From contig CAMDJP010000001.1 in NCBI GenBank assembly GCA_945900775.1, positions 11,168 to 75,167 on the forward strand: a DNA stretch of 64,000 nt, in the 5' to 3' direction. Below are positions 1 to 64,000 of this stretch, one piece after another; position 1 is the stretch's first letter, and every line of letters begins with the position of its first letter. A model generated the notes under the pieces. It was not told where the DNA came from and ran no database searches. It worked only from the letters and a program-made list of their open reading frames with translations. The position numbers were made by a program, and so were the translations under genes. The stretch is from Akkermansia muciniphila (GTDB lineage Bacteria; Verrucomicrobiota; Verrucomicrobiia; Limisphaerales; SIAT01).

Positions 1-1499
1 AGGCCGTGTTTGTTCGGCGTGTCACGCTCGATATCGCCGGCCGCATCCCGACGGTGGATGAAGTGAAGGCGTATCTCGCGTCGAAGGATCCAAAGAAGAA
101 AGAGAAAGTGGTCGACGAGTTGCTCGCTTCGCCGAGTTTCGTGCGCCACCAATCAACCGAACTAGCATGGCTCTTACTCGATGGCACCGGTAAGGGTGCT
201 GGTAAAAGCGGAGGAAAAAAAGGTGGCCAGGCCTCCGCGAATTTTGACGAATACGTCACTCGTACTGTCGCGACGAACCGGCGTTGGGATCAGGTTTTCA
301 AGGATATCATTCTTGCCGACGACGCCACCGCTGAATCCAACGGCGCCTCCGCTTTTCTGCGCGAGAAAATCAAGGATCAGGATCGTCTCGTGACCGATGT
401 CAGTTCACGCTTCTTCGGTGTGAACATCAGTTGTGCTCAGTGCCACGATCATCCACTCGTGCCTTCTTGGAAGCAGGACCACTACTACGGGATGAAGTCG
501 TTTTTTAGTCGCACGTTTGAGAATGGCGATTTCCTCGCCGAACGCGATTACGGCACGATTAGTTTCAAGCCAAACAAAGGCGACGGCAGCAAAGCGGTCA
601 GGCCGATGTTTCTCGGAGGCCCGCCCATTACCGAACCAGAGATGGCGGAGTTGAACGAGGGTCAAAAGAAGGAGGAGAAGAAGTTGCACGACGAGGCGAA
701 GAGTAAAAAAGAGCCGCTGCCGCCGCCTTCTTTCAGTCGCCGCGCCAAGCTAATCGAAGAGGGATTGAAGGCCGGACACGAAGGTTTCTTCTCCCGCTCC
801 ATCGCGAATCAACTGTGGAATCGTTTCTTCGGGCGCGGGTTGGTGGTGCCGCTGGATCAGATGCACGGTCAAAACGCACCTAGCCATCCCGAATTGCTGC
901 AGTGGCTCGCGCGCGATTTGGTGAAGCATGACTACGACCTACGCCGCCTCATCCGGGGACTCGTGCTCAGCGACGGGTACGCACGATCGAGTCGGTGGAG
1001 TAATTCCGTACGCCCCGATCCCGCGTTATTCGCCACGGGAATTCCGCGGGCACTCACGCCGGCGCAGTTTGGTGCATCATTGCAATTCGCAGCGACGGAA
1101 CCTGACACGTTCAAGCCCGGTCTCACGCCGGAAGAAAAACAGAAAGCGATTGAGCGTCTCGAAAAAACGGGGCAGGGAATGGCGAGTCTCTTTGAGCGTC
1201 CGGCTGATGACTTTCAAGTCGGCGTGGACGAGGCGCTGTTGTTCAGCAACAGTGACCGTATTCAGCGCGAACTTCTCGCCGATGGCGGTGGTCGCCTTGT
1301 CAAGCACATGGTCACACTCAAAGATCGCCATGCACAAGTGGAGGCGGTTGTTTGGAATGTGCTTTCACGACCGGCCGAGTTGGCTGAAATCAAACTGCTC
1401 AGCGACTATCTAGAGAAACGGCAGGAGCGTCCGATCGCAGCCTTGCAGCAGGTTGTTTGGTCGCTGATGACCTCCACGGAGTTTCGTTTCAACCATTAA
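1..1499 (+). CDS. DUF1549/DUF1553 (PSD1-type) domain protein, 5'-truncated by the window
   Basis: FVRRVTLDIAGRIPT, CAQCHDHP, RFFGRGLV and PSHPELLQWLA motifs typical of PVC DUF1549/1553 proteins; frame open to the window edge. Confidence 0.85.
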   Translation, partial: AVFVRRVTLDIAGRIPTVDEVKAYLASKDPKKKEKVVDELLASPSFVRHQSTELAWLLLDGTGKGAGKSGGKKGGQASANFDEYVTRTVATNRRWDQVFKDIILADDATAESNGASAFLREKIKDQDRLVTDVSSRFFGVNISCAQCHDHPLVPSWKQDHYYGMKSFFSRTFENGDFLAERDYGTISFKPNKGDGSKAVRPMFLGGPPITEPEMAELNEGQKKEEKKLHDEAKSKKEPLPPPSFSRRAKLIEEGLKAGHEGFFSRSIANQLWNRFFGRGLVVPLDQMHGQNAPSHPELLQWLARDLVKHDYDLRRLIRGLVLSDGYARSSRWSNSVRPDPALFATGIPRALTPAQFGASLQFAATEPDTFKPGLTPEEKQKAIERLEKTGQGMASLFERPADDFQVGVDEALLFSNSDRIQRELLADGGGRLVKHMVTLKDRHAQVEAVVWNVLSRPAELAEIKLLSDYLEKRQERPIAALQQVVWSLMTSTEFRFNH

Positions 1500-1573
1500 T
1501 GAACTAGGTTAAAAAACAGTAAATAGCCTGTGTAACCGATGCGTCGAATGCATGGTTATTTAATGAAAAAGCC

Positions 1574-2878
1574 ATGAGTGCCAAAAACACATTCTGCGGT
1601 TCCATCGAACACGGAATAACTCGGCGCGCCTTTCTCAGCCGCGTCGGCGTCGGGTCTGCCTTGCTTGGCACCAGCGGTGCCGTTCACACGTTTGCGGAAG
1701 AGGGTCTCACTCAGGCGCTCAAAGCCAGCGGCAAGCGGGTCATTCTGCTCTGGCTTGCGGGTGGCGCGAGCCAGATTGAGACGTGGGATCCGAAACCGGG
1801 TCGGCCGACCGGCGGCCCGTTTGCGGCGATTCCCACCAGCGTCCCCGGCGTGCACATCTGCGAATTGATGCCGGAGATGGCGAAGCGAATGAAGGATCTT
1901 ACCATCATCCGCTCGCTCAATTCTCGGAATGCCGATCACGGCGGCGGCGCGGTGTTGATGATGCGCGGTCGCCAGGATGAGCCTACGGTAAAGTATCCTG
2001 ACCTCGGGGCGATTCTGGCCAAGGAACACGGTCGAGCCGACAGCAAGGTGCCCGATTACATCTCGCTCTACACGGCGGCTGAGGGGCGGGATTTTTCGCG
2101 TGTCAGTTCAGGGTTTCTCGGTGCGCGCTTCAACCCGATGAAGCTAGGAGAAAGCATGACGCCGCCGAATATGAAGCGGCTCGATTCCATCAGCGATGTG
2201 GATCATCACTCGCGCGCGGAGCTGCAGGAGATGTTGAACCGCCAATTCATCGGCGGTCGCGAGCTGTCTTCCACCAAGAGTCACGCGAATGCCTACGCGC
2301 GCGTCCACGGCTTGATGAGCAGCGAACAACTCTTCGACATTTCGAAGGAGCCGGAGCACGTGAAGAAGATGTACGGGCCGACGCTGTTCGGTCAGCAGAC
2401 GCTGATGGCTCGGCGAATGGTGGAGGCAGGCGTCCCGTTTGTGCGCGTCGCTCGGGCGTGGTGGGACAGTCACGGCCAAAACTTTGAAACGCACCAGGAG
2501 ATGGTGCCCGAATTAGATCGCGTGATGGCGGGGTTGATGGACGACCTGAAACAGCGCGGGATGCAGGACGACGTACTGGTGATTGCGATGGGCGAGTTCG
2601 GTCGTACGCCGACCATCAACTCAAGTCTTGGCCGCGATCATTTCGGCAGCGCGTGGAGCGTGGCAATGTTCGGCGGCAAGCTGAAGCGCGGCGTGGTTTA
2701 CGGAAAGACAGACAAAGACGGTAAGGAAGTCGCCGAGAATCAGGTCGGTGCAGGCAACGTTTTTGCGACCATTCTTGAAGCTGCAGGTATTCGGCACGAC
2801 AAAGAGTATCACGTCGGCGCACGGCCGATTCCGCTGGTTAATCCCGGCATCAAACCGATCAAAGACGTTCTGGCCTAA
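1574..2878 (+). CDS. DUF1501 domain protein with Tat signal
   Basis: TRRAFL twin-arginine signal; WLAGGASQIETWDPKP, WDSH, MGEFGRTP and GRDH motifs. Confidence 0.9.
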   Translation: MSAKNTFCGSIEHGITRRAFLSRVGVGSALLGTSGAVHTFAEEGLTQALKASGKRVILLWLAGGASQIETWDPKPGRPTGGPFAAIPTSVPGVHICELMPEMAKRMKDLTIIRSLNSRNADHGGGAVLMMRGRQDEPTVKYPDLGAILAKEHGRADSKVPDYISLYTAAEGRDFSRVSSGFLGARFNPMKLGESMTPPNMKRLDSISDVDHHSRAELQEMLNRQFIGGRELSSTKSHANAYARVHGLMSSEQLFDISKEPEHVKKMYGPTLFGQQTLMARRMVEAGVPFVRVARAWWDSHGQNFETHQEMVPELDRVMAGLMDDLKQRGMQDDVLVIAMGEFGRTPTINSSLGRDHFGSAWSVAMFGGKLKRGVVYGKTDKDGKEVAENQVGAGNVFATILEAAGIRHDKEYHVGARPIPLVNPGIKPIKDVLA

Positions 2879-2892
2879 ACCGAAAATCTCTC

Positions 2893-3894
2893 ATGCCCGC
2901 AGACCCGTTTAAATTCAAGCAGACGAAAGAAATCAGCCGGAAAGACATTCTGCTCAGCGTTGCATGCGAACCGGAGTCGACCCGTCTGTTCGTGGGCAGT
3001 TCCGATTCGAATGTGCATGTGATCGATTTCGCTGCCGAAAAAGCAGAGCCGATTGCGCTCGATGGGCATTCAGGTTACGTGACCGGCGTCGCCATCTCAG
3101 GCGCGTTTATTGTCTCCGGCGCGTACGATGGGAAACTTATCTGGCGCGACCGAAAAACACTCAAGGCCGATCGCACCCACAAGGCCCACGACAAATGGAT
3201 TCGGGCCGTTGAGGCGTCTCCTGATGGTAAGCTTATCGCGAGTGTGGCGGATGACATGATCTGCCGTGTTTGGGACGTGACCAGTGGCAAAATGAAGCAT
3301 GAGTTGCGGGGGCACGAGTTGATGACCCCTAGTCATTTCAACTCGATGCTATATGCGTGCGCCTTCTCGACTGATGGCTCGTATCTTGCAACCGGCGACA
3401 AGGTCGGTCACATCGTTGTGTGGGACATGTCCAGCGGCAAGTCGGTGAAAACGATGGAATCGCCCGGCATGTACACATGGGATCCCCGCGCCCGCATTCA
3501 CTCCATCGGCGGTATCCGGTCCCTGGCGTTTTCGCCGGATAACTCCGTGCTCGCCGTCGGCGGAATGGGGAAGGTCGGCAACATTGACCACCTCGAAGGC
3601 AAGGCGCGACTCGAGCTTTTCGATTGGCGAGCGGAGAAATCGGTCCAAGTTGTCGAATGTGACAAAACCAAGGGATTAATCACGCGTCTGGCATTTCATC
3701 CGAAGAATGACTGGCTTGTCGGCGCGGGCGGTGACTCCAAAGGTGCCTTGGTTTTCTTCGATACAGCTGGAAAGAAAACGTTGCGTGAAGAATCCGTGGC
3801 GGCGCACGTGCATAAATTTGCCGCGACCGACTCGATGGACCGCCTCTATCTCGCGAGCCACAACAAGCTCTCGATCTGGGAATTGTCCGCCTGA
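2893..3894 (+). CDS. WD40 repeat protein
   Basis: Repeated GH/AH...WD units (GHSGYV, AHDKWIR, RVWD, VVWD). Confidence 0.85.
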   Translation: MPADPFKFKQTKEISRKDILLSVACEPESTRLFVGSSDSNVHVIDFAAEKAEPIALDGHSGYVTGVAISGAFIVSGAYDGKLIWRDRKTLKADRTHKAHDKWIRAVEASPDGKLIASVADDMICRVWDVTSGKMKHELRGHELMTPSHFNSMLYACAFSTDGSYLATGDKVGHIVVWDMSSGKSVKTMESPGMYTWDPRARIHSIGGIRSLAFSPDNSVLAVGGMGKVGNIDHLEGKARLELFDWRAEKSVQVVECDKTKGLITRLAFHPKNDWLVGAGGDSKGALVFFDTAGKKTLREESVAAHVHKFAATDSMDRLYLASHNKLSIWELSA

Positions 3895-3943
3895 CAATTC
3901 TGCTGCCTAGCTTCGGCTTTTTCGAAGTCGAACGGGTGACGCA

Positions 3944-4918
3944 ATGAAAAAAGATTCGCGCAGATTTCTCTTCTCACAGCATGACGCGCCAATCCTTGTT
4001 GTGCGAGGCGGCGCAATCGGCGATTTCATTCTCACGTTGCCGGTATTGTCGGCACTGCGCCTGAATTTCCCTAATGCACGAATAGAGCTTCTAGCTCGTG
4101 CTCGAACTGCACCGTTGGCTATCGCTGGAGTTTTGGCCGATAATTGGCGTGATCTCGAGGGGCGTGAAGTGTCGGGTCTTTTTGTACCGAAAGGTGAAAT
4201 CACACCGTCCCTGCGTGAGTGGCTCGGACGATTCGCGCTGGTTATCTCTTACGTGCCGGATCCCGAAGGTGTGCTTCTCACGAATCTCTCGCGCTTCTGT
4301 CCTGCGCGCGTTTTCAGTGGACCTTCGCGCCCTGATGAAACGCAGTCGCAGCACGCGACTGAACAGTTCCTTGAACCGCTTCGCGCCATTGGCATCAAAG
4401 AGTTCGCGCTAGTACCGCGCTTAGGAGGCAGTCTTCGTTGTGAAAGCGTGAGGAATCGGAGTGCTGGATTAACGTTGGCGATGCACCCGGGAAGTGGTGG
4501 CGAAAAGAAGAATTGGTCAGAGGCGCGATGGAGCGAGTTGCTCGCAGGATTAAGTCACGAAACAGATTGGAATTTTCTGCTCGTTGGAGGTGAAGCTGAG
4601 CGGGGCAAGTTAGCGCGTCTCGCGGGACAGTTGCCCTCATCGCGTTTCGACTTGGCCGAAAATCTGCCGCTGACGGAATTGGCCATGCGATTGCATTCCT
4701 GCGATTTCTTCCTCGGACATGACTCGGGAATCACTCACTTGGCGTCGGCTCTTGGCTTGCCCGGACTCGTGTTGTGGGGTGATACGAATGCGACGGTGTG
4801 GCGACCATTGGGCGGCCGAATGGAAATCCTCCGCGAGGAGGGCGGCCTAGTTGCGTTGAGCGTGGAAAAGGTCTTTCGGGAACTGCGTCGCTCGGCTCAT
4901 TTCGCGCCGATGGCGTAG
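3944..4918 (+). CDS. Glycosyltransferase family 9 (heptosyltransferase-like)
   Basis: GAIGDFIL, HPGSG..KKNW and GHDSGITHLA motifs. Confidence 0.85.
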   Translation: MKKDSRRFLFSQHDAPILVVRGGAIGDFILTLPVLSALRLNFPNARIELLARARTAPLAIAGVLADNWRDLEGREVSGLFVPKGEITPSLREWLGRFALVISYVPDPEGVLLTNLSRFCPARVFSGPSRPDETQSQHATEQFLEPLRAIGIKEFALVPRLGGSLRCESVRNRSAGLTLAMHPGSGGEKKNWSEARWSELLAGLSHETDWNFLLVGGEAERGKLARLAGQLPSSRFDLAENLPLTELAMRLHSCDFFLGHDSGITHLASALGLPGLVLWGDTNATVWRPLGGRMEILREEGGLVALSVEKVFRELRRSAHFAPMA

Positions 4919-6147
4919 AGAGCATCGTAACCGCGCAGGTAGAGTCGACCATTGGCGACCGCAGTCGACGCAGTGATTTCATCAGGCAGCTTATTGGTCG
5001 CGAGAAGTTCGAAGGTTGGCCCCGCTTTGACGACGCTCACGGTACCGTCGGCGGCGGTGAGATAGATTTTCCCATCGGCTCCGAGCGGCGAGGCGCGGTG
5101 CTTCTGGTTGTGCGTGCGCTGGGAGTAATGCGCTTTGCCAGTTTTGCTGTCGAGGCAGGTGAGCACGCCATTCTCTTTGCAGAGGTAAACCTCGTTGCCA
5201 TACACGAGCGGTGAAGGGACATCGGGCGTTCCGGAATCGAGCCGCCACTGTTCGCCGGGGGAGCCGGCCTTCAACAAGCCGGTCGCGCTGGGCTTCACGG
5301 CGACTACACCGCGATTTTTCGCAGTCGGAACGATGATGAGTCCAGCCACGGCGACAGGAGAAGCGACAAAGCGCAATGTACTGTTGTAATTGTCTTTCGG
5401 ATTCAAATCGCCAAGACGCCAGATTTCCTTGCCGTCCTTCAAGTCGTGGGCCACGGCGTAATCATTTCCGTGCGTAATGAGATGGGCGCGCTTGCCATCG
5501 TTCCAGAGGCAGGCACTGGCGTAGGAATGCTCACACTCGGCGCGGCCGTCGCTAGGGCGCTCGACGTTCCAGACGGTGTTCCCGGTAGCGCTATCGAGGG
5601 CGACGACGCGGCCGCCGCCGGCGTGGATGAGCTGCAGATAAAGCCGGCCCTGATGAAGGAGCGAGGTGGCGTGGAAGCCGAAGCCGTAACGGAACTTGCC
5701 GAACTTTTCCTGCACGTTCACTCGCCAGATTTCCTTCCCAGAGAAATCAGAGGCGGCAAATTCACCCGCGCCTGTAAGGGTGTACACGCGGTGGCCGTCG
5801 GTGCTGGGCGAGGGCGATGCGCCGTTACCTTCCCGCTTGCCGCCCTTCTCGATACCAAGCGGCTGTCGCCAGAGTTCTTTTCCCGCCGTGCTGACGCAGA
5901 TGAGGACGATTTCGCCCGGTGCGGCGCTGGTGATGAAAATCTTATCGCCCCACACGGCGGGCGTGCTCGATCCGGCTCCGGGAAGTGGGAGCTTCCAGAG
6001 GATGTTCTCGGTGGCGCTCCACTTGGTGGGGAGGTTGACCTCGGTGCTGATGCCGTCGTGGGTCGGCCCTCGCCAATTCGGCCAGTTCTCAGCGGCAGCG
6101 AGGAAAGGAATCGCGCAAGCGAGAAGGGAGGCAAAAACGGATTTCAT
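4897..6147 (-). CDS. Exported PQQ-binding-like beta-propeller protein
   Basis: Signal peptide followed by ENWPNWRGP; repeated SSP/W beta-propeller blades; ATG at 6147 preferred. Confidence 0.85.
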   Translation of the reverse strand: MKSVFASLLACAIPFLAAAENWPNWRGPTHDGISTEVNLPTKWSATENILWKLPLPGAGSSTPAVWGDKIFITSAAPGEIVLICVSTAGKELWRQPLGIEKGGKREGNGASPSPSTDGHRVYTLTGAGEFAASDFSGKEIWRVNVQEKFGKFRYGFGFHATSLLHQGRLYLQLIHAGGGRVVALDSATGNTVWNVERPSDGRAECEHSYASACLWNDGKRAHLITHGNDYAVAHDLKDGKEIWRLGDLNPKDNYNSTLRFVASPVAVAGLIIVPTAKNRGVVAVKPSATGLLKAGSPGEQWRLDSGTPDVPSPLVYGNEVYLCKENGVLTCLDSKTGKAHYSQRTHNQKHRASPLGADGKIYLTAADGTVSVVKAGPTFELLATNKLPDEITASTAVANGRLYLRGYDALYAIGAK

Positions 6148-6227
6148 GCCGCGAAGGCTGCCATCTGCGATGCCGACAGACAATCTCTATTCAGAGCAGC
6201 GACCGCGATAAAAGGCAGAGGCGCCGC

Positions 6228-7769
6228 TCACTCCCACTCGATGGTTCCGGGCGGCTTGCTGGTGATGTCGAACACGCAGCGGTTGACACCCTTCACCTCA
6301 TTGATAATCCGGCTGGAAAGCTTCTCGAGGAGCGGGTAGGGGAGCTTCACCCAGTCGGCGGTCATGCCGTCTTGCGACTCGACGGCGCGGATGGCGAGTG
6401 TGTAGTCGTACGTGCGCTCGTCGCCCATGACTCCGACGCTTTTGCAGGGGAGCAGAACGGCGAAGCTCTGCCAAATCTTGTAGTAGAGGCCGCTCGCCTT
6501 CATCTCCTCGACGACGATTGCGTCGGCGTTGCGGAGGATGGCGCACTTGGCCTCGGTGACTTCGCCCAGGATGCGGACGGCGAGGCCGGGACCGGGGAAC
6601 GGCTGGCGGTAGACGATTTCCTTGGGGAGGCCGAGCTCGAGCCCGAGCTGCCGGACCTCGTCCTTGAAGAGGCGGGCGAGCGGCTCGACGAGCTTGAACT
6701 TCATGTTCTTTGGCAGGCCGCCAACGTTGTGGTGGCTCTTGATCATCGCCGCTGGGTTGCCGGCAATCGGGATGGACTCGATGACATCCGGGTAGAGCGT
6801 CCCTTGTGCGAGAAACTTGGACTTGCCGGCTCGCTTGGTGGCGGCTTGGAAGACGTCGATGAAGGCCTTGCCAATGACCTTGCGCTTCCGCTCGGGGTCG
6901 GTGACGCCCTTGAGCTTCCTGAGGAAGAGAGCGGAGGCGTCCTCGTACTGGAGCTTCACCTTGAAGTTTCTGCCAAAGACCTCTTGGACGACCGCGGCTT
7001 CATGGGCACGCAGTAGGCCGTTATTGACGAAGATACAAGTGAGTTGGTCGCCAATGGCCTTGTGGATGAGTGCGGCGGCGACGGACGAGTCGACTCCCCC
7101 GGAGAGACCAAGAATGACGCGCTCGGAGCCGACTTGTGCGCGGATCTCCTCGACGGCCTGCTCGACATAGCTGCGCATCGTCCAGCTCTTGCCGCAGCCG
7201 CAGACGCCGTGGACAAAGTTGGCGAGGACCTCTTTGCCGCGAGGGGAGTGGACGACCTCTGGGTGAAACTGAAGGCCGAAGAATTTACGCGCGTGGTCCT
7301 CGATGGCGGCGTACTCACTATTCTCGGTGGTGGCGACCGAGACGAAGCCCTTGGGGAGCTTGGTCAGCTTATCACCGTGGGAGTTCCAGACCTGGAGCGA
7401 GTCGGGGAGCTTGCGGAAGAGAGCGCACGAAGCGTCCTTCACCGTGAGCGTCCCCTTGCCGTACTCGCGCTTGAGGCCCTTCTCCACGCGGCCGCCGAGG
7501 AAGTGGGCCAGGAGTTGGACGCCGTAACAGATACCGAGGACAGGGACGCCGAAGGCGAAAATCCCCTTGTCGGGCATCGGGGCGCCCTTGGCGTAGACGC
7601 TGTTGGGCCCTCCGGAGAGAATGATGCCTTTGGGGGCGAGCCTGGCGATTTCAGCCGCCGGGGTGTTATACGGGAGGATGGTGGAGTACACGTTGCACTC
7701 GCGAATACGGCGCGCGATGACCTGGGTGTACTGCGATCCGAAATCAAGGATGATAATCTGCTCGTTCAT
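6228..7769 (-). CDS. guaA: GMP synthase (glutamine-hydrolysing)
   Basis: [39 protein letters not shown] and KPPGTIEWE motifs. Confidence 0.98.
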
Positions 7770-7836
7770 CTTAAAAAGAAGGCGGAGTCTTTGCCTGCGT
7801 GAATCGTTTTTGGCGAGGAAAAACTCAACCACCAGC

Positions 7837-8193
7837 TCACTGGTTGATGATTTGCACGGTGCCAGTGGCGGGAGTGTAGACGAGTCGTTGATTTGGTGGC
7901 AATGGGGGCAGAGCGGTGAGATACCCTTTGACGACGACTTCCTGAAGATCTTTTGGGTTACGCCCTTCTGCCGCAGAGAACTGCTGGATGGCCTCCGTAA
8001 TCTGCAGGAGGTTCAGTTTGCCGACAGCAGCTTTCTTGCCTTTGTTCACCGCGCCAAGATAGTCCGTTGGCGCATTCAGCGGATTTTCGCCGAGCTTCGG
8101 TTCGGGCTTCGCTTTCGGGTTCTCGACGGACTTTTCACTGCAAGCGATGAAAGCCAATGCAATCAACGTAGCGAGGAGCGAACGGGACTTCAT
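7837..8193 (-). CDS. Small hypothetical lipoprotein
   Basis: MKSR + hydrophobic stretch + FIAC lipobox; co-oriented between degP and guaA. Confidence 0.7.
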
Positions 8194-8229
8194 GCGTGCA
8201 GTGTGGCGGAAGGTGGATTGGCAGCACCG

Positions 8230-9762
8230 CTATTCGCCGCCTTCGCGGAGTACCTCGAGCTTTGTGCCACCCTTCTGGACGAGGTTCAGCAGGACGCCTT
8301 TCTTCGGGTTCGCGTCGGTGAAGGCGTCGTTGAACTCGTTCACGTTGACGATTTTCTTTTGGTTCACCTCGGTGATGAGATCGCCGAGCTTGATACCGCG
8401 GGCCTCTGCGGAGCTCTTCGGGGTCACGGCCGTGACGACGACGCCGACGGTGGTCTTGAGTTTAAATTTCTCCGCGAGGGTCGGCGTGATGTTCTCGACG
8501 GTGAGGCCGAGGCTCTTCGAAATATTTACGCTGGCTGGTTGGCTCTCGGTTTTTTTGGCTGGGGGCGGAGTTCCTCCTTGCTTGGGTGCCGGCGGGGCGG
8601 GCTTGCTGGAAACCTCACTGCCGTCCGGCCACGCCTCGGGCTTAATCTTCACCTTGATGTTTTTCCCGTTGCGATTGATATCGAGTGTCACGTCGGTGCC
8701 GATGCCTTTGGCGCGAACCTGATTGCGAAGTTGTTGAGAAGAGGCGACAGCCTTGCCGTCCACGGCGGTAATGACGTCGAACGGCTTGAGGTCAGCCTTG
8801 GCTCCGGGGCCGCTGGGGTCGATTTCCTTCACCACCACGCCGTCGGTGACGCCGCGGACGAGGTTGCGGTACTCGGGATTCTCGCTCAGGCCTTGAATGT
8901 CGACGCCGAGCCACGGGCGAATCACCTTACCGTCGGCGATGATGCGTAGACCGATGTCCTTGGCGAAGTTCGACGGGATGGCGAAGCCGATGCCGGTGCC
9001 GATGCCGCGGATCAGAGTGTTGATGCCGATGACCTCGCCCTCGATGTTCACGAGCGGGCCACCGGAGTTGCCGGGGTTAATGGGCGCGTCGGTCTGGACG
9101 AAATCTTGATCCTGCATCGAAGGATCTTGAATGATGCGGTTGCGGCCCTTGGCGCTGACGTGGCCGATGGTGACGGTGTAATCGAGTCGAAACGGCGTGC
9201 CGACAGCTATGGCGAATTCGCCGACCCTCACCTTGTCCGAGTCAGCGAACTTGGCGGGCGTGAGGCCCGAGGCTTTGATCTTGATGACGGCGATGTCCGA
9301 CTGTGTGTCGATGCCGCGTAGTTCGGCCTCGAATTCCTTACCGTCCACGAAGGCGACCTTGATCTTGTCCGCACCCTCGACGACGTGGCGGTTGGTGAGG
9401 ATGTAGCCGTCCTCGCGCACGACGATGCCGGAGCCTTGCCTATCGAAGACGGGGTTGCGGCGCTGTTGGGGCACGGGCGCGGATTTCTTTTTCCGCATCT
9501 CCTCTTCCATCTGGTCACGGAACTGCTTGGGGAGGAACTCGAAGAGCGGGTTCTGCTGCGGTGCTTGGTTACGGGCAAAATCGGGCTTTTGCGCGACAGA
9601 GATGACGACCACCGACGGCGCGACCTTCTCAGCCACCTCGACGAAGGCTTGGTTAAGCTGGCGCGCGAGATTGAGCGCCGCGGAATCAGCCGCGTGCAGA
9701 GGGGCGGCGAACAACTGGGCGACAAAGATTGCTACCGATAACGAAGACCAGAGATGTTTCAT
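8230..9762 (-). CDS. degP: HtrA/DegP-family periplasmic serine protease with two PDZ domains
   Basis: GSGIVV..DGYILTNRHVV, DIAVIK and TDAPINPGNSGGPL triad motifs; signal peptide from ATG 9762. Confidence 0.93.
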   Translation of the reverse strand: MKHLWSSLSVAIFVAQLFAAPLHAADSAALNLARQLNQAFVEVAEKVAPSVVVISVAQKPDFARNQAPQQNPLFEFLPKQFRDQMEEEMRKKKSAPVPQQRRNPVFDRQGSGIVVREDGYILTNRHVVEGADKIKVAFVDGKEFEAELRGIDTQSDIAVIKIKASGLTPAKFADSDKVRVGEFAIAVGTPFRLDYTVTIGHVSAKGRNRIIQDPSMQDQDFVQTDAPINPGNSGGPLVNIEGEVIGINTLIRGIGTGIGFAIPSNFAKDIGLRIIADGKVIRPWLGVDIQGLSENPEYRNLVRGVTDGVVVKEIDPSGPGAKADLKPFDVITAVDGKAVASSQQLRNQVRAKGIGTDVTLDINRNGKNIKVKIKPEAWPDGSEVSSKPAPPAPKQGGTPPPAKKTESQPASVNISKSLGLTVENITPTLAEKFKLKTTVGVVVTAVTPKSSAEARGIKLGDLITEVNQKKIVNVNEFNDAFTDANPKKGVLLNLVQKGGTKLEVLREGGE

Positions 9763-9768
9763 AGGGGA

Positions 9769-9797
9769 ATGGTATGTCACGGACGGCACGGCGGCAA
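9769..9797 (-). promoter_or_regulatory. Putative sigma70 promoter of degP (TTGCCG-N17-TACCAT), 6 nt upstream of the ATG
   Basis: Read from the reverse complement. Confidence 0.5.
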
Positions 9798-9888
9798 ACA
9801 CAACGTTACGTTTATACGACAAGTTTCCTGTGACGCGCATTGACTTGTTTTTAGTTGCTCCCTACGGTTCCAGCAACTCGAAAAACGC

Positions 9889-10614
9889 ATGTTTCCCCTC
9901 GTTGAAAAGCTCCTAATTCTCCAAGATCGTGACCGCCAACTCATTCGCACCCGCGCCGAGTTGGCCGGCCTTGCCCACGAACGTCACAGCATCCAGACCC
10001 GTGCCGCCGAGGCTCAGACCGCTCTCACCGCCGCCCGCGAGCGCGTGAAGCATAACGAGTCCGACCGCAAGAAGCTCGAGTTGGATGCCCAAGCTCAGCA
10101 AGCCTCGATTGACAAGTACGCGGGCCAGCAGCTTCAGACGCGTAAGAACGAGGAATACAGCGCCTTGAGCGAGCAGATCGGCCACTGCAAGAAGGTCATC
10201 GCCCAACTGGAGGACCAGCAACTCGAGATCATGGAGCGCGGCGAGCAGTTGCAGAAAGAGACCGCCGCCGCCAACACCGTTTTCCAAGAGGCCAAGAAGC
10301 TGCTCGACGGCCAGTCCACGGCTATCGACGAGCGCGAGCGCAACCTCAAGCTGCAACTCGCAGACTATGAAATTCAGCGTGTCGCCGCAGGTGCCGAGGT
10401 GGATGAGGATGTCCGCACCCGGTACGAACGCTTACTTAAGACTAAGGGCGAGAACGTCATTGTCGGTGTCGCCAATGCGGTTTGTGGCGGTTGCCACATG
10501 ACGCTTCCCACTCAGGTCATCCTCTCCTGCAAAGCTGATTCCGAGATAAACTTCTGTCCCCACTGCAGCCGCGTGCTCTACTACACGCGCGACATGGAGA
10601 CGGTCCCCGCCTGA
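9889..10614 (+). CDS. Coiled-coil + C4 zinc-ribbon protein (DUF164; CT398/HP0958-like)
   Basis: Long coiled coil, then CGGCHM...CPHCSRVLY. Confidence 0.9.
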   Translation: MFPLVEKLLILQDRDRQLIRTRAELAGLAHERHSIQTRAAEAQTALTAARERVKHNESDRKKLELDAQAQQASIDKYAGQQLQTRKNEEYSALSEQIGHCKKVIAQLEDQQLEIMERGEQLQKETAAANTVFQEAKKLLDGQSTAIDERERNLKLQLADYEIQRVAAGAEVDEDVRTRYERLLKTKGENVIVGVANAVCGGCHMTLPTQVILSCKADSEINFCPHCSRVLYYTRDMETVPA

Positions 10615-10631
10615 CCGAGTGCACCCGCGCC

Positions 10632-10660
10632 TTGTCTTTCCCACCGTTCTCCCGTAGTGT
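10632..10660 (+). promoter_or_regulatory. Putative sigma70 promoter of rnpB (TTGTCT-N17-TAGTGT)
   Basis: Canonical spacing; -10 ends 6 nt before the P1 helix. Confidence 0.6.
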
Positions 10661-10666
10661 GACCTC

Positions 10667-11063
10667 GGTTTTGGAAGGGCGGAGAATCGCTCTCGGGGAA
10701 ACCCGAGGGAGGAAAGTCCGAACTCCGCAGGGCGCGATGCCGCGTAACTCCGGTTCAACCGGAGATACACGCGGGCGGTTATGGCGTGAGCCGTGCCGAC
10801 GGACAGTGCCACAGAGAACATACCGCCAACCGGCGCAAGCCGGCGGTAAGGGTGAAAAGGTGGGGTAAGAGCCCACCGCGCCAAGCGCAAGCGAGGCGGC
10901 ACGGAAAACCCCATCGGGTGCAAGGCCAAATAGGAAACCTTGAGGCTGCCCGCCTCGTGTCCGGCGAAAGCAGGACGGGTTTCGGGTATTGGCCGCTAAG
11001 ACAAATGATTCTCTCCCCGCGCAAGTGGGTAGACAGAAATCGGCTTACAGCCCTTCCAAAACC
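10667..11063 (+). ncRNA. rnpB: RNase P RNA, bacterial type A
   Basis: GAGGAAAGTCCG and ACAGAAATCGGCTTAC conserved P4 strands; 14-bp P1 GGTTTTGGAAGGGC/GCCCTTCCAAAACC; AGGGTGAAA, GGTAAGAG and CAAGGCCAAATAG landmarks. Confidence 0.97.
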
Positions 11064-11244
11064 ACTTCGCCCATTCCTCCAATGTGGGCCTGTTCGAGTT
11101 TAATTAAGTTTATCGCGGCGACCGCTCTGCGCGCGGCATCATCAACGAGTTCTCCCTATTCCGTCTTCATGCCTAGTCAGTCTCGCAGGCGAAGACCGGA
11201 CTTCTGATTGATTCCTCAGCGACTGTTCGGCAGAGTCGCCCACG

Positions 11245-12012
11245 ATGTTCAGCTTGAAGGATAAGATTACGCTCGTGACCGGGGCTGGCTCCGGCATCGG
11301 TGCGGCTATCGCCGAGACTTTTGCTAGTGCGGGCGGCTTCGTATTCGTCACTGACCGCGACGAGATCGGCGGCCGCGAAACGATTGGCCGGATTGCTGCT
11401 CAGGGTGGTCAGGCAGAATTTCTTTCACTTGATGTTTCTAGTGAAGCCGACTCTGCCCGCGTGGCTAAGACCGTTCACGGGCGCTTTGACCGACTCGATG
11501 TGTTGGTGAACAATGCCGGCATCGGTCACGTGGGCACGATGCTCACAACCACCGGCGCCGACCTCGACCGCCTGTACGCAGTGAACGTGCGCGGTATGTT
11601 CAACGTGACGAAGGTGTTCATCGAGGGAATGGTCCAACGCAAGTCGGGAGCGATTGTGAACATGGCCTCGATTGGCGCTGTGGTAGGAGTTCGCGAACGG
11701 CTGGCGTATGTCACAACGAAGTTTGCCATTGCTGGACTCACCAAAGCGATGGCGCTCGATCACGCACTCGATGGCGTGCGTGTGAACTGCATCTGTCCTG
11801 GACGCGTGGAAACGCCGTTTGTGACAGGCTGGCTCAAAAAATATGCCGATCCTGAAAAGGCTTACCGCGATGCGTGCGCGACGCAGGCGGTGAATCGAAT
11901 GGCCAAGCCGGAAGAGATTGCCGCCGCGGCGCTCTACCTAGCGAGCGACGAGTCGAGTTTTGTGACGGGCACCGAATTCATCATTGACGGTGGATTTAGT
12001 GCTGGGAAATAA
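11245..12012 (+). CDS. SDR family oxidoreductase
   Basis: TGAGSGIG, NNAG, YxxxK (YVTTK) and DGG motifs. Confidence 0.93.
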   Translation: MFSLKDKITLVTGAGSGIGAAIAETFASAGGFVFVTDRDEIGGRETIGRIAAQGGQAEFLSLDVSSEADSARVAKTVHGRFDRLDVLVNNAGIGHVGTMLTTTGADLDRLYAVNVRGMFNVTKVFIEGMVQRKSGAIVNMASIGAVVGVRERLAYVTTKFAIAGLTKAMALDHALDGVRVNCICPGRVETPFVTGWLKKYADPEKAYRDACATQAVNRMAKPEEIAAAALYLASDESSFVTGTEFIIDGGFSAGK

Positions 12013-12059
12013 CCACGGCCGCCTCGCGTCCAAAGACTGCCAATTTAGTTGAGAAATTT

Positions 12060-12875
12060 ATGAGCCTACCGATTGTGAAACTCGACAAGGGCATCCACGC
12101 GATGCACCTCTTTTACCGTATCGACCGCGCGCGTTGGGCGCAGTTGCCGGCTGGAGAATCAGCGAAGGCGCTCGGATGCTTGGAGGCACTGTGCGCGGCG
12201 AACAGTGCTCCATCAAATCCCTCTTTGCGCACGTATACCAACGTTGGTGGCAAGGCGGATTTCGCCTTCTTCTTGCTCGCGGCTGATTTGGTTCAGCTCG
12301 CACAGATGCATCGCGACCTCGAGGCTTGCTTCCCTCCCGGAACGCTTCAACCGGTTTACAGCTATCTGAGCGTGACGGAGTTGGTCGAGTACATGCCGAC
12401 GGAGGAGGATTCCAAACGCCGCGTCGCAAACGAATTCAAACTCACGCCGGGCACGCCGGAGTTCGATGCGAAGCTGGCCGAACTCGCCAAACTTCGCGCC
12501 GAATACGAACAGTACCGTCTCTATCCCGAGCTGCCCGACTGGGAGGTGATGAGCTTCTACCCGATGCTCAAACGTCGTGACGGCAGTGATAACTGGTACA
12601 CGCTCGACCTCGAGACTCGGAAAAAACTCATGGCCGGCCATGCAAGGGTAGGGCGCAAATACGGCGGGCGCGTCTCGCAGCTCATCAGCGGCTCGACCGG
12701 TCTTGATAACTTGGAATGGGGTGTCACGTTGATGGTGCATCAAGTAGATGCCTTGAAGGAGATTGTGTACGAAATGCGCTTCGATGAAGTGACCGCGCGC
12801 TATGGTGGTTTTGGTGATTTTTACGTGAACATCCGCCTTTCGCCCGCGCAGCTTTGGCCTCATCTGCACCTCTGA
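12060..12875 (+). CDS. chdC: Coproheme decarboxylase (ChdC/HemQ; chlorite dismutase family)
   Basis: LYPELP, FYPMxKRR..NWY, LMxxHxxxGRxY, EWGVTL and YEMRFDEV motifs. Confidence 0.85.
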   Translation: MSLPIVKLDKGIHAMHLFYRIDRARWAQLPAGESAKALGCLEALCAANSAPSNPSLRTYTNVGGKADFAFFLLAADLVQLAQMHRDLEACFPPGTLQPVYSYLSVTELVEYMPTEEDSKRRVANEFKLTPGTPEFDAKLAELAKLRAEYEQYRLYPELPDWEVMSFYPMLKRRDGSDNWYTLDLETRKKLMAGHARVGRKYGGRVSQLISGSTGLDNLEWGVTLMVHQVDALKEIVYEMRFDEVTARYGGFGDFYVNIRLSPAQLWPHLHL

Positions 12876-13010
12876 TTCTGCACATCTGGCAACGCCGTTG
12901 GGTCGCAAGGCGTTTACCGGCATCCACTTCAGCCCTTGACCTTCGACCATTGCAAGAGTATGTCTTTTAGAGGAGCCAAGCAGTTTCAAATCCAACAGCC
13001 TGAATAACCT

Positions 13011-13313
13011 ATGACAAAGCGTGATATCGTGATTCGCGTCAGCGACAAGACGAGCCTGACGCAGCAAGAGGTGATGAAGGTGGTGCAGGGAACCTTCGAC
13101 GCCATTGCCGAGGCGTTAGCGAAAGGAACGACGGTCGAACTCCGCAACTTCGGCGTATTCGAGGTGAAGGTGCGCAAAGCTCGCGTGGGTCGCAATCCGA
13201 ACGCCCCCGCGACCGACGTCGCCATCCCCGCGCGAGCTGTTGTAAAGTTCAAGCCCGGCAAGAACATGCGCCAAGCGGTCATCAAACTTTCGCCCAAGAC
13301 CGACGCGGTCTGA
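13011..13313 (+). CDS. HU/IHF family DNA-binding protein
   Basis: VELRNFGVFEV, RVGRNP and VKFKPGK motifs. Confidence 0.95.
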   Translation: MTKRDIVIRVSDKTSLTQQEVMKVVQGTFDAIAEALAKGTTVELRNFGVFEVKVRKARVGRNPNAPATDVAIPARAVVKFKPGKNMRQAVIKLSPKTDAV

Positions 13314-13337
13314 AACAAATTTCGGCCCGGACTCTTT

Positions 13338-13365
13338 GGTGTCCGTTTATGTGGACGCCTTTTTT
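13338..13365 (+). terminator. Putative intrinsic terminator after the HU gene
   Basis: GGTGTCCG/TGGACGCC stem (with G-U pairs) followed by T6. Confidence 0.6.
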
Positions 13366-13438
13366 GTTGTTTGGCGCGGCGAAATGGCCAATGGTCTCGG
13401 CTTCATAAGCAGCCGCTTGTGGCAGGCTGTACACTCAC

Positions 13439-14692
13439 ATGGAAAGACTGCCCGGATTCCGCGACTTCTACCCCGAGCCGCTCCCCAACGCCGACGCGTG
13501 GAGCGCCGACGCGCGCAACCATATCTTCCGCGCCTGGCGCGAGACGGCCCGCCGCTACGGCTTCCGCGAGTACGACGGTCCGCCGCTCGAGTCGCTCGAG
13601 CTCTTCACCCTGAAGAGCGGCGACGAGATCGTCGACCAACTCTTCAACTTCGTGGACAAAGGGGAGCGCGCCGTGGCGATGCGGCCCGAGATGACACCGA
13701 CCCTCGCCCGCATGATTGCCACGAGCGAGCGAGCCTATAAGAAGCCGATCAAGTGGTTCGCTCTCCCACAGCTCTTCCGCTACGAGAAGCAGCAGAAAGG
13801 TCGGCTTCGCGAACACTTCCAGCTCAACTGCGACATCTTCGGCGAGGCCGACACAGCCGCCGACGCTGAGCTCATCGCGCTCCTCATCGATACCCTTCGC
13901 GCCTTGGGCCTTTCGAGCGACGACTTCGTCATACGGCTCTCCAGTCGCAACGCTTGGCAGGAGTTCTTCGCCAAGCGCTGCGCCGACGAGTCCAAGGCCT
14001 ACGCCTTCTACCAGGTCATCGACAAACTCGCACGCGAGTCGGCCGAGAACAGCCACGCCCGGCTCGCCGCGCTCGGCTTCTCGCTCGACGAGGTGCGCGC
14101 CTTCATCGCCGCAGGCGAGCCCACGGCCGAGTTGCGCAGCGTACTCGACAGCCTCACCGCGCGCGGGCTCGGCGCCTTCGTGCAGGTCGACTACAACGTC
14201 ATCCGCGGGCTTGCCTACTACACTGGCGTCGTCTTCGAGGCATTCGACAAGAAGGGCGAGTTTCGCGCCATCGCAGGCGGCGGTCGCTACAATAACCTCG
14301 TCAAGCTCATCTCCGGCGGAAAGGTGGACCTCCCGGCCCTCGGTTTCGGCATGGGGGACGTCGTCTTACTCGAGCTAATCAAGTCTCGCGGCCTCCTGCC
14401 GAAGTTCACCGCCGGGGTGGACGTCGTCGCGCTCGTCGAGGACGAGGCACTCCGACCCGAGACGCTCGCCCTCGTGCAGCGGCTTCGCGAGGCCGGCTTC
14501 GCCGCGGACTTCTCGCTCGTACCGGTGAAGGGGGATAAGCAGTTCAAGCGTGCTCTCGAGCTCGGTGCGGCCCATACCGTCCGCCTCGAACGCAGCCCGG
14601 AAGGCGAGGTTGTGGCTCGCCTCAAGCACCTCCAGACGCGCGAGGAGAAGGTGCTCGCGCCGGACACCGTCGTGGCCGCGCTCGGGCGTTAA
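13439..14692 (+). CDS. hisS: Histidine--tRNA ligase
   Basis: GFRDFYP, RPEMTP, FRYEKQQKGRLREHFQ, RGLAYYTG and GGGRY motifs. Confidence 0.95.
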   Translation: MERLPGFRDFYPEPLPNADAWSADARNHIFRAWRETARRYGFREYDGPPLESLELFTLKSGDEIVDQLFNFVDKGERAVAMRPEMTPTLARMIATSERAYKKPIKWFALPQLFRYEKQQKGRLREHFQLNCDIFGEADTAADAELIALLIDTLRALGLSSDDFVIRLSSRNAWQEFFAKRCADESKAYAFYQVIDKLARESAENSHARLAALGFSLDEVRAFIAAGEPTAELRSVLDSLTARGLGAFVQVDYNVIRGLAYYTGVVFEAFDKKGEFRAIAGGGRYNNLVKLISGGKVDLPALGFGMGDVVLLELIKSRGLLPKFTAGVDVVALVEDEALRPETLALVQRLREAGFAADFSLVPVKGDKQFKRALELGAAHTVRLERSPEGEVVARLKHLQTREEKVLAPDTVVAALGR

Positions 14693-14762
14693 TCAGAGAA
14701 AGGTTGGACAGGGCAAGGTCTCTTCGCCATCTTTCGGACGGTTTCAGGACAGAAGGTTTTCT

Positions 14763-16292
14763 ATGCGCACACTCCTTATCGGTATCGACAGCGGCACTCA
14801 ATCCACCAAGGCGCTCGTCGTCGACGCCAAGTCTGGCAAGGTCCTCGGCGCAGCCTCCCAGTCGCACGGGCTGATTCCGAACCTGCCGCCCGGTGCCAAG
14901 GAGCAGCATCCGCGGTCGTGGCGCGAAGCGACAGCGAAGGCCATCAAGGCTGCACTCAAGGTCGCGAAGGCGAAAGTCGGCGAGGTTGTGGCTATCGGCG
15001 TCTCCGGTCAGCAGCACGGCTTCGTGCCGTTGGATAAATCGGGCGAGGTCATCCGCCCAGCCAAGCTCTGGTGCGACACCGCCACGGCGGCCGAGTGCGA
15101 GGAGATTACTCTCAATCTCGGCGGCGCCAAAGCGACACGCAAAGCTATCGGCAACGCCGTGCTGCCGGGCTTCACCGCCTCGAAGATTCTCTGGCTGAAA
15201 AAGCACGAACCGAAGAATTTCGCACGCCTCGCCACGGTTCTCCTGCCTCACGACTACCTGAATTTCTGGCTGACTGGCCATGCGTTCATGGAGTACGGCG
15301 ACGCCTCCGGCACGGCGCTGATGGATGTTCGCAAGCGCCAGTGGAGCGAGGCGGCTGTGAAAGCGATTGACGCCGACTTGCTCTGCAAGTTGCCAAAACT
15401 CTCTTCGAGCGACCAACCTGCCGGGATGCTCCAGCCGAGTACCGCGAGAGAGTTAGGGCTGAACCCCGGAGTGCTCGTCAGCGCCGGCGGCGGGGATAAT
15501 ATGATGGGCGCGATTGGCACGGGTAATACGCGCGAAGGGGTCGTCACCGCCAGTTTCGGCACGAGCGGCACCATCTACGCCTGCGCTGAGAAGCCGGTCG
15601 TGGATCCGCTCGGCGAAATCGCTGCATTCTGCGACTCGACGAACCGATGGCTACCGCTCCTCTGCACAATGAACGTGACCGTCGCCACCGAGATGGTGCG
15701 AGAGGATTTCCAATGGACGAACGAGAAGTTCGCCGCCGAAGCAGCGAAGGCGCCGACTGGCTCGGACGGCCTTCTTCTTCTGCCGTACCTCGAGGGCGAG
15801 CGGACCCCAAACGTGCCAGCCGGCACAGGCGTTTTCTTCGGCGTCAACCACCGCACCTTCAAAGCCGGCCACTACGCCCGCGCCACAATGGAAGGCGTAA
15901 CGCTTGGGATGAACTATGGCCTTCGCCGACTCTCTAAATTAGGCGTGAGGGCGAAGCAGATACGTGCCACTGGCGGCGGCGCCAAAAGCAAACTCTGGCG
16001 TCAGATTATGGCGGACGTCTTCGACGCCGAAGTCGTCACGCTCAAGGTGAGCGAGGGGGCGGCTTACGGGGCGGCGTTGCAGGCGCTCTGGTGCTGGCGC
16101 AGCCAAAAGGGTGAGAAAGTGGACATTGCTGAGATTACCGATCGATTTGTGACGCTGAACAGGTCTGAAACTGCTGAACCGAATGCGAAGGCTACATCCG
16201 TGTACCGCGAGTTGCAGGCTTTGCAGGACGAGATTTCGCGCTCACTGCAAGGCGCGTTCGTCCGCCATCGGCGGCTGGTTTTGAGTGCTTGA
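14763..16292 (+). CDS. xylB: Xylulokinase (FGGY family)
   Basis: IGIDSGTQSTK, SGQQHG, DASGT, GDNM and LPYLEGERTP motifs; start moved to ATG 14763. Confidence 0.9.
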   Translation: MRTLLIGIDSGTQSTKALVVDAKSGKVLGAASQSHGLIPNLPPGAKEQHPRSWREATAKAIKAALKVAKAKVGEVVAIGVSGQQHGFVPLDKSGEVIRPAKLWCDTATAAECEEITLNLGGAKATRKAIGNAVLPGFTASKILWLKKHEPKNFARLATVLLPHDYLNFWLTGHAFMEYGDASGTALMDVRKRQWSEAAVKAIDADLLCKLPKLSSSDQPAGMLQPSTARELGLNPGVLVSAGGGDNMMGAIGTGNTREGVVTASFGTSGTIYACAEKPVVDPLGEIAAFCDSTNRWLPLLCTMNVTVATEMVREDFQWTNEKFAAEAAKAPTGSDGLLLLPYLEGERTPNVPAGTGVFFGVNHRTFKAGHYARATMEGVTLGMNYGLRRLSKLGVRAKQIRATGGGAKSKLWRQIMADVFDAEVVTLKVSEGAAYGAALQALWCWRSQKGEKVDIAEITDRFVTLNRSETAEPNAKATSVYRELQALQDEISRSLQGAFVRHRRLVLSA

Positions 16293-16347
16293 ATAATTTT
16301 GAGTTTGCCCCCTAGACAATTCGCGGGGCTGTGGCAGCTTGGGCCTT

Positions 16348-16701
16348 ATGAAGATTCTCCTCTCAACCCACAACATCAGACTTACTCAAGCCATCCAAGA
16401 CCACGTTCACAATCGCATCAGCAAGCTGGAGAACTACGACCGCTTTTGCACCAACGCGCGCGTGATGCTAGAGCGAGATCACACCCGTATTCCGGAGCGT
16501 CAGTTCACCTGCGCCGTGCAGTTCTCGATGCCGGGGCCGGACCTCTTCGCTGAAGATGCGGAGATCGACCTCTACTCGGCCATAGACCTGGCTACCAAGA
16601 AAATCGAACAGCAAATCCGCAAGCGCCACAGCAAATTCAAGGCGCGTAATCACACAGAAGTCTCCCGAAGCAAGCGCGCGCGACAAGAAGCGGTCGCTTA
16701 A
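16348..16701 (+). CDS. hpf: Ribosome hibernation factor HPF/RaiA (short form)
   Basis: HNIRLTQAI...KLE and DLYSAIDLATKKIEQQIRK motifs. Confidence 0.88.
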   Translation: MKILLSTHNIRLTQAIQDHVHNRISKLENYDRFCTNARVMLERDHTRIPERQFTCAVQFSMPGPDLFAEDAEIDLYSAIDLATKKIEQQIRKRHSKFKARNHTEVSRSKRARQEAVA

Positions 16702-16728
16702 GAACAGGCAAAAGCCCGAAAAATATTT

Positions 16729-16780
16729 GCCCGCCCGCGCCGCGAGGCTTGACTCGCGCCGTCGGTGGGTCTTTTTGTTT
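16729..16780 (+). terminator. Putative hairpin/terminator after hpf
   Basis: CCCGCC..CGCGAG/CTCGCG..GGTGGG interrupted stem followed by CTTTTTGTTT. Confidence 0.4.
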
Positions 16781-16785
16781 AGGCG

Positions 16786-18033
16786 ATGATTCTACGCGCT
16801 CGCGTTGTCCTGCCAATCTGCCGCCCACCGATCGAGAATGGGGCCGTCGCCATTGCGGGTGGGCGCATCACGGCGGTCGGGTCGTGGCCGGAGCTTGCCA
16901 AGAATGGCGGCGGCGCAGTCAAAGACTTGGGTGAGTCGATTCTCCTGCCTGGACTGGTCAATGCCCACTGCCACCTTGACTATACTGCGATGGCTGGAGA
17001 AATCGCGCCAACCCAGTCCTTCACCGATTGGATCAAGTGTATCACTGCTCTCAAGGCTTCGTGGAGCTACAGCGAGTTTGCCGAGTCGTGGTTGGATGGC
17101 GCACGCATGTTGCTCGCAACCGGTACAACCACGGTGGCTGACATCGAAGCTGTGCCCGAACTTCTTCCAGAAGTGTGGGCAGCAACGCCATTGCGCATCT
17201 TTTCCTTCCTCGAAATGACCGGCATCAAAAGCCGACGCAAGCCCGAAGAGATTTTGGAGGTGGCTCTGTCCATGATAGCCGCACTGCCAGTGGGTCGCTG
17301 TCACGCCGGGCTCTCACCGCACGCACTGTATTCGACCCAACCGGCGCTGCTCCAACTCGGCGCCAAGCGCGCTCGGGAAAAAGGATTCCGCCTCACGACA
17401 CACGTGGCTGAATCGGCCGAGGAATTCGAGATGTTCTTTCACGGACGTGGTCCACTGCATAATTGGCTCCGCCGTAACAATCGGGAAATGGACGACTGCG
17501 GACGCGGGTCCCCGGTAAAACAACTTGAGGCCAGCGGCTTGCTGGGCGAAAATCTGCTGGCGGTCCACGCAAACTACCTTCACACCGGCGACGCCTCATT
17601 GCTGGCTAAAGCCAAAACGAGCGTGGCGCACTGTCCGCGAAGCCACGATTTCTTCCGTCATTGTCCATTTCCATTTCGTGAATTGAGTGAGGCGGGTGTG
17701 AATATTTGCCTCGGCACTGATAGCCTCGCCACAACCCGCAAAATGCGAGGGCAACCTCTGCGGCTCGATCTATTCGCCGAGATGCGCGCTTTCTCGAAAG
17801 CGAATCCCACTGTGCCGTCTGATGTGATTCTTCGAATGGCCACTCTGAATGGCGCGAAAGCATTGGGACTCGCCGGGGAAGTCGGCGAGTTGGCACCCAG
17901 TGCGTCTGCTGATCTCATCGCGGTGCCATTCGGCGGATCGATTCGTCAGTCGGCCGAAGCGGTTATCCAGCAAACAAATGGCGTAGTCGCCTCGATGATT
18001 GACGGCTGCTGGGCGCTGCCACCAGAGTCGTGA
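16786..18033 (+). CDS. Metal-dependent amidohydrolase (nucleoside deaminase-like)
   Basis: PGLVNAHCHLD, SPHA, HVAES..E and LGTDS motifs. Confidence 0.85.
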   Translation: MILRARVVLPICRPPIENGAVAIAGGRITAVGSWPELAKNGGGAVKDLGESILLPGLVNAHCHLDYTAMAGEIAPTQSFTDWIKCITALKASWSYSEFAESWLDGARMLLATGTTTVADIEAVPELLPEVWAATPLRIFSFLEMTGIKSRRKPEEILEVALSMIAALPVGRCHAGLSPHALYSTQPALLQLGAKRAREKGFRLTTHVAESAEEFEMFFHGRGPLHNWLRRNNREMDDCGRGSPVKQLEASGLLGENLLAVHANYLHTGDASLLAKAKTSVAHCPRSHDFFRHCPFPFRELSEAGVNICLGTDSLATTRKMRGQPLRLDLFAEMRAFSKANPTVPSDVILRMATLNGAKALGLAGEVGELAPSASADLIAVPFGGSIRQSAEAVIQQTNGVVASMIDGCWALPPES

Positions 18034-18037
18034 GCTA

Positions 18038-19237
18038 ATGAGCGGATTAGACGTAGAGTTGCGACGTGAGTTGGCAGCCATCCAAAAGGATGCCTTGCTT
18101 CGTGAATTGCACCGCGTGGACTCATCGCAATCCAGGTGCATTGAAATCGATGGGCGGCCGTTTCTTAATTTTTCATCGAACGACTATCTCGGATTATCAA
18201 ATCACCCCGCATTGAAAGAAGCCGCCACTAGGGCGGTCGCAAAATTCGGTGTGGGTGCAGGCTCCTCACGGCTCGTCTGTGGATCCCTCGCGCCACACCA
18301 CGAGCTAGAGGAGATGCTAGCGGTCTTTAAAGGAACGGAAGCCGCAATCAGCTTCCCAACTGGTTACGCTGCCGCGCTCGGCGCCATCACTTCGGTCGCA
18401 GGCAAAGACGACGTCGTCATTCTCGACAAGCTTGTCCACGCCTGCATCGTGGATGCAGCTCGGCTCAGTGGCGCAAAACTGCGCGTCTTCATCCACAACG
18501 ACCTCAGCGATTTGGAGAGGAAATTGGAGTGGGCGCGAGACCTCCCGTTCGTTTCATCCAAATCACGGCGACGAATCTTGATTCTCACCGAGAGCATCTT
18601 TTCGATGGATGGCGACCTCGCGGCGCTTCGTGATATCGCTGATCTTAAAGACAAGTATGGCGCATGGCTAATGGTCGATGAGGCGCATGCCACCGGACTC
18701 TTTGGCGAAAACCGGCGTGGATTGGCAGAGGAATTTGGCGTTGCCGATCGCATTGAAATTCAGATGGGTACGCTTAGTAAGGCCTGCGGTGCGGCAGGGG
18801 GATACATCTGCGGCTCACGTTCTTTGATTGATTTGCTCGTCAATCGCGCTCGGAGCTTCATCTTCTCGACCGCACCTGTTCCAGCCGCCGTCGCCGCTGC
18901 TCGGGCAGGCATCGGAGTGATACAATCAGCTGAAGGCGAGATTTTGAGGCAACGCCTTTGGGCAATCGTCGATCTTCTCAAGTCCGAGTTGATTAAGGCA
19001 GGATGGGCATTGCCGCCGATTCGCAGCGCAATCCTCCCCTTGCTGGTTGGAAAGGAGACTGAAGCGGTATCCATTGCGACGGCGTTGCGAGCGAGAGGTG
19101 TTTTCGTTCCAGCAATCCGTTATCCGACGGTCGCGCGCGGCAAAGCACGATTGCGCCTGACAGCGAGCGCTGCACACACAGCCGCCGACGTGACGGAAAT
19201 AGTGAACGCTTTGACTGCCGCGAAGACCGGCAACTGA
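18038..19237 (+). CDS. bioF: 8-amino-7-oxononanoate synthase
   Basis: NFSSNDYLGL, GAGSSRL, ESIFSMDGD, DEAHATG and GTLSKA motifs. Confidence 0.93.
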   Translation: MSGLDVELRRELAAIQKDALLRELHRVDSSQSRCIEIDGRPFLNFSSNDYLGLSNHPALKEAATRAVAKFGVGAGSSRLVCGSLAPHHELEEMLAVFKGTEAAISFPTGYAAALGAITSVAGKDDVVILDKLVHACIVDAARLSGAKLRVFIHNDLSDLERKLEWARDLPFVSSKSRRRILILTESIFSMDGDLAALRDIADLKDKYGAWLMVDEAHATGLFGENRRGLAEEFGVADRIEIQMGTLSKACGAAGGYICGSRSLIDLLVNRARSFIFSTAPVPAAVAAARAGIGVIQSAEGEILRQRLWAIVDLLKSELIKAGWALPPIRSAILPLLVGKETEAVSIATALRARGVFVPAIRYPTVARGKARLRLTASAAHTAADVTEIVNALTAAKTGN

Positions 19238-19245
19238 CTCTAAAC

Positions 19246-20676
19246 GTGAACAAGCTGGCCAAACTTGATCGCGCCTATGTCTGGCATCCGTTCACCCAGA
19301 TGCGTGACTGGGTGCGTCGCGAGCCGATTGTCATCACTGCCGGAAAAGGGGCAGTGCTGTGGGACGTGCAGGGCAGGGAATATCTCGATGCCAACGCCTC
19401 GATTTGGACGAACCTCCACGGGCACAGGCATCCTCACATCACCGGAGCTATTAAGCGGCAGCTCGGAAAAATTGCCCACTCGTCTGCGCTTGGCTTTGCC
19501 AATGAACCAGCATCCCTTCTGGCTGAACGCTTGGTGAAAGCTGCGAACAGAAAGACTCCTCGAGCAAAGGACGCCCAGCAGCCGCTAAGCAAAGTCTTCT
19601 TCTCCGACGATGGTTCGACGGCTGTAGAAGTGGCTTTAAAACTCGCCTATGAAGTCGCCCGCCGTTTGGGGCGCACTCAAAAACCTCGCTTTCTCTCGCT
19701 CACGGGCGCGTACCACGGCGATACGGTGGGCGCTGTTAGTGTTGGACACATCGACCTCTTTCATAAGGCCTATGATAGTCTTCTTTTCAAGTCGGATGCG
19801 GTGATGGCGCCATATTGTTACCGGTGCCCCTTCAACCGAGCGAAGCCGGATCGAGCCGATGCGCGTGAATACCGCAAATGCAACTGGGAGTGTGTTGGTA
19901 AAGTTGAGCGCCGTGTTGGTGCGCAACGGAAAAAAGGGAATCCATACGCCGCAATGGTCGTTGAACCACTGATGCAGGGGGCGGCGGGAATGATTCCTCA
20001 GCCCGAGGGTTGGTTGCGGCGTGTGGCGGAAATCGTACGCGCTGACGGAGCCCAACTCATCGCGGATGAAGTAATGACTGGTTTTGCCAGGACAGGTCAG
20101 GCATCGGCTTCCTTATTCGCATCGCATCACGAAGGTGTGCAGCCGGATTTTCTCTGTCTCGCGAAAGGCCTGACTGGCGGTTATTTGCCGATGGCGGCGA
20201 CATTGACAACACAGGCCGTGTTCGATGCTTTCCTCGGAAAATACGACGAGTTCAAAACTTTCTTCCACGGTCACAGTTACACTGGGAACCAACTTGGCGC
20301 CGCAGCGGCGATTGCCAGTTTGGATCTCCTGGAAAAACCGGAGAACCGCCGCACTCGACTTCAGCTCGAGAAGACATTGCGGGAAGAATTAAAATCACTC
20401 TGGTCTCTACCAAACGTTGGCGACGTGCGACAGGTTGGGCTTGTTGCTGGCATTGAGTTGGTGCGCGACTGGCGGACGCGAGAGGCATTTGATGTGCGTG
20501 AGCGAGCGGGTATCCGTGTCTGCGAGGCAATGGCGCGACGCGGCGTGCTTACGCGTCCGATTGGCAGTGTGCTACTGTTGGTGCCGCCGTACTGCACAAC
20601 CTTGAAGCAGATTCAGCGGATGGTCGCCGCCATGCGCGAGTCCATCCAGGAAGTCTTCGGAAGAAGAGAGGCCTGA
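19246..20676 (+). CDS. bioA: 7,8-diaminononanoate aminotransferase
   Basis: WHPFTQM, FSDDGSTAVEVALK, YHGDT, DEVMTGF, LAKGLTGGYLP and FFHGHSYTGN motifs. Confidence 0.93.
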   Translation: MNKLAKLDRAYVWHPFTQMRDWVRREPIVITAGKGAVLWDVQGREYLDANASIWTNLHGHRHPHITGAIKRQLGKIAHSSALGFANEPASLLAERLVKAANRKTPRAKDAQQPLSKVFFSDDGSTAVEVALKLAYEVARRLGRTQKPRFLSLTGAYHGDTVGAVSVGHIDLFHKAYDSLLFKSDAVMAPYCYRCPFNRAKPDRADAREYRKCNWECVGKVERRVGAQRKKGNPYAAMVVEPLMQGAAGMIPQPEGWLRRVAEIVRADGAQLIADEVMTGFARTGQASASLFASHHEGVQPDFLCLAKGLTGGYLPMAATLTTQAVFDAFLGKYDEFKTFFHGHSYTGNQLGAAAAIASLDLLEKPENRRTRLQLEKTLREELKSLWSLPNVGDVRQVGLVAGIELVRDWRTREAFDVRERAGIRVCEAMARRGVLTRPIGSVLLLVPPYCTTLKQIQRMVAAMRESIQEVFGRREA

Positions 20677-20681
20677 ACGAT

Positions 20682-22193
20682 TCACTGCTTCTGCTGTTCC
20701 ATAACTACGGCAGGGCTGATGTTGCCCGCGCGATCTACAGCAATCAAAGCGACAAGTTCTGGAAAAATCCCCCCGCTCTTGACGATGTTTCCGGACTTGC
20801 TGGACCCTGCTGCAATAAATGACTCCCAACGTCCGCCGGTGCGGGTCTGCACGAGCCAGCGGGCGACTGGTTCGTTCTCGGAGGGCTGCCACAACATTGC
20901 GAAGCGGTCTTTAGCCGCGTCATATTGGAGACTGACGGCAGGACGGGGCGGCGCGGTCTTGTCCAGCCACGGCGAGGCAGGAACGAGTGCGGGTTGCGTA
21001 TAGACACTGGTAGCGAGGACTGTAGATAGGCCTTTCGCCTCCGACATGAGCGAACTTACGTTCCAGTGAATGTTTCCGCTGGCGCCGGCTTGTTTCCGGG
21101 TGATTGCGATCTGGTTTGCAATTTCACTTGGATTCCATGGGCTGCCAACGCGAGCCGAATTGTTGCCGGGCCAGAGGTGTCGGTTTTTAAGGTTCTGCTC
21201 GGTCCACCATTTTAGGAGAACGGGGTAGCTCTGTGCCTCGGGTTCGATAGCCCAATAGAGCTGCGGTGCACAATAGTCTAGCCATCCGTTCTGGAGCCAT
21301 TTGCGCGCATCGGCGTACAGCGCATCGTAGGCGTCCAGACCTTTTATTTTTTCTGGGTGACCCGGGCGCCAGATGCCGAAGGGACTGATGCCGAACTTCA
21401 CGTGGGGCTTCACGACGTGAATGGCTGAATGAAGGCGTTGCACGAATAAATTGATATTCTCACGCCGCCAATCGTCGCGGCTCATTTTTCCAGCCACGCC
21501 GGCACGTTTCCAACTGGCATCGTCTGGAAAGTCTATCAAACGTTTCTCGCTGTCCTTCTCTTTGTACGGATAGAAATAGTCATCAATGTGCACGCCATCA
21601 ATTTCGTAGCGTTTCACGACATCCAAAATAACGGCGAGCGAGTGCTCCTGCGCATCGCGCTCACCGGGATCGAGCCAGAGGTATTTGCCGTAGGTGCGGA
21701 CGAGTCGGGATTTCGTTTTGCTGACATGCGTTGCGTCGACAGGCGACTTGGCCAAGTTATAACGGGCGCGAAAGGGGTTGAACCATGCGTGCAATTCGAT
21801 ACCGCGCTTGTGGGCTTCCTCTACCGCGAATGCGAGGGGATCATAGAATGGGGTGGGTGCCTGACCCATCTTGCCGGTGAGATATTCCGACCACGGCTCG
21901 AGCTTGGAGTCGTATAGCGCGTCGCATGAGGTGCGCACTTGAAAAATCAGCGCGTTGAGGCGGAGTTGGGTTGCGCGATCAAAGATGGCGAGCAATTCGT
22001 TTTTTTGCTGTTCGGTGGTAAGCCCAGGTTTGGAGGGCCAGTCAATGTTTCCGACCGTGGCAATCCAGGCACCGCGAAACTCTCGCGCAGGCGGTGGAGG
22101 GAGTTGGCTTGATGGCGTGTAGGAGGGAGCGGAGAAGAGTGATGAGACTGCGGCAAGGAACGCCGCTCCGCAGAATCTGATTCGCCCAAACAT
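20682..22193 (-). CDS. GHL10 glycosyl hydrolase-like protein (YddW/DigH family)
   Basis: REFRGAWIATVxNIDWPS, HAWFNPFRA, DGVHIDDYFYPY and GISPFGIW motifs. Confidence 0.92.
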   Translation of the reverse strand: MFGRIRFCGAAFLAAVSSLFSAPSYTPSSQLPPPPAREFRGAWIATVGNIDWPSKPGLTTEQQKNELLAIFDRATQLRLNALIFQVRTSCDALYDSKLEPWSEYLTGKMGQAPTPFYDPLAFAVEEAHKRGIELHAWFNPFRARYNLAKSPVDATHVSKTKSRLVRTYGKYLWLDPGERDAQEHSLAVILDVVKRYEIDGVHIDDYFYPYKEKDSEKRLIDFPDDASWKRAGVAGKMSRDDWRRENINLFVQRLHSAIHVVKPHVKFGISPFGIWRPGHPEKIKGLDAYDALYADARKWLQNGWLDYCAPQLYWAIEPEAQSYPVLLKWWTEQNLKNRHLWPGNNSARVGSPWNPSEIANQIAITRKQAGASGNIHWNVSSLMSEAKGLSTVLATSVYTQPALVPASPWLDKTAPPRPAVSLQYDAAKDRFAMLWQPSENEPVARWLVQTRTGGRWESFIAAGSSKSGNIVKSGGIFPELVALIAVDRAGNISPAVVMEQQKQ

Positions 22194-22310
22194 GGGACCA
22201 TGTTTTACCCTTTATGCGCTTTGAAAACAAGCACGCGGTAGGGCGGCTCTGTTCCCGATGAAGCGGCGATTGCAACTTGCTTCAGAGTATGGTTTGATTA
22301 AAGCCCAACT

Positions 22311-23120
22311 GTGTCTTGGAACGACAAAGTTTTTTTCGCGATCGCCGTGGCCATTTACGGGCTGGGGATGTTCCACGCTTTTTTCCTGTGGCGCCGCGGC
22401 TTCCGCCGGGATGACTGGGTGCTCTACGGCGTGCTGGCGCTCGGCATGGTGTTACACACCGTGGCGATGGCCAAGCGCGGATTCTCGCTGCACCGTTGTC
22501 CGGTCAACAATCTGTACGAGGCCACAGCGTTTGTGATGTGGGCCATCGTGTCCGGCTATTTGGTGATGGGGCTGTGGCCGCGACTGCGTTTTTTGGGCGC
22601 ATTTGTTTCGCCGCTGCTCTTCGCTCTGGGTGTCTTTGCGATGATGCCCGCGCTCGATGCACAGCCGCAATTCACGGGCGGTATCGTCAGCCTGCACGTG
22701 GCGCTCATCGCGTTGGCGTACGGTGCGCTCGGGTTGAGCTTCGGCGGATCGCTCATGTACCTGAGCCAAGAGCACGACTTAAAGTTCGACAAGCTGCGCG
22801 CGATCATCTCGCGGCTGCCCGCCATTCAGCAACTGGAACGTGTGATGGTGCGTTTGATGTTCTGCGGCATTGTGCTGTTGACGGCGGGTTTGGCGGTGAG
22901 TTTTCTGGGCATGAAAGCGCCGCACGGGCAGAGCTTCCTGCAAGACCCCAAAGTCATCTGGTCGCTGGCCGTCTGGCTTTTCTACGTAGGCCTACTAGTT
23001 TGGTATCGGCGCGCGGATCACGGCGGGCATCGATTGGCGTGGGGCAACCTGCTGGGATTCGCGTTCGTGCTGCTCACGTTTTGGGGCGTGAATCTGCTGT
23101 CCAAAATACACAACCCCTGA
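22311..23120 (+). CDS. Cytochrome c assembly protein family (CcsA/HemX-like) membrane protein
   Basis: Multi-pass membrane protein with conserved His residues and DPKVIWS; immediately upstream of hemA. Confidence 0.85.
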   Translation: MSWNDKVFFAIAVAIYGLGMFHAFFLWRRGFRRDDWVLYGVLALGMVLHTVAMAKRGFSLHRCPVNNLYEATAFVMWAIVSGYLVMGLWPRLRFLGAFVSPLLFALGVFAMMPALDAQPQFTGGIVSLHVALIALAYGALGLSFGGSLMYLSQEHDLKFDKLRAIISRLPAIQQLERVMVRLMFCGIVLLTAGLAVSFLGMKAPHGQSFLQDPKVIWSLAVWLFYVGLLVWYRRADHGGHRLAWGNLLGFAFVLLTFWGVNLLSKIHNP

Positions 23121-23122
23121 CC

Positions 23123-24178
23123 ATGCCCATCGTCTGCCTTGGCCTCAATCACCGCACCGCGCCTGTGGAGGTGCGCGAGCGTTTTGCCATCGCCGACAAA
23201 ACGTTGCCGGAAGCGCTGGCGCGTCTATGTGCTGACGCAGGAGCGCAGGAAGCCGTCATCCTTTCTACCTGCAACCGCGTGGAACTGTACGCTGCCACGA
23301 CGGGCGACAGCGCAGCGTTGTTGGCTGCACTGCGCCGTTTCCTGCTGGCCGACCAGCCCGAGCCTGCGGACGGGGTGTTGTACGCACACGCCGAGCCGCA
23401 GAGTGTGCAGCATCTTTTCAAGGTGGCCAGCGGGCTGGACTCGATGATTTTGGGCGAAACGGAAATCCTGGGTCAACTCAAGTCCGCCTACGAAGTGGCG
23501 CTACAACACAAGCGCACTGGCCCGCGCTTGAACCGTGCCTTCCAGCGTGCCTTCAACGTCGCCAAGCTCATCCGCACCGACACCAACATCCAGCGCGGTA
23601 GCGTCTCGGTCGCCTCCGTCGCGGTTGAGTTGGCCGAAAAAATCTTTGATTCGCTCAACGGACGCACCGTGATGGTTATTGGCGCGGGCGATACGGGTGA
23701 GAAAACCGCACGTGCGTTGCTCAGCCGTGGCGCGCAAAGTGTGCTGGTCTCCAACCGTTCGCACGAGCGCGCGGAAGCGCTGGCCCAGGAATTGGGCGGC
23801 CGCGCGGTGCAGTTCGATGCGTGGGAGGAAACATTCAGCCAGATTGATATTATCATCAGCAGCACCAGCGCGCCGCACTACGTGATCGACCGCAAAAAGC
23901 TCGAACCGCTCCAGCGCCGCCGCCATCGCCGCCCGCTTTTGCTCATCGACATCGCCGTGCCTCGTGACATCGAGCCGGAAGTGAATTATCTGGAGGACGT
24001 GTACCTTTACAACATCGATGATTTGCATGCCATCGCTGACGATTATCTGCGCCTGCGCCAGGAAGAGGTGGCCAAGTGTGAGGCTATCATCGCTGGCAAA
24101 GCGCGAGAGATGTTGGAATCCCTGCGCGACGCGCCCGGGTCGATGGGCGCCGCGCGATTGGCTTTCGGCGGAGAATAG
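23123..24178 (+). CDS. hemA: Glutamyl-tRNA reductase (short form)
   Basis: GLNHRTAP, STCNRVE, GETEILGQ and DIAVPRDIE motifs; true start ATG 23123. Confidence 0.95.
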   Translation: MPIVCLGLNHRTAPVEVRERFAIADKTLPEALARLCADAGAQEAVILSTCNRVELYAATTGDSAALLAALRRFLLADQPEPADGVLYAHAEPQSVQHLFKVASGLDSMILGETEILGQLKSAYEVALQHKRTGPRLNRAFQRAFNVAKLIRTDTNIQRGSVSVASVAVELAEKIFDSLNGRTVMVIGAGDTGEKTARALLSRGAQSVLVSNRSHERAEALAQELGGRAVQFDAWEETFSQIDIIISSTSAPHYVIDRKKLEPLQRRRHRRPLLLIDIAVPRDIEPEVNYLEDVYLYNIDDLHAIADDYLRLRQEEVAKCEAIIAGKAREMLESLRDAPGSMGAARLAFGGE

Positions 24179-24179
24179 T

Positions 24180-25205
24180 ATGTCGCCTGAACGCCCCATC
24201 ATCATTGCCACGCGAGGCAGCGCACTCGCGCTTGCTCAGGCGAATGCCATTTTTAATCAATGCCGGAAAGCATTTCCGCGACTCGCATTCGAAATCAAAA
24301 TCATCAAAACCACTGGCGATAAGCTCCAGACTGCGGCTCTGAATCAGGAGGGACAGAGTTTGCCGAAAGGTCTCTTCACAAAAGAGCTCGAGGTCGCCCT
24401 GCTCAAGCATAAGGCTGACCTTGCGGTGCATAGCCTCAAGGATCTCCCCACCGAACTTCCAGGGGGGCTCAAACTCGGCGCCGTCGGAAAAAGAGCCGAT
24501 GTACGTGACGTCCTGATTTATCGCGATGCCGCATACCTGCGCGAGATGGCCTCAAAACAGAGTGTCGTTGAATGGGCGCCAGGTCAGGCTGATCGTCGCG
24601 GATTGAATCCGAAATCGGGCATCAAGGATTTGCCGAAAGGTTGGGTCATTGCCACTAGCAGCCCGCGGCGCAAGGTGCAGGTGCTCGCGTTACGCCCTGA
24701 ACTGACAGTCGTGGATATCCGCGGAAATGTACCGACACGTCTTCAAAAACTCGATGAACGCGCGGAGTTGGATGCGCTTATCCTCGCCGCCGCCGGCCTC
24801 GAGCGGCTTCATTTTCAGATTAAACCCGATGGACGGCTTGTCGGTGATGCAGTTCCGGACGGCCTTTTCGCTGTCCACCTAGATCCGGAGGTCATGCTGC
24901 CGTGCGTGGGCCAAGGTGCTATAGGCATCGAGATCCGAGAGAACGATGAACGCATCGCGACGATTTGCGAGCGGTTGAACCATTTTAATACGCAGCAATG
25001 CGTCACCGCCGAGCGAGCCTTTCTCACCGCGATGGGTGGCGGCTGCAAATCGCCCGTGGGTGCGCACGCCGAGGTGCTCGGGCATCAAATTCGGATGCGG
25101 GTCGTGTCGTTCCAGAACGGGCCGGCACGGCGAGCTGAAGCGCGACGTGTAGTAAAAGAAGCCACAGAACTTGGCCAGCAGCTTGCAGTAGAATTGAAGG
25201 CGTGA
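24180..25205 (+). CDS. hemC: Hydroxymethylbilane synthase
   Basis: ATRGSALALAQA, TTGD, GLFTKELE, AVHSLKDLP, IRGNVPTR and GGGCxSP motifs. Confidence 0.95.
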   Translation: MSPERPIIIATRGSALALAQANAIFNQCRKAFPRLAFEIKIIKTTGDKLQTAALNQEGQSLPKGLFTKELEVALLKHKADLAVHSLKDLPTELPGGLKLGAVGKRADVRDVLIYRDAAYLREMASKQSVVEWAPGQADRRGLNPKSGIKDLPKGWVIATSSPRRKVQVLALRPELTVVDIRGNVPTRLQKLDERAELDALILAAAGLERLHFQIKPDGRLVGDAVPDGLFAVHLDPEVMLPCVGQGAIGIEIRENDERIATICERLNHFNTQQCVTAERAFLTAMGGGCKSPVGAHAEVLGHQIRMRVVSFQNGPARRAEARRVVKEATELGQQLAVELKA

Positions 25206-25936
25206 CTGGAACCATCATCAATGCGGCAGCCGTACTCGTCGGCGGTGCAATTGGGCTTGCGGCAAGTGGACGGATTTCGCTGGCACACCAGCGGCGGATT
25301 AAATTGATTCTCGCTCTGCTTACTATCGCTGCTGGCGGGAGTATGATTTGGGATGGGATTAAAGAAGGGCTAACCCGTGGGGAATTTGCGCGCATCGCGA
25401 AACTGTTCGGTGTTGTTCTTGTCGCCCTAATGCTTGGCAGTCTGACGGGACATTTGCTGGGCATTCAACGGCGCTTGAACAAACTCGGTCAGTATGCGAA
25501 AGAGCGCTTTTCAAAAGCGCAGACAGACGGCACGAAGAATGTGAGTGACGGTTTCGTGACCTGCACGCTGCTTTTCTGCGTTGGCCCGATGGCGATTCTC
25601 GGTTCTCTCCAAGATGGGTTGACTGGTGATTTCACCATTCTGGCCGTGAAAGGGGCGATGGACGGCCTCGCCACATTGGCCTTCACTGTCACCTTCGGCT
25701 GGGGCGTCATGCTGGCCGTTTTGCCGTTGGTGGCCTATCAAGGCGCGATTACTTTGCTGGCGCAGTTGATCGAGCCGTACTTGAAGCAGCCGGAGCTGAT
25801 GCAGTCCATCAATCTCACCGGTGGCTTTCTCGTGTTTTGCATCGTCCTCATCATTCTCGAGGTGAGAAAGGTTGAGTTGGCCAACTACCTGCCTGCGCTC
25901 TGTTTCGCACCCTTGCTGATGTGGCTGCTGGGGTAA
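25202..25936 (+). CDS. DUF554 family membrane protein
   Basis: GTIINAAAV, LFCVGPMAILGS and KxxMDG motifs; GTGA overlap with hemC. Confidence 0.88.
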   Translation: MTGTIINAAAVLVGGAIGLAASGRISLAHQRRIKLILALLTIAAGGSMIWDGIKEGLTRGEFARIAKLFGVVLVALMLGSLTGHLLGIQRRLNKLGQYAKERFSKAQTDGTKNVSDGFVTCTLLFCVGPMAILGSLQDGLTGDFTILAVKGAMDGLATLAFTVTFGWGVMLAVLPLVAYQGAITLLAQLIEPYLKQPELMQSINLTGGFLVFCIVLIILEVRKVELANYLPALCFAPLLMWLLG

Positions 25937-25939
25937 GCC

Positions 25940-26485
25940 TCAGTGCCGAAGCGAAGGAACATCCGCTTGATGCTCCGGCGCGAGAAGTTTCCTTCCCATC
26001 CAATTGAACGGATGGACCAGGTTCGCTGTGCCGGCGTCGTTGAGGAGAAGATGCCCATCGCTTATCCATGCGAAAATTGACCCTTCGAGATTGAAGATGT
26101 TGGTCCTTCCGGCGGCTTGCAAACGCCGAGCCACCTTGCTGGAGCGATAGCCAACTGCGCAGTACAAAACGATAGGCTTATTGGTCGGGATACTGGGGAG
26201 TATCTCCGCAGCGCTAGCTTCAGGATTAATCCGGCGCGCATCGGCAATCCGGCTTATGGCGAACTCAGCTGAATCGCGTACGTCGAACAAGATCGGAGCG
26301 GGTCGGTTTGTGTTCGCAAGCCAGAGGGCAAGTTCGCTCGGCTTGATTTGTTGCACGTCGCTGAACTTGGCGCGAAGAACGTTTTTGGCCAAGGCGAGCC
26401 ACGGACCAGGCAGCGGCATTAGCAGCGCGGTGGTTATTGCCAGTAACGATATTACAAGAAGGAGCTTGGCGGAGTTGGTCTTCAT
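25940..26485 (-). CDS. Exported or membrane-anchored rhodanese-like domain protein
   Basis: DVRxxxEFxxS, YCAVGYRS and NLEGSIFAW motifs; N-terminal hydrophobic segment. Confidence 0.88.
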   Translation of the reverse strand: MKTNSAKLLLVISLLAITTALLMPLPGPWLALAKNVLRAKFSDVQQIKPSELALWLANTNRPAPILFDVRDSAEFAISRIADARRINPEASAAEILPSIPTNKPIVLYCAVGYRSSKVARRLQAAGRTNIFNLEGSIFAWISDGHLLLNDAGTANLVHPFNWMGRKLLAPEHQADVPSLRH

Positions 26486-26577
26486 CGTTCCAACAGCAGA
26501 ATGGAACGTTCTGCAAAAATTGGCAAACCGCCAAAAAGACTTGCCCTGCTTTTTAAGGAGCGGCGATACTAAGGGTA

Positions 26578-27738
26578 ATGAGCGCGGTTCGCATCGGCAT
26601 CATTGGGATGGGCAATATCGGCAAGTTCCACGCCGACTATCTGCTGGCTGACAAGGTGAAGCGCGCGAAGTTGGTCGCCGTTTGCAGCACCTCGCCGCAG
26701 AAGCTGGAGAATTTCAAGGAGAAGGGGGTCAAGGTCTGGGGCGACCCGACGCAACTCCTCCGCTCGGGCGAAGTGGACGCCGTGATCATTGCCACGCCAC
26801 ATTACCAACACACCACACTCGGCATCGCAGCGATCGAGGCTGGCTTGCATGTGCTGGTCGAGAAGCCAATCTCCGCTCATAAGGCAGATGCCGAGCGGCT
26901 CATCGCTGCGGCTAAGGCGCGCCCGAAGGTGAAATTCGCAGCGATGTTCCAGATGCGCGCCGAGCCGCGCTACGCGAAGATTCGCAAGCTGATTCAAGAG
27001 GGTGAGTTGGGGGAGATTGTCCGCGTTAATTGGATCAACACCGATTGGTTCCGGAGTGAAGCGTATTATTCGAGCGGCGGTTGGCGAGCCACATGGAAGG
27101 GCGAGGGGGGCGGTGTGCTCATCAATCAATGCCTACACAACCTCGATATGCTGCAATGGCTCTGCGGAATGCCCGCGCGCGTACGCGGCTTTTGCCAGTT
27201 GGGCCGATTTCATGCAATCGAGGTGGAGGACAATGTGACGGTCTGCCTCGAATGGGCGAACGGCGCGACGGGCGTTTTCGTCAGTTCCACTGGCGAATTG
27301 CCGGGTACAAACCGTTTTGAGATCTGCGGCGTTCGCGGCAAGGTTGTCCTGGAAAAAGACACGCTCACCTTCACGCGCAACGAAGTGCCGTCTGACACGT
27401 GGAACAAGACTTCAAAGATCGGCTTTGCCCGACCTGACACATGGCAGATCTCCATCCCATTTACTAATGCCGAGGCGCCGCACGCGCTTCTCATGCAAAG
27501 TTTTGTGGACGCCATACTCGATGCTACGCCGCTGAGTTGTCCTGGCGAAGAGGGGCTCGGCTCCATCGAACTAGCGAACGCGATGCTCTACTCCTCGCTG
27601 ATCGAGCAGACTGTCGAGTTGCCTATGGATGGCGCAGCTTATGAGAAAAAGCTGAACGAACTGATTGCCGGCTCAAAACTGCAGAAGAAAGTGGTTGAGA
27701 TTTCGACCGAGGATTTCACGAAGTCGTTCACTCGTTGA
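26578..27738 (+). CDS. Gfo/Idh/MocA family oxidoreductase
   Basis: GIIGMGNIG, ATPH, VEKP and GGGVLINQxxHxLD motifs. Confidence 0.93.
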   Translation: MSAVRIGIIGMGNIGKFHADYLLADKVKRAKLVAVCSTSPQKLENFKEKGVKVWGDPTQLLRSGEVDAVIIATPHYQHTTLGIAAIEAGLHVLVEKPISAHKADAERLIAAAKARPKVKFAAMFQMRAEPRYAKIRKLIQEGELGEIVRVNWINTDWFRSEAYYSSGGWRATWKGEGGGVLINQCLHNLDMLQWLCGMPARVRGFCQLGRFHAIEVEDNVTVCLEWANGATGVFVSSTGELPGTNRFEICGVRGKVVLEKDTLTFTRNEVPSDTWNKTSKIGFARPDTWQISIPFTNAEAPHALLMQSFVDAILDATPLSCPGEEGLGSIELANAMLYSSLIEQTVELPMDGAAYEKKLNELIAGSKLQKKVVEISTEDFTKSFTR

Positions 27739-27789
27739 ACAACCGCAAACGGCCGCAAGTTTCTTGCGGCTGAAGTACTGGAAAAAACT

Positions 27790-28668
27790 ATGATTCTGAT
27801 GGGAATTGCTGATGAAGGGGCTGTGACCATAGACGGCCAAATCAAGGTAACACAAGCGCTAGGCTGGAAACACATCGAGGGTCGTGCCGTCGAGGTTTCA
27901 GGTTTTTCGAAGGCCAATTACCACGATATCCCTGATGCTGCGTTCGACATCGTAGCGAACAAGCTGCATGACGCGAATCTCTCAGTCTATTGCTTTGGCT
28001 CCACCATCTGCAACTGGGCTAAGACTATTGAGACGCCACACGATGTAACGCTTTCCGAAGTGCGTCGTGCCATTCCACGGATGCAGCGACTCGGCACCAA
28101 GTTCGTTCGCATCATGAGCTACAAGCCAGCCGATGACGCCGAACACACCCCGCCAGTCGTCTTCGATCGCGTGCGCGAGGTAACGGAGATGTTTCTCGCC
28201 GCAGGCATTCAGCCTGTGCACGAGAATTGTATGAACCACGGCGGGATGAGCTCGCGGCATGGCCTAGAAATGCTGGAGAAGGTTCCCGGCCTGAAGTGGG
28301 TGTTCGATACCGCCAATCCCATCTTCAATGCGGATCGCGCAAAGTCCAAACCGTGGCCGAAGCAGGATCCGTGGGAATTCTGGACGCAAGTGAAACCACA
28401 CGTTGCGCACATCCACATCAAGGACTGCCTCTGGAATCCCGGGAAGAATGACGCGGACTACACGTTCCCCGGAGAAGGCGAAGGGGCTGTGCGCCGTATT
28501 TTGAAGGATGCGTTCGCCAGCGGCTATGACGCCGGCATTTCAATCGAGCCGCATATGACCGTCGTCTTCCACGACGCGCACTCCGTCGCTCCGGAGCAGG
28601 CGATGTTCAATAACTTTGTCGAGTATGGCCAGCGCTTGGAGCGGCTTATCAAAGAGGTTAAAGCCTAG
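27790..28668 (+). CDS. Sugar phosphate isomerase/epimerase (xylose-isomerase-like TIM barrel)
   Basis: HEN, FDTAN, HIHIKD and SIEPH metal-ligand motifs. Confidence 0.88.
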   Translation: MILMGIADEGAVTIDGQIKVTQALGWKHIEGRAVEVSGFSKANYHDIPDAAFDIVANKLHDANLSVYCFGSTICNWAKTIETPHDVTLSEVRRAIPRMQRLGTKFVRIMSYKPADDAEHTPPVVFDRVREVTEMFLAAGIQPVHENCMNHGGMSSRHGLEMLEKVPGLKWVFDTANPIFNADRAKSKPWPKQDPWEFWTQVKPHVAHIHIKDCLWNPGKNDADYTFPGEGEGAVRRILKDAFASGYDAGISIEPHMTVVFHDAHSVAPEQAMFNNFVEYGQRLERLIKEVKA

Positions 28669-28709
28669 TTAGTCTCGAAGAAGCAGTGGTAACTTCGCTC
28701 GATATTCGC

Positions 28710-29495
28710 TCACAACAGGCTGACCGAATCGGCGTCGAGCAACAAGGTGCACTGGGGCTGCTTACGGAGGAATGACGCAGGGCAGGCGGTGCTAATCGGT
28801 CCAGTCAAGGCGTCCTTCACGGCTTGAGCCTTTCGCTTCTCGGGACAGAGACAAACCATCTTCTTCGCCGAGCAGAGCATCGGGATAGTTAGCGTCAGCG
28901 CATATTGCGGCACGGCTTCGAGGTTCGGGAAATGCCCCTCGCCGACCTGCTGCATTCGGCAGGCGTAATCGAGTTGAACAATCTTCACTGCGAGCGGATC
29001 AGCAAAGTCGGCCACCGGTGGGTCGTTGAAGGCGATGTGCCCGTTTTCGCCGACGCCGAGGCAGCAGAGATCGATGGGTGCCTCCCGCAGTAGTCGTGTG
29101 TACCGATCGCACTCCTTAATCGGTTCAGCGGCGTCGCCTTCCAAATAGTGAAACGTCCGAGGCTTAACGACGGTCTCGACCCGCTCGCGCATATATCGGC
29201 GAAAGCTTGCCTTGTGCGTCGAGGTAATCCCGAGGTACTCGTCCATGTGGAAAAGAGTAATTTTCGACCAGTCCAGTCCACGCATCGCGGCAAGCTGGGA
29301 AAGGAACTGGAGTTGGGAATTCCCCGTGGCAAGAATCACATGCGCGCGGTCTTGCTTGGCGATGGTGTCACAAAGATAGGCGTGCACCTCGCGAGCCGCA
29401 TCGGCAGCCATTTCGGATTGCTCGCCGCACACTCGAACAGACAACGCATCTACGGTGAACTGTTTTACTGAATTCACATTTGCAATCGGCTTCAT
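28710..29495 (-). CDS. nagB: Glucosamine-6-phosphate deaminase family protein
   Basis: LATGNSQ, FHMDEY, LGVGENGHIAFNDP and CPASFLR motifs. Confidence 0.85.
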   Translation of the reverse strand: MKPIANVNSVKQFTVDALSVRVCGEQSEMAADAAREVHAYLCDTIAKQDRAHVILATGNSQLQFLSQLAAMRGLDWSKITLFHMDEYLGITSTHKASFRRYMRERVETVVKPRTFHYLEGDAAEPIKECDRYTRLLREAPIDLCCLGVGENGHIAFNDPPVADFADPLAVKIVQLDYACRMQQVGEGHFPNLEAVPQYALTLTIPMLCSAKKMVCLCPEKRKAQAVKDALTGPISTACPASFLRKQPQCTLLLDADSVSLL

Positions 29496-29520
29496 ATTCA
29501 AAATCACTGCTCGCGAACGG

Positions 29521-29556
29521 GACTTATACTCTATTAAGTCTTCGTACTCATTTCAA
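29521..29556 (-). promoter_or_regulatory. Putative nagB promoter (TTGAAA-N17-TAGAGT) overlapped by inverted repeat GACTTA-N8-TAAGTC
   Basis: -35 at 29551-29556, -10 at 29528-29533, inverted repeat at 29521-29540. Confidence 0.5.
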
Positions 29557-29604
29557 GCGCGCTGCTTTGACTTTTGCAGGCGCATTTCCTAGCCTCACCG
29601 CGGG

Positions 29605-30903
29605 ATGAATGTCCTCCGCCACACCGATACAGGTTTCACCAGCAAGCTCGAGCGATTGATGCGCGCCTCCAGCCTGTTTGATCCGGAGATTGAGCAACGC
29701 GTCCGTGGCATTCTTGAAGACGTGCGCGCCCGCGGTGACGTCGCGCTCCTCGAATTCGCTGAGCGATTTGATGCCGTTAAGCTAACGACAGAACAATTGA
29801 CAGTATCTCGCGCCGAACTCTTCAACGCCGCCCTTGCCGTCGAGGACCCACTGCGCGCCGCTATGACCCTTGCGGAGAAGAACATCACCGCGTTCGCGCG
29901 CGGTTCATTGCGCAAAAACTGGTCCCGTCGGAACGCACAGGGCGGGAAGGTTGGTGAAAAATTTGACCCTTTTCAGCGCGTCGGAATCTACGTTCCCGGT
30001 GGAAAGGCACCACTTGCCTCTACCGCGTTGATGACCATCACCCTCGCGCGCGCAGCCGGCTGCCATGAAATCATCGTCTGCACTCCATGCGGCAAGGATG
30101 GGAATGTGAATCCAGCGCTGCTGCACGCTGCACGCATGGCTGGCGCGACAGAAATCTACAAGGTTGGCGGTGCGCAGGCCATCGCTGCGATGGCGCTTGG
30201 CACGGCAACCATCCGGCGTGTTCAGAAAATATTCGGTCCTGGAAACGCCTACGTGGTCGCGGCCAAACGCCTCCTCTTTGGCCAAGTCGCAATGGACTTG
30301 CTACCCGGGCCGAGTGAAGTGCTTGTGATTGCCGACGACACGGCTAACGCACGGTTCGCGGCCGCTGACCTGCTCGCACAGGCTGAGCACGGCTCCGGAC
30401 ACGAACGAGTTTGGCTTGTCACGCCTTCGCTGAAAATGCTCCGCGCTGTCGAGAGAGAGATCGCGAAACAGCTCTCGAAGCGATCGCGTCGTGAATTCAT
30501 CGGCAAAGTACTTGCCGAAAACGGTTGGCTCATCCACGTAAAGTCCGTGGATCAGGGAATCGACATCACTAACCGCCTCGCTCCAGAGCATTGCGAGGTG
30601 ATGACCCGCCGCGCTCGGCAGATCTCGGAACGGATTGTCACAGCTGGGGCTATCTTTCTCGGTAACAATTCTCCCACGGTACTCGGAGACTACGTGGCCG
30701 GACCAAGCCACACCCTGCCTACCGGTGGTGCGGGCGCTTCATTCGCCGGTCTTACGGTGGATCAGTTCCAACGCCGCACGAGTGTGGTCGAATACAGTGC
30801 CGCGGCGCTTAAAAAATCACTCGCGGCAGTTGAGCAGTTTGCCGCAATCGAAGGTTTGGAGGCTCACGGTCAATCCGCCGCAATCCGCCTGGAGGGTAAA
30901 TGA
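29605..30903 (+). CDS. hisD: Histidinol dehydrogenase
   Basis: GIYVPGG, GGAQAIAA, GPGNAYV, GPSE, AQAEH, APEH and GDYxAGPSHTLPT motifs. Confidence 0.97.
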   Translation: MNVLRHTDTGFTSKLERLMRASSLFDPEIEQRVRGILEDVRARGDVALLEFAERFDAVKLTTEQLTVSRAELFNAALAVEDPLRAAMTLAEKNITAFARGSLRKNWSRRNAQGGKVGEKFDPFQRVGIYVPGGKAPLASTALMTITLARAAGCHEIIVCTPCGKDGNVNPALLHAARMAGATEIYKVGGAQAIAAMALGTATIRRVQKIFGPGNAYVVAAKRLLFGQVAMDLLPGPSEVLVIADDTANARFAAADLLAQAEHGSGHERVWLVTPSLKMLRAVEREIAKQLSKRSRREFIGKVLAENGWLIHVKSVDQGIDITNRLAPEHCEVMTRRARQISERIVTAGAIFLGNNSPTVLGDYVAGPSHTLPTGGAGASFAGLTVDQFQRRTSVVEYSAAALKKSLAAVEQFAAIEGLEAHGQSAAIRLEGK

Positions 30904-31991
30904 AACTGGTGCGCCCACTCCTCACGCAGCTTCATGCCTATATGCCGGGTGAGCAGCCAAAAATGAAGGGGCTGATCAAACTCAATACTAACGAGAATCC
31001 ATATCCTCCATCCCCAAAAGTATTGCGTACAGTGAAGGCGGCTGTGGACGGGCGCCTAAGGCTTTATCCGAATCCAACCGCTCACGAGTTGCGCAAAAAA
31101 CTCGCCAAGCTCCATCACTGTGCGACGGAGAATATTATCATCGGAAATGGCTCGGATGAACTGCTGGCTTTAGCGACGAGAGCTTTTGTCGAACCGAAGG
31201 CAGCCAGCACTGCCGAGTTTTCGCGCTCGACCGTCCAGTACTTCACGCCAAGCTATTCACTCTACCCCGTACTCGCGGAGATTCACGGTTCGCGGCAAAA
31301 CGCCGTGCCGCTGCGAGCGGATTTCAGTTTGCCTTCGCCGCGCGAGCTGAAGCGAGACCGGCAATGGGATTTCAAGGCGGCACTATCGTTTATCACGACG
31401 CCAAACGCCCCAACGGGCCGTGGCTACTCGGCTGCCGAATTGCGCGCGCTCTGCAAGGCTCAGCAGGGCGTTGTAATCCTAGATGAGGCTTACGTTGATT
31501 TTGCCCAGGAAGATGCCCAGCGGCTCGCGCTCGAGTTCCCGCATGTCCTTGTCTCTCGCACGTTCAGCAAGGCCTACTCGCTCTGTTTCCAGCGCATTGG
31601 CTATTTCATCGGCCATCCTCTGCTCATTGCGGCGTTGGACAAGGTTCGTGACAGCTACAACGTGAATGGGCTCGGGCAGATTGCCGCATTAGCGACGCTC
31701 AGTGATTTGCCGTATTATCTTAGGAATTTTCGCCGCATCATCGCCACGCGGGAGCAATTGCGCCGTGAACTAACCGGGCTGGGCTTTGCAGTGTTGCCGA
31801 GCCAGGCGAATTTTCTGTTCACAAAGCCACCCTGTTTTCCAGCAGGAGAATGGCTTAAGAAATTGCGTAGTCGAAAGGTTCTTGTGCGCTGGTTCAACTC
31901 CGATACCGGGCGTGATTACCTCCGCATCACTATCGGTTCCGAGCGCGAAGCGGCCATGCTGTTGCGCGCCGTGCGTTCTATCCTCAAATAA
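30900..31991 (+). CDS. hisC: Histidinol-phosphate aminotransferase
   Basis: KLNTNENPY, GNGSDE, DEAYVDF and RTFSKAY motifs; ATGA overlap with hisD. Confidence 0.93.
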   Translation: MKLVRPLLTQLHAYMPGEQPKMKGLIKLNTNENPYPPSPKVLRTVKAAVDGRLRLYPNPTAHELRKKLAKLHHCATENIIIGNGSDELLALATRAFVEPKAASTAEFSRSTVQYFTPSYSLYPVLAEIHGSRQNAVPLRADFSLPSPRELKRDRQWDFKAALSFITTPNAPTGRGYSAAELRALCKAQQGVVILDEAYVDFAQEDAQRLALEFPHVLVSRTFSKAYSLCFQRIGYFIGHPLLIAALDKVRDSYNVNGLGQIAALATLSDLPYYLRNFRRIIATREQLRRELTGLGFAVLPSQANFLFTKPPCFPAGEWLKKLRSRKVLVRWFNSDTGRDYLRITIGSEREAAMLLRAVRSILK

Positions 31992-31992
31992 A

Positions 31993-33621
31993 ATGCCAGC
32001 CAGCCTCCCCTCCTGCGTTATTCATGAGGACGAGCATCTGCTCGTGGTGAACAAGCCGGCTGGATGGAATACTCACGCCCCTAGTTCGTATGCTGGAGAA
32101 GGCATCTATGATTGGCTGCGCCATCGCGAACCGCGTTGGGCCGCCCTTGCCATTATCCAGCGTCTGGATAAGGAGACGAGCGGCGTGATGGTTTTCGCTA
32201 AAACTCCCGCGGCGAACCAATCCCTCACCGAGCAGTTTACCAATCGTGAAGTCCGGAAGAAATACCTGCTCCTCACCGATTGCAACGTCGCGCAGGACCA
32301 ATTTACGGTGAAATCGAGCATCGCCCGTCTCGGCGACCGCTACGCGAGCAACCCTAATGGCGAACCTGCAGAGACGCGTTTCCGAGTGCTTGAACGACAG
32401 AATGGCCGAACACTCGTCGAGGCTGAGCCGTTGACTGGTCGGACACATCAGATCCGTGTCCACGCGAGCGAGAGCGGCTTTTCCATTCTCGGAGACACGC
32501 TCTACGGAGGAACGTCGGCGACGCGAACGTGCCTTCATTCCGCGGAGCTAGCATTCGCGCACCCTGCCGATCATAAATCCGTGAGTTTCACTGTGCCCAC
32601 GGATTTTGACGCCGATGCCCGCTTGCTGCTGCGAGCTGCTGCGATTGATTCCGAGCAAACCGATGCATTTCGCATCATCCACGGAGCTTCGGATGGCTGG
32701 CCTGGCTGGTACGTGGAACGACTCGGGGACTTTGGCTTGTCACAAAGCGAACAGCTCCTGAGCGACCGTCAACGCATCTTGCTCGCTCAACTTTGCGAAA
32801 TGCCTTCGCCTAAAGCCACCCATCCGCAGGGCGCCACCCCTGTCTTACGCGGTGTCTATCACAAAACCCTTACGCGACGGCTCCTGAAAACAGCAGTCAG
32901 CGAAGCTTCACCGCAATTGCTGCTCGGGGAATCTTCCCTAGAACGTTTTGGAATTCGCGAGAACGGCTTTCAATTCGAGCTTAGTTTTGCCGAGGGCTAC
33001 TCGATGGGTCTATTCCTCGACCAGCGCGACAACCGCCGCCGGTTTATCACCAACCACCTGGCAGCAGGGTTTCCGCTGTTTCCCGATGGGATTGCAGCTA
33101 AAGAGGTCCTGAACACGTTCGCCTACACGTGCGGTTTTTCAGTTTGCGCAGCCTCTGCAGGCGCGCGCGTGACAAGCCTTGATCTCTCGCGGAAATATTT
33201 GGATTGGGGACGCCGCAACTTCGTACTGAACGGGCTAGACCCATCGGGGCACGACTTCATCTACGGCGACGTGTTCGATTGGCTGCGGCGGTTTGCAAAA
33301 AAGGGCAGGGGCTTTGACGCCATCGCACTCGATCCCCCCACATTTTCACAATCAAAGGAAAGTGGCGTGTTCCGTGCTGAGAAAGATTATGGCCGGTTGG
33401 TGGACGCAGCATTGAAGCTTCTTCGACCTTCTGGCGTGCTGTTCGCCTCGACCAACGCCGCAACCATGCGCCCTGAGGATTTCGTCGGGACGGTGACCGC
33501 AGCGGTGCGAACTTCAGGTCGGCGAGTGCTGCAACAGCACTACGCTCCGCAGCCGCCAGATTTTCCAATCAGCCGCGAAGAGCCTGCATATTTGAAAACG
33601 CTCTGGATGCGGGTTTCCTAA
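31993..33621 (+). CDS. RluA-family pseudouridine synthase fused to an RlmI/RlmK-like class I SAM methyltransferase
   Basis: VNKPAG, RLDKETSG, TGRTHQIRVH and LGDxLYG; then GLFLDQRDNR, LNTFAYTCGFS and LDPPTF. Confidence 0.9.
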   Translation: MPASLPSCVIHEDEHLLVVNKPAGWNTHAPSSYAGEGIYDWLRHREPRWAALAIIQRLDKETSGVMVFAKTPAANQSLTEQFTNREVRKKYLLLTDCNVAQDQFTVKSSIARLGDRYASNPNGEPAETRFRVLERQNGRTLVEAEPLTGRTHQIRVHASESGFSILGDTLYGGTSATRTCLHSAELAFAHPADHKSVSFTVPTDFDADARLLLRAAAIDSEQTDAFRIIHGASDGWPGWYVERLGDFGLSQSEQLLSDRQRILLAQLCEMPSPKATHPQGATPVLRGVYHKTLTRRLLKTAVSEASPQLLLGESSLERFGIRENGFQFELSFAEGYSMGLFLDQRDNRRRFITNHLAAGFPLFPDGIAAKEVLNTFAYTCGFSVCAASAGARVTSLDLSRKYLDWGRRNFVLNGLDPSGHDFIYGDVFDWLRRFAKKGRGFDAIALDPPTFSQSKESGVFRAEKDYGRLVDAALKLLRPSGVLFASTNAATMRPEDFVGTVTAAVRTSGRRVLQQHYAPQPPDFPISREEPAYLKTLWMRVS

Positions 33622-33653
33622 AACCTGTACACAGCGACGAGCCAGAAAAAGTT

Positions 33654-34124
33654 TCAGTGCGGTTTACGAAAACGCTCCCGTTCACGGCGATTGAACGTCT
33701 CAACGTCAGCCTTCATCTCGCCGAGAGATTGGGCGAGCACGCGGATGAATTGGCCGCAACTCTGAGCCATTCCGCCAAGCCCGATGACGGTGTCGCGTTC
33801 AGCAAAATCATCGGTAATGACGAGCACTTCTCCGTAGGGCTTCATCCGATGCGCTGTGCGCTCGATCATGTCGTCGGCGGTCTGTCCAGCCTTCGAATAG
33901 AGCACCTCGACTGCAGAAGTTGAAATCGGTTTGGGTGCGCCAGTGGGAGCATTCGCTCCATCGAAAAAGATGCTGAGGGGCGTTCCCGAGGCGTCGTGAT
34001 ACTGGGTGAGGATCGCGATTAACTCGTCTCGCGCGGCGGCGGAGAACCGAGGTTTCCCCTCGGCTAGTTCCGGCCACGCGTGCAGCAGGCTGTAGCCATC
34101 CACAAGAATGCGAACGAGCGCCAT
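33654..34124 (-). CDS. NYN domain ribonuclease (YacP/Rae1-like)
   Basis: ILVDGYS, FFDG, TADDMIE and VITDD acidic motifs. Confidence 0.85.
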   Translation of the reverse strand: MALVRILVDGYSLLHAWPELAEGKPRFSAAARDELIAILTQYHDASGTPLSIFFDGANAPTGAPKPISTSAVEVLYSKAGQTADDMIERTAHRMKPYGEVLVITDDFAERDTVIGLGGMAQSCGQFIRVLAQSLGEMKADVETFNRRERERFRKPH

Positions 34125-34251
34125 GGCACTAAATTACGAAAGTAAGGTCAGAAGTAGAATCAGAAAGTGCTGACAAAATGTACCGCGGCGATTGCGTGCT
34201 GCAAAGGCTTCTCAAACCCGAACCGTGTTGCTAGGATGGACGCGGTTATTT

Positions 34252-35292
34252 ATGAAGAAGAAACCGATTGTGCCGGCGACGGTGCTGACTGGCTTCCTAG
34301 GAGCAGGGAAAACAACTCTGCTCACACATTTGCTTACGCAACCACACGGTTACAAGTGTGCGATCATTATCAACGAGTTCGGATCGGTGGGCATCGATCA
34401 CCAGATTGTGGTGGGGACCGATGAGGAAATCGTGGAACTAAGCAACGGCTGCCTTTGCTGCCGGGTGCGCGGCGATCTGGTGAAAAGTATCGAAGGCCTG
34501 TTCGATCGGGCAAAAAAGTTCGACTACATCATCATCGAGACGACCGGTTTGGCCGATCCTAGCCCAATCTCATACACGTTCTTTCAGGAAAACTTCGCCA
34601 ACCGAGTCCGACTCGACGCCATCGTGACGGTGGTGGATGCGCGCCATATCGAAAAATCGTTGAGCGAGGCGCCGGAGGCCTCCGCGCAGGTGGCTTTCGC
34701 CGATGTGCTGCTCCTGAATAAAACAGACCTTGTGGACAGATCGGCGCTGGAACGAATCACAGCGCGACTGCGCCGAATGAATCGGCTGGCTCAAATTCAC
34801 CGAACAGAGCGCTCTCAGATTGATGTTGGTAAAATCCTGAACGTGCGCTCCCGCGACCTCTCGGCGCCGACGATTCCGCTGGAAGCCCAGACGCACGACG
34901 AGCACTGTTCCCACTCAGACCACGACCACGATCATTCGCACGACTGTGGCCATGATCATGATCACGGGCACGCTGATCATGGGCATCACGATGACACGGT
35001 GAAATCCTTCGTCCTCACCGAGGAACGTCCTTTGGACCTGAAGAAGACCGAACAGTGGCTGGCTGAGTTGCTCGGGAAATCGGGGGAGCAGATTTATCGC
35101 AGCAAAGGCATTCTTCACATCAAGGGGCAGGCGAAGCGCGTAGTATTTCAAGGTGTCCAGATGATGTTCGACAATGTGCCTGATCGCTTTTGGAATCCGG
35201 GTGAGAAACGCCAAAGCCAACTCGTGTTCATCGGCCGGGACATCGATGAAGTCGCTATCCGCCAGGGCTTCGCCGAGTGTGTAGCCGCTTGA
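34252..35292 (+). CDS. COG0523/CobW family GTPase metallochaperone with His-rich insert
   Basis: TGFLGAGKTT, NEFG, GCLCC, ETTGLADP and NKTD motifs; HD-rich stretch; CobW_C domain. Confidence 0.93.
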   Translation: MKKKPIVPATVLTGFLGAGKTTLLTHLLTQPHGYKCAIIINEFGSVGIDHQIVVGTDEEIVELSNGCLCCRVRGDLVKSIEGLFDRAKKFDYIIIETTGLADPSPISYTFFQENFANRVRLDAIVTVVDARHIEKSLSEAPEASAQVAFADVLLLNKTDLVDRSALERITARLRRMNRLAQIHRTERSQIDVGKILNVRSRDLSAPTIPLEAQTHDEHCSHSDHDHDHSHDCGHDHDHGHADHGHHDDTVKSFVLTEERPLDLKKTEQWLAELLGKSGEQIYRSKGILHIKGQAKRVVFQGVQMMFDNVPDRFWNPGEKRQSQLVFIGRDIDEVAIRQGFAECVAA

Positions 35293-35322
35293 TTGCCCTC
35301 GTTAGATTGATTTAATTGAGCT

Positions 35323-35580
35323 ATGCCTATTTACGAGTACGAGCTGTGCGAGGGTGATTGCAAGGTTTGCGGCGGCAAGTTCACCCTGCATCGGCCCATA
35401 AGTGCGCCGATGCTGAAGGAATGCCCTGCCTGTCACAAGCCAGTGCGGAAGATTTTCTCTGTGTTCAACTCCCCGAATTTGGGGGTCTCTGTCTCGAAGG
35501 CGAACGATGCCGGCTTTACTGTCCTCAAGCGAATCAGCAAAGGCGAATACGAGGTTCACAAACCCAAGAAAGGGGTGTGA
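35323..35580 (+). CDS. FmdB family zinc-ribbon protein
   Basis: MPIYEY...CKVC...CPAC. Confidence 0.88.
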   Translation: MPIYEYELCEGDCKVCGGKFTLHRPISAPMLKECPACHKPVRKIFSVFNSPNLGVSVSKANDAGFTVLKRISKGEYEVHKPKKGV

Positions 35581-35581
35581 T

Positions 35582-35860
35582 GTGCCGCGCGTCCGACTCC
35601 ACGTCTTCTATGCCGGGCGCGTCCAGGGTGTCGGGTTTCGCTACGCCGCCAAGCAAGCGGCGGCTGGTTACGAGGTCACGGGCACGGTGCGCAACCTGAA
35701 CGATGGCCGCGTGGAGTTAGTGGCCGAGGGCGAGCGTGCCGAACTAGAGACTTTTCAAGACGGAATCCGTGAGGCAGGGTTGCGGCGCTTGATCCGGGAC
35801 GAGCAGGTGCTCTGGAGTGAAGCCAGCGGTGAATTCCGCGGTTTCGAGATTGTCCGGTAG
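35582..35860 (+). CDS. acyP: Acylphosphatase
   Basis: GRVQGVGFR and GTVRNLNDGRVE motifs; GTG start at 35582. Confidence 0.93.
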   Translation: MPRVRLHVFYAGRVQGVGFRYAAKQAAAGYEVTGTVRNLNDGRVELVAEGERAELETFQDGIREAGLRRLIRDEQVLWSEASGEFRGFEIVR

Positions 35861-35881
35861 GCTCAAAATTTAGTTCCGCTT

Positions 35882-36616
35882 GTGAAATTCGCGATTATTT
35901 CCGATATCCACGCCAACTTGGAGGCGTTGCAGGCAGTGTTGGCTGATGCCAAACAGCGAGGGTGCACGAACTACGCCTGCGCGGGGGATGTGGTGGGCTA
36001 CAACGCCAACCCCAAGGAATGTCTCGATATCGTCCGCGAAATGGAAATGCCCTGCGTGTTGGGCAACCACGACGAGTATTGTTCCGCGGATATCGACCTG
36101 ACCTCCTTCAACGAATCGGCGGCGGCCGCCGTGCTTTGGACTCGAAATCATCTTATCGAGGCTGACAAGCAGTGGCTCAAGGAGCTCCGATACATTCGTC
36201 TCGTCGAAAGTTTCTCCATCGTTCACGCCACAATGGATGGCCCGCGGCGTTGGGGTTATGTGACCGACAAGCTGGCTGCCGCAGCCAGTTTCTCCTATCA
36301 AACCACGAACGTCTGTTTCCACGGCCACACTCACGTGCCCGTTGCGTTCATGCAGGTGAAGGGTGCTCAGGGATTTGTGCAAGGCGGCACCTACACGCGC
36401 ATCATCGTTGAGCCAACCAAGCGTTATTTCGTGAACGTCGGCAGTGTAGGGCAACCACGGGACGGTGATCCCCGGGCGTCCTACGCGACCTACGATTTTG
36501 CCAAACGTGAGATCGAGTTGCACCGTCTCGACTACGACATCGCCACAACGCAGCGGAAAATCAGGGAAGCCGGTCTGCCTGAGCGGTTGGCCATGCGCCT
36601 TGAAGTCGGGCGCTAG
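35882..36616 (+). CDS. Metallophosphoesterase family protein
   Basis: SDIHAN, GDVVGY, GNHD, GHTH and NVGSVGQPRD motifs. Confidence 0.92.
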   Translation: MKFAIISDIHANLEALQAVLADAKQRGCTNYACAGDVVGYNANPKECLDIVREMEMPCVLGNHDEYCSADIDLTSFNESAAAAVLWTRNHLIEADKQWLKELRYIRLVESFSIVHATMDGPRRWGYVTDKLAAAASFSYQTTNVCFHGHTHVPVAFMQVKGAQGFVQGGTYTRIIVEPTKRYFVNVGSVGQPRDGDPRASYATYDFAKREIELHRLDYDIATTQRKIREAGLPERLAMRLEVGR

Positions 36617-36631
36617 CCAGCTTGCCAGAGC

Positions 36632-37654
36632 GTGAAAATTCTCATTCTCAAGCCTAGCTCCATCGGTGATGTGGTGCAGGCGCTCCCCGTCCTCCGTTTG
36701 CTTAGGCGGCATTTTCCTCAGAGCGAGATCCATTGGTGGATTGATCGTGCGCTCGCTCCGCTTCTGGAAGGCGATCCAGATTTGACGGGTATTATTCCAT
36801 TCGATCGGCGCGAGTTTCACACATTTCAAGGATGGAATCATGTTTTCCGCTCCGTTCGCGCGATGCGTGCTCAGCACTTCGACTGGGTGATTGATTTGCA
36901 AGGCCTCGCACGCAGCGGTGCCATTGCGTGGATGGCCAAAGGTGGTTTTAGCATTGGCGTTAACACCGGGCGCGAATGCGGGCGAGGTTTCTACAACTGC
37001 ACAGTCGACCGCCCATCGCCCAGCAGTCATGCGGTCGATTGGTACCTTGCGGTGTTGCGCGCGCTCGATGTGCCAGTGCATCTGGATTACGACTGGCTTC
37101 CGCAGCGCGCATCGCAAGCGGCTTCCTTCGCCCAAAAATGGCCTCAGGACGGCAGTCGCTGGATTGCGATTGCCCCCGGCGCGCGCTGGGACAACAAGCG
37201 CTGGCCGGTCGAACATTTCGCGAAGGCCATCCAACGCCTGTTAGCTTACGATATGCGGCTGCGCATTGTTATTCTTGGCAGCCGTGATGACGTGGTCCGC
37301 GGCGCGGCGCTGGCAGGGATGGACACGACTCGCTGCCTTGATTTGACGGGACAGACGACATTGCCGGAGATGATTGAATGGGTTCGTCGAAGCGATTTAC
37401 TCATCTCGAATGACACTGGGACAATTCACGTGGCCGCGGCATTGCAAAAGCCCGTCGTGGCACTCTTTGGCCCAACGGATCCAGCTCAGACGGGGCCTTA
37501 CGGGCAGCAGCACCAGGTTCTACGCACCGTCCTGCCGTGCGCGCCTTGCATGAAAGGTCGGTGCAGCTACGAACTGCCAGTGGAATGCTTACGCGCCATC
37601 ACACCCGAGCGGGTCGCCACTGAGGCGTTGCGCCGACTGAGCGGTGCTCTGTGA
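36632..37654 (+). CDS. LPS heptosyltransferase (GT9, WaaC/WaaF-like)
   Basis: KPSSIGDVV, DLQGLARS, KRWP, NDTGxxH and LFGPT motifs. Confidence 0.9.
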   Translation: MKILILKPSSIGDVVQALPVLRLLRRHFPQSEIHWWIDRALAPLLEGDPDLTGIIPFDRREFHTFQGWNHVFRSVRAMRAQHFDWVIDLQGLARSGAIAWMAKGGFSIGVNTGRECGRGFYNCTVDRPSPSSHAVDWYLAVLRALDVPVHLDYDWLPQRASQAASFAQKWPQDGSRWIAIAPGARWDNKRWPVEHFAKAIQRLLAYDMRLRIVILGSRDDVVRGAALAGMDTTRCLDLTGQTTLPEMIEWVRRSDLLISNDTGTIHVAAALQKPVVALFGPTDPAQTGPYGQQHQVLRTVLPCAPCMKGRCSYELPVECLRAITPERVATEALRRLSGAL

Positions 37655-37710
37655 ACAGAGTGGCGATAATTTCCCATTGCGTCCGCAGGTGTCTGACCTA
37701 AATTTGTTGG

Positions 37711-38595
37711 GTGCGATGGGCCCTTTCAATTTTGTCCCTCTCCCTACTCGTGGTTTCCACCGCCCTGTCACAGCGCGTGGCGATTGAACTGGTCACGGAG
37801 CAGGATACTTTCCTGCCGAATGAGCCACTGTACGTAGGCGTACGTATCACCAACCGCTCCGGCCAGCCGGTCATCTTCGGCCAAGACGAAGACTGGATTA
37901 AATTCTCGGTGTTCGGTCAGAAGCGGATGCCGGTGGCAAAAGCTGGCGATCCTGCTGGCGGCGGGATCTTTGTGGTTCCATCATCGTCGCGGTCGATCAA
38001 GTGGTTCGATCTCGCGCCTTTCTTTGAGATGAACCAAATTGGCCCTTACACCATCAGTGCCACCGTGAAGGTCAAGCAATGGAACGAGGTGATTATTGCA
38101 AACCCTCCCAAAACCGTCAACGTGGTCAAAGGCGTGACCATCGGAGAGCAGGAGTTCGGTCTGCCGACGCCCATCGGCAGCAGTAAACCGCCGGAACTGC
38201 GCAAATATATTCTTCAACAGGTGCGGCATCCCAACCAACACCGCCTCTACGTGCGCGTGACGGACGATACGGGGTTCAAGATTTTCGGTGTGACGCCCAT
38301 TGGTACGCTGGTGTCTTTCAGCAAACCAGAGTTTCAGGTGGATCAAGTCGGCAACCTGCACGTGCTGCACCAAAATGGCGCGAAGACCTTCAACTACTGT
38401 ATCGCCAACCCCGCCGGAACCGTCGTGGCACGGCAGACGCACGAATACACGGCGAAGCGACCTGTGCTCGCGGTGGATGAAGTCGGCAGGACGGTCGTTC
38501 AGGGAGGACAGCGCAAGCCTTTGCCCTCGGACATTCCACCCTCGCTGCCACCAGAGAAATCTGACACGACGAACAACCTCGTCCTGCCCCGCTGA
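37711..38595 (+). CDS. Exported hypothetical protein (beta-rich)
   Basis: Signal peptide; 294-aa ORF filling the gap; no family recognised. Confidence 0.7.
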   Translation: MRWALSILSLSLLVVSTALSQRVAIELVTEQDTFLPNEPLYVGVRITNRSGQPVIFGQDEDWIKFSVFGQKRMPVAKAGDPAGGGIFVVPSSSRSIKWFDLAPFFEMNQIGPYTISATVKVKQWNEVIIANPPKTVNVVKGVTIGEQEFGLPTPIGSSKPPELRKYILQQVRHPNQHRLYVRVTDDTGFKIFGVTPIGTLVSFSKPEFQVDQVGNLHVLHQNGAKTFNYCIANPAGTVVARQTHEYTAKRPVLAVDEVGRTVVQGGQRKPLPSDIPPSLPPEKSDTTNNLVLPR

Positions 38596-38601
38596 CCTTG
38601 C

Positions 38602-39639
38602 TCAGTCGGTGAGGTCCTTGGCGGTCTTCAGTCTCATCTCAAGCTTCTTGACCACCTTTAGGGCGTAATTCACCGCTCCTTCTTCCGTCTGCGTAGCAGA
38701 CGGCCGTGTAATGATTTGTGCTGCAGCGATGATGTCGCCGTTTTTATCGCGGAGCGGCAGGCTAACGATGACGGCTTCAGCACTTTTTAGGTAGTAGTTT
38801 TTCCCTTTCGCGAGCGCATCCTTTGGGGCTTTTTCGGCGGGAGCCCCGACAACCTTCTCGTCGTGACTGGCAATCACACGCGGCTCTTCACCTTCCTTTG
38901 CAGCAGCGACAATGCGAAGCCCCGTGAGCTTGTCGTCGGCATCGAGCGTTTCACGCACCACAAGCCTCGCCAAAGCCTCCTTGACCGTTACGCGAGACTC
39001 CGTGAATTGCACGCGAGTGTCGGAGCGCGTCCAAAAAGCGATTTTGCCCGCAGGAAAAATCGGCGCCGTTGCGGGGTCGAGCGTGAGGTCGTAGCCACGC
39101 CCATTCAGCGTCCATGCAATGCGACCGCCCTCCGCGGTGAAGGTGAGTTCCTGCCAGCCATTTTCAGAGAGAGGAATGTTTTCACCGACCAATCCGCTTT
39201 TAGCTTCGCCATCTTTGAATATGGTGAAAAAAACCTTCCGATCTTTCGGCCGAACGGCCAGAAGATAGAAATTCTTCTCGTCCACCATCCGGAACGCCAT
39301 GCCCGCCGCCTGAGTGCCGCGTCCGCCTAGGATCTGGAATCGAACCGAGAATGTGAAGTTTCGATAGTCGAATGATTCAGAGATGAGCAATGGCAGGCGG
39401 CTGTCATCGGCATCTTCACCGAGATGAGCGAGAACCGGCTGCTTTGTCTCACCACCTTTTCCGGGCACGGGGCCGAGGGTGATTTGCCATTGGCTTGGTT
39501 TTGTCGCCCCAAGAACCGAACTGCGGAAACCTTTGGGCGCTTGGCCGGTCGGTGTCTTTGTGAAGTCGAAAGGGCTCTCGGCAATCTGGGCAAAGCCAGT
39601 TGTAGCCGCCGCAAGGAACAGAATCAGAAGGCGCAGCAT
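38602..39639 (-). CDS. Exported protein: DUF1080/ConA-like domain plus possible PDC/Cache-like C-terminal domain
   Basis: Signal peptide from ATG 39639; FSVRF, AGMAFR, W.EL and GKIAFW strands; C-terminal VIAS...VSLPLRDKNGDII. Confidence 0.6.
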   Translation of the reverse strand: MLRLLILFLAAATTGFAQIAESPFDFTKTPTGQAPKGFRSSVLGATKPSQWQITLGPVPGKGGETKQPVLAHLGEDADDSRLPLLISESFDYRNFTFSVRFQILGGRGTQAAGMAFRMVDEKNFYLLAVRPKDRKVFFTIFKDGEAKSGLVGENIPLSENGWQELTFTAEGGRIAWTLNGRGYDLTLDPATAPIFPAGKIAFWTRSDTRVQFTESRVTVKEALARLVVRETLDADDKLTGLRIVAAAKEGEEPRVIASHDEKVVGAPAEKAPKDALAKGKNYYLKSAEAVIVSLPLRDKNGDIIAAAQIITRPSATQTEEGAVNYALKVVKKLEMRLKTAKDLTD

Positions 39640-39723
39640 GACGTGGTCGAGCGTGGCAAAAAAACAAACGGGCGGCAAGTGCGGCCCGTTTGTTGAAGGG
39701 CGGTCAAGGAATTTGGCAGGCGC

Positions 39724-41598
39724 TTATTTCTCGCGATAGATCATGTCGGCCACAGTACGGCCGGCGGGGATGAACGGCAGCACGTGCTCGGTGTACGGAG
39801 TGATGACGTCCAGGACGTACGGCTCGTCTGTTGCGAGCATCCGCTGGAGCGCAGCGCGGAGGTCTTTCCGGTACATCACGCGCTCGCACTTCACATTAAA
39901 GGCCTTGGCCATCTGCACGTAATCGGGATAAATTTGATTCATGTTCGCCGGGTCACCGAGGTAGGTGTGCCCGCGGTTGCCGGCATAGAAACGGTCTTCC
40001 CACTGCACGACCATTCCGAGGTGCTGGTTGTTCAGGATGATGGCCTTCGCGGCAATCTTCTCGATATGCGCCGTGGCTAACTCCTGCACGTTCATCAGGA
40101 AGGAACCATCGCCGTCGATGTCTATGACCTGCTTGTCGGGCCGTGCGACCTTGATACCGATGGCGGAAGGGTAGCCGAAGCCCATCGCCCCAAGGCCAGC
40201 GCTGGTGATGAACTGGCGCGGAAACTTGTACTGGTACCACTGGCCGGCCCACATCTGATGCTGGCCCACGCCGGTGGTGATAATGGCCTCGCCTTGCGTC
40301 AACTCGTAGAGCATCTCAATCACTATCTGCGGCAGAATGACCTCGTTTTCCTTGCCCTGCAGATGCTCGCGCATGTGATGCGACTTCGTCATCCCCTCGG
40401 TGACATGGTAGCTGAAGGGCGCCTTCGCCTTCCATTTCACAACCTGCGCATGCCAAGGGGAAAACTTCTTCGCAATGGGCCGCTTGACAATCATCTTGTT
40501 CAGGCGATCAAGGGCGTACTTGATGTCGCTGATGATGGGTAGGTGGACGAACTTATTCTTGTTGTGCTCGCAGGGGTCAATGTCCACGTGAACGATGGTG
40601 CCGGTCTCGCAGAACTTCTCGACCTTGCCCGTCACTCGGTCGTCGAATCGAACACCGAAGGCGAGCAGAAGATCCGCCCCGTCGGCGATTTTTTCCGCCG
40701 GCGCCGTGGGGTTCGTGCGCAGCTTGAATTCACCGCTCACGGCCCAGTTCGCGTAAGCCGCACCGTGCATTCCGAGCCAGCGCAGTGAGAGTGGATGCGT
40801 CTCCGGAAAGGCACCAATGCCCATCAACGTTGTCGTGACGGGAATCTGCGCCGCCTCGGCAAACTTGAACAGTTCAGCCGTCGCCTCGCCGGTGATGATG
40901 CCGCCGCCGACGTAGAGCACCGGCCGCTCGGCTTTCTCGATGAGGCCGATGATTTCGTTGAGGGCCAGATCGTCCGCCTTGGGCGGAGCAGGGTAGCCGC
41001 GCAAACTGATTTCACTGGGCCACACGGGCTGCGCGCGTTGCTGCTGGAGGTTCTTGGGAAAATCGACCACTACAGGCCCGGGGCGCCCCGACTGCGCGAC
41101 GTGAAATGCTTCTTTGATGATGCGCGGGATGTCGTTGATATCGGTGATGAGATAACTGTGCTTCACAATGGGCAGTGTCATCCCAAAGAAGTCCGTTTCC
41201 TGAAATGCGCCTTTGCCGATCATCGCTTGCGGCACCTGGCCGGTGATTGCAATGAGCGGCACCGAATCCATGTACGCGTCTGCGATGGCAGTGACGAGGT
41301 TGGTTGCGCCGGGACCACTGGTGGCCATGCAGACGCCGGCCTTGCCACAAGCCCGTGCGTAACCTTCGGCCGCGAACGAGCCACCCTGCTCGTGCCGAGG
41401 CAGGATGGTACGGATTTGCTTCGAGCGCGTGAGAGCTTGGTGTAATTCCATGCTCGCACCGCCGGGGTAGGCGAAAATGACCTCCACGCCTTCGCGTTCT
41501 AGCGCGGCGACAAGGATTTCGCTGCCGAGCATCGGATGTCCGAGCTCAGATTTACTGGGCGCGGCTGTCTTCTTCGCTTTCGTCGTTGTCTTGCTCAT
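39724..41598 (-). CDS. ilvB: Acetolactate synthase large subunit
   Basis: [38 protein letters not shown] and [12 protein letters not shown] motifs. Confidence 0.97.
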
Positions 41599-41631
41599 TG
41601 TGTTTTGCGGTTTTGACTGGAGCCGCAGGCG

Positions 41632-41666
41632 AAACAAAAACCCACGGCCGTTACCAGCCGTGGGTT
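41632..41666 (-). terminator. Attenuator terminator upstream of ilvB
   Basis: Minus strand: AACCCACGGC-TGGTAACG-GCCGTGGGTT followed by TTTGTTT. Confidence 0.9.
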
Positions 41667-41682
41667 CCTGTCGAAATCTTCA

Positions 41683-41760
41683 CTAATTACGACAGGTACC
41701 CGCGGCGTCGCCAGTTACGACGACTGCCACTACAACGACCTGTCGAACATTCTCCAACAT
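41683..41760 (-). CDS. ilvB leader peptide MLENVRQVVVVAVVVTGDAAGTCRN (25 aa)
   Basis: ATG at 41760, TAG at 41685-41683; 8 Val codons; adjoins the antiterminator and terminator helices. Confidence 0.9.
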   Translation of the reverse strand: MLENVRQVVVVAVVVTGDAAGTCRN

Positions 41761-41767
41761 CCTGTAG

Positions 41768-41797
41768 AGCGTAGCCACCAACCTGAGGTCGGGTCAA
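41768..41797 (-). promoter_or_regulatory. Putative sigma70 promoter of the ilv leader (TTGACC-N18-TACGCT)
   Basis: -10 ends 7 nt before the leader ATG. Confidence 0.6.
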
Positions 41798-41906
41798 GCC
41801 TGCTTTCAGCCTCCGACGAGCTTGCGACTAAGTTCCCAGAGGGCAACTCGCCAATCAGTTATAGGCGATCCGAGCGGAGCGTAACTCGCCGCGGATCAGT
41901 TCTACA

Positions 41907-42974
41907 TCAGTGGCTATCTATGTCGCGAAACGGCGAGGGTTCCTGTTGGCTGATGCAGTGGAAGGAGCCGAGGCCCCAGATCAGCTCGGTGGAGTCGACG
42001 CCGATGATCTTGCGATCCGGGAATTCGCGCTGGAGTATCCCGAGTGCCGTGGCGTCGTTCGCGTGGCGGAAGGTCGGTACGACGACGATTTGGTTCGCGA
42101 TGTAGAAGTTTGCATAGCTGGCCGGGAGGCGCTGTCCGTCGTACTCGACGAGTCCGGGCATCGGCAACTCCACCACACGCAGCGGCCGCCCATCTTGATC
42201 CTTCATCGAGCGAAGTCGGTGGAGGTTCTCTTGCAGCAACGCGTGGTTCGCGTCCGCTGGATCCTCTTCTACCACCGTCACGACAGTGGTCGGGCTCACG
42301 AATCGGGTGAGGTCGTCCACGTGACCGTCGGTGTCGTCACCCACGATACCGTCGCCGAGCCAGAGAATGTTTGTCACGCCGAGGTAGTCTTTGAGGAACT
42401 GTTCGATCTGCGGCTTGCCGAGGTGCGGGTTGCGGTTCGGGTTGAGCAGGCAGCTCTCCGTGGTGAGGAGCGTGCCACAGCCGTTCACCTCGAGCGCACC
42501 CCCTTCCATCACGATGCCGGGTGAGAAGAGCGGCAGATCGCGTAGTTTGGCCACGTGCTGGGGGACGGCGTCGTCGAGGTCGAACGGAGGATACTTGTTG
42601 CCCCAGGCGTTGTAACCCCAGTCTACGACGGCGCGCTCCTTCCTTCCACTGTGCTCGCGGACGAGGAAAATCGGACCGTGGTCGCGGCACCATGGCTCAT
42701 AGGCGGGGAAGTGATGAAAATGGACGCGCTCGAGCGGCGTCTTCTCCTTCTGCAGAAGGTTTCGGACCCACTGTTCCATCTCCGCATGCCAGACGTTGAT
42801 GTGGACCTCCTCGACCTTGACGAGCTCCTTGATCAATGCGGCGTAGACGGGCGGGACGCTGTCGTACTTGTCCGGAAAACTAATCCCCTCCGGGCGCGGC
42901 CAGGTGAGCCAGGTGCCGACGTGAGGCTCCCATTCTGCGGGCATATGGTAACCAAGCTGGGTAGGGGTCTTCAT
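41907..42974 (-). CDS. aguA: Agmatine deiminase family protein
   Basis: MPAEWEPH, WCRDHGP, MEGGA, DDTDGHVD, ASYANFY and GSFHCISQQ motifs. Confidence 0.93.
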   Translation of the reverse strand: MKTPTQLGYHMPAEWEPHVGTWLTWPRPEGISFPDKYDSVPPVYAALIKELVKVEEVHINVWHAEMEQWVRNLLQKEKTPLERVHFHHFPAYEPWCRDHGPIFLVREHSGRKERAVVDWGYNAWGNKYPPFDLDDAVPQHVAKLRDLPLFSPGIVMEGGALEVNGCGTLLTTESCLLNPNRNPHLGKPQIEQFLKDYLGVTNILWLGDGIVGDDTDGHVDDLTRFVSPTTVVTVVEEDPADANHALLQENLHRLRSMKDQDGRPLRVVELPMPGLVEYDGQRLPASYANFYIANQIVVVPTFRHANDATALGILQREFPDRKIIGVDSTELIWGLGSFHCISQQEPSPFRDIDSH

Positions 42975-43115
42975 GAAATTCTTTGTGTCTCGCAAATCAC
43001 CGGAGTGATGCGCGAGAAACGTAAGATCAAGAATGTCGCGCGGAAAGTGAATTGTGAGCGGCACATTCCTAAGCCCGCTTGCCTTTCAAATCTGTTCGGG
43101 CAAGCTGCTCGTGTT

Positions 43116-44771
43116 TTGAAATCGGCCACCTATCGTCAACGCCTCGCCTATGCGGCGGCCGCTGGAGTGCTGCTCACACTTGCATTCCCTCGATTCAATT
43201 TGTCGGCTTTCGCGTGGGTGGTGCCCGGTTTGTGGCTCCTCACCTCGGCGGGCGTCTCTCCCCGGGAGGCGTTCAAAATTGGCTACGCCGGGGGGTTGGC
43301 GCACTACCTCAGCTCGCTCCATTGGCTTCTCCACCTCCCGTTCCCGCAGACCGCCTGGCTCGGTTGGCTGGCGTTGAGTGGGTACTGCGCCCTCTACCCA
43401 GCGACATGGATTTGGCTCTGCTGGAAACTGGCGCCAACATCACGAGTCACTTTCGATGCGAAAATCCCAGCCGCGCATTACCCCTGCTTGGATTCGCTTT
43501 TCGCCGCCGGATGGTGTCAGCGGCAACTCTGGCTCCTCCTCTGTGCCGCTGCGTGGGCGGCCTTGGAATTAACGCGCGGGCAGTTCCTCACCGGGTTCCC
43601 TTGGAACTTCCTCGGCGTATCGCATCATCAGATCTTGCCTCTGGTGCAGATTGCCTCCGTGACGGGGGTGCTCGGCCTGTCCTTTCTTTTGGTTTGGTTC
43701 TCAGTCGGGCTGCTCTGCGCGGTGACGAGCATCATTCGCCGACCAACGGAGCGCTGGGCGTGGCTAGGGGAAACATTTTGTCCCATCACCGCGCTGATGC
43801 TCGTGGTCGGTTGGGGATTTCTTGAAGTCTCACGGAAAGAATCGGATGTACGTTATTTACGGGTGGCACTGGTGCAGCCGAGTATTCCGCAGAAGATAAA
43901 ATTCAATCCGGAAGAGAATGCAAAGGCATTCCAACGAGTCTTGAATTTGTCTGAGGTGGCACTGGCGACGAAACCTGATCTGCTCATCTGGCCCGAGGCG
44001 GTGGCGCCGGGCTTCCTGCGTTACGACGAAAAGCTGCTCGCGACCGTGACAAATCTGGCGCGGACCAACAATGTCTGGATTCTCCTCGGTGCGGACGATG
44101 CCGAGCGGCGGAAGGACGATTCGCAGGAGGCGAATTATTTCAATAGCGCATTCCTCGTCTCACCCGAGGGAAAACTGGCGGGTAAATATGACAAGCGGCA
44201 CCTCGTAATTTTTGGCGAGTATGTGCCGCTGGCAAAATGGCTTCCTTTCTTGAAATGGCTCACACCCATCGGCGAAGGCTTTACTCCAGGAACGGTGCCG
44301 GCACGTTTTAACCTATTGCATGGGGCGCATCGAACAAGGTTGACGACGTTGATTTGCTTTGAAGACTTGCTGCCTCATCTCGCCCGCGAAAGCGCAGCGA
44401 ACGCGGATATTCTGGTGAATCTGACGAACGACGGGTGGTTCGGCGAAAGCGCGCAACAGTGGCAGCACGCGGCCAACGCGGCTTTCCGTGCCGTGGAAAC
44501 GGGTCGACCGCTGGTGCGCTGCACGAACAACGGCCTGACTTGCTGGGTGGACACGCGCGGGCGGTTTCACGAAACTCACTTCGGCGATTCGCCAGATATT
44601 TATGGTGCGGGTTTTAAGACGGTGCTCATTCCCATTGGGTCGCCGATTGAGACGTTCTACCAGCGCTACGGCGATTGGTTTGGCTGGAGCTGCGCGGCAG
44701 TGACATTGCTGGCGTGGCTGTTGGCTGAGCGCTCCAAAAAAGGCTGGGCAAGCGCAGCCGGCAGACCCTAA
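43116..44771 (+). CDS. lnt: Apolipoprotein N-acyltransferase (start uncertain; TTG 43116 suggested)
   Basis: TGFPW, WPE, YDKRHLVxFGEYVP, ICFE, TNDGWF and RAVE motifs; the longer ORF overlaps aguA on the opposite strand. Confidence 0.92.
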   Translation: MKSATYRQRLAYAAAAGVLLTLAFPRFNLSAFAWVVPGLWLLTSAGVSPREAFKIGYAGGLAHYLSSLHWLLHLPFPQTAWLGWLALSGYCALYPATWIWLCWKLAPTSRVTFDAKIPAAHYPCLDSLFAAGWCQRQLWLLLCAAAWAALELTRGQFLTGFPWNFLGVSHHQILPLVQIASVTGVLGLSFLLVWFSVGLLCAVTSIIRRPTERWAWLGETFCPITALMLVVGWGFLEVSRKESDVRYLRVALVQPSIPQKIKFNPEENAKAFQRVLNLSEVALATKPDLLIWPEAVAPGFLRYDEKLLATVTNLARTNNVWILLGADDAERRKDDSQEANYFNSAFLVSPEGKLAGKYDKRHLVIFGEYVPLAKWLPFLKWLTPIGEGFTPGTVPARFNLLHGAHRTRLTTLICFEDLLPHLARESAANADILVNLTNDGWFGESAQQWQHAANAAFRAVETGRPLVRCTNNGLTCWVDTRGRFHETHFGDSPDIYGAGFKTVLIPIGSPIETFYQRYGDWFGWSCAAVTLLAWLLAERSKKGWASAAGRP

Positions 44772-44782
44772 CTTCACTGATT

Positions 44783-45932
44783 ATGTTTGACGTCGCAAAA
44801 GCTCGGTTGACGGCACAGTCGGAGAAACTTGCCAACCTGCGGAGGTTTCTTTGACGTCCCAGGCGCGCAGAAGCGGCTAGCGGAGCTGGACTCCCTAATG
44901 GCCGCGGAGGCTTTCTGGAGCAACCGTGAGCAGGCGCAGAAGGTGATCGACGAAGCCGGTGGCTTGCGCAAGAAGATGGAGCCGCTCATCGCGGCGGAAA
45001 AACAGGTAGCCGATTTCTACGTCCTCCTCGAACTAGGTGAAGCCGAGCCTGTGTCCGCACAGATTGGCGTGCTGACAGAACTGAATACGGAACTGGACCA
45101 GTTCGAGAGCCGACTTTCTCAAATGGAATTGCGCGTGCTGCTGAACGGCCCGCACGACAAGAAGAACTGCATCTTTTCCATCAACGCCGGCGCGGGTGGA
45201 ACGGAATCGTGCGACTGGGCGAACATGATGCTGCGCATGTACCAGCGCTGGGGCGAGAGCCGCGGGTGGCAGGTGGAGGTGACCGACGCGCTTCCCGGCG
45301 AGGTGGCAGGCATCAAGAGCGTCACGCTGCTTGTCACCGGTGAAAATGCCTACGGTTTTTGCAAAGCTGAACGCGGCGTGCACCGTCTGGTCCGCATTTC
45401 GCCCTTCGACTCGAACAAGCGCCGCCATACGAGCTTCGCCAGCGTGGACGTGATTGCCGAGATTGAAGAGACCAATTCCGACATTGTGATTCCACCGGTT
45501 GAATTGCAGGTGGACACGTTCCGATCCGGCGGCAAAGGGGGCCAAAACGTGAACAAGGTGGAAACCGCCGTGCGCATCACCCACCTACCAACTGGCCTCG
45601 TGGCTGCGAGCCAGAGCCAACGTTCGCAGCATCAGAACCGCGCTACGGCGATGAAAATGCTGCTCTCGAAGCTCTACGCAAAACGTGTAGACGAGCAGAA
45701 AGCGGAGATGGAGCGCTTCTACGGCGACAAGGGCAGCATCTCGTGGGGCAATCAGATCCGCAGCTACGTCCTCCAGCCTTACCAGTTGGTCAAGGATCTG
45801 CGAACGGGTGTGCAGACGAGCGATGTGCAGGGTGTGCTGGATGGTGAGATGGACCCGTTCGTCGAAGGCTGGCTCAAGGGTGGGTGTCCTTCGAAGAAGA
45901 TGCAGGGCGTGAAGGAGGAGGAGGAGGAATGA
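44783..45932 (+). CDS. prfB: Peptide chain release factor 2, +1 programmed frameshift
   Basis: ATG 44783; GGAGG-TTT-CTT-TGA-C shift site at 44841-44855; SPF and GGQ motifs. Confidence 0.97.
44841..44855 (+). promoter_or_regulatory. RF2 autoregulatory +1 frameshift cassette
   Basis: Internal SD GGAGG, then CTT TGA C. Confidence 0.95.
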
Positions 45933-46729
45933 CGGACATCCTTGCAACTATTGTGGCAGAAAAGCAGCGGGAGATTGCGCGCCTGCCTGTCGCGAATGTG
46001 ACGGTGGAGATGCTCCGTGCAGTGCTTGCAAAGCGTCAAGACCAGCGTGATTTTTTTGGCGCACTCAAGCATGGCAGTGTGGCCTTGATTGCTGAGGTGA
46101 AAAAAGCGTCCCCGTCTGCTGGCGTGATCTGTGCCAACTTCGACCCCGTCCGTATCGCGTGCGAATACGAAGCAGCCGGAGCGAATTGTCTTTCAGTCCT
46201 CACTGATGAGAAGTTTTTCCAAGGGTCGCTCGATTATCTAAGGCGGATTCGCGCGGCTGTGAAGTTGCCGCTGCTCCGCAAAGATTTCATTGTGGATGAG
46301 CGCCAAATTCTCGAGTCAGTCGAGTGGGGCGCAGACGCCATCCTGCTCATCGTGGCGATCCTCGACGATGCGCGCCTGCGCCGGTTTCACGATCTGGCGA
46401 CCGGCGCCGGACTGAGCGTGTTGGTCGAAGTCCATGACGCGCCCGAATTAGAGCGAGCCGTCGCCATCGGAGCACGCTTGATTGGTGTCAATAATCGCGA
46501 CCTGAAAACATTTAAGGTCAATCTCGGAACGACTGAACAACTTGCGGCGAAGCTCCACGCCACCTCGGCAGCGGAATGCCTGGAGAGAGTGTTGGTGGCC
46601 GAGAGTGGCATCCATACACGTGCCGACGTGTCGCGGTTGGCGGGATGCGGCGCGAGGGCGATCTTGGTTGGTGAGTCCTTGATGCGCAGCGGCAGCATCG
46701 CAGGGAAGGTGAAGGAATTAATCGGATGA
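45929..46729 (+). CDS. trpC: Indole-3-glycerol phosphate synthase
   Basis: [33 protein letters not shown] and ESGI motifs. Confidence 0.96.
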
Positions 46730-48261
46730 AGAGCCAACTTCGAGTGCTGATCGTGGAGGATTCCGAATTTGACGCTCGAATCCTTGTCAGTCTCTTGCGC
46801 GCCGGTGGCTGCGAGGTGATTTCACGCCGTGTCGAGACGGCTGTCGCATTTACTGAAGCATTGTCGGAGCAACCGTGGGACCTAGTGCTGGCGGATTACA
46901 ATCTGCCGCAATTCAGCGCTCCCGAGGCGTTGAAGCTCCTGCAGGAGCAGGGCGTTGATCTGCCATTTGTGATTATCTCTGGCGGTATCGGCGAGGACAT
47001 CGCTGTAGCTGCGATGAAGGCCGGCGCACACGATTACCTGATGAAGGGCAATCTCACGCGCCTGCTGCCGGCGATTGAGCGCGAATTGCGCGAAGCGGAG
47101 GTCCGATTGGCTCGGAGAGCTGCCGAACACTCGCTCCGCGAGAGCGAAGCGCGCTATCGCCTGTTGTGGGAGACAGCTTCGGACGCGGTGCTCCTGATGG
47201 ACACGGACAGCCGAATCTATTTCGCCAACCCAGCGACCTACCCCGTTTTCGGTTATGTGCCGGAAGAATTGGTCGGGCAAAATCTTGCGATGTTACTGCC
47301 GGAAGAGTCGCAGAAAGCTAGGTCTGATTTGGTGCAGATGCTCCATTCGAGCGTGCGAGAGGCGGGTGACCGGCACCGGCGCGTGATGGAAACTCTCGGC
47401 CAACGGAAAGACGGCACGAGGGTAATCATCGAAATCGCCTTCAACGATATGGAGTTCCAGCACAAGCGCTGGTTCGTCGTCTTCATTCGTGACATCACCG
47501 CGCGCAAACAGGCCGAAGAAGAACTGCGCCAGACCCACGAGCAGTTCCGAGTGGCTCGCGAGATACAGCAGCGCCTCTTTCCGAAGGCTGCACCGCAGTT
47601 GCCTAGCTTCGATATCGCGGGCGTGTCGTATCCAGCCGAGGCGACCGGCGGTGATTACTTCGATTACATTCCGATGCTCAATGGTTGCTGGGGTATTGTG
47701 GTCGGCGACGTCACTGGGCACGGGATTGGTCCGGCGCTCCTGATGGCCGAGACGCGCGCCTATCTAAGACTTCTCGCGCGGAACCGCGATGACGTGGGGG
47801 ATATCCTCACGCGGGCCAATCGCGTGCTAGCAGAGGACGTGGGAAGTGAGCGCTTCGTGACCTTGCTGTTGGCGCAGATTGACCCGGAACGTAGAACCTT
47901 GCGCTACGCTAGTGCGGGGCATCCACCAGCTTATGTGCTGGGGCAGGATGGGGGCTTGCGTGCAGAATTGAAACGCACGGGTGTTCCGCTTGGGATTGAT
48001 TCGGAGACGACTTACACCTCGTCAGAGCCTATTGAGCTGAAAACCGGCGATACGTTGACTTTCCTTACTGATGGCATAGAGGAAACAATGTCACCGAAAA
48101 ACGAGTTTTTCGGAGATGGGCGAGTGCTGGAAGTTTTGCAAGGAAACCGGCATCTTCCGGCTGCCGCGATGGTTGATGCACTGCATCGAGCGGTGCGCGA
48201 ATTTGCTTCGGGCGCACCGCAGATTGACGACTTCACGATTATCGTGATGAAAGTCACCTAG
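46726..48261 (+). CDS. REC-PAS-SpoIIE (RsbU-like PP2C phosphatase) regulator
   Basis: Receiver domain (LIVED, LAD, MKAGAHDY), PAS domain, GGDYFD, GDVTGHG, SAGHPP and TDG motifs. Confidence 0.92.
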   Translation: MKSQLRVLIVEDSEFDARILVSLLRAGGCEVISRRVETAVAFTEALSEQPWDLVLADYNLPQFSAPEALKLLQEQGVDLPFVIISGGIGEDIAVAAMKAGAHDYLMKGNLTRLLPAIERELREAEVRLARRAAEHSLRESEARYRLLWETASDAVLLMDTDSRIYFANPATYPVFGYVPEELVGQNLAMLLPEESQKARSDLVQMLHSSVREAGDRHRRVMETLGQRKDGTRVIIEIAFNDMEFQHKRWFVVFIRDITARKQAEEELRQTHEQFRVAREIQQRLFPKAAPQLPSFDIAGVSYPAEATGGDYFDYIPMLNGCWGIVVGDVTGHGIGPALLMAETRAYLRLLARNRDDVGDILTRANRVLAEDVGSERFVTLLLAQIDPERRTLRYASAGHPPAYVLGQDGGLRAELKRTGVPLGIDSETTYTSSEPIELKTGDTLTFLTDGIEETMSPKNEFFGDGRVLEVLQGNRHLPAAAMVDALHRAVREFASGAPQIDDFTIIVMKVT

Positions 48262-48340
48262 CGGGAAACGCGAAAAGATTTGAAAACGTCGAGCTGACGA
48301 ATAGTATCCCTCTGCGTCTGCTTCAGACAGCGCAATGGTT

Positions 48341-48417
48341 CGGGACGTAGCGTAGCTTGGTAGCGCGCTTCCTTGGGGTGGAAGAGGTCGTGAGTTCAAA
48401 TCTCACCGTCCCGACCA
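48341..48417 (+). tRNA. tRNA-Pro(GGG)
   Basis: CGGGACG/CGTCCCG acceptor stem, CTTCC-TTGGGGT-GGAAG anticodon arm, GTTCAAAT T-loop, encoded CCA. Confidence 0.97.
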
Positions 48418-48463
48418 TTTTGCGCAGAGAAGTCCGGGAGGATTAGTAATTGCACATGCGCTA

Positions 48464-49618
48464 ATGATAACTGTCCTTTTCATTTCTTTATTGAGCAGTG
48501 CCGTCTCGGCCTTTTTTATTGTTCGTTTTTCCCACCTTCATCTACACGTCACGTCTGACACTGCATTTGGCGAAGGTCCTCAAAAAATTCATCACGAAAT
48601 CACGCCTCGCATCGGTGGAGTGGCTATTGCGATTGGCCTAATCGCCGGTCTGTTAGCGGCAGTTCAAACTGATGTATTGTCCGGCAAGAAATTCCAAATG
48701 TGGATACTTTGTGTCACTCCCGTATTTTTCGCAGGTCTAGCGGAAGACATCACAAAAAAGGTCGGCGCGCGCTGGAGACTTGGCGCCGCCTTTGGAGCGG
48801 CATTACTCGCTTTGATTCTGCTTGATGGAGAAGTGCCTCCACTCGGCACCGCAGCATTCATTGGTCAACCTTTTTATCCCGCGCTCTGCGTTGCGTTCAC
48901 TCTCTTCGCTGTTGGCGGCGTTACGCACGCCTTCAATATTATGGATGGTCTCCACGGTTTATTGGGTGGCATGTCGATATTGACCCTCGCTGCTCTTGCG
49001 TGGATGTCGGACAGGATCGGAGATAGCGAGTTGTTTATTGCTTGCTTGAGTCTGCTCGGTGGCGTGTTTGGCTTTCTTATTTTCAATTTCCCATTTGGAA
49101 AACTCTTTGCCGGCGATGCTGGCGCCTATCTCATAGGGTTTGTGATTGCCGAGATTTCTGTCCTGCTGAGCGCAAGACATCCAGAGGTCTCCCCGTGGTT
49201 TATCCTATTGCTGCTGGCGTATCCGGTAACAGAAGTCTTGTTTTCTATTTATCGGCGGTCTTTTTTGAAGCAGCAACCCGCAGGCAAACCCGACGGCTTG
49301 CATCTCCATTCGCTTTTATACAAACGAATTGGGATCTGGATTTGGGACGATGACACCAACGTCTTAGCCAAAGCGCTTTCCAATTCCTTCGCGACCGTCT
49401 TAGTGTGGGTTTTGATGTTATTGCCCTTGGGGATGGCGGTGCTTTTCTGCGATCGTCCTCCACTTCTGATCTGCGGCTGCATAGGTTTTATGCTTTGCTA
49501 CGTTTCTCTGTACTGGGGATTGGTTCGATTCAAGACCCCACGGTGGCTGCTTTGGATTAAAGCCGTTCGCTACCATAAAAACGCGAAACGCCTCTTAGAT
49601 CCCGCATGCCGCGAATGA
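48464..49618 (+). CDS. MraY/WecA family (Glycos_transf_4) polyprenyl-phosphate sugar-1-phosphate transferase
   Basis: PRIGG, GLAED, NIMDGLHG, FNFP..KLFAGDAG and PDxLHLH motifs. Confidence 0.9.
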   Translation: MITVLFISLLSSAVSAFFIVRFSHLHLHVTSDTAFGEGPQKIHHEITPRIGGVAIAIGLIAGLLAAVQTDVLSGKKFQMWILCVTPVFFAGLAEDITKKVGARWRLGAAFGAALLALILLDGEVPPLGTAAFIGQPFYPALCVAFTLFAVGGVTHAFNIMDGLHGLLGGMSILTLAALAWMSDRIGDSELFIACLSLLGGVFGFLIFNFPFGKLFAGDAGAYLIGFVIAEISVLLSARHPEVSPWFILLLLAYPVTEVLFSIYRRSFLKQQPAGKPDGLHLHSLLYKRIGIWIWDDDTNVLAKALSNSFATVLVWVLMLLPLGMAVLFCDRPPLLICGCIGFMLCYVSLYWGLVRFKTPRWLLWIKAVRYHKNAKRLLDPACRE

Positions 49619-49701
49619 AATCTCTCTATTCGCTAAGGCGTTTTGCTCGTCACTAGGCCGAGTGATTGACTTTTCCATGCCTAACGTCTAAGTATTGTGT
49701 G

Positions 49702-51093
49702 ATGAAGAATGCTTTCATTTGCCTCTTGGGTGCTACAGTGGGCGTTTCTCACATTGCCGGTGCGCCGGTCGATTTCGTTAAGGAAATACAACCACTTCTC
49801 GAATTCAACTGTGTGGCCTGCCACCGCGAAGGGTACGCGAAGGGGGGCTTACGACTCGACCGCCGCGATGAGGCCTTCAAGGGTGGCGACTTGGGTGTTG
49901 GCATCGTTGCTGGAAAACCGGAGAAAAGCCCCGTTTATACTTGGACCGTGGTTCCAGCGGATGACGAGCGCTTGATGCCACCGAAGGCGAAGAACGGCCC
50001 ATTGTCCAAGGACAAGACCGACCTCATTCGTGACTGGATAGCTCAAGGCGCTCAGTGGCCGAAGGATCTTGTGCTTATAGGGAAGAAAATCGATGAGATT
50101 GCTGGCGATGAGAAGACGCTCGCGATCGAACTGCACAAGCGCATCGTGAGTGCAATAAGCGAGACATCCGCTTCGCAGATGAAGCCCTATACCTCGAAGA
50201 TTCCGGGTGCCGACATCGAGTTTTCGATGCAGCCGATTCCCGCTGGCGACTTTGTCATGGGCAGCGCGACGGCTGAAGCGGGTCGCAAGACGGATGAAAG
50301 TCCCCAGCACAAGGTGAAGATTGCCCCTTTCTGGATGGGTAAATTCGAGGTGACATGGGATGAGTTTGAACTCTTCATGTATCCCGAGGAAGAGAAGCGC
50401 ACGATGGTCCGCTTCGGCCCGACAAAGGAGGACAAGGTTCTTGACGCTGTCAGTCGACCGACCAAGCCGTACGTGGAGATGAGCTTCGGTATGGGTAAAG
50501 TCGGTTTTCCTGCGATTTCGATGACGCACTATGCGGCTAATAAGTATTGTCAGTGGCTCAGCTCGAAGACGGGGCATTTCTATCGCCTGCCAACCGAAGC
50601 GGAGTGGGAATACGCCTGTCGTGCTGGCACGCAGACGGCCTATTCGTGGGGCGACGATCCGAAGCTGGCGAAGGAATATGCGTGGTTCGAGAACAACAGC
50701 GAGTTCAAGTACCAGAAGATTGGCAAGAAGAAGCCAAATGCATGGGGTCTCCACGACATGCACGGCAACGTCGCCGAGTGGTGTATCGACCAGTACGCCG
50801 CAGATTACGCCCGATTCAAAGCATCAGTAACCGAAAATCCGTGGACGAAATCCACTACACCCTATCCACACGTGGCTCGTGGCGGCTCATGGGATGACGC
50901 ACCGGATAAACTCCGCAGCGCGGCGCGGCGCGCCTCGGACAAGTCATGGAAACAGCAGGACCCTCAACTCCCGAAGAGCATCTGGTATCTTACCGACGCC
51001 CAGTTCCTCGGCTTCCGCGTCGTACGTCCGCTCAAAGTGCCCTCGGCCGAAGAGTTGCAGGCCTTCTGGAACAACGGTGTGGAACGCGAGTAA
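49702..51093 (+). CDS. Exported planctomycete-type cytochrome c + FGE-sulfatase (SUMF1/PvdO-like) fold protein
   Basis: DFVKEIQPLL..CVACH...MPP..WI.QGA; then F.MGS, RLPTEAEWEYACR, GLHDMHGNVAEW, RGGSW and GFRVV. Confidence 0.88.
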   Translation: MKNAFICLLGATVGVSHIAGAPVDFVKEIQPLLEFNCVACHREGYAKGGLRLDRRDEAFKGGDLGVGIVAGKPEKSPVYTWTVVPADDERLMPPKAKNGPLSKDKTDLIRDWIAQGAQWPKDLVLIGKKIDEIAGDEKTLAIELHKRIVSAISETSASQMKPYTSKIPGADIEFSMQPIPAGDFVMGSATAEAGRKTDESPQHKVKIAPFWMGKFEVTWDEFELFMYPEEEKRTMVRFGPTKEDKVLDAVSRPTKPYVEMSFGMGKVGFPAISMTHYAANKYCQWLSSKTGHFYRLPTEAEWEYACRAGTQTAYSWGDDPKLAKEYAWFENNSEFKYQKIGKKKPNAWGLHDMHGNVAEWCIDQYAADYARFKASVTENPWTKSTTPYPHVARGGSWDDAPDKLRSAARRASDKSWKQQDPQLPKSIWYLTDAQFLGFRVVRPLKVPSAEELQAFWNNGVERE

Positions 51094-51317
51094 CTCGAAG
51101 CCTGAGCGGTTCATCGATTCGCGACCGCAGGGAGTAAAAACACGAGAATCCTTGCGCGACCCTTCCAGGGCCTGATGGGACTGAAAGCACCAGTTTTGCG
51201 CCGGGTTACCCAACAGTTTTTTCGGTGATGGACAATTCACACGGGAGACGATAGAGAATCACCCGCTCCAGCGACACAGCACGCGCCGGCGCACCGAAGA
51301 ACGAACCTAAACGATTT

Positions 51318-52688
51318 ATGAACCAAAACACACCGCTGAACCCGAGCTTTTCGCGCCGGGATTTCCTCTCCAACACCACCAAGGCGACAGCTGCCGCCTC
51401 GCTGCTCGGCACGCTGCCGATTGAGCGTTTCGCTCTTGGCGCCTCGCCGAGCGACACGGTGAAGGTCGCTCTCATCGGCTGCGGCGGGCGCGGTTCCGGC
51501 GCGGCGAACCAAGCCCTGAGCACTGACGGCTCCGTTAAGCTCGTGGCCGCGGCGGACGTGCATCCGGACCGGATGAATGGCGCCATCGGCAATCTTACGA
51601 AGGGTCACAAGGACAAGGTGGACATTAAGAAGGAGAACATGTTTCTCGGGTTCGACGGTTATAAGAAAGCCATCTCGCTCGCCGACGTGGTGATTCTTGC
51701 CACGCCGCCGGGCTTTCGCCCGATGCAGTTCGAGGAGGCGGTGCGCCAGGGCAAACACGTGTTCATGGAGAAGCCGGTCTGCGTGGACGCGCCCGGCTTC
51801 CGCAAAGTGATGGCTGCCGCCCAAGAGGCGAAGAAGAAGAACCTCAAGGTCGGCGTCGGTCTTCAGCGGCATCATCAGGCTGGGTATCTGGAGACGATGA
51901 AGCGCCTGCATGACGGCGCCATTGGTGACATCGTGGCGATGCGCGCCTACTGGAATGGCAACACCCCGTGGGTGCGTCGCCGCGACGAACTCGAAAAACA
52001 ATACGGCCGCAAGCTCACCGAGATGGAGTACCAACTCCGCAATTGGTACTACTTCGTCTGGCTCTGCGGCGACCATATCGCCGAGCAGCACATCCATAAT
52101 CTCGATGTCATTAACTGGGTGAAAAAAGGCCCGCCCGTCCGCGCTCGCGGCAACGGTGGTTGCGAAACCCGCAAAGGCAAGGACTACGGCGAAATCTTCG
52201 ACCACCATGTCGTCGAGTTCACATACGAAGACGGCTCCGTCTGCTTCAGCCAGTGCCGCCATCAGCAGGGTTGCTGGAACGATGTCTCCGAGTCTGTCAT
52301 CGGTACGAAGGGCAAGAGCGACATCAGCCGCCATACCATCACCGGCGACAACGCATGGCGCTTCCAAGCCCAAGACCAAGCCAAGCGCAAGGATGCTTAC
52401 CAGCAGGAGCACGACAACCTCTTCGCCGCCATCCGCAACAACACTCCGTTCAACGAAGCCGAGTATGGCGCGACCAGCTCGATGACCTCTGTACTCGGTC
52501 GCATGGCGACCTACTCGGGCAAGGAGGTCACTTGGGATCAGGCCATCAAATCTGAAGTGGACACGATGGTTCCGAACATCGACAAGGTGTCGTTCGAAGA
52601 GGCGATGCAGCTAATGCCGAAGAGCCTGCCGGATCCGGTCACCGGACTCTACAAGCTGTCCGTGCCCGGCCAGACCACCGTCATCTAA
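51318..52688 (+). CDS. Tat-exported Gfo/Idh/MocA oxidoreductase
   Basis: SRRDFL; IGCGGRGSGA, ATPPGFRP, MEKP and EQHIHNLD motifs. Confidence 0.92.
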   Translation: MNQNTPLNPSFSRRDFLSNTTKATAAASLLGTLPIERFALGASPSDTVKVALIGCGGRGSGAANQALSTDGSVKLVAAADVHPDRMNGAIGNLTKGHKDKVDIKKENMFLGFDGYKKAISLADVVILATPPGFRPMQFEEAVRQGKHVFMEKPVCVDAPGFRKVMAAAQEAKKKNLKVGVGLQRHHQAGYLETMKRLHDGAIGDIVAMRAYWNGNTPWVRRRDELEKQYGRKLTEMEYQLRNWYYFVWLCGDHIAEQHIHNLDVINWVKKGPPVRARGNGGCETRKGKDYGEIFDHHVVEFTYEDGSVCFSQCRHQQGCWNDVSESVIGTKGKSDISRHTITGDNAWRFQAQDQAKRKDAYQQEHDNLFAAIRNNTPFNEAEYGATSSMTSVLGRMATYSGKEVTWDQAIKSEVDTMVPNIDKVSFEEAMQLMPKSLPDPVTGLYKLSVPGQTTVI

Positions 52689-52692
52689 TTAA

Positions 52693-53742
52693 GTGTTTCC
52701 GTTTTCTCATAACACCCGCATCTGGCGACAGGTGCGGGTGTTTTGTTTACTACTACTCACTGGTTGCGCAACGACACGCGAGGAAATAGGCCGCGAAACG
52801 CTCTCTCGCCTCGAGTTCGCTCAGCCCGCGATGGGCACGATGTTCCGTATCGTTCTCTACGCATCAGATCAAAAACGTGGCGAGGCGGCTGCGAAGGCCG
52901 CCTTTGCCCGTGTCATCGAACTCGAGCGCGCGATGACCGACTACAATCCCGAAAGTGAACTGCTTCGCCTCTGCCGCCAACCGCACGGCCAGCCGATTCA
53001 TGTAAGCCACGATCTCTTCGCCGCGTTGCGATACGCTCGTGAGTTAGCCGAATTGACTAGCGGTGCGGTTGACCCGACCGTCGGCCCCTATGTCCAGCTC
53101 TGGCGTCGCGGCCGTCGTCAACGTGAATTACCAGCGCCCGAAAAGATTGCCGAGGCAGCTCCTGCTGTCGGCTGGAAAAAGTTTCAACTCGATCCCACAA
53201 AGCAGACCGTTACGTTGTTCGCACCGAACATGCGCCTCGACCTCGGCGGCGTTGGAAAAGGGTACGCGGCTGATGCGGCGCTGACGCTATTGCGAAATCG
53301 CGGCATCACGGCGGCTCTCGTCGCCGCCAGTGGCGATCTTGCCATTGGTGATCCGCCGCCGGGCAAGACTGGCTGGGATATTGGATTGATGTCCTTCACC
53401 AGTGATAAACCGGGCCAGCAGGTGACGCTTCGAAATTGTGCCGTCTCCACTTCGGGCGACACCGAACAGTTTCTGTTGTTCGACGGCGTGCGTTACTCCC
53501 ACATCGTGGACCCGCGTACCGGTCGCGCGCTCACAAACCGCGTTAGCGCCAACGTTGTTGCGCCAACGGCCACGCAGAGTGACCTCCTAGCCACAGCCGT
53601 TTGCGTGCTCGGGGCGGAGAAAAGCTTGGAGATTTTCAGAAAGCTCGACGGAGTTCATTTCCGCGCTGTCATGCTGCGTGGTGAAAAGCCGTCGGAAATC
53701 GTTTCGCCCGAATTCCCGCCAGCAAAAAAGACAGAGAAGTGA
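52693..53742 (+). CDS. apbE: FAD:protein FMN transferase (ApbE), lipoprotein
   Basis: LTGC lipobox; AMGT, DPTVGP, DLGGVGKGYAAD, STSG, HIVDPRTG and D..ATA motifs; exact start uncertain. Confidence 0.92.
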   Translation: MFPFSHNTRIWRQVRVFCLLLLTGCATTREEIGRETLSRLEFAQPAMGTMFRIVLYASDQKRGEAAAKAAFARVIELERAMTDYNPESELLRLCRQPHGQPIHVSHDLFAALRYARELAELTSGAVDPTVGPYVQLWRRGRRQRELPAPEKIAEAAPAVGWKKFQLDPTKQTVTLFAPNMRLDLGGVGKGYAADAALTLLRNRGITAALVAASGDLAIGDPPPGKTGWDIGLMSFTSDKPGQQVTLRNCAVSTSGDTEQFLLFDGVRYSHIVDPRTGRALTNRVSANVVAPTATQSDLLATAVCVLGAEKSLEIFRKLDGVHFRAVMLRGEKPSEIVSPEFPPAKKTEK

Positions 53743-53765
53743 GCGCCGCGTAATCGTCGATGGCG

Positions 53766-54785
53766 TCAGGTCACCAACCGTTCGCGCAGTTGTGCTACGC
53801 TCGCGGTGCCCGTGGTGCCAAGCTGGTGGATAACCACCGAGGATGCGACCATCGCAATCTCTAGCGCCTCGCCCAGTGCGGCCCCGGCGGCGAACGCACA
53901 GGTGAGGTTCGCCGTCACCGCATCGCCCGCGCCGACAATGTCGATTTCGCCCCGCACCGGCAGTGAAGCGACATGCTCCACCGCTCCCGCCGCGTTGGCT
54001 CCGATGATTCCCTCCTCCGAAAGAGTGACGAAAACAGGTCTGCTGGTTTTTCGGGCGAGCTCTGCCGCGGCCTGTTTTACTTCCGAGAGGCTGGAGGATT
54101 CTCTGCTTCCAGTCATAGCCGTTAGTTCTGCGCGGTTCATTTTGAGAGAGACCGCTGGCCAACCGCACAAGCCGCGTCGGCTATCGCCGAGAATCAGAAG
54201 TTTCGGACGACTACTCGCGATTTCGCCAGCCGCATCGAGCAGGCGATTAGTCACCACGCCGGTTTCCCGGACATCGACTTGGTCGAGCAGGATGATGGCG
54301 TCGACCGTCGCCGCGATTTCCCGCAGCGAAGCGATGAGTTGCTCTTGAACTACGGTGGGCGTCGGCGATGAATTCTTGCTGTCGAGCCGGCTCAACTCTT
54401 CGGGCGGGCGCGTGGGGTGGATGACGAGCGGTTTGCAGTAGGTGAAGGTGCGGCGCTCGGCGGTCTGGAGGAAGTATTCCATCCGCACGCCCGGCATTTG
54501 GCGCAGAGCGCGCTGCAGTTCGTAACCCTCGCCGTCCTCACCGCAGAAGCCGACCGGCCGAAGCTCGCCCACGCCGAGCGCGACGAGGTTGTTGAGGATG
54601 GTTCCTGCGCCGCCCGGTTGACTGCGGACGTTCACCACATTGTAGACAGGCAAGCCGGTCTCGATCGATGTCTCGGCACGTGCTGGGTCGATTTCGAGGT
54701 AACGATCGAGGCAGAAGTCGCCCACCACCGCGATGCGCAGCGCCGCGTATCTGCTGGTGATATCCTGTAGGCGTTCCCGGTTCAC
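53766..54785 (-). CDS. PfkB family kinase similar to the HldE/RfaE kinase domain
   Basis: VVGDFCLDRY, PGGAG..NNLxALG and DIVGAGD motifs; no nucleotidyltransferase domain. Confidence 0.85.
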   Translation of the reverse strand: MNRERLQDITSRYAALRIAVVGDFCLDRYLEIDPARAETSIETGLPVYNVVNVRSQPGGAGTILNNLVALGVGELRPVGFCGEDGEGYELQRALRQMPGVRMEYFLQTAERRTFTYCKPLVIHPTRPPEELSRLDSKNSSPTPTVVQEQLIASLREIAATVDAIILLDQVDVRETGVVTNRLLDAAGEIASSRPKLLILGDSRRGLCGWPAVSLKMNRAELTAMTGSRESSSLSEVKQAAAELARKTSRPVFVTLSEEGIIGANAAGAVEHVASLPVRGEIDIVGAGDAVTANLTCAFAAGAALGEALEIAMVASSVVIHQLGTTGTASVAQLRERLVT

Positions 54786-55897
54786 GCGCTATGAGTGAGT
54801 TCGTGCAATAGGTGCTGGACGAAGACGAGGTTGTCACATTCTAGATAATGCATCTCGCCGCCCATTCGCGAGAAGCTCTTGCAAAAGCGGAGGTAGTAGG
54901 CCGGATTGTCTTTGGGCGGCTCGCCCTGCGTCCAGTCCCAGTTCCCGCCATCCTGCAGGTCCACCACGTACATGCTGTGGCCCTTCACAATCGGCCGGTT
55001 GGCCTGCAGGCGAAGGTTGTTCACGCAGCTGAGGCTCTTCTCGAAGACCTGAGGACCCATGATGGCCGAGCCGACGGAGAGAACCGCGCCGCCGTCGAGG
55101 CCTTCCACCGCGGTGCTGAAGAGACGGAAGTCGGTCGTAGCCGCGCGGCCGAGCACAGCGCCGTTGAACATCGGGTGGTTGGAGATGATGTCATAGCCGA
55201 TGCCGGGATGGACAGTGATTGGGATGTTCCGGCGGAACGCCTGCGCCAAAACAGAGCTTGCCTTCCACGGATGCTTCACCTCGATACGGCCCGACGGTAG
55301 GCGATGACGAAGGATTACCTGCAACAGCTCAGCCCGCGCCGGCGCGAGTGGATGAGATGGCTCGGCGCGAAGCTGATTTTCCAATTCGTCGCTGCTAGGA
55401 AGGATTACGCCATCGTCCGCGATGAAGCGGCCAAGACTTCGCCCGAAACCATCCTCACGCAACGCACCGACGAGTAGCGCGAGGTGAATATTGCGCCCCG
55501 TCTCGTCCCACGCGCCGAACGTGCCAGTGGCGACATTTTTCGCGACACTCTCGGTGGAGCGGCCGAGAAACGCCCATTCCCAGTCGTGGATGATGCCGGC
55601 GCCGTTGGTGGCGAGGTGCGTGATCCAGTCACCGTCCATCAATCGGTCGAGAATGAGATGGCCGCCGTTCTTGAGCAGGTGAGCGCCGTAGATGAGTAAC
55701 ACGCTCGCACCGCGGACGCGCGCCGCACGAATGTTTTCTGTAGCGTGGCGGATGAGCTTGGCGGTCATTTCGCCGCAGGGCGGCAGGGGACGGTCGAGTG
55801 GCACGAGCGTCTCCTCGATGGTCGCCATGCTCGCGCGCTCGGCGAGCGGGAAGACCTTGAGCTTCGTGAGGTCGAGCGGTTCGGGAAACGGTTGCAT
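54782..55897 (-). CDS. Hypothetical protein, probable deoxyhypusine-synthase-like fold
   Basis: GAHLLK.G, LATNGAGIIHD, SVLAQA...IPITVHPGIG.D and GSA..P..FEK patterns resemble DHS-like proteins; overlaps the kinase start. Confidence 0.6.
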   Translation of the reverse strand: MQPFPEPLDLTKLKVFPLAERASMATIEETLVPLDRPLPPCGEMTAKLIRHATENIRAARVRGASVLLIYGAHLLKNGGHLILDRLMDGDWITHLATNGAGIIHDWEWAFLGRSTESVAKNVATGTFGAWDETGRNIHLALLVGALREDGFGRSLGRFIADDGVILPSSDELENQLRAEPSHPLAPARAELLQVILRHRLPSGRIEVKHPWKASSVLAQAFRRNIPITVHPGIGYDIISNHPMFNGAVLGRAATTDFRLFSTAVEGLDGGAVLSVGSAIMGPQVFEKSLSCVNNLRLQANRPIVKGHSMYVVDLQDGGNWDWTQGEPPKDNPAYYLRFCKSFSRMGGEMHYLECDNLVFVQHLLHELTHSA

Positions 55898-55912
55898 ACG
55901 TTGGCGATGAGC

Positions 55913-56746
55913 TTAAGCGTCCAGCAACCGCGCAAGCAAGGCGTCTGGCTCGCGGTAATCGGGGATGAGAGCGTCCGCGCCAGCAGCAATTAAAGCACGG
56001 CGCTTGTGCGACTCCATCACACCAGAGCCGTTTTGCAACTCGTCGCTAGCGACGCCGATAGCGAGACCGCCGATTTTTTTCGTCGCTTCGATTTCGACGG
56101 CGCCGTCGCCGAATGACAGTAGGCGTGAGCTATTGATCTGCTCCTCTCGCAAGATTTGTTCAAGGTGTGCCAGCTTAGAGAAAGTCCGGCGAGGCTTACT
56201 GCCGATGACACGTCCACCGAAGAAGCGGCCGACGCCAATTAATTCACTTTCCACGCGGACGCGATCCTCGACCGTGCCGCTCAGGATGAAGAGTTTCATG
56301 CCGCGCGCAGCGAGCTTTTCTAAAATAACGACCGCGCCATGCACGACGAAGTCTTCGGGGCGCATCTTCGCTTCGTGGACTTTCGCAGAACGCTCGACAA
56401 TGTTCCGGTCGAGCGAATCCTGGAACTGTTGTCGCAGCGCCTCAGGATCAGGCGGTGTACCGCCGCGCTCGCGGACGCGCTCAGCGAACCGCTCCATCTG
56501 GTGAATAGTCAGTTTACCGTTCAGCGCATAGATGTCGGCGAGCATCATCTCGTGCAGGGCCGATTCCGTGTCGCCTACGCGGCGCGGCAGGAGCGGAAGG
56601 AAAATCTCCAGCATGATTTCCGGCCAGCCGTGGCGCAACCACGAGAGTGTGCCGTCGAAGTCGAAGACGACGTGTGTGATGCCCGGCCGAGGCGCGAAAC
56701 TTGCCGACGCCTCGAACGCGCTCGTCTTCGTCGTCGCAGAAACCAT
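55913..56746 (-). CDS. HAD superfamily hydrolase
   Basis: FDFDGTLS, ILSGT and FGDGxxE motifs. Confidence 0.88.
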   Translation of the reverse strand: MVSATTKTSAFEASASFAPRPGITHVVFDFDGTLSWLRHGWPEIMLEIFLPLLPRRVGDTESALHEMMLADIYALNGKLTIHQMERFAERVRERGGTPPDPEALRQQFQDSLDRNIVERSAKVHEAKMRPEDFVVHGAVVILEKLAARGMKLFILSGTVEDRVRVESELIGVGRFFGGRVIGSKPRRTFSKLAHLEQILREEQINSSRLLSFGDGAVEIEATKKIGGLAIGVASDELQNGSGVMESHKRRALIAAGADALIPDYREPDALLARLLDA

Positions 56747-56840
56747 GCGACGAGAGTAAACGACGGCGCCGCGAAAAGGTCAATTGCCGCTCAGGGAATG
56801 ATTGCAGTCGTCGTTGGGCTTTGATAGGCAAGCGGAACAA

Positions 56841-57935
56841 ATGAACGTACATACCGAGAACACGACGCGTCGCGAGTTTCTCAAGTCCGCAACTCTCGGC
56901 ACTGCTGCTTTAGCTCTCGCCCAAACCGGAGTTGCCGCTGCGCCGAAGCGCCGACTCAAACTCGGCTACGACAACTTCGCCGTGCGCGCGATGGGTTGGA
57001 AGGCGCCGCAACTCATCGACTACGCGGCCAAACTCAAGACCGATTCGCTCTTCATCACCGACTTTGGCCCGTTCGAAAAGACCGATGACGCTTATCTAAA
57101 GGACCTTCGCAAGCAGGCGGCCGACAAAGGAATCCAGCTCTGGCTAGGCTCGTGGAGCATCTGCCCCACGTCGAAGTCGTTCAAGAAGGACTGGGGGACG
57201 GCGGAGGAGCATCTCGCCCTCGGCATCCGCATGGCGAAGGCCCTCGGCTCACCTGCCTTCCGCGTCGTGCTCGGCAACGGCAGCGACCGCCTCACCGAGG
57301 GCGGCATCGACGCCCGTATCGCCGACACCGTAAAAGTGATTAAGAGCCAACGCTCCAAGGCGCGCGACGCCGACGTGAAGATTGCTATGGAGAACCACGC
57401 GGGTGACCTCCATTCGCTCGAGCTAGTCCGCCTCATCGAGGAGGCTGGCAAAGAGTTTGTCGGTGCGAACATGGATTCCGGCAACGCCGTCTGGACGCTT
57501 GAGGATCCTCTTCAGACCCTCGAGAACCTCGGGCCCTACACTCTAACTACGAGCCTACGCGACTCCGCCGCGTGGGAGAGCGAGAACGGCATCACCGCGC
57601 AGTGGACCGCGATGGGCGAGGGGCAGGTCGATTGGAAGCGGTACTTCGCCCGCTTCGCCGAGCTCTGCCCAAACGTCGCCGTGCACATCGAGACCATCTC
57701 CGGCTTCAACCGCGAGCTGGCGGTAAAGAAGGAAGAATTCTGGAAGGCGTGGCCCGGTGGCAAGCCGAAGGGCTACGACCAATTCCTCGCCTTCGCAAAG
57801 CTGGGCAAACCTCGCGCTGCCTGGAAGGCGCCCGAGGGCAAAGACCGCAAACTCGCCGACCAAGAGTATCAGAAGGGCGACGTAGAGCGGAGCATCGCCT
57901 TCTGCAAGACGCTCGGGCTCGGTCCACAGGTGTAG
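56841..57935 (+). CDS. Tat-exported sugar phosphate isomerase/epimerase (TIM barrel)
   Basis: TRREFL; ENHAGD, DSGN and HIE motifs. Confidence 0.88.
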   Translation: MNVHTENTTRREFLKSATLGTAALALAQTGVAAAPKRRLKLGYDNFAVRAMGWKAPQLIDYAAKLKTDSLFITDFGPFEKTDDAYLKDLRKQAADKGIQLWLGSWSICPTSKSFKKDWGTAEEHLALGIRMAKALGSPAFRVVLGNGSDRLTEGGIDARIADTVKVIKSQRSKARDADVKIAMENHAGDLHSLELVRLIEEAGKEFVGANMDSGNAVWTLEDPLQTLENLGPYTLTTSLRDSAAWESENGITAQWTAMGEGQVDWKRYFARFAELCPNVAVHIETISGFNRELAVKKEEFWKAWPGGKPKGYDQFLAFAKLGKPRAAWKAPEGKDRKLADQEYQKGDVERSIAFCKTLGLGPQV

Positions 57936-58051
57936 GTTGCTAAACTGGTGAATGTCCGACAGCCATCGGCCGTCACAGCTGGGACTTTGGCAGCGGCAGG
58001 CGGAGCAGGGCGGGCTTGGCTTCAGCGGTCGCCATCGGCATATTTAACTCT

Positions 58052-61018
58052 ATGTTCATTCGAACCAATGCAGCGTTAGGAACTCTCCTGTGCATTCTTT
58101 GCGCAGCCATCTCGGTGCAGGCGGCGGAACCGGCAGCCACGGAAGCGACACTCCTCGGCAACATTCGCCAGCTCACCTTTGAGGGAAAGCGCAGTGGCGA
58201 AGGTTACTTCTCGACCGACGGCAACCAGCTCATCTTCCAGAGCGAACGCGAGGCAGACAATCCGTTCTACCAGATCTACATCCTCGACCTGAAAACGGGC
58301 GACACGCGGCGCGTCTCGACCGGCACAGGCAAAACCACGTGCGCCTTCTTCCGTCCGAAATCGGATGAGGTGCTCTTCGCCTCGACTCATCTCGACGCCG
58401 AGACGAAGCAGAAGCAGAAGACCGAACTCGATTTTCGCGCGAGCGGCAAGACGCGCCGGTACGCATGGGACTATGACGAGCGGATGGATATCTTCACCAG
58501 CCGTCGCGATGGCTCGGGTTTGAAGCGCCTGACCGATTCTCTCGGCTACGACGCGGAGGCGGCCTATTCACCTGATGGTTCAAAAATCATCTTCTGTTCC
58601 ATTCGCGACGCCTATCCGGAATCGAAACTAAGCCCAGCCGAGCAGCAAAAGCTCAAACTTGATCCTTCTTATTTTGCTGAAATCTACATCATGAACGCCG
58701 ATGGCAGTGGAGCGAAGCGACTCACCCGCACCCCCGGTTACGATGGCGGGCCGTTCTTCTCGCCCGACGGTCAGCGCATCATCTGGCGGCGGTTCAGCGA
58801 GAAGGGCGATACGGCTGATGTGTACACGATGAAACTCGACGGCAGCGATGTGCGCCAGCTCACCGACTTCGCATCGGTTTCGTGGGCACCGTATTTTCAT
58901 CCGATGGGGGGCTACGTCCTCTTCGCGGCGAATAAGCTCGGCTTCGCGAACTTCGAGCTCTACCTCGTCGACGCCGCGGGTACGAAGGAGCCGGTGCGCG
59001 TGACCTTTACCGACGGCTTCGATGGTCTGCCGGTCTTTTCGCCGGACGGCAAGAAACTCTGCTGGACTTCGAACCGCACCGCAGAAAACAAGTCGCAGCT
59101 CTTCCTCGCGGACTGGAACCATGAAGCCGCGCTCGCGTCCCTCAAAGCCGCCTCAGCGCGCGTGGTCAAACCTCTGCCGGTCACATCGACTAACGCTCCG
59201 GCGCCGTCGCAGACAAACAAGGTGACACTGCCCTCGGCAAAGCTTTCCTCGGAAATCCGTGCGGGCGATTTCCGTCGTCACGTGGATGTGCTCGCTTCTG
59301 CAAAGCTCGAGGGTCGAATGACAGGCACACCCGGCATCCGGCTCGCCGCCGATTATCTTGTCGAACGTCTAAAGGAGACTGGTCTCCAGCCGGGTGGTGA
59401 AAGCAATACGTGGTTTCACTCCTTTGAATTCAATGCCGCCAGCGCCATTGTGACAAATCAGACGAAGTTTACGACTATCAGTGCGGACGGAAAAGCGGTA
59501 CCGCTCCAACTCGACCGAGATTTCCGGCCGTTCAGCTTCTCAGCCAACCAGAGCGTTGAAGGGGAGCTGGTCTTTGGCGGTTACGGTCTCGCAATCACAC
59601 GCGGGCACGACGTCTCGGACCCATTCGGCGGGGTCAACATCTCGAACAAGATTGTCATCGTGCTTCGCTACTGGCCAACGACCAAAGATGAAAAGCTCGC
59701 TACTGAGCAGCGTAATGCCGCGGGATTGATTCAGAAAGCGCAAGCGGCCAAGCAGCGCGGCGCGAAAGGGATGCTGATCGTCTCCGGACCGAACTCGGAA
59801 AACGCCGGCCGACTAGCCCCATTTGATCTGGGCGGCGGCAACGCGGGTATTCCTTGCGCGAGCATCACAGGCGAAACCGCCCAGAAGCTGCTCGCATCCT
59901 CCGGCAAGACGCTCAAGCAATTACAGGATACTGCGGACCAAGGCGCGACCAACGCGACCGCGGCTTTTGCCTTATCGGGCGTGAAGGTGAAACTCGCTGT
60001 TGAACTGAAGCGCGAGAAAAAGGCCGATCGCAATGTGATCGCGATGCTGCCGCCCAGCGGAAAAGCCGCGACGAACGAATATGTGATGCTCGGCGCGCAC
60101 TACGATCACCTCGGTCTCCGGCTCATGCCGCCGCCGCAGGGGAAAACCGGCCCTGACACAGAAGCGACCCACTTCGGTGCGGATGACAACGCCTCGGGCA
60201 CCGCACTCGTGCTCGAATTGGCCGCGGCGCTAGCTGAGGAGCGGCGCAAAAACCCGCAGGCATTTCCGCGCGGCGTACTGTTCGGCTTTTGGTCGGGCGA
60301 AGAAATCGGGCTGCTGGGGTCGGCGAAGTTCGCCGAAAAGCCGACCGTGCCGCTGACAAACATCACGGCCTATCTCAACTTCGATATGGTCGGCCGCCTA
60401 CGAAACAACAAGCTGGTCATGCAAGGGCTGGCGTCATCGCCCGGCTGGAAGCGGCTCATCGAGAAGGGCAATGTCGCTGCCGGCTTCAGTCTGACGTTGC
60501 AGGACGACCCGTTTCAGCCAACCGACACAACCTCGTTTTATCCCAAAGGCATTCCCGTGCTCGCGCTCTTTACCGGCTTACACGACGAATACCATAAGCC
60601 CACAGATACTGCGATCACCCTCGAGTACGCAGGCGCCGAGCGCATCGCGCAATTTGCACAGCAAATCACCTTAGATCTGGTGAAAATGCCCGAGCGGCTT
60701 TCTTACGTGAAGGTGGAGCGTGGCGGCGCTAATCGCGGCCAGCGCGAAGGGTTGCGCGCTTACATCGGCACCATTCCCGACTACGCGAGCGACATCAAGG
60801 GACTCCGTCTCTCCGATGTGCGAGCCGGTGGACCGGCAGCCAAAGGTGGATTGAAGGGCGGCGATGTGATCACCGAGTTCAACGGCAAGAAAGTGGAGAA
60901 CATCAATGACTACACGGCTGCGATTGATGGGGTGAAGATTGGCCAACCGGTGAAGGTCGTCGTGCAACGCGATGGGAAACGAGTGGAACTGAGTGTCACG
61001 CCTGAGGCTCGGAACTAA
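58052..61018 (+). CDS. Exported M28 peptidase with PD40/TolB-like propeller, PA and PDZ domains
   Basis: Repeated FSPDG; GAHYDHLG, GADDNASG, GEEIGLLGS, NFDMVGR and YHKPTD motifs; C-terminal PDZ. Confidence 0.92.
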   Translation: MFIRTNAALGTLLCILCAAISVQAAEPAATEATLLGNIRQLTFEGKRSGEGYFSTDGNQLIFQSEREADNPFYQIYILDLKTGDTRRVSTGTGKTTCAFFRPKSDEVLFASTHLDAETKQKQKTELDFRASGKTRRYAWDYDERMDIFTSRRDGSGLKRLTDSLGYDAEAAYSPDGSKIIFCSIRDAYPESKLSPAEQQKLKLDPSYFAEIYIMNADGSGAKRLTRTPGYDGGPFFSPDGQRIIWRRFSEKGDTADVYTMKLDGSDVRQLTDFASVSWAPYFHPMGGYVLFAANKLGFANFELYLVDAAGTKEPVRVTFTDGFDGLPVFSPDGKKLCWTSNRTAENKSQLFLADWNHEAALASLKAASARVVKPLPVTSTNAPAPSQTNKVTLPSAKLSSEIRAGDFRRHVDVLASAKLEGRMTGTPGIRLAADYLVERLKETGLQPGGESNTWFHSFEFNAASAIVTNQTKFTTISADGKAVPLQLDRDFRPFSFSANQSVEGELVFGGYGLAITRGHDVSDPFGGVNISNKIVIVLRYWPTTKDEKLATEQRNAAGLIQKAQAAKQRGAKGMLIVSGPNSENAGRLAPFDLGGGNAGIPCASITGETAQKLLASSGKTLKQLQDTADQGATNATAAFALSGVKVKLAVELKREKKADRNVIAMLPPSGKAATNEYVMLGAHYDHLGLRLMPPPQGKTGPDTEATHFGADDNASGTALVLELAAALAEERRKNPQAFPRGVLFGFWSGEEIGLLGSAKFAEKPTVPLTNITAYLNFDMVGRLRNNKLVMQGLASSPGWKRLIEKGNVAAGFSLTLQDDPFQPTDTTSFYPKGIPVLALFTGLHDEYHKPTDTAITLEYAGAERIAQFAQQITLDLVKMPERLSYVKVERGGANRGQREGLRAYIGTIPDYASDIKGLRLSDVRAGGPAAKGGLKGGDVITEFNGKKVENINDYTAAIDGVKIGQPVKVVVQRDGKRVELSVTPEARN

Positions 61019-61041
61019 CGCGAACGGCTCTTCGTGACCGA

Positions 61042-63258
61042 TTAGTTGTCTAGTGAGCGATACAGCTCACGGAGGCGATTGGTGTCGAGTCCGGGCGCAT
61101 CACGGTCAAGTAACCAACTGATATCCTCCTTCGCGCCTATTTTATCACCTGACTGGGCGCGGAGTAGGGCACGGTTCAGTCGTTCGCCTGCTGCGTCTGG
61201 CGAGAGCGCAATCAGCGTGTCGAGATAATGCAGACCTCCCTGTGGTGCCTCGCCACCATTGTTAATGCCGATGAGGTTGCGCAGCATCCGCACGATGATT
61301 TCTCGTTTGGTCGTCGGCTTAAGATGTTCTTCACGTAGCTCGCCGCCAGTGTTGGCGCGCACGATTGCTGCCGCGTCCGATTGGCTGAGTTTCTTGCCAC
61401 CTTCATACACGTCAATCAACTGCCCTTTGCCGACCTTCGGACGATACTCGACAACGAAATGGCTGGGCAGCGGAACACCGACAACCTCCGGTACACCGAT
61501 GCGCGCCGCGAGTTCCATATAGAGTACCGCGAGCGTGATAGGAATGCCCTCGCGGTCATCCATCACCTCGTTAAGATAGCTGTTGGCACGGTTGTAATAA
61601 TCGCCGCGGCTGCCGTGAAATCCGCTCTCAAAAAAAAGAAACTTTGAGAGTGTGTCGAGGCGGGTCTCTGGCGCCGCATCCTTCGGCAGCTTCATGGAAA
61701 CCTGCTTGGCAAACTCGTCTAACTCGCGCCGGTAGTGGAGAAAATCAAGTTCGGCATTGTCGAGTTTTGAGACCAGCAATGCCGCTTGAAAGAGGTCAAT
61801 CTTCTCCTCGGGTTGAGCGAGAGTTTTCAAGAGCTCAGCCTGCACGCCACTTTGGTGGACAGCCGCGGCAAGCCGGCGTAACTGCGCAGCTTGCTTTTCC
61901 ATTCGCTTGGCACGCTCTCGAAGTAGATTTTGATTTGCGTTGGCTTTTTCTTTCAGCGCGCCGACCAGCAATGAATCGAGTGCCGCATCTGGTGTCATGG
62001 CTGCGAGTTGCTTCTCCAAGGCGTCGCTTAAGACGGCAGGAGATTCGACGGGCGGCAATTTGGCGGCGATCTGGAATTGTTTGAACTCAGCTTTCGTATT
62101 GCGGAACTTCGCGAGGCCGGTCTTGCCGTCCCGCAGACCGTCATCCTCGATTTCGATTACGAGTTGGCCATTCACGGAGCCGAATATTTTCCCCTTCTCG
62201 TGTCGGATCTTGAGTGCATTCCATTCTCCAGGTCGGTAATGGGGGGTTGAGACCTCGCGAAGGATGGTCCACTCGAAGACAGTCGGCCCGTCAAAACGCG
62301 TGAGGCGTATTTTTCCTGCGGACGGATAGAAACCGTAATGCTTGTCGGCGCCATCCGCGGCGAAAGCAAGTCCAGCCGCGCCCGCTTCATCATCGAGTTT
62401 TACCATGACGCTGACTTCGTACGCCGGCGTCGGCATGGGGCGCTGTGAGAGACAAAGCGCCCGCCCGCCAAAACCTTTGCCGCTGCCTTCGACAAGAATC
62501 CGACCGGCACGCTGACTCCAGCGGGCATCGAAAATCGGCTGCCAGTCGGCGGAATTGAGGGTGCCGATGGTAAGCCATCGGCTCATAGGTACGGGATTGG
62601 GTTTGGCGAGAAGCGGCTTGAGCGCATTCACCGGCATCGCGAATCCAAGGTTCGGCGTGAGTGTGGACTTGAGCGTCATCACCCCTTGCACGCGTCCCTC
62701 CAAATCGAGCAACGGACCGCCGCTGTTGCCGGGCTCGACCGGAATGGCGACCTGAATCATCTCGCTGAACTCGAAGTCGCGCTTGGCGGAAACTACCCCA
62801 GCCACGACGCTGCCGCGCAGACCAAGAGGATTGCCGATGGCTACGACGACGGTTCCTTGTGCCAGCTTTTCGGAATCGCCTAGCACCAGCGGCTTGAGAT
62901 CTTTTGCTGCGATGCGCAGCACGGCGAGGTCGAGCTTGCGATCCCAAGCATGAATTTCAACGACATCGAATTTCTTGCCGTCAGCGAGTTGCACCGCGAT
63001 GGGGCGTGCCTCGCCGATCACGTGGAAGCTGGTGGCAATCAGACCGTCGCCGACGACAAAGCCGGTGCCGGTGCCGTCAATCGCGTTGCCGCGACCGCCA
63101 TGGAGAACAGTGACGACCGAAGCGCGCGCTGCCGCCGCGACTTCTGCGACGGATTTCGCCGGCGCGTTGACTTTTGTGAGTGGGTCAATTTTCTCAGCCG
63201 CGATGAGCAGAGCGACCGAGGTGAGCCATAACGCAGCAAGAACGCCAACGCGTTTCAT
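61042..63258 (-). CDS. Exported trypsin-like protease + DUF1080/ConA-like + SirB1 (transglutaminase-like/TPR) fusion
   Basis: TSFHVI, DLAVL and PGNSGGP triad; GEWNALKI; DYY...NSYLNEV...REGIPITL and PSHF motifs. Confidence 0.82.
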   Translation of the reverse strand: MKRVGVLAALWLTSVALLIAAEKIDPLTKVNAPAKSVAEVAAAARASVVTVLHGGRGNAIDGTGTGFVVGDGLIATSFHVIGEARPIAVQLADGKKFDVVEIHAWDRKLDLAVLRIAAKDLKPLVLGDSEKLAQGTVVVAIGNPLGLRGSVVAGVVSAKRDFEFSEMIQVAIPVEPGNSGGPLLDLEGRVQGVMTLKSTLTPNLGFAMPVNALKPLLAKPNPVPMSRWLTIGTLNSADWQPIFDARWSQRAGRILVEGSGKGFGGRALCLSQRPMPTPAYEVSVMVKLDDEAGAAGLAFAADGADKHYGFYPSAGKIRLTRFDGPTVFEWTILREVSTPHYRPGEWNALKIRHEKGKIFGSVNGQLVIEIEDDGLRDGKTGLAKFRNTKAEFKQFQIAAKLPPVESPAVLSDALEKQLAAMTPDAALDSLLVGALKEKANANQNLLRERAKRMEKQAAQLRRLAAAVHQSGVQAELLKTLAQPEEKIDLFQAALLVSKLDNAELDFLHYRRELDEFAKQVSMKLPKDAAPETRLDTLSKFLFFESGFHGSRGDYYNRANSYLNEVMDDREGIPITLAVLYMELAARIGVPEVVGVPLPSHFVVEYRPKVGKGQLIDVYEGGKKLSQSDAAAIVRANTGGELREEHLKPTTKREIIVRMLRNLIGINNGGEAPQGGLHYLDTLIALSPDAAGERLNRALLRAQSGDKIGAKEDISWLLDRDAPGLDTNRLRELYRSLDN

Positions 63259-64000
63259 ACATCGCAGAGTTCGATGGCCTGCGCGAGCGAGGCAATCTTA
63301 TCGCGCACAGGAATGAATTCCTGTCCGACGTAACCTTGGTAGCCGGTTTCGACAATGGCTTTCATGATGGGTCGATAGTTGATTTCCTGCGACTCATCGA
63401 TTTCGTTCCGGCCAGGATTACCAGCGGTATGGTAATGACCGATCCAATTCTTGTGCTGCTTGATTCGGGCGATGACGTCGCCGTGCATGATCTGCACATG
63501 ATAAATGTCGAAGAGTACCTTCAGGCGTTCTGAGCTGATGAGTCGGCAGATTTCGACCGATTGATCGATGTTGTCGCAGAAGTAATCCGGATGGCCCTTC
63601 ATTTCCACGGCCACCCGCGAGTTGAGCATCTCGAGGCAGAGGGTGACCTTCTTCTTCTCGGCGTGACCAACAATCTTCTTCAATCCAGCAACCATGTTCC
63701 GCATCGCAATGTCATCGGTGAGGCCGCGGCGGAACCCAGAAAAGGTGATGACACTCGCCACGCCCGCCGCCGCACACTCGTCGATGCGCTTCTCGAGGGT
63801 GGCAATGCACTCAGCGTGTTCCTCCGTGTGCGCAAAGCCTTTGGCGAACCCGTGGCTACCTGCGATGGCGCAGGCAAGGCCGCGCTCCTTGAGCAACGGC
63901 CAGAATTTCGGCGCGATTAGCTCGACAGATTTCAACCCCAGTCGCGCAGCGTGGCCAATCAATTCCTCTTCCGGCAGGGGCTTGAAACACCACGGGACAA
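63255..64000 (-). CDS. Hydroxypyruvate isomerase (Hyi)-like TIM barrel protein, 5'-truncated by the window
   Basis: LEMLNS, FDIYHVQIM, HTAGNPGRNE and GQEF motifs; frame open to the window end. Confidence 0.88.
   Translation of the reverse strand, partial: VPWCFKPLPEEELIGHAARLGLKSVELIAPKFWPLLKERGLACAIAGSHGFAKGFAHTEEHAECIATLEKRIDECAAAGVASVITFSGFRRGLTDDIAMRNMVAGLKKIVGHAEKKKVTLCLEMLNSRVAVEMKGHPDYFCDNIDQSVEICRLISSERLKVLFDIYHVQIMHGDVIARIKQHKNWIGHYHTAGNPGRNEIDESQEINYRPIMKAIVETGYQGYVGQEFIPVRDKIASLAQAIELCDV

Follow-up and report, generated by a model that had tools for sequence, protein, structure and literature searches.

A conserved periplasmic module of an FGE-fold protein, a Tat-exported Gfo dehydrogenase and a lipoprotein ApbE, with a candidate non-canonical flavinylation site

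Within the window, that is, the whole 64,000-nucleotide stretch of DNA analysed here, positions 49702-53742 of the forward strand encode three exported proteins: a haem c/FGE-fold protein, the Gfo/Idh/MocA dehydrogenase Gfo1 and the lipoprotein ApbE1. The open reading frames and domains lie where the original prediction had placed three co-oriented genes with export signals, and the syntenic trio that it proposed is kept beyond the window and across phyla, confirming a conserved functional unit and not a local accident. We propose, tentatively and at a little under an even chance, that ApbE1 puts FMN on Thr254 of the FGE-fold protein, which would relay electrons between Gfo1 and haem c. We found no published link among the FGE-fold, Gfo and ApbE families in the literature.

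The first gene (49702..51093, +; 463 aa; Pfam PF07635 + PF03781) begins with MKNAFICLLGATVGVSHIAGA, by inspection a Sec-type signal in which a twin arginine is absent. Its product contains two domains: a PSCyt1 cytochrome c domain (residues 37-95, 49810..49986, +; E 4.9e-14) and an FGE-sulfatase (FGE/PvdO) fold domain (PF03781, residues 177-419, 50230..50958, +; E 4.5e-44). The predicted fusion of a CxxCH haem domain to the FGE fold is thus present, with CVACH (residues 37-41, 49810-49824, +) lying inside PSCyt1. Also as predicted, RGGSWDD (50878..50898, +) stands at the place of the copper-binding Cys pair of true FGEs; this is borne out by the translation, by PDB alignments and by the true FGE that the same genome encodes on contig C35, which carries RGGSYLCTDLYCGAFR where the window protein has RGGSWDD. 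Because the Cys pair is absent, the protein is not a formylglycine-generating enzyme. Neither is it PvdO, which is its best NCBIfam match but at 121 bits against a cut-off of 500. The AF2 model of residues 164-463 (pLDDT 91.3) has PvdO 5hha and FGE 1z70 as its best Foldseek matches, and 5hha is the top match by both sequence and Foldseek (TM 0.65/0.73). The fold is therefore that of FGE/SUMF1 and PvdO, and the protein shares with PvdO a periplasmic location and the absence of the catalytic Cys pair; unlike FGE and PvdO, it adds a D-A-V-S-R-P-T-K-P-Y loop, a C-terminal DPQLPKSIW motif and the fused haem c.

The second gene (51318..52688, +; 456 aa; PF01408 + PF22725, Pfam) encodes Gfo1, which carries a SRRDFL twin-arginine motif (51351-51368, +; recognised by inspection, with no match to Pfam's TAT_signal model) and the motifs GCGGRG, EKP and GDHIxEQHxHNxD (D-x3-H). 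In its Gfo/Idh/MocA fold and twin-arginine signal Gfo1 resembles the glucose-fructose oxidoreductase (GFOR) of Zymomonas and other Tat-exported Gfo enzymes, and export presumably takes place with the nicotinamide cofactor already bound. The sequence relation to GFOR is distant, and the best solved relatives of Gfo1 are inositol dehydrogenases (E 1e-12, N-terminal domain only). Zymomonas GFOR recycles its cofactor through a second sugar substrate, whereas the proposed acceptor of Gfo1 is a separate flavo(haem) protein.

Four nucleotides separate gfo1 from the third gene (52693..53742, +; 349 aa; PF02424, E 7.5e-71), which encodes ApbE1, a member of the FAD:protein FMN transferase family with a lipobox (LLTGC) and the motifs GGVGKG, TSGD and HIVDPRTG; it aligns over its full length with FAD:protein FMN transferases of known structure (4xdt, E 2.6e-39). 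With ApbE1 a lipoprotein of the periplasm and the FGE-fold protein exported by Sec, any modification would occur outside the cytoplasm, which speaks for the FGE-fold protein as client; Gfo1 leaves by Tat, and the ApbE that accompanies a Tat-Gfo in this genome is another one, ApbE2, which has no signal. A terminator-like hairpin with a U-run (52711..52742, +; dG -31.2 kcal/mol, z -5.6) lies 20 nt past the gfo1 stop, within the first apbE1 codons. Its stem recurs in two same-genus loci, and locus L036 has a different GC hairpin and U-run at the same junction, where attenuation of apbE1 expression is possible.

To place the module in a wider context, we used a cross-phylum set of 67 related FGE loci, all named records, from the Verrucomicrobiota, Planctomycetota, Bacteroidota, Acidobacteriota and Armatimonadota. 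Of the 67, 38 have a Gfo1 homologue no more than 700 nt away and 30 have an ApbE at up to 8 kb, and neither gene is near any of 13 distant FGE loci (0/13; Fisher p 0.0014, computed on kin that are not independent). The adjacency recurs in five phyla, with differing gene orders and orientations. In nine loci FGE and ApbE occur together and Gfo1 is absent from the flanks. The haem domain, which the original prediction included in the module, is indeed fused in the window; PSCyt1 is joined to the FGE domain in only 17/67 loci, however, so haem c is an accessory outside the module core. ApbE is present in all 67 genomes with an FGE subfamily gene, including all 37 without one near the FGE locus, where it is encoded elsewhere. 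Among 30 high-quality genomes of the window's own order, 28 have both the FGE subfamily and ApbE, two have neither and none is discordant; G012 and G037, which lack the FGE subfamily, alone have no ApbE1-like match better than 1e-36. The same order holds 36 ApbE1-orthologue loci, with the trio or parts of it in 17 (FGE gene next door in 10, Gfo1 in 16) and neither gene nearby in 19; at this level some synteny may be inherited gene order.

The surroundings of Gfo1 recall Bacteroides BT2156-BT2159, a 3-keto-glycoside pathway, in that a Tat-type Gfo stands beside a xylose-isomerase-like TIM barrel. Twelve of the 67 cross-phylum loci have a PF01261 member as the next gene after Gfo1, and the window holds a Tat-signal xylose-isomerase-like TIM barrel (56802..57935, +; PF01261 + TAT_signal, Pfam) that is possibly an accessory enzyme of the same pathway as the module. 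A further likeness is the fusion of ApbE1-like domains to 3-keto-disaccharide hydrolase domains. We know of no need for ApbE or an FGE-fold protein in the BT2156-BT2159 pathway. Gfo1 itself matches the NCBIfam BT_2158 'glycoside 3-dehydrogenase' model (E 1.7e-12) at 46.7 bits, far under the cut-off of 750, and is therefore not a member of that family.

Of special interest is the D-A-V-S-R-P-T loop of the FGE-fold protein (50443..50463, +, where exact translation and alignments place it as predicted), a candidate non-canonical flavinylation site with Thr254 at 50461-50463. Its conserved core is D-A-[ILV]-x-x-P-[TS]-x-P-Y. The D is found in 64/66 sequences of one alignment and 104/105 of another, the Pro at +5 in 62/66 (Ala in the other four) and 104/105, and a hydroxyl residue (S/T) at +6 in every sequence (66/66 and 105/105). 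Of the D-x-x-[ST]-R-P-[ST] pattern whose conservation had been predicted, these three positions hold and the other two vary: +3 is S/T in 60/66 but in just 45/105 (Ala in 57/105), and +4 is R in 38/66 and 34/105. The expected restriction of the motif to members syntenic with apbE was not found: it is subfamily-wide, 36 of the 66 motif loci having no ApbE within 8 kb. It is absent from distant FGE homologues in the alignment, and the loop is the hallmark of the FGE subfamily.

The loop agrees with the canonical ApbE motif, D-x-x-[ST]-G-A-[ST], at positions 0 to +2 (D, A, I/L/V) and +6 (S/T), and differs from it at +4/+5, where the defining G-A pair is replaced by x-P in 62/66 and 104/105 sequences and by R-P in the window protein. 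A D-x6-[ST] skeleton by itself carries little information. A few homologues have the canonical D-A-[VI]-S-G-A-T at the aligned place (DAVSGAT in L085, DAISGAT in P0144), and L094 and L101 read DAISSAS and DAIASAT there. Position +4 is G/S in three of the four sequences with Ala at +5 versus 7/62 with Pro at +5 (p 0.0096; probably one or two lineages). The pattern [ST]G[AS][ST] is absent from all three module proteins, in line with the predicted lack of a canonical [ST]GA[ST] in the two neighbours. No Pro-containing flavinylation site is described in the accessible text of Meheust et al. (2021, PMC8238504) or of a review (PMC12052999), the latter of which gives G to A and A to V substitutions in the motif as keeping about 50% flavinylation. 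In the AF2 model, D-A-V-S ends a helix and R-P-T lies in the following coil (loop block pLDDT 85); modelled in this way as ordered, partly a helix end and not a floppy tag, the loop may be purely structural.

Two ApbE genes, encoding ApbE1 and ApbE2, are present in the window's genome (91% complete), in which we found no FMN_bind, NqrB/RnfD or DUF2271, and no match to DUF3570 in a search run without a positive control. Across 41 genomes of the order, ApbE occurs in 41, FMN_bind in 14 and NqrB/RnfD in three. Genomes with an orphan apbE imply unidentified substrates, according to the accessible part of Meheust et al. (2021, PMC8238504), where DUF2271 was discovered by a logic like ours, joining orphan apbE, neighbour and fusion. 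The substrates described there and in the corresponding part of PMC12052999 are NqrB/NqrC, RnfD/RnfG, NosR, FMN_bind, DUF2271 and DUF3570, and the FGE/PvdO (C-type-lectin-like) fold falls outside them. Like those systems, the module sets an extracytoplasmic lipoprotein ApbE beside a secreted redox protein; in contrast to theirs, its flavinylation is putative and its ApbEs form a separate clade. In a tree of 118 ApbE domains (FastTree only, midpoint-rooted), a split with support 100 separates this clade I, with 36/36 ApbE1 orthologues, 26/28 FGE-adjacent ApbEs and 8/8 ApbE-FGE fusion domains, from a side holding the FMN_bind/Nqr-adjacent ApbEs, ApbE2 and the two other FGE-adjacent ApbEs (L089, L097). 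PF02424 and PF03781 are fused in nine 90%-identity clusters, in both domain orders. The fusion argument for FGE is not specific, since among the 35 long ApbE1-like proteins fusions to unrelated hydrolases (3-keto-disaccharide hydrolase 11, sulfatase 5, fucosidase 3) outnumber those to FGE (three).

In the reading that we favour, the trio would be a periplasmic redox module in which the Sec-exported, Cys-less FGE-fold protein is a client of the neighbouring lipoprotein ApbE1. Using FAD, ApbE1 would join FMN through a phosphoester bond to Thr254 of D-A-V-S-R-P-T, which would be a proline-containing variant of the flavinylation motif. The flavinylated protein would then act as electron partner of Gfo1, its FMN re-oxidising (or reducing) the nicotinamide cofactor that Gfo1 takes along on its export from the cytoplasm, and in this lineage the fused haem c would hand electrons on towards the respiratory chain. 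What we infer throughout is a path from a sugar through NAD(P)H and FMN to haem, in which the sugar substrate, the way that the electrons run and the contact between Gfo1 and the FGE-fold protein are all putative.

ApbE2 brings another possible client into view. It is signal-less and lies directly 3' of another Tat-Gfo (Gfo2) with no FGE gene nearby, a pair kept in 20 of 29 orthologous loci, and in six of eight long ApbE2-like proteins an ApbE domain is followed by a Tat signal and a GFO_IDH_MocA domain. Hence an ApbE can be linked to a Gfo enzyme where no FGE protein is involved, and a Gfo may be an ApbE client. The client could then be the Tat-exported Gfo, or ApbE a Gfo maturation factor, and the FGE-fold protein could have a role elsewhere, such as substrate binding (with its C-type-lectin-like fold) or docking. 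The 4-nt gap between gfo1 and apbE1 fits such an arrangement, as do L043, L066 and L067, three ApbE1-orthologue loci whose flanks hold Gfo1 and lack an FGE gene, and a motif-like D-[AV]-[IV]-x-x-A-T strand in all Gfo proteins here. We nevertheless think it unlikely: beyond a family-wide buried Rossmann strand, Gfo1 and Gfo2 yielded no conserved flavinylation-like site, and several orthologues have Ala or Val in place of the candidate loop Thr residues of Gfo2. Moreover, Gfo-domain fusions number 0/35 among the long ApbE1-like proteins, the nine loci with FGE and ApbE do without Gfo1, and a periplasmic lipoprotein ApbE would be an odd partner for a Tat-exported, already folded protein.

It is also conceivable, and in our view improbable, that no covalent flavinylation takes place, ApbE1 working instead in the periplasm as an FAD pyrophosphatase or in flavin trafficking, or having another role in these glycan-degradation loci, with the FGE loop structural or binding something else. 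The T. pallidum protein Ftp can act as a periplasmic FAD pyrophosphatase/flavin-trafficking protein, and the best solved relative of ApbE1 is a T. pallidum protein (4xdt/4ifu). Fusions of ApbE1-like domains to flavin-free hydrolases (3-keto-disaccharide hydrolase, sulfatase, fucosidase, GDSL lipase) point the same way, as does an ordered loop without the G-A pair. Against this, clade I ApbE and the FGE subfamily co-occur near-perfectly, canonical SGAT variants sit at the exact loop position and the hydroxyl residue at +6 is invariant, three observations that are difficult to account for unless enzyme and substrate are directly linked.

The retained FGE fold, the ApbE-sulfatase fusions (5/35 long ApbE1-like proteins) and the occurrence of the subfamily in phyla that are sulfatase-rich would suit a new periplasmic sulfatase-maturing enzyme, a Cys-less flavo-haem protein converting Ser/Cys to formylglycine by means of its flavin and matured by ApbE, but this is very improbable, as the main neighbour is a Gfo dehydrogenase (38/67 loci), the recurrent neighbour families include no sulfatase and the genome already has a canonical Cys-pair FGE. 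Equally hard to credit is a merely genomic link, with ApbE1 acting on unrelated substrates yet to be recognised and its proximity to FGE and Gfo1 inherited as gene order: 19/36 ApbE1 orthologues do lack both genes nearby, and some adjoin the PfkB-unknown-HAD trio that also flanks apbE1 in the window, but adjacency spans five phyla in varied orders and orientations, ApbE/FGE fusions exist and no high-quality genome is discordant.

Under the flavinylation reading that we favour, an FGE-like protein, unlisted until now as a target of the flavin-attaching enzyme ApbE, would join the clients of this enzyme, and the module would represent a testable electron route from a periplasmic sugar dehydrogenase.

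We found three co-oriented genes on the forward strand at 49702-53742, and their reading frames and Pfam matches bear out the domains assigned to them in the original prediction. The first (49702-51093, + strand, 463 aa) encodes a Cys-less FGE-fold protein with haem c: its N-terminus reads by eye as a Sec-type signal, it matches the PSCyt1 cytochrome c domain (PF07635, 53.1 bits against a cut-off of 22) with CVACH at residues 37-41, and it carries an FGE-sulfatase domain (PF03781) at residues 177-419. The second (51318-52688, + strand, 456 aa) encodes a Gfo/Idh/MocA oxidoreductase, Gfo1, which matches PF01408 (43.7 bits) and PF22725 (28.7 bits), each above its cut-off. GxGxxG, EKP and D-x3-H, the motifs by which Gfo/Idh/MocA proteins are known, are intact in Gfo1 and invariant across 13 orthologues. 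We recognized its twin-arginine leader, SRRDFLSNTTKATAAASLLG with SRRDFL, by inspection, the Pfam TAT_signal profile giving no match at E <= 0.01; of the 15 orthologues whose N-terminus is intact, 14 carry RRxF[LIV], the 16th row (locus L010) being cut by a contig end. The third gene (52693-53742, + strand, 349 aa) starts 4 nt past the end of the second and encodes ApbE1, a lipoprotein with a lipobox and the ApbE domain PF02424.

The junction of the last two genes contains a hairpin (52711-52742, + strand) with a 14-bp stem followed by UUUUGUUU (dG -31.2 kcal/mol, z -5.6), 20 nt past the gfo1 stop and within the first codons of apbE1. The stem also occurs in two loci of the same genus, and a further locus, L036, has a different GC hairpin and U-run at the same junction; the hairpin may keep ApbE expression low relative to that of the FGE-fold protein and Gfo1. 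Sigma-70-like promoters number zero in 49400-54000 with 1.4 expected, a count that is uninformative for this phylum. The only Rfam match is a tRNA gene (48341-48414, + strand, 64.9 bits); a glycosyltransferase family 4 gene (48464-49618) follows it closely. A run search found no RNA sequencing run containing the window sequence; six DNA runs labelled lake water metagenome contain 0.71-0.93 of the sampled words.

The arrangement of three exported proteins encoded together, with export signals read from sequence, is conserved across phyla. Among 36 ApbE1-orthologue loci from the order of the window's genome, where several contigs end inside the cluster, an FGE gene adjoins ApbE in 10 and Gfo1 does so in 16, and neither is near in 19. 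A one-genome-per-species scan with an FGE-domain alignment gave 80 loci, and the record titles of the 67 closest (L069-L135) cover Verrucomicrobia, Planctomycetes, Bacteroidota, Acidobacteria and Armatimonadota. Of these 67, 38 have a Gfo1 homologue no more than 700 nt from the FGE gene, and 42 have one somewhere in the flanks. ApbE is encoded at a distance of up to 8 kb in 30, with several gene orders and orientations represented, and nine loci combine FGE and ApbE while their flanks lack Gfo1. The synteny that the original prediction required elsewhere is found in several phyla, and neither a Gfo1 nor an ApbE neighbour was detected at any of the 13 most distant FGE loci (L136-L148). Orthologous three-gene operons are present in the cultured Pedobacter sp. 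Hv1 and Sphingobacterium sp. N143, and partial sets in Eudoraea adriatica DSM 19308, Neolewinella maritima and Tautonia sociabilis. The haem motif falls within the FGE reading frame in only 17/67 loci, so that the cytochrome domain is a lineage-specific addition; haem-less versions occur in Bacteroidota.

The next commonest neighbour is a xylose-isomerase-like TIM barrel (12/67), which directly follows Gfo1; a Tat-signal member of the same Pfam family is encoded at 56802-57935 (+ strand), four genes downstream of apbE1. Between them, on the reverse strand at 53766-56746, are a PfkB kinase, a 371-aa protein without a Pfam family (54782-55897) and a HAD hydrolase. These three are also found co-oriented upstream of an ApbE1 orthologue in locus L054, and each of the families recurs in three to five of the 19 ApbE1-orthologue loci without FGE and Gfo1. 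In three Flavobacteriaceae/Maribacter records (L095, L096, L116), the FGE-fold gene and apbE are separated by a gene for a YceI-like protein of about 180 aa. In L095 the YceI-like gene is followed by an SDR and then by a Tat-signal small subunit and a 781-aa large subunit, which look like a molybdopterin oxidoreductase.

ApbE1 matches PF02424 over profile positions 1-260 of 266 (E 7.5e-71) and NCBIfam PRK10461 with 144.7 bits, under the equivalog cut-off of 498. Its alignment to solved FAD:protein FMN transferases runs from end to end (4xdt, E 2.6e-39, residues 37-322), and by this likeness and by profile ApbE1 is a predicted member of the ApbE family, whose activity is the Mg-dependent transfer of FMN from FAD to a target Thr/Ser. 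Its LDLGGVGKGY, TSGD and YSHIVDPRTG segments align with the GxGKG, TSG and H-[IV]-[IV]-DP-x-TG segments of the solved transferases, and presumably hold catalytic residues. This assignment follows, in part, a review (PMC12052999).

The window's genome (2.57 Mb, 91% complete) encodes two ApbE proteins, and a whole-genome search returned no FMN_bind, NqrB/RnfD or DUF2271 domain; there was no match to DUF3570 either, in a search that had no positive control. On this count it is an orphan-apbE genome as Meheust et al., 2021 (PMC8238504) use the term; they take such genomes to imply unidentified substrates. Throughout the order, ApbE is present in 41/41 genomes, FMN_bind in 14/41 and NqrB/RnfD in 3/41, only one of these being solid. 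The FGE subfamily occurs in 37 of the 41, and in 28 of the 30 of high quality. The two high-quality genomes that lack it (G012 and G037) also stand alone in having no ApbE1-like match better than 1e-36, so that the FGE subfamily and an ApbE1-like protein are present or absent together among high-quality genomes. Beyond the order, cross-phylum genomes with no ApbE near the FGE locus encode one elsewhere in 37 of 37 cases.

The dedicated ApbE clade that co-occurs with the FGE subfamily is set apart in a tree of 118 ApbE domains, which, as a quick FastTree reconstruction rooted at the midpoint, we used only for one two-way split (support 100). One side, that of ApbE1 (clade I), contains all 36 ApbE1 orthologues, 26 of the 28 FGE-adjacent ApbEs of other phyla and 8/8 ApbE domains of ApbE-FGE fusions. 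On the other are the ApbEs encoded beside FMN_bind or Nqr genes, this genome's second ApbE (ApbE2) with its orthologues, and the two FGE-adjacent exceptions, L089 (Pedobacter) and L097 (Sphingobacterium).

The fusions were identified from P0101, a representative protein joining ApbE and FGE: a search with it gave nine clusters with both domains among the 120 best matches, seven ApbE-first and two FGE-first. Their ApbE domains (eight, the partial P0156 being left out) fall at three places in the tree. Such a fusion looked like the DUF2271 precedent, and we rejected it as specific proof of a substrate since the fusion partners of this ApbE group are mostly varied hydrolases. Among 35 long ApbE1 relatives, 11 are fused to a 3-keto-disaccharide hydrolase, five to a sulfatase, three to an alpha-L-fucosidase and three to FGE, with GDSL lipase, HEAT repeats and glycoside hydrolases among the others; none of the 35 is fused to Gfo or FMN_bind. 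These ApbE1-like fusion proteins include P0270-P0301, one of them from Tuwongella immobilis. The variety of hydrolases places clade I ApbE in periplasmic glycan-degradation loci, and FGE as a substrate is not thereby shown. What the fusions to 3-keto-disaccharide hydrolase do provide is a link between ApbE and the reactions expected to follow a sugar 3-dehydrogenase. Frames of 570-784 aa upstream of ApbE orthologues were discarded as further fusions, being GC-rich and having no recognisable domains in the stretches inspected.

Where the genome's own FGE (contig C35) has RGGSYLCTDLYC, the FGE-fold protein has RGGSWDDAPDK; this comparison confirms that RGGSWDD replaces the catalytic, copper-binding Cys pair of true FGE, and the pair is absent from all 10 syntenic homologues. 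The protein on C35 (14105-15208), a canonical FGE, retains the Cys pair and is anchored in the membrane by its N-terminus, so that this genome can mature sulfatases in the ordinary way independently of the Cys-less protein. The best family matches of the latter, PvdO and GldK, are both far under their cut-offs (PvdO, NCBIfam NF051459, 121.2 bits against an equivalog cut-off of 500). It is thus not an FGE, having no Cys pair, nor a PvdO, by its score, nor one of the known ApbE substrates, because it has no G-A and no listed domain; a Pfam scan found FMN_bind, NqrB/RnfD, DUF2271 and DUF3570 in none of the three proteins. An FGE-profile search of the representative library gave 213,005 superfamily members at E <= 0.001; the best 150 of these were mostly multi-repeat giants, and 25 single-domain full-length matches were usable. 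With an alignment of 105 homologues, AF2 modelled the FGE domain with pLDDT 91.3 and pTM 0.92, replacing an unusable model from a 10-row alignment (pLDDT 50.3). The model matches PvdO and FGE structures (FGE 1z70 at E 7.7e-18), and by this and its PF03781 match the gene 1 product keeps the FGE fold.

One loop of this domain is specific to the subfamily and has an invariant hydroxyl. In the window it reads DAVSRPT, found at 50443-50463 as predicted, and Thr254 is its last residue. Counting from its Asp as position 0, 66 subfamily sequences from the cross-phylum loci have Asp at 0 in 64, Ser/Thr at +3 in 60, Pro at +5 in 62 and Ala in the other four, a hydroxyl at +6 in all 66 (Thr 45, Ser 21) and Tyr at +9 in 64. 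A second, planctomycete-rich set of 105 has Asp in 104, Ala at +1 in 94, Ile/Leu/Val at +2 in 100, Pro at +5 in 104 and Thr/Ser at +6 in 105; here +3 is Ser/Thr in only 45 and Ala in 57. The D-x-x-[ST]-R-P-[ST] motif of the original prediction therefore stands at its Asp, its Pro and its final hydroxyl, and fails at +3 in the second set; the core conserved in both is D-A-[ILV]-x-x-P-[TS]-x-P-Y. NqrC/RnfG-type sites likewise have Ala/Gly at +1 and Ile/Val at +2. Compared with the published ApbE motif D-x-x-[ST]-G-A-[ST] (PMC12052999), the subfamily core agrees at the Asp and the acceptor hydroxyl and differs at the G-A pair; the window's own loop agrees at Asp, at Ser +3 and at Thr +6, but not at G-A. 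According to that review, G-to-A and A-to-V changes of the motif keep about half-maximal flavinylation, and D-to-A effects are minor. We found no coverage of a proline in the motif in the portions consulted of PMC8238504 and PMC12052999.

Canonical forms occupy the same aligned place in L085 (DAVSGAT) and P0144 (DAISGAT); L094 has DAISSAS there and L101 DAIASAT. Position +4 is Gly/Ser in three of the four sequences with Ala at +5 versus 7 of the 62 with Pro (p 0.0096), and the Ala type is probably close kin. ApbE lies within 8 kb in 0/4 Ala-type versus 30/62 Pro-type loci (p 0.12); as only a hint, Ala-type loci without a nearby ApbE would fit the use of a housekeeping ApbE. The loop is absent from distant FGE homologues, PvdO and PorK. 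In the model, D-A-V-S closes a helix and R-P-T opens the next coil (block pLDDT 85), suggesting an ordered site and not a free tag. The original prediction saw no canonical site in the two neighbours, and [ST]G[AS][ST] is absent from all three proteins. A strict genome-wide scan for D[AGS].[ST]G[AS][ST] gave four matches (DXS, glutamate synthase and two unlikely frames), and we discarded all of them as implausible substrates. Taken on these comparisons, ApbE1 may flavinylate Thr254, a reading to which we give a little less than an even chance.

The client of ApbE could instead be the Tat-exported Gfo itself, an alternative kept alive by the second pair of this genome. On contig C34 (9102-11504, locus L003), the gene for the signal-less ApbE2 comes directly after that of a Tat-exported Gfo, Gfo2, in surroundings without an FGE gene. 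Of 29 orthologous loci, 20 have this pair, and in six of eight long ApbE2-like proteins a single ORF places ApbE ahead of a twin-arginine signal that is followed by a Gfo domain; ApbE can evidently be tied directly to a Tat-Gfo without an FGE gene. For the trio of the window, however, topology argues against Gfo as the client and favours the FGE-fold protein, because a periplasmic lipoprotein ApbE fits a Sec-exported partner whereas a cytoplasmic ApbE fits a folded Tat cargo. Nor did the alignments of Gfo1 or Gfo2 orthologues contain a conserved flavinylation-like site. Two Gfo segments were tried as sites and dropped: the Gfo2 loop D-K-N-T-P-G-T, whose last position is Ala in 3 of 18 orthologues, and an IDPETS segment, which has Val or other residues in several orthologues. 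A complex prediction for Gfo1 with the FGE domain scored 0.01 against a mark of 0.32, was run without controls, and speaks neither for nor against binding.

If the FGE-fold protein is the client, its FMN would take electrons from the cofactor bound by Gfo1 and pass them to the fused haem c, a step we hold with less assurance than the attachment itself; the reverse direction is also possible. The case for flavin attachment and for the relay is comparative throughout, and it is coherent and spans several phyla. The links to the TIM barrel and to the 3-keto-disaccharide hydrolase suggest glycoside or inositol oxidation. The module, proposed here from its genes, would work like known ApbE systems and periplasmic flavo-cytochrome dehydrogenases. 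We found no literature link between ApbE or flavinylation and FGE-fold or Gfo proteins, and the terms "Gfo", "FGE" and "sulfatase" do not occur in the main texts of PMC8238504 and PMC11334425; supplementary Pfam tables might list these families (FGE-sulfatase, GFO_IDH_MocA).

More broadly, and more doubtfully than for Thr254 itself, we propose that proteins of the FGE/PvdO fold make up a new class of ApbE substrate, in which a dedicated ApbE clade attaches FMN to the motif D-A-[ILV]-x-x-P-[TS]. Together with Tat-exported Gfo/Idh/MocA dehydrogenases, they would carry electrons in the periplasm from NAD(P) to FMN and, in some cases, on to haem, a relay that would be widespread in Verrucomicrobiota, Planctomycetota, Bacteroidota and Acidobacteriota; the cytoplasmic ApbE2 would act on a second Tat-Gfo family, loading it ahead of export. 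The three-gene operons of cultured strains make the idea testable at the bench. Flavinylation by ApbE is the known bacterial way to wire redox chemistry outside the cytoplasm, and a conserved partner whose loop approaches the motif would close the substrate gap of orphan apbE genes, widen the sequence rule for predicting flavinylation sites and supply a second pair of motif and enzyme for flavin tagging. It also bears on the old problem of how an exported dehydrogenase with tightly bound nicotinamide is re-oxidised where free NAD(P) is absent. If true, the proposal would account both for the presence of orphan ApbE genes in these phyla and for the recycling of their exported nicotinamide-bound dehydrogenases.
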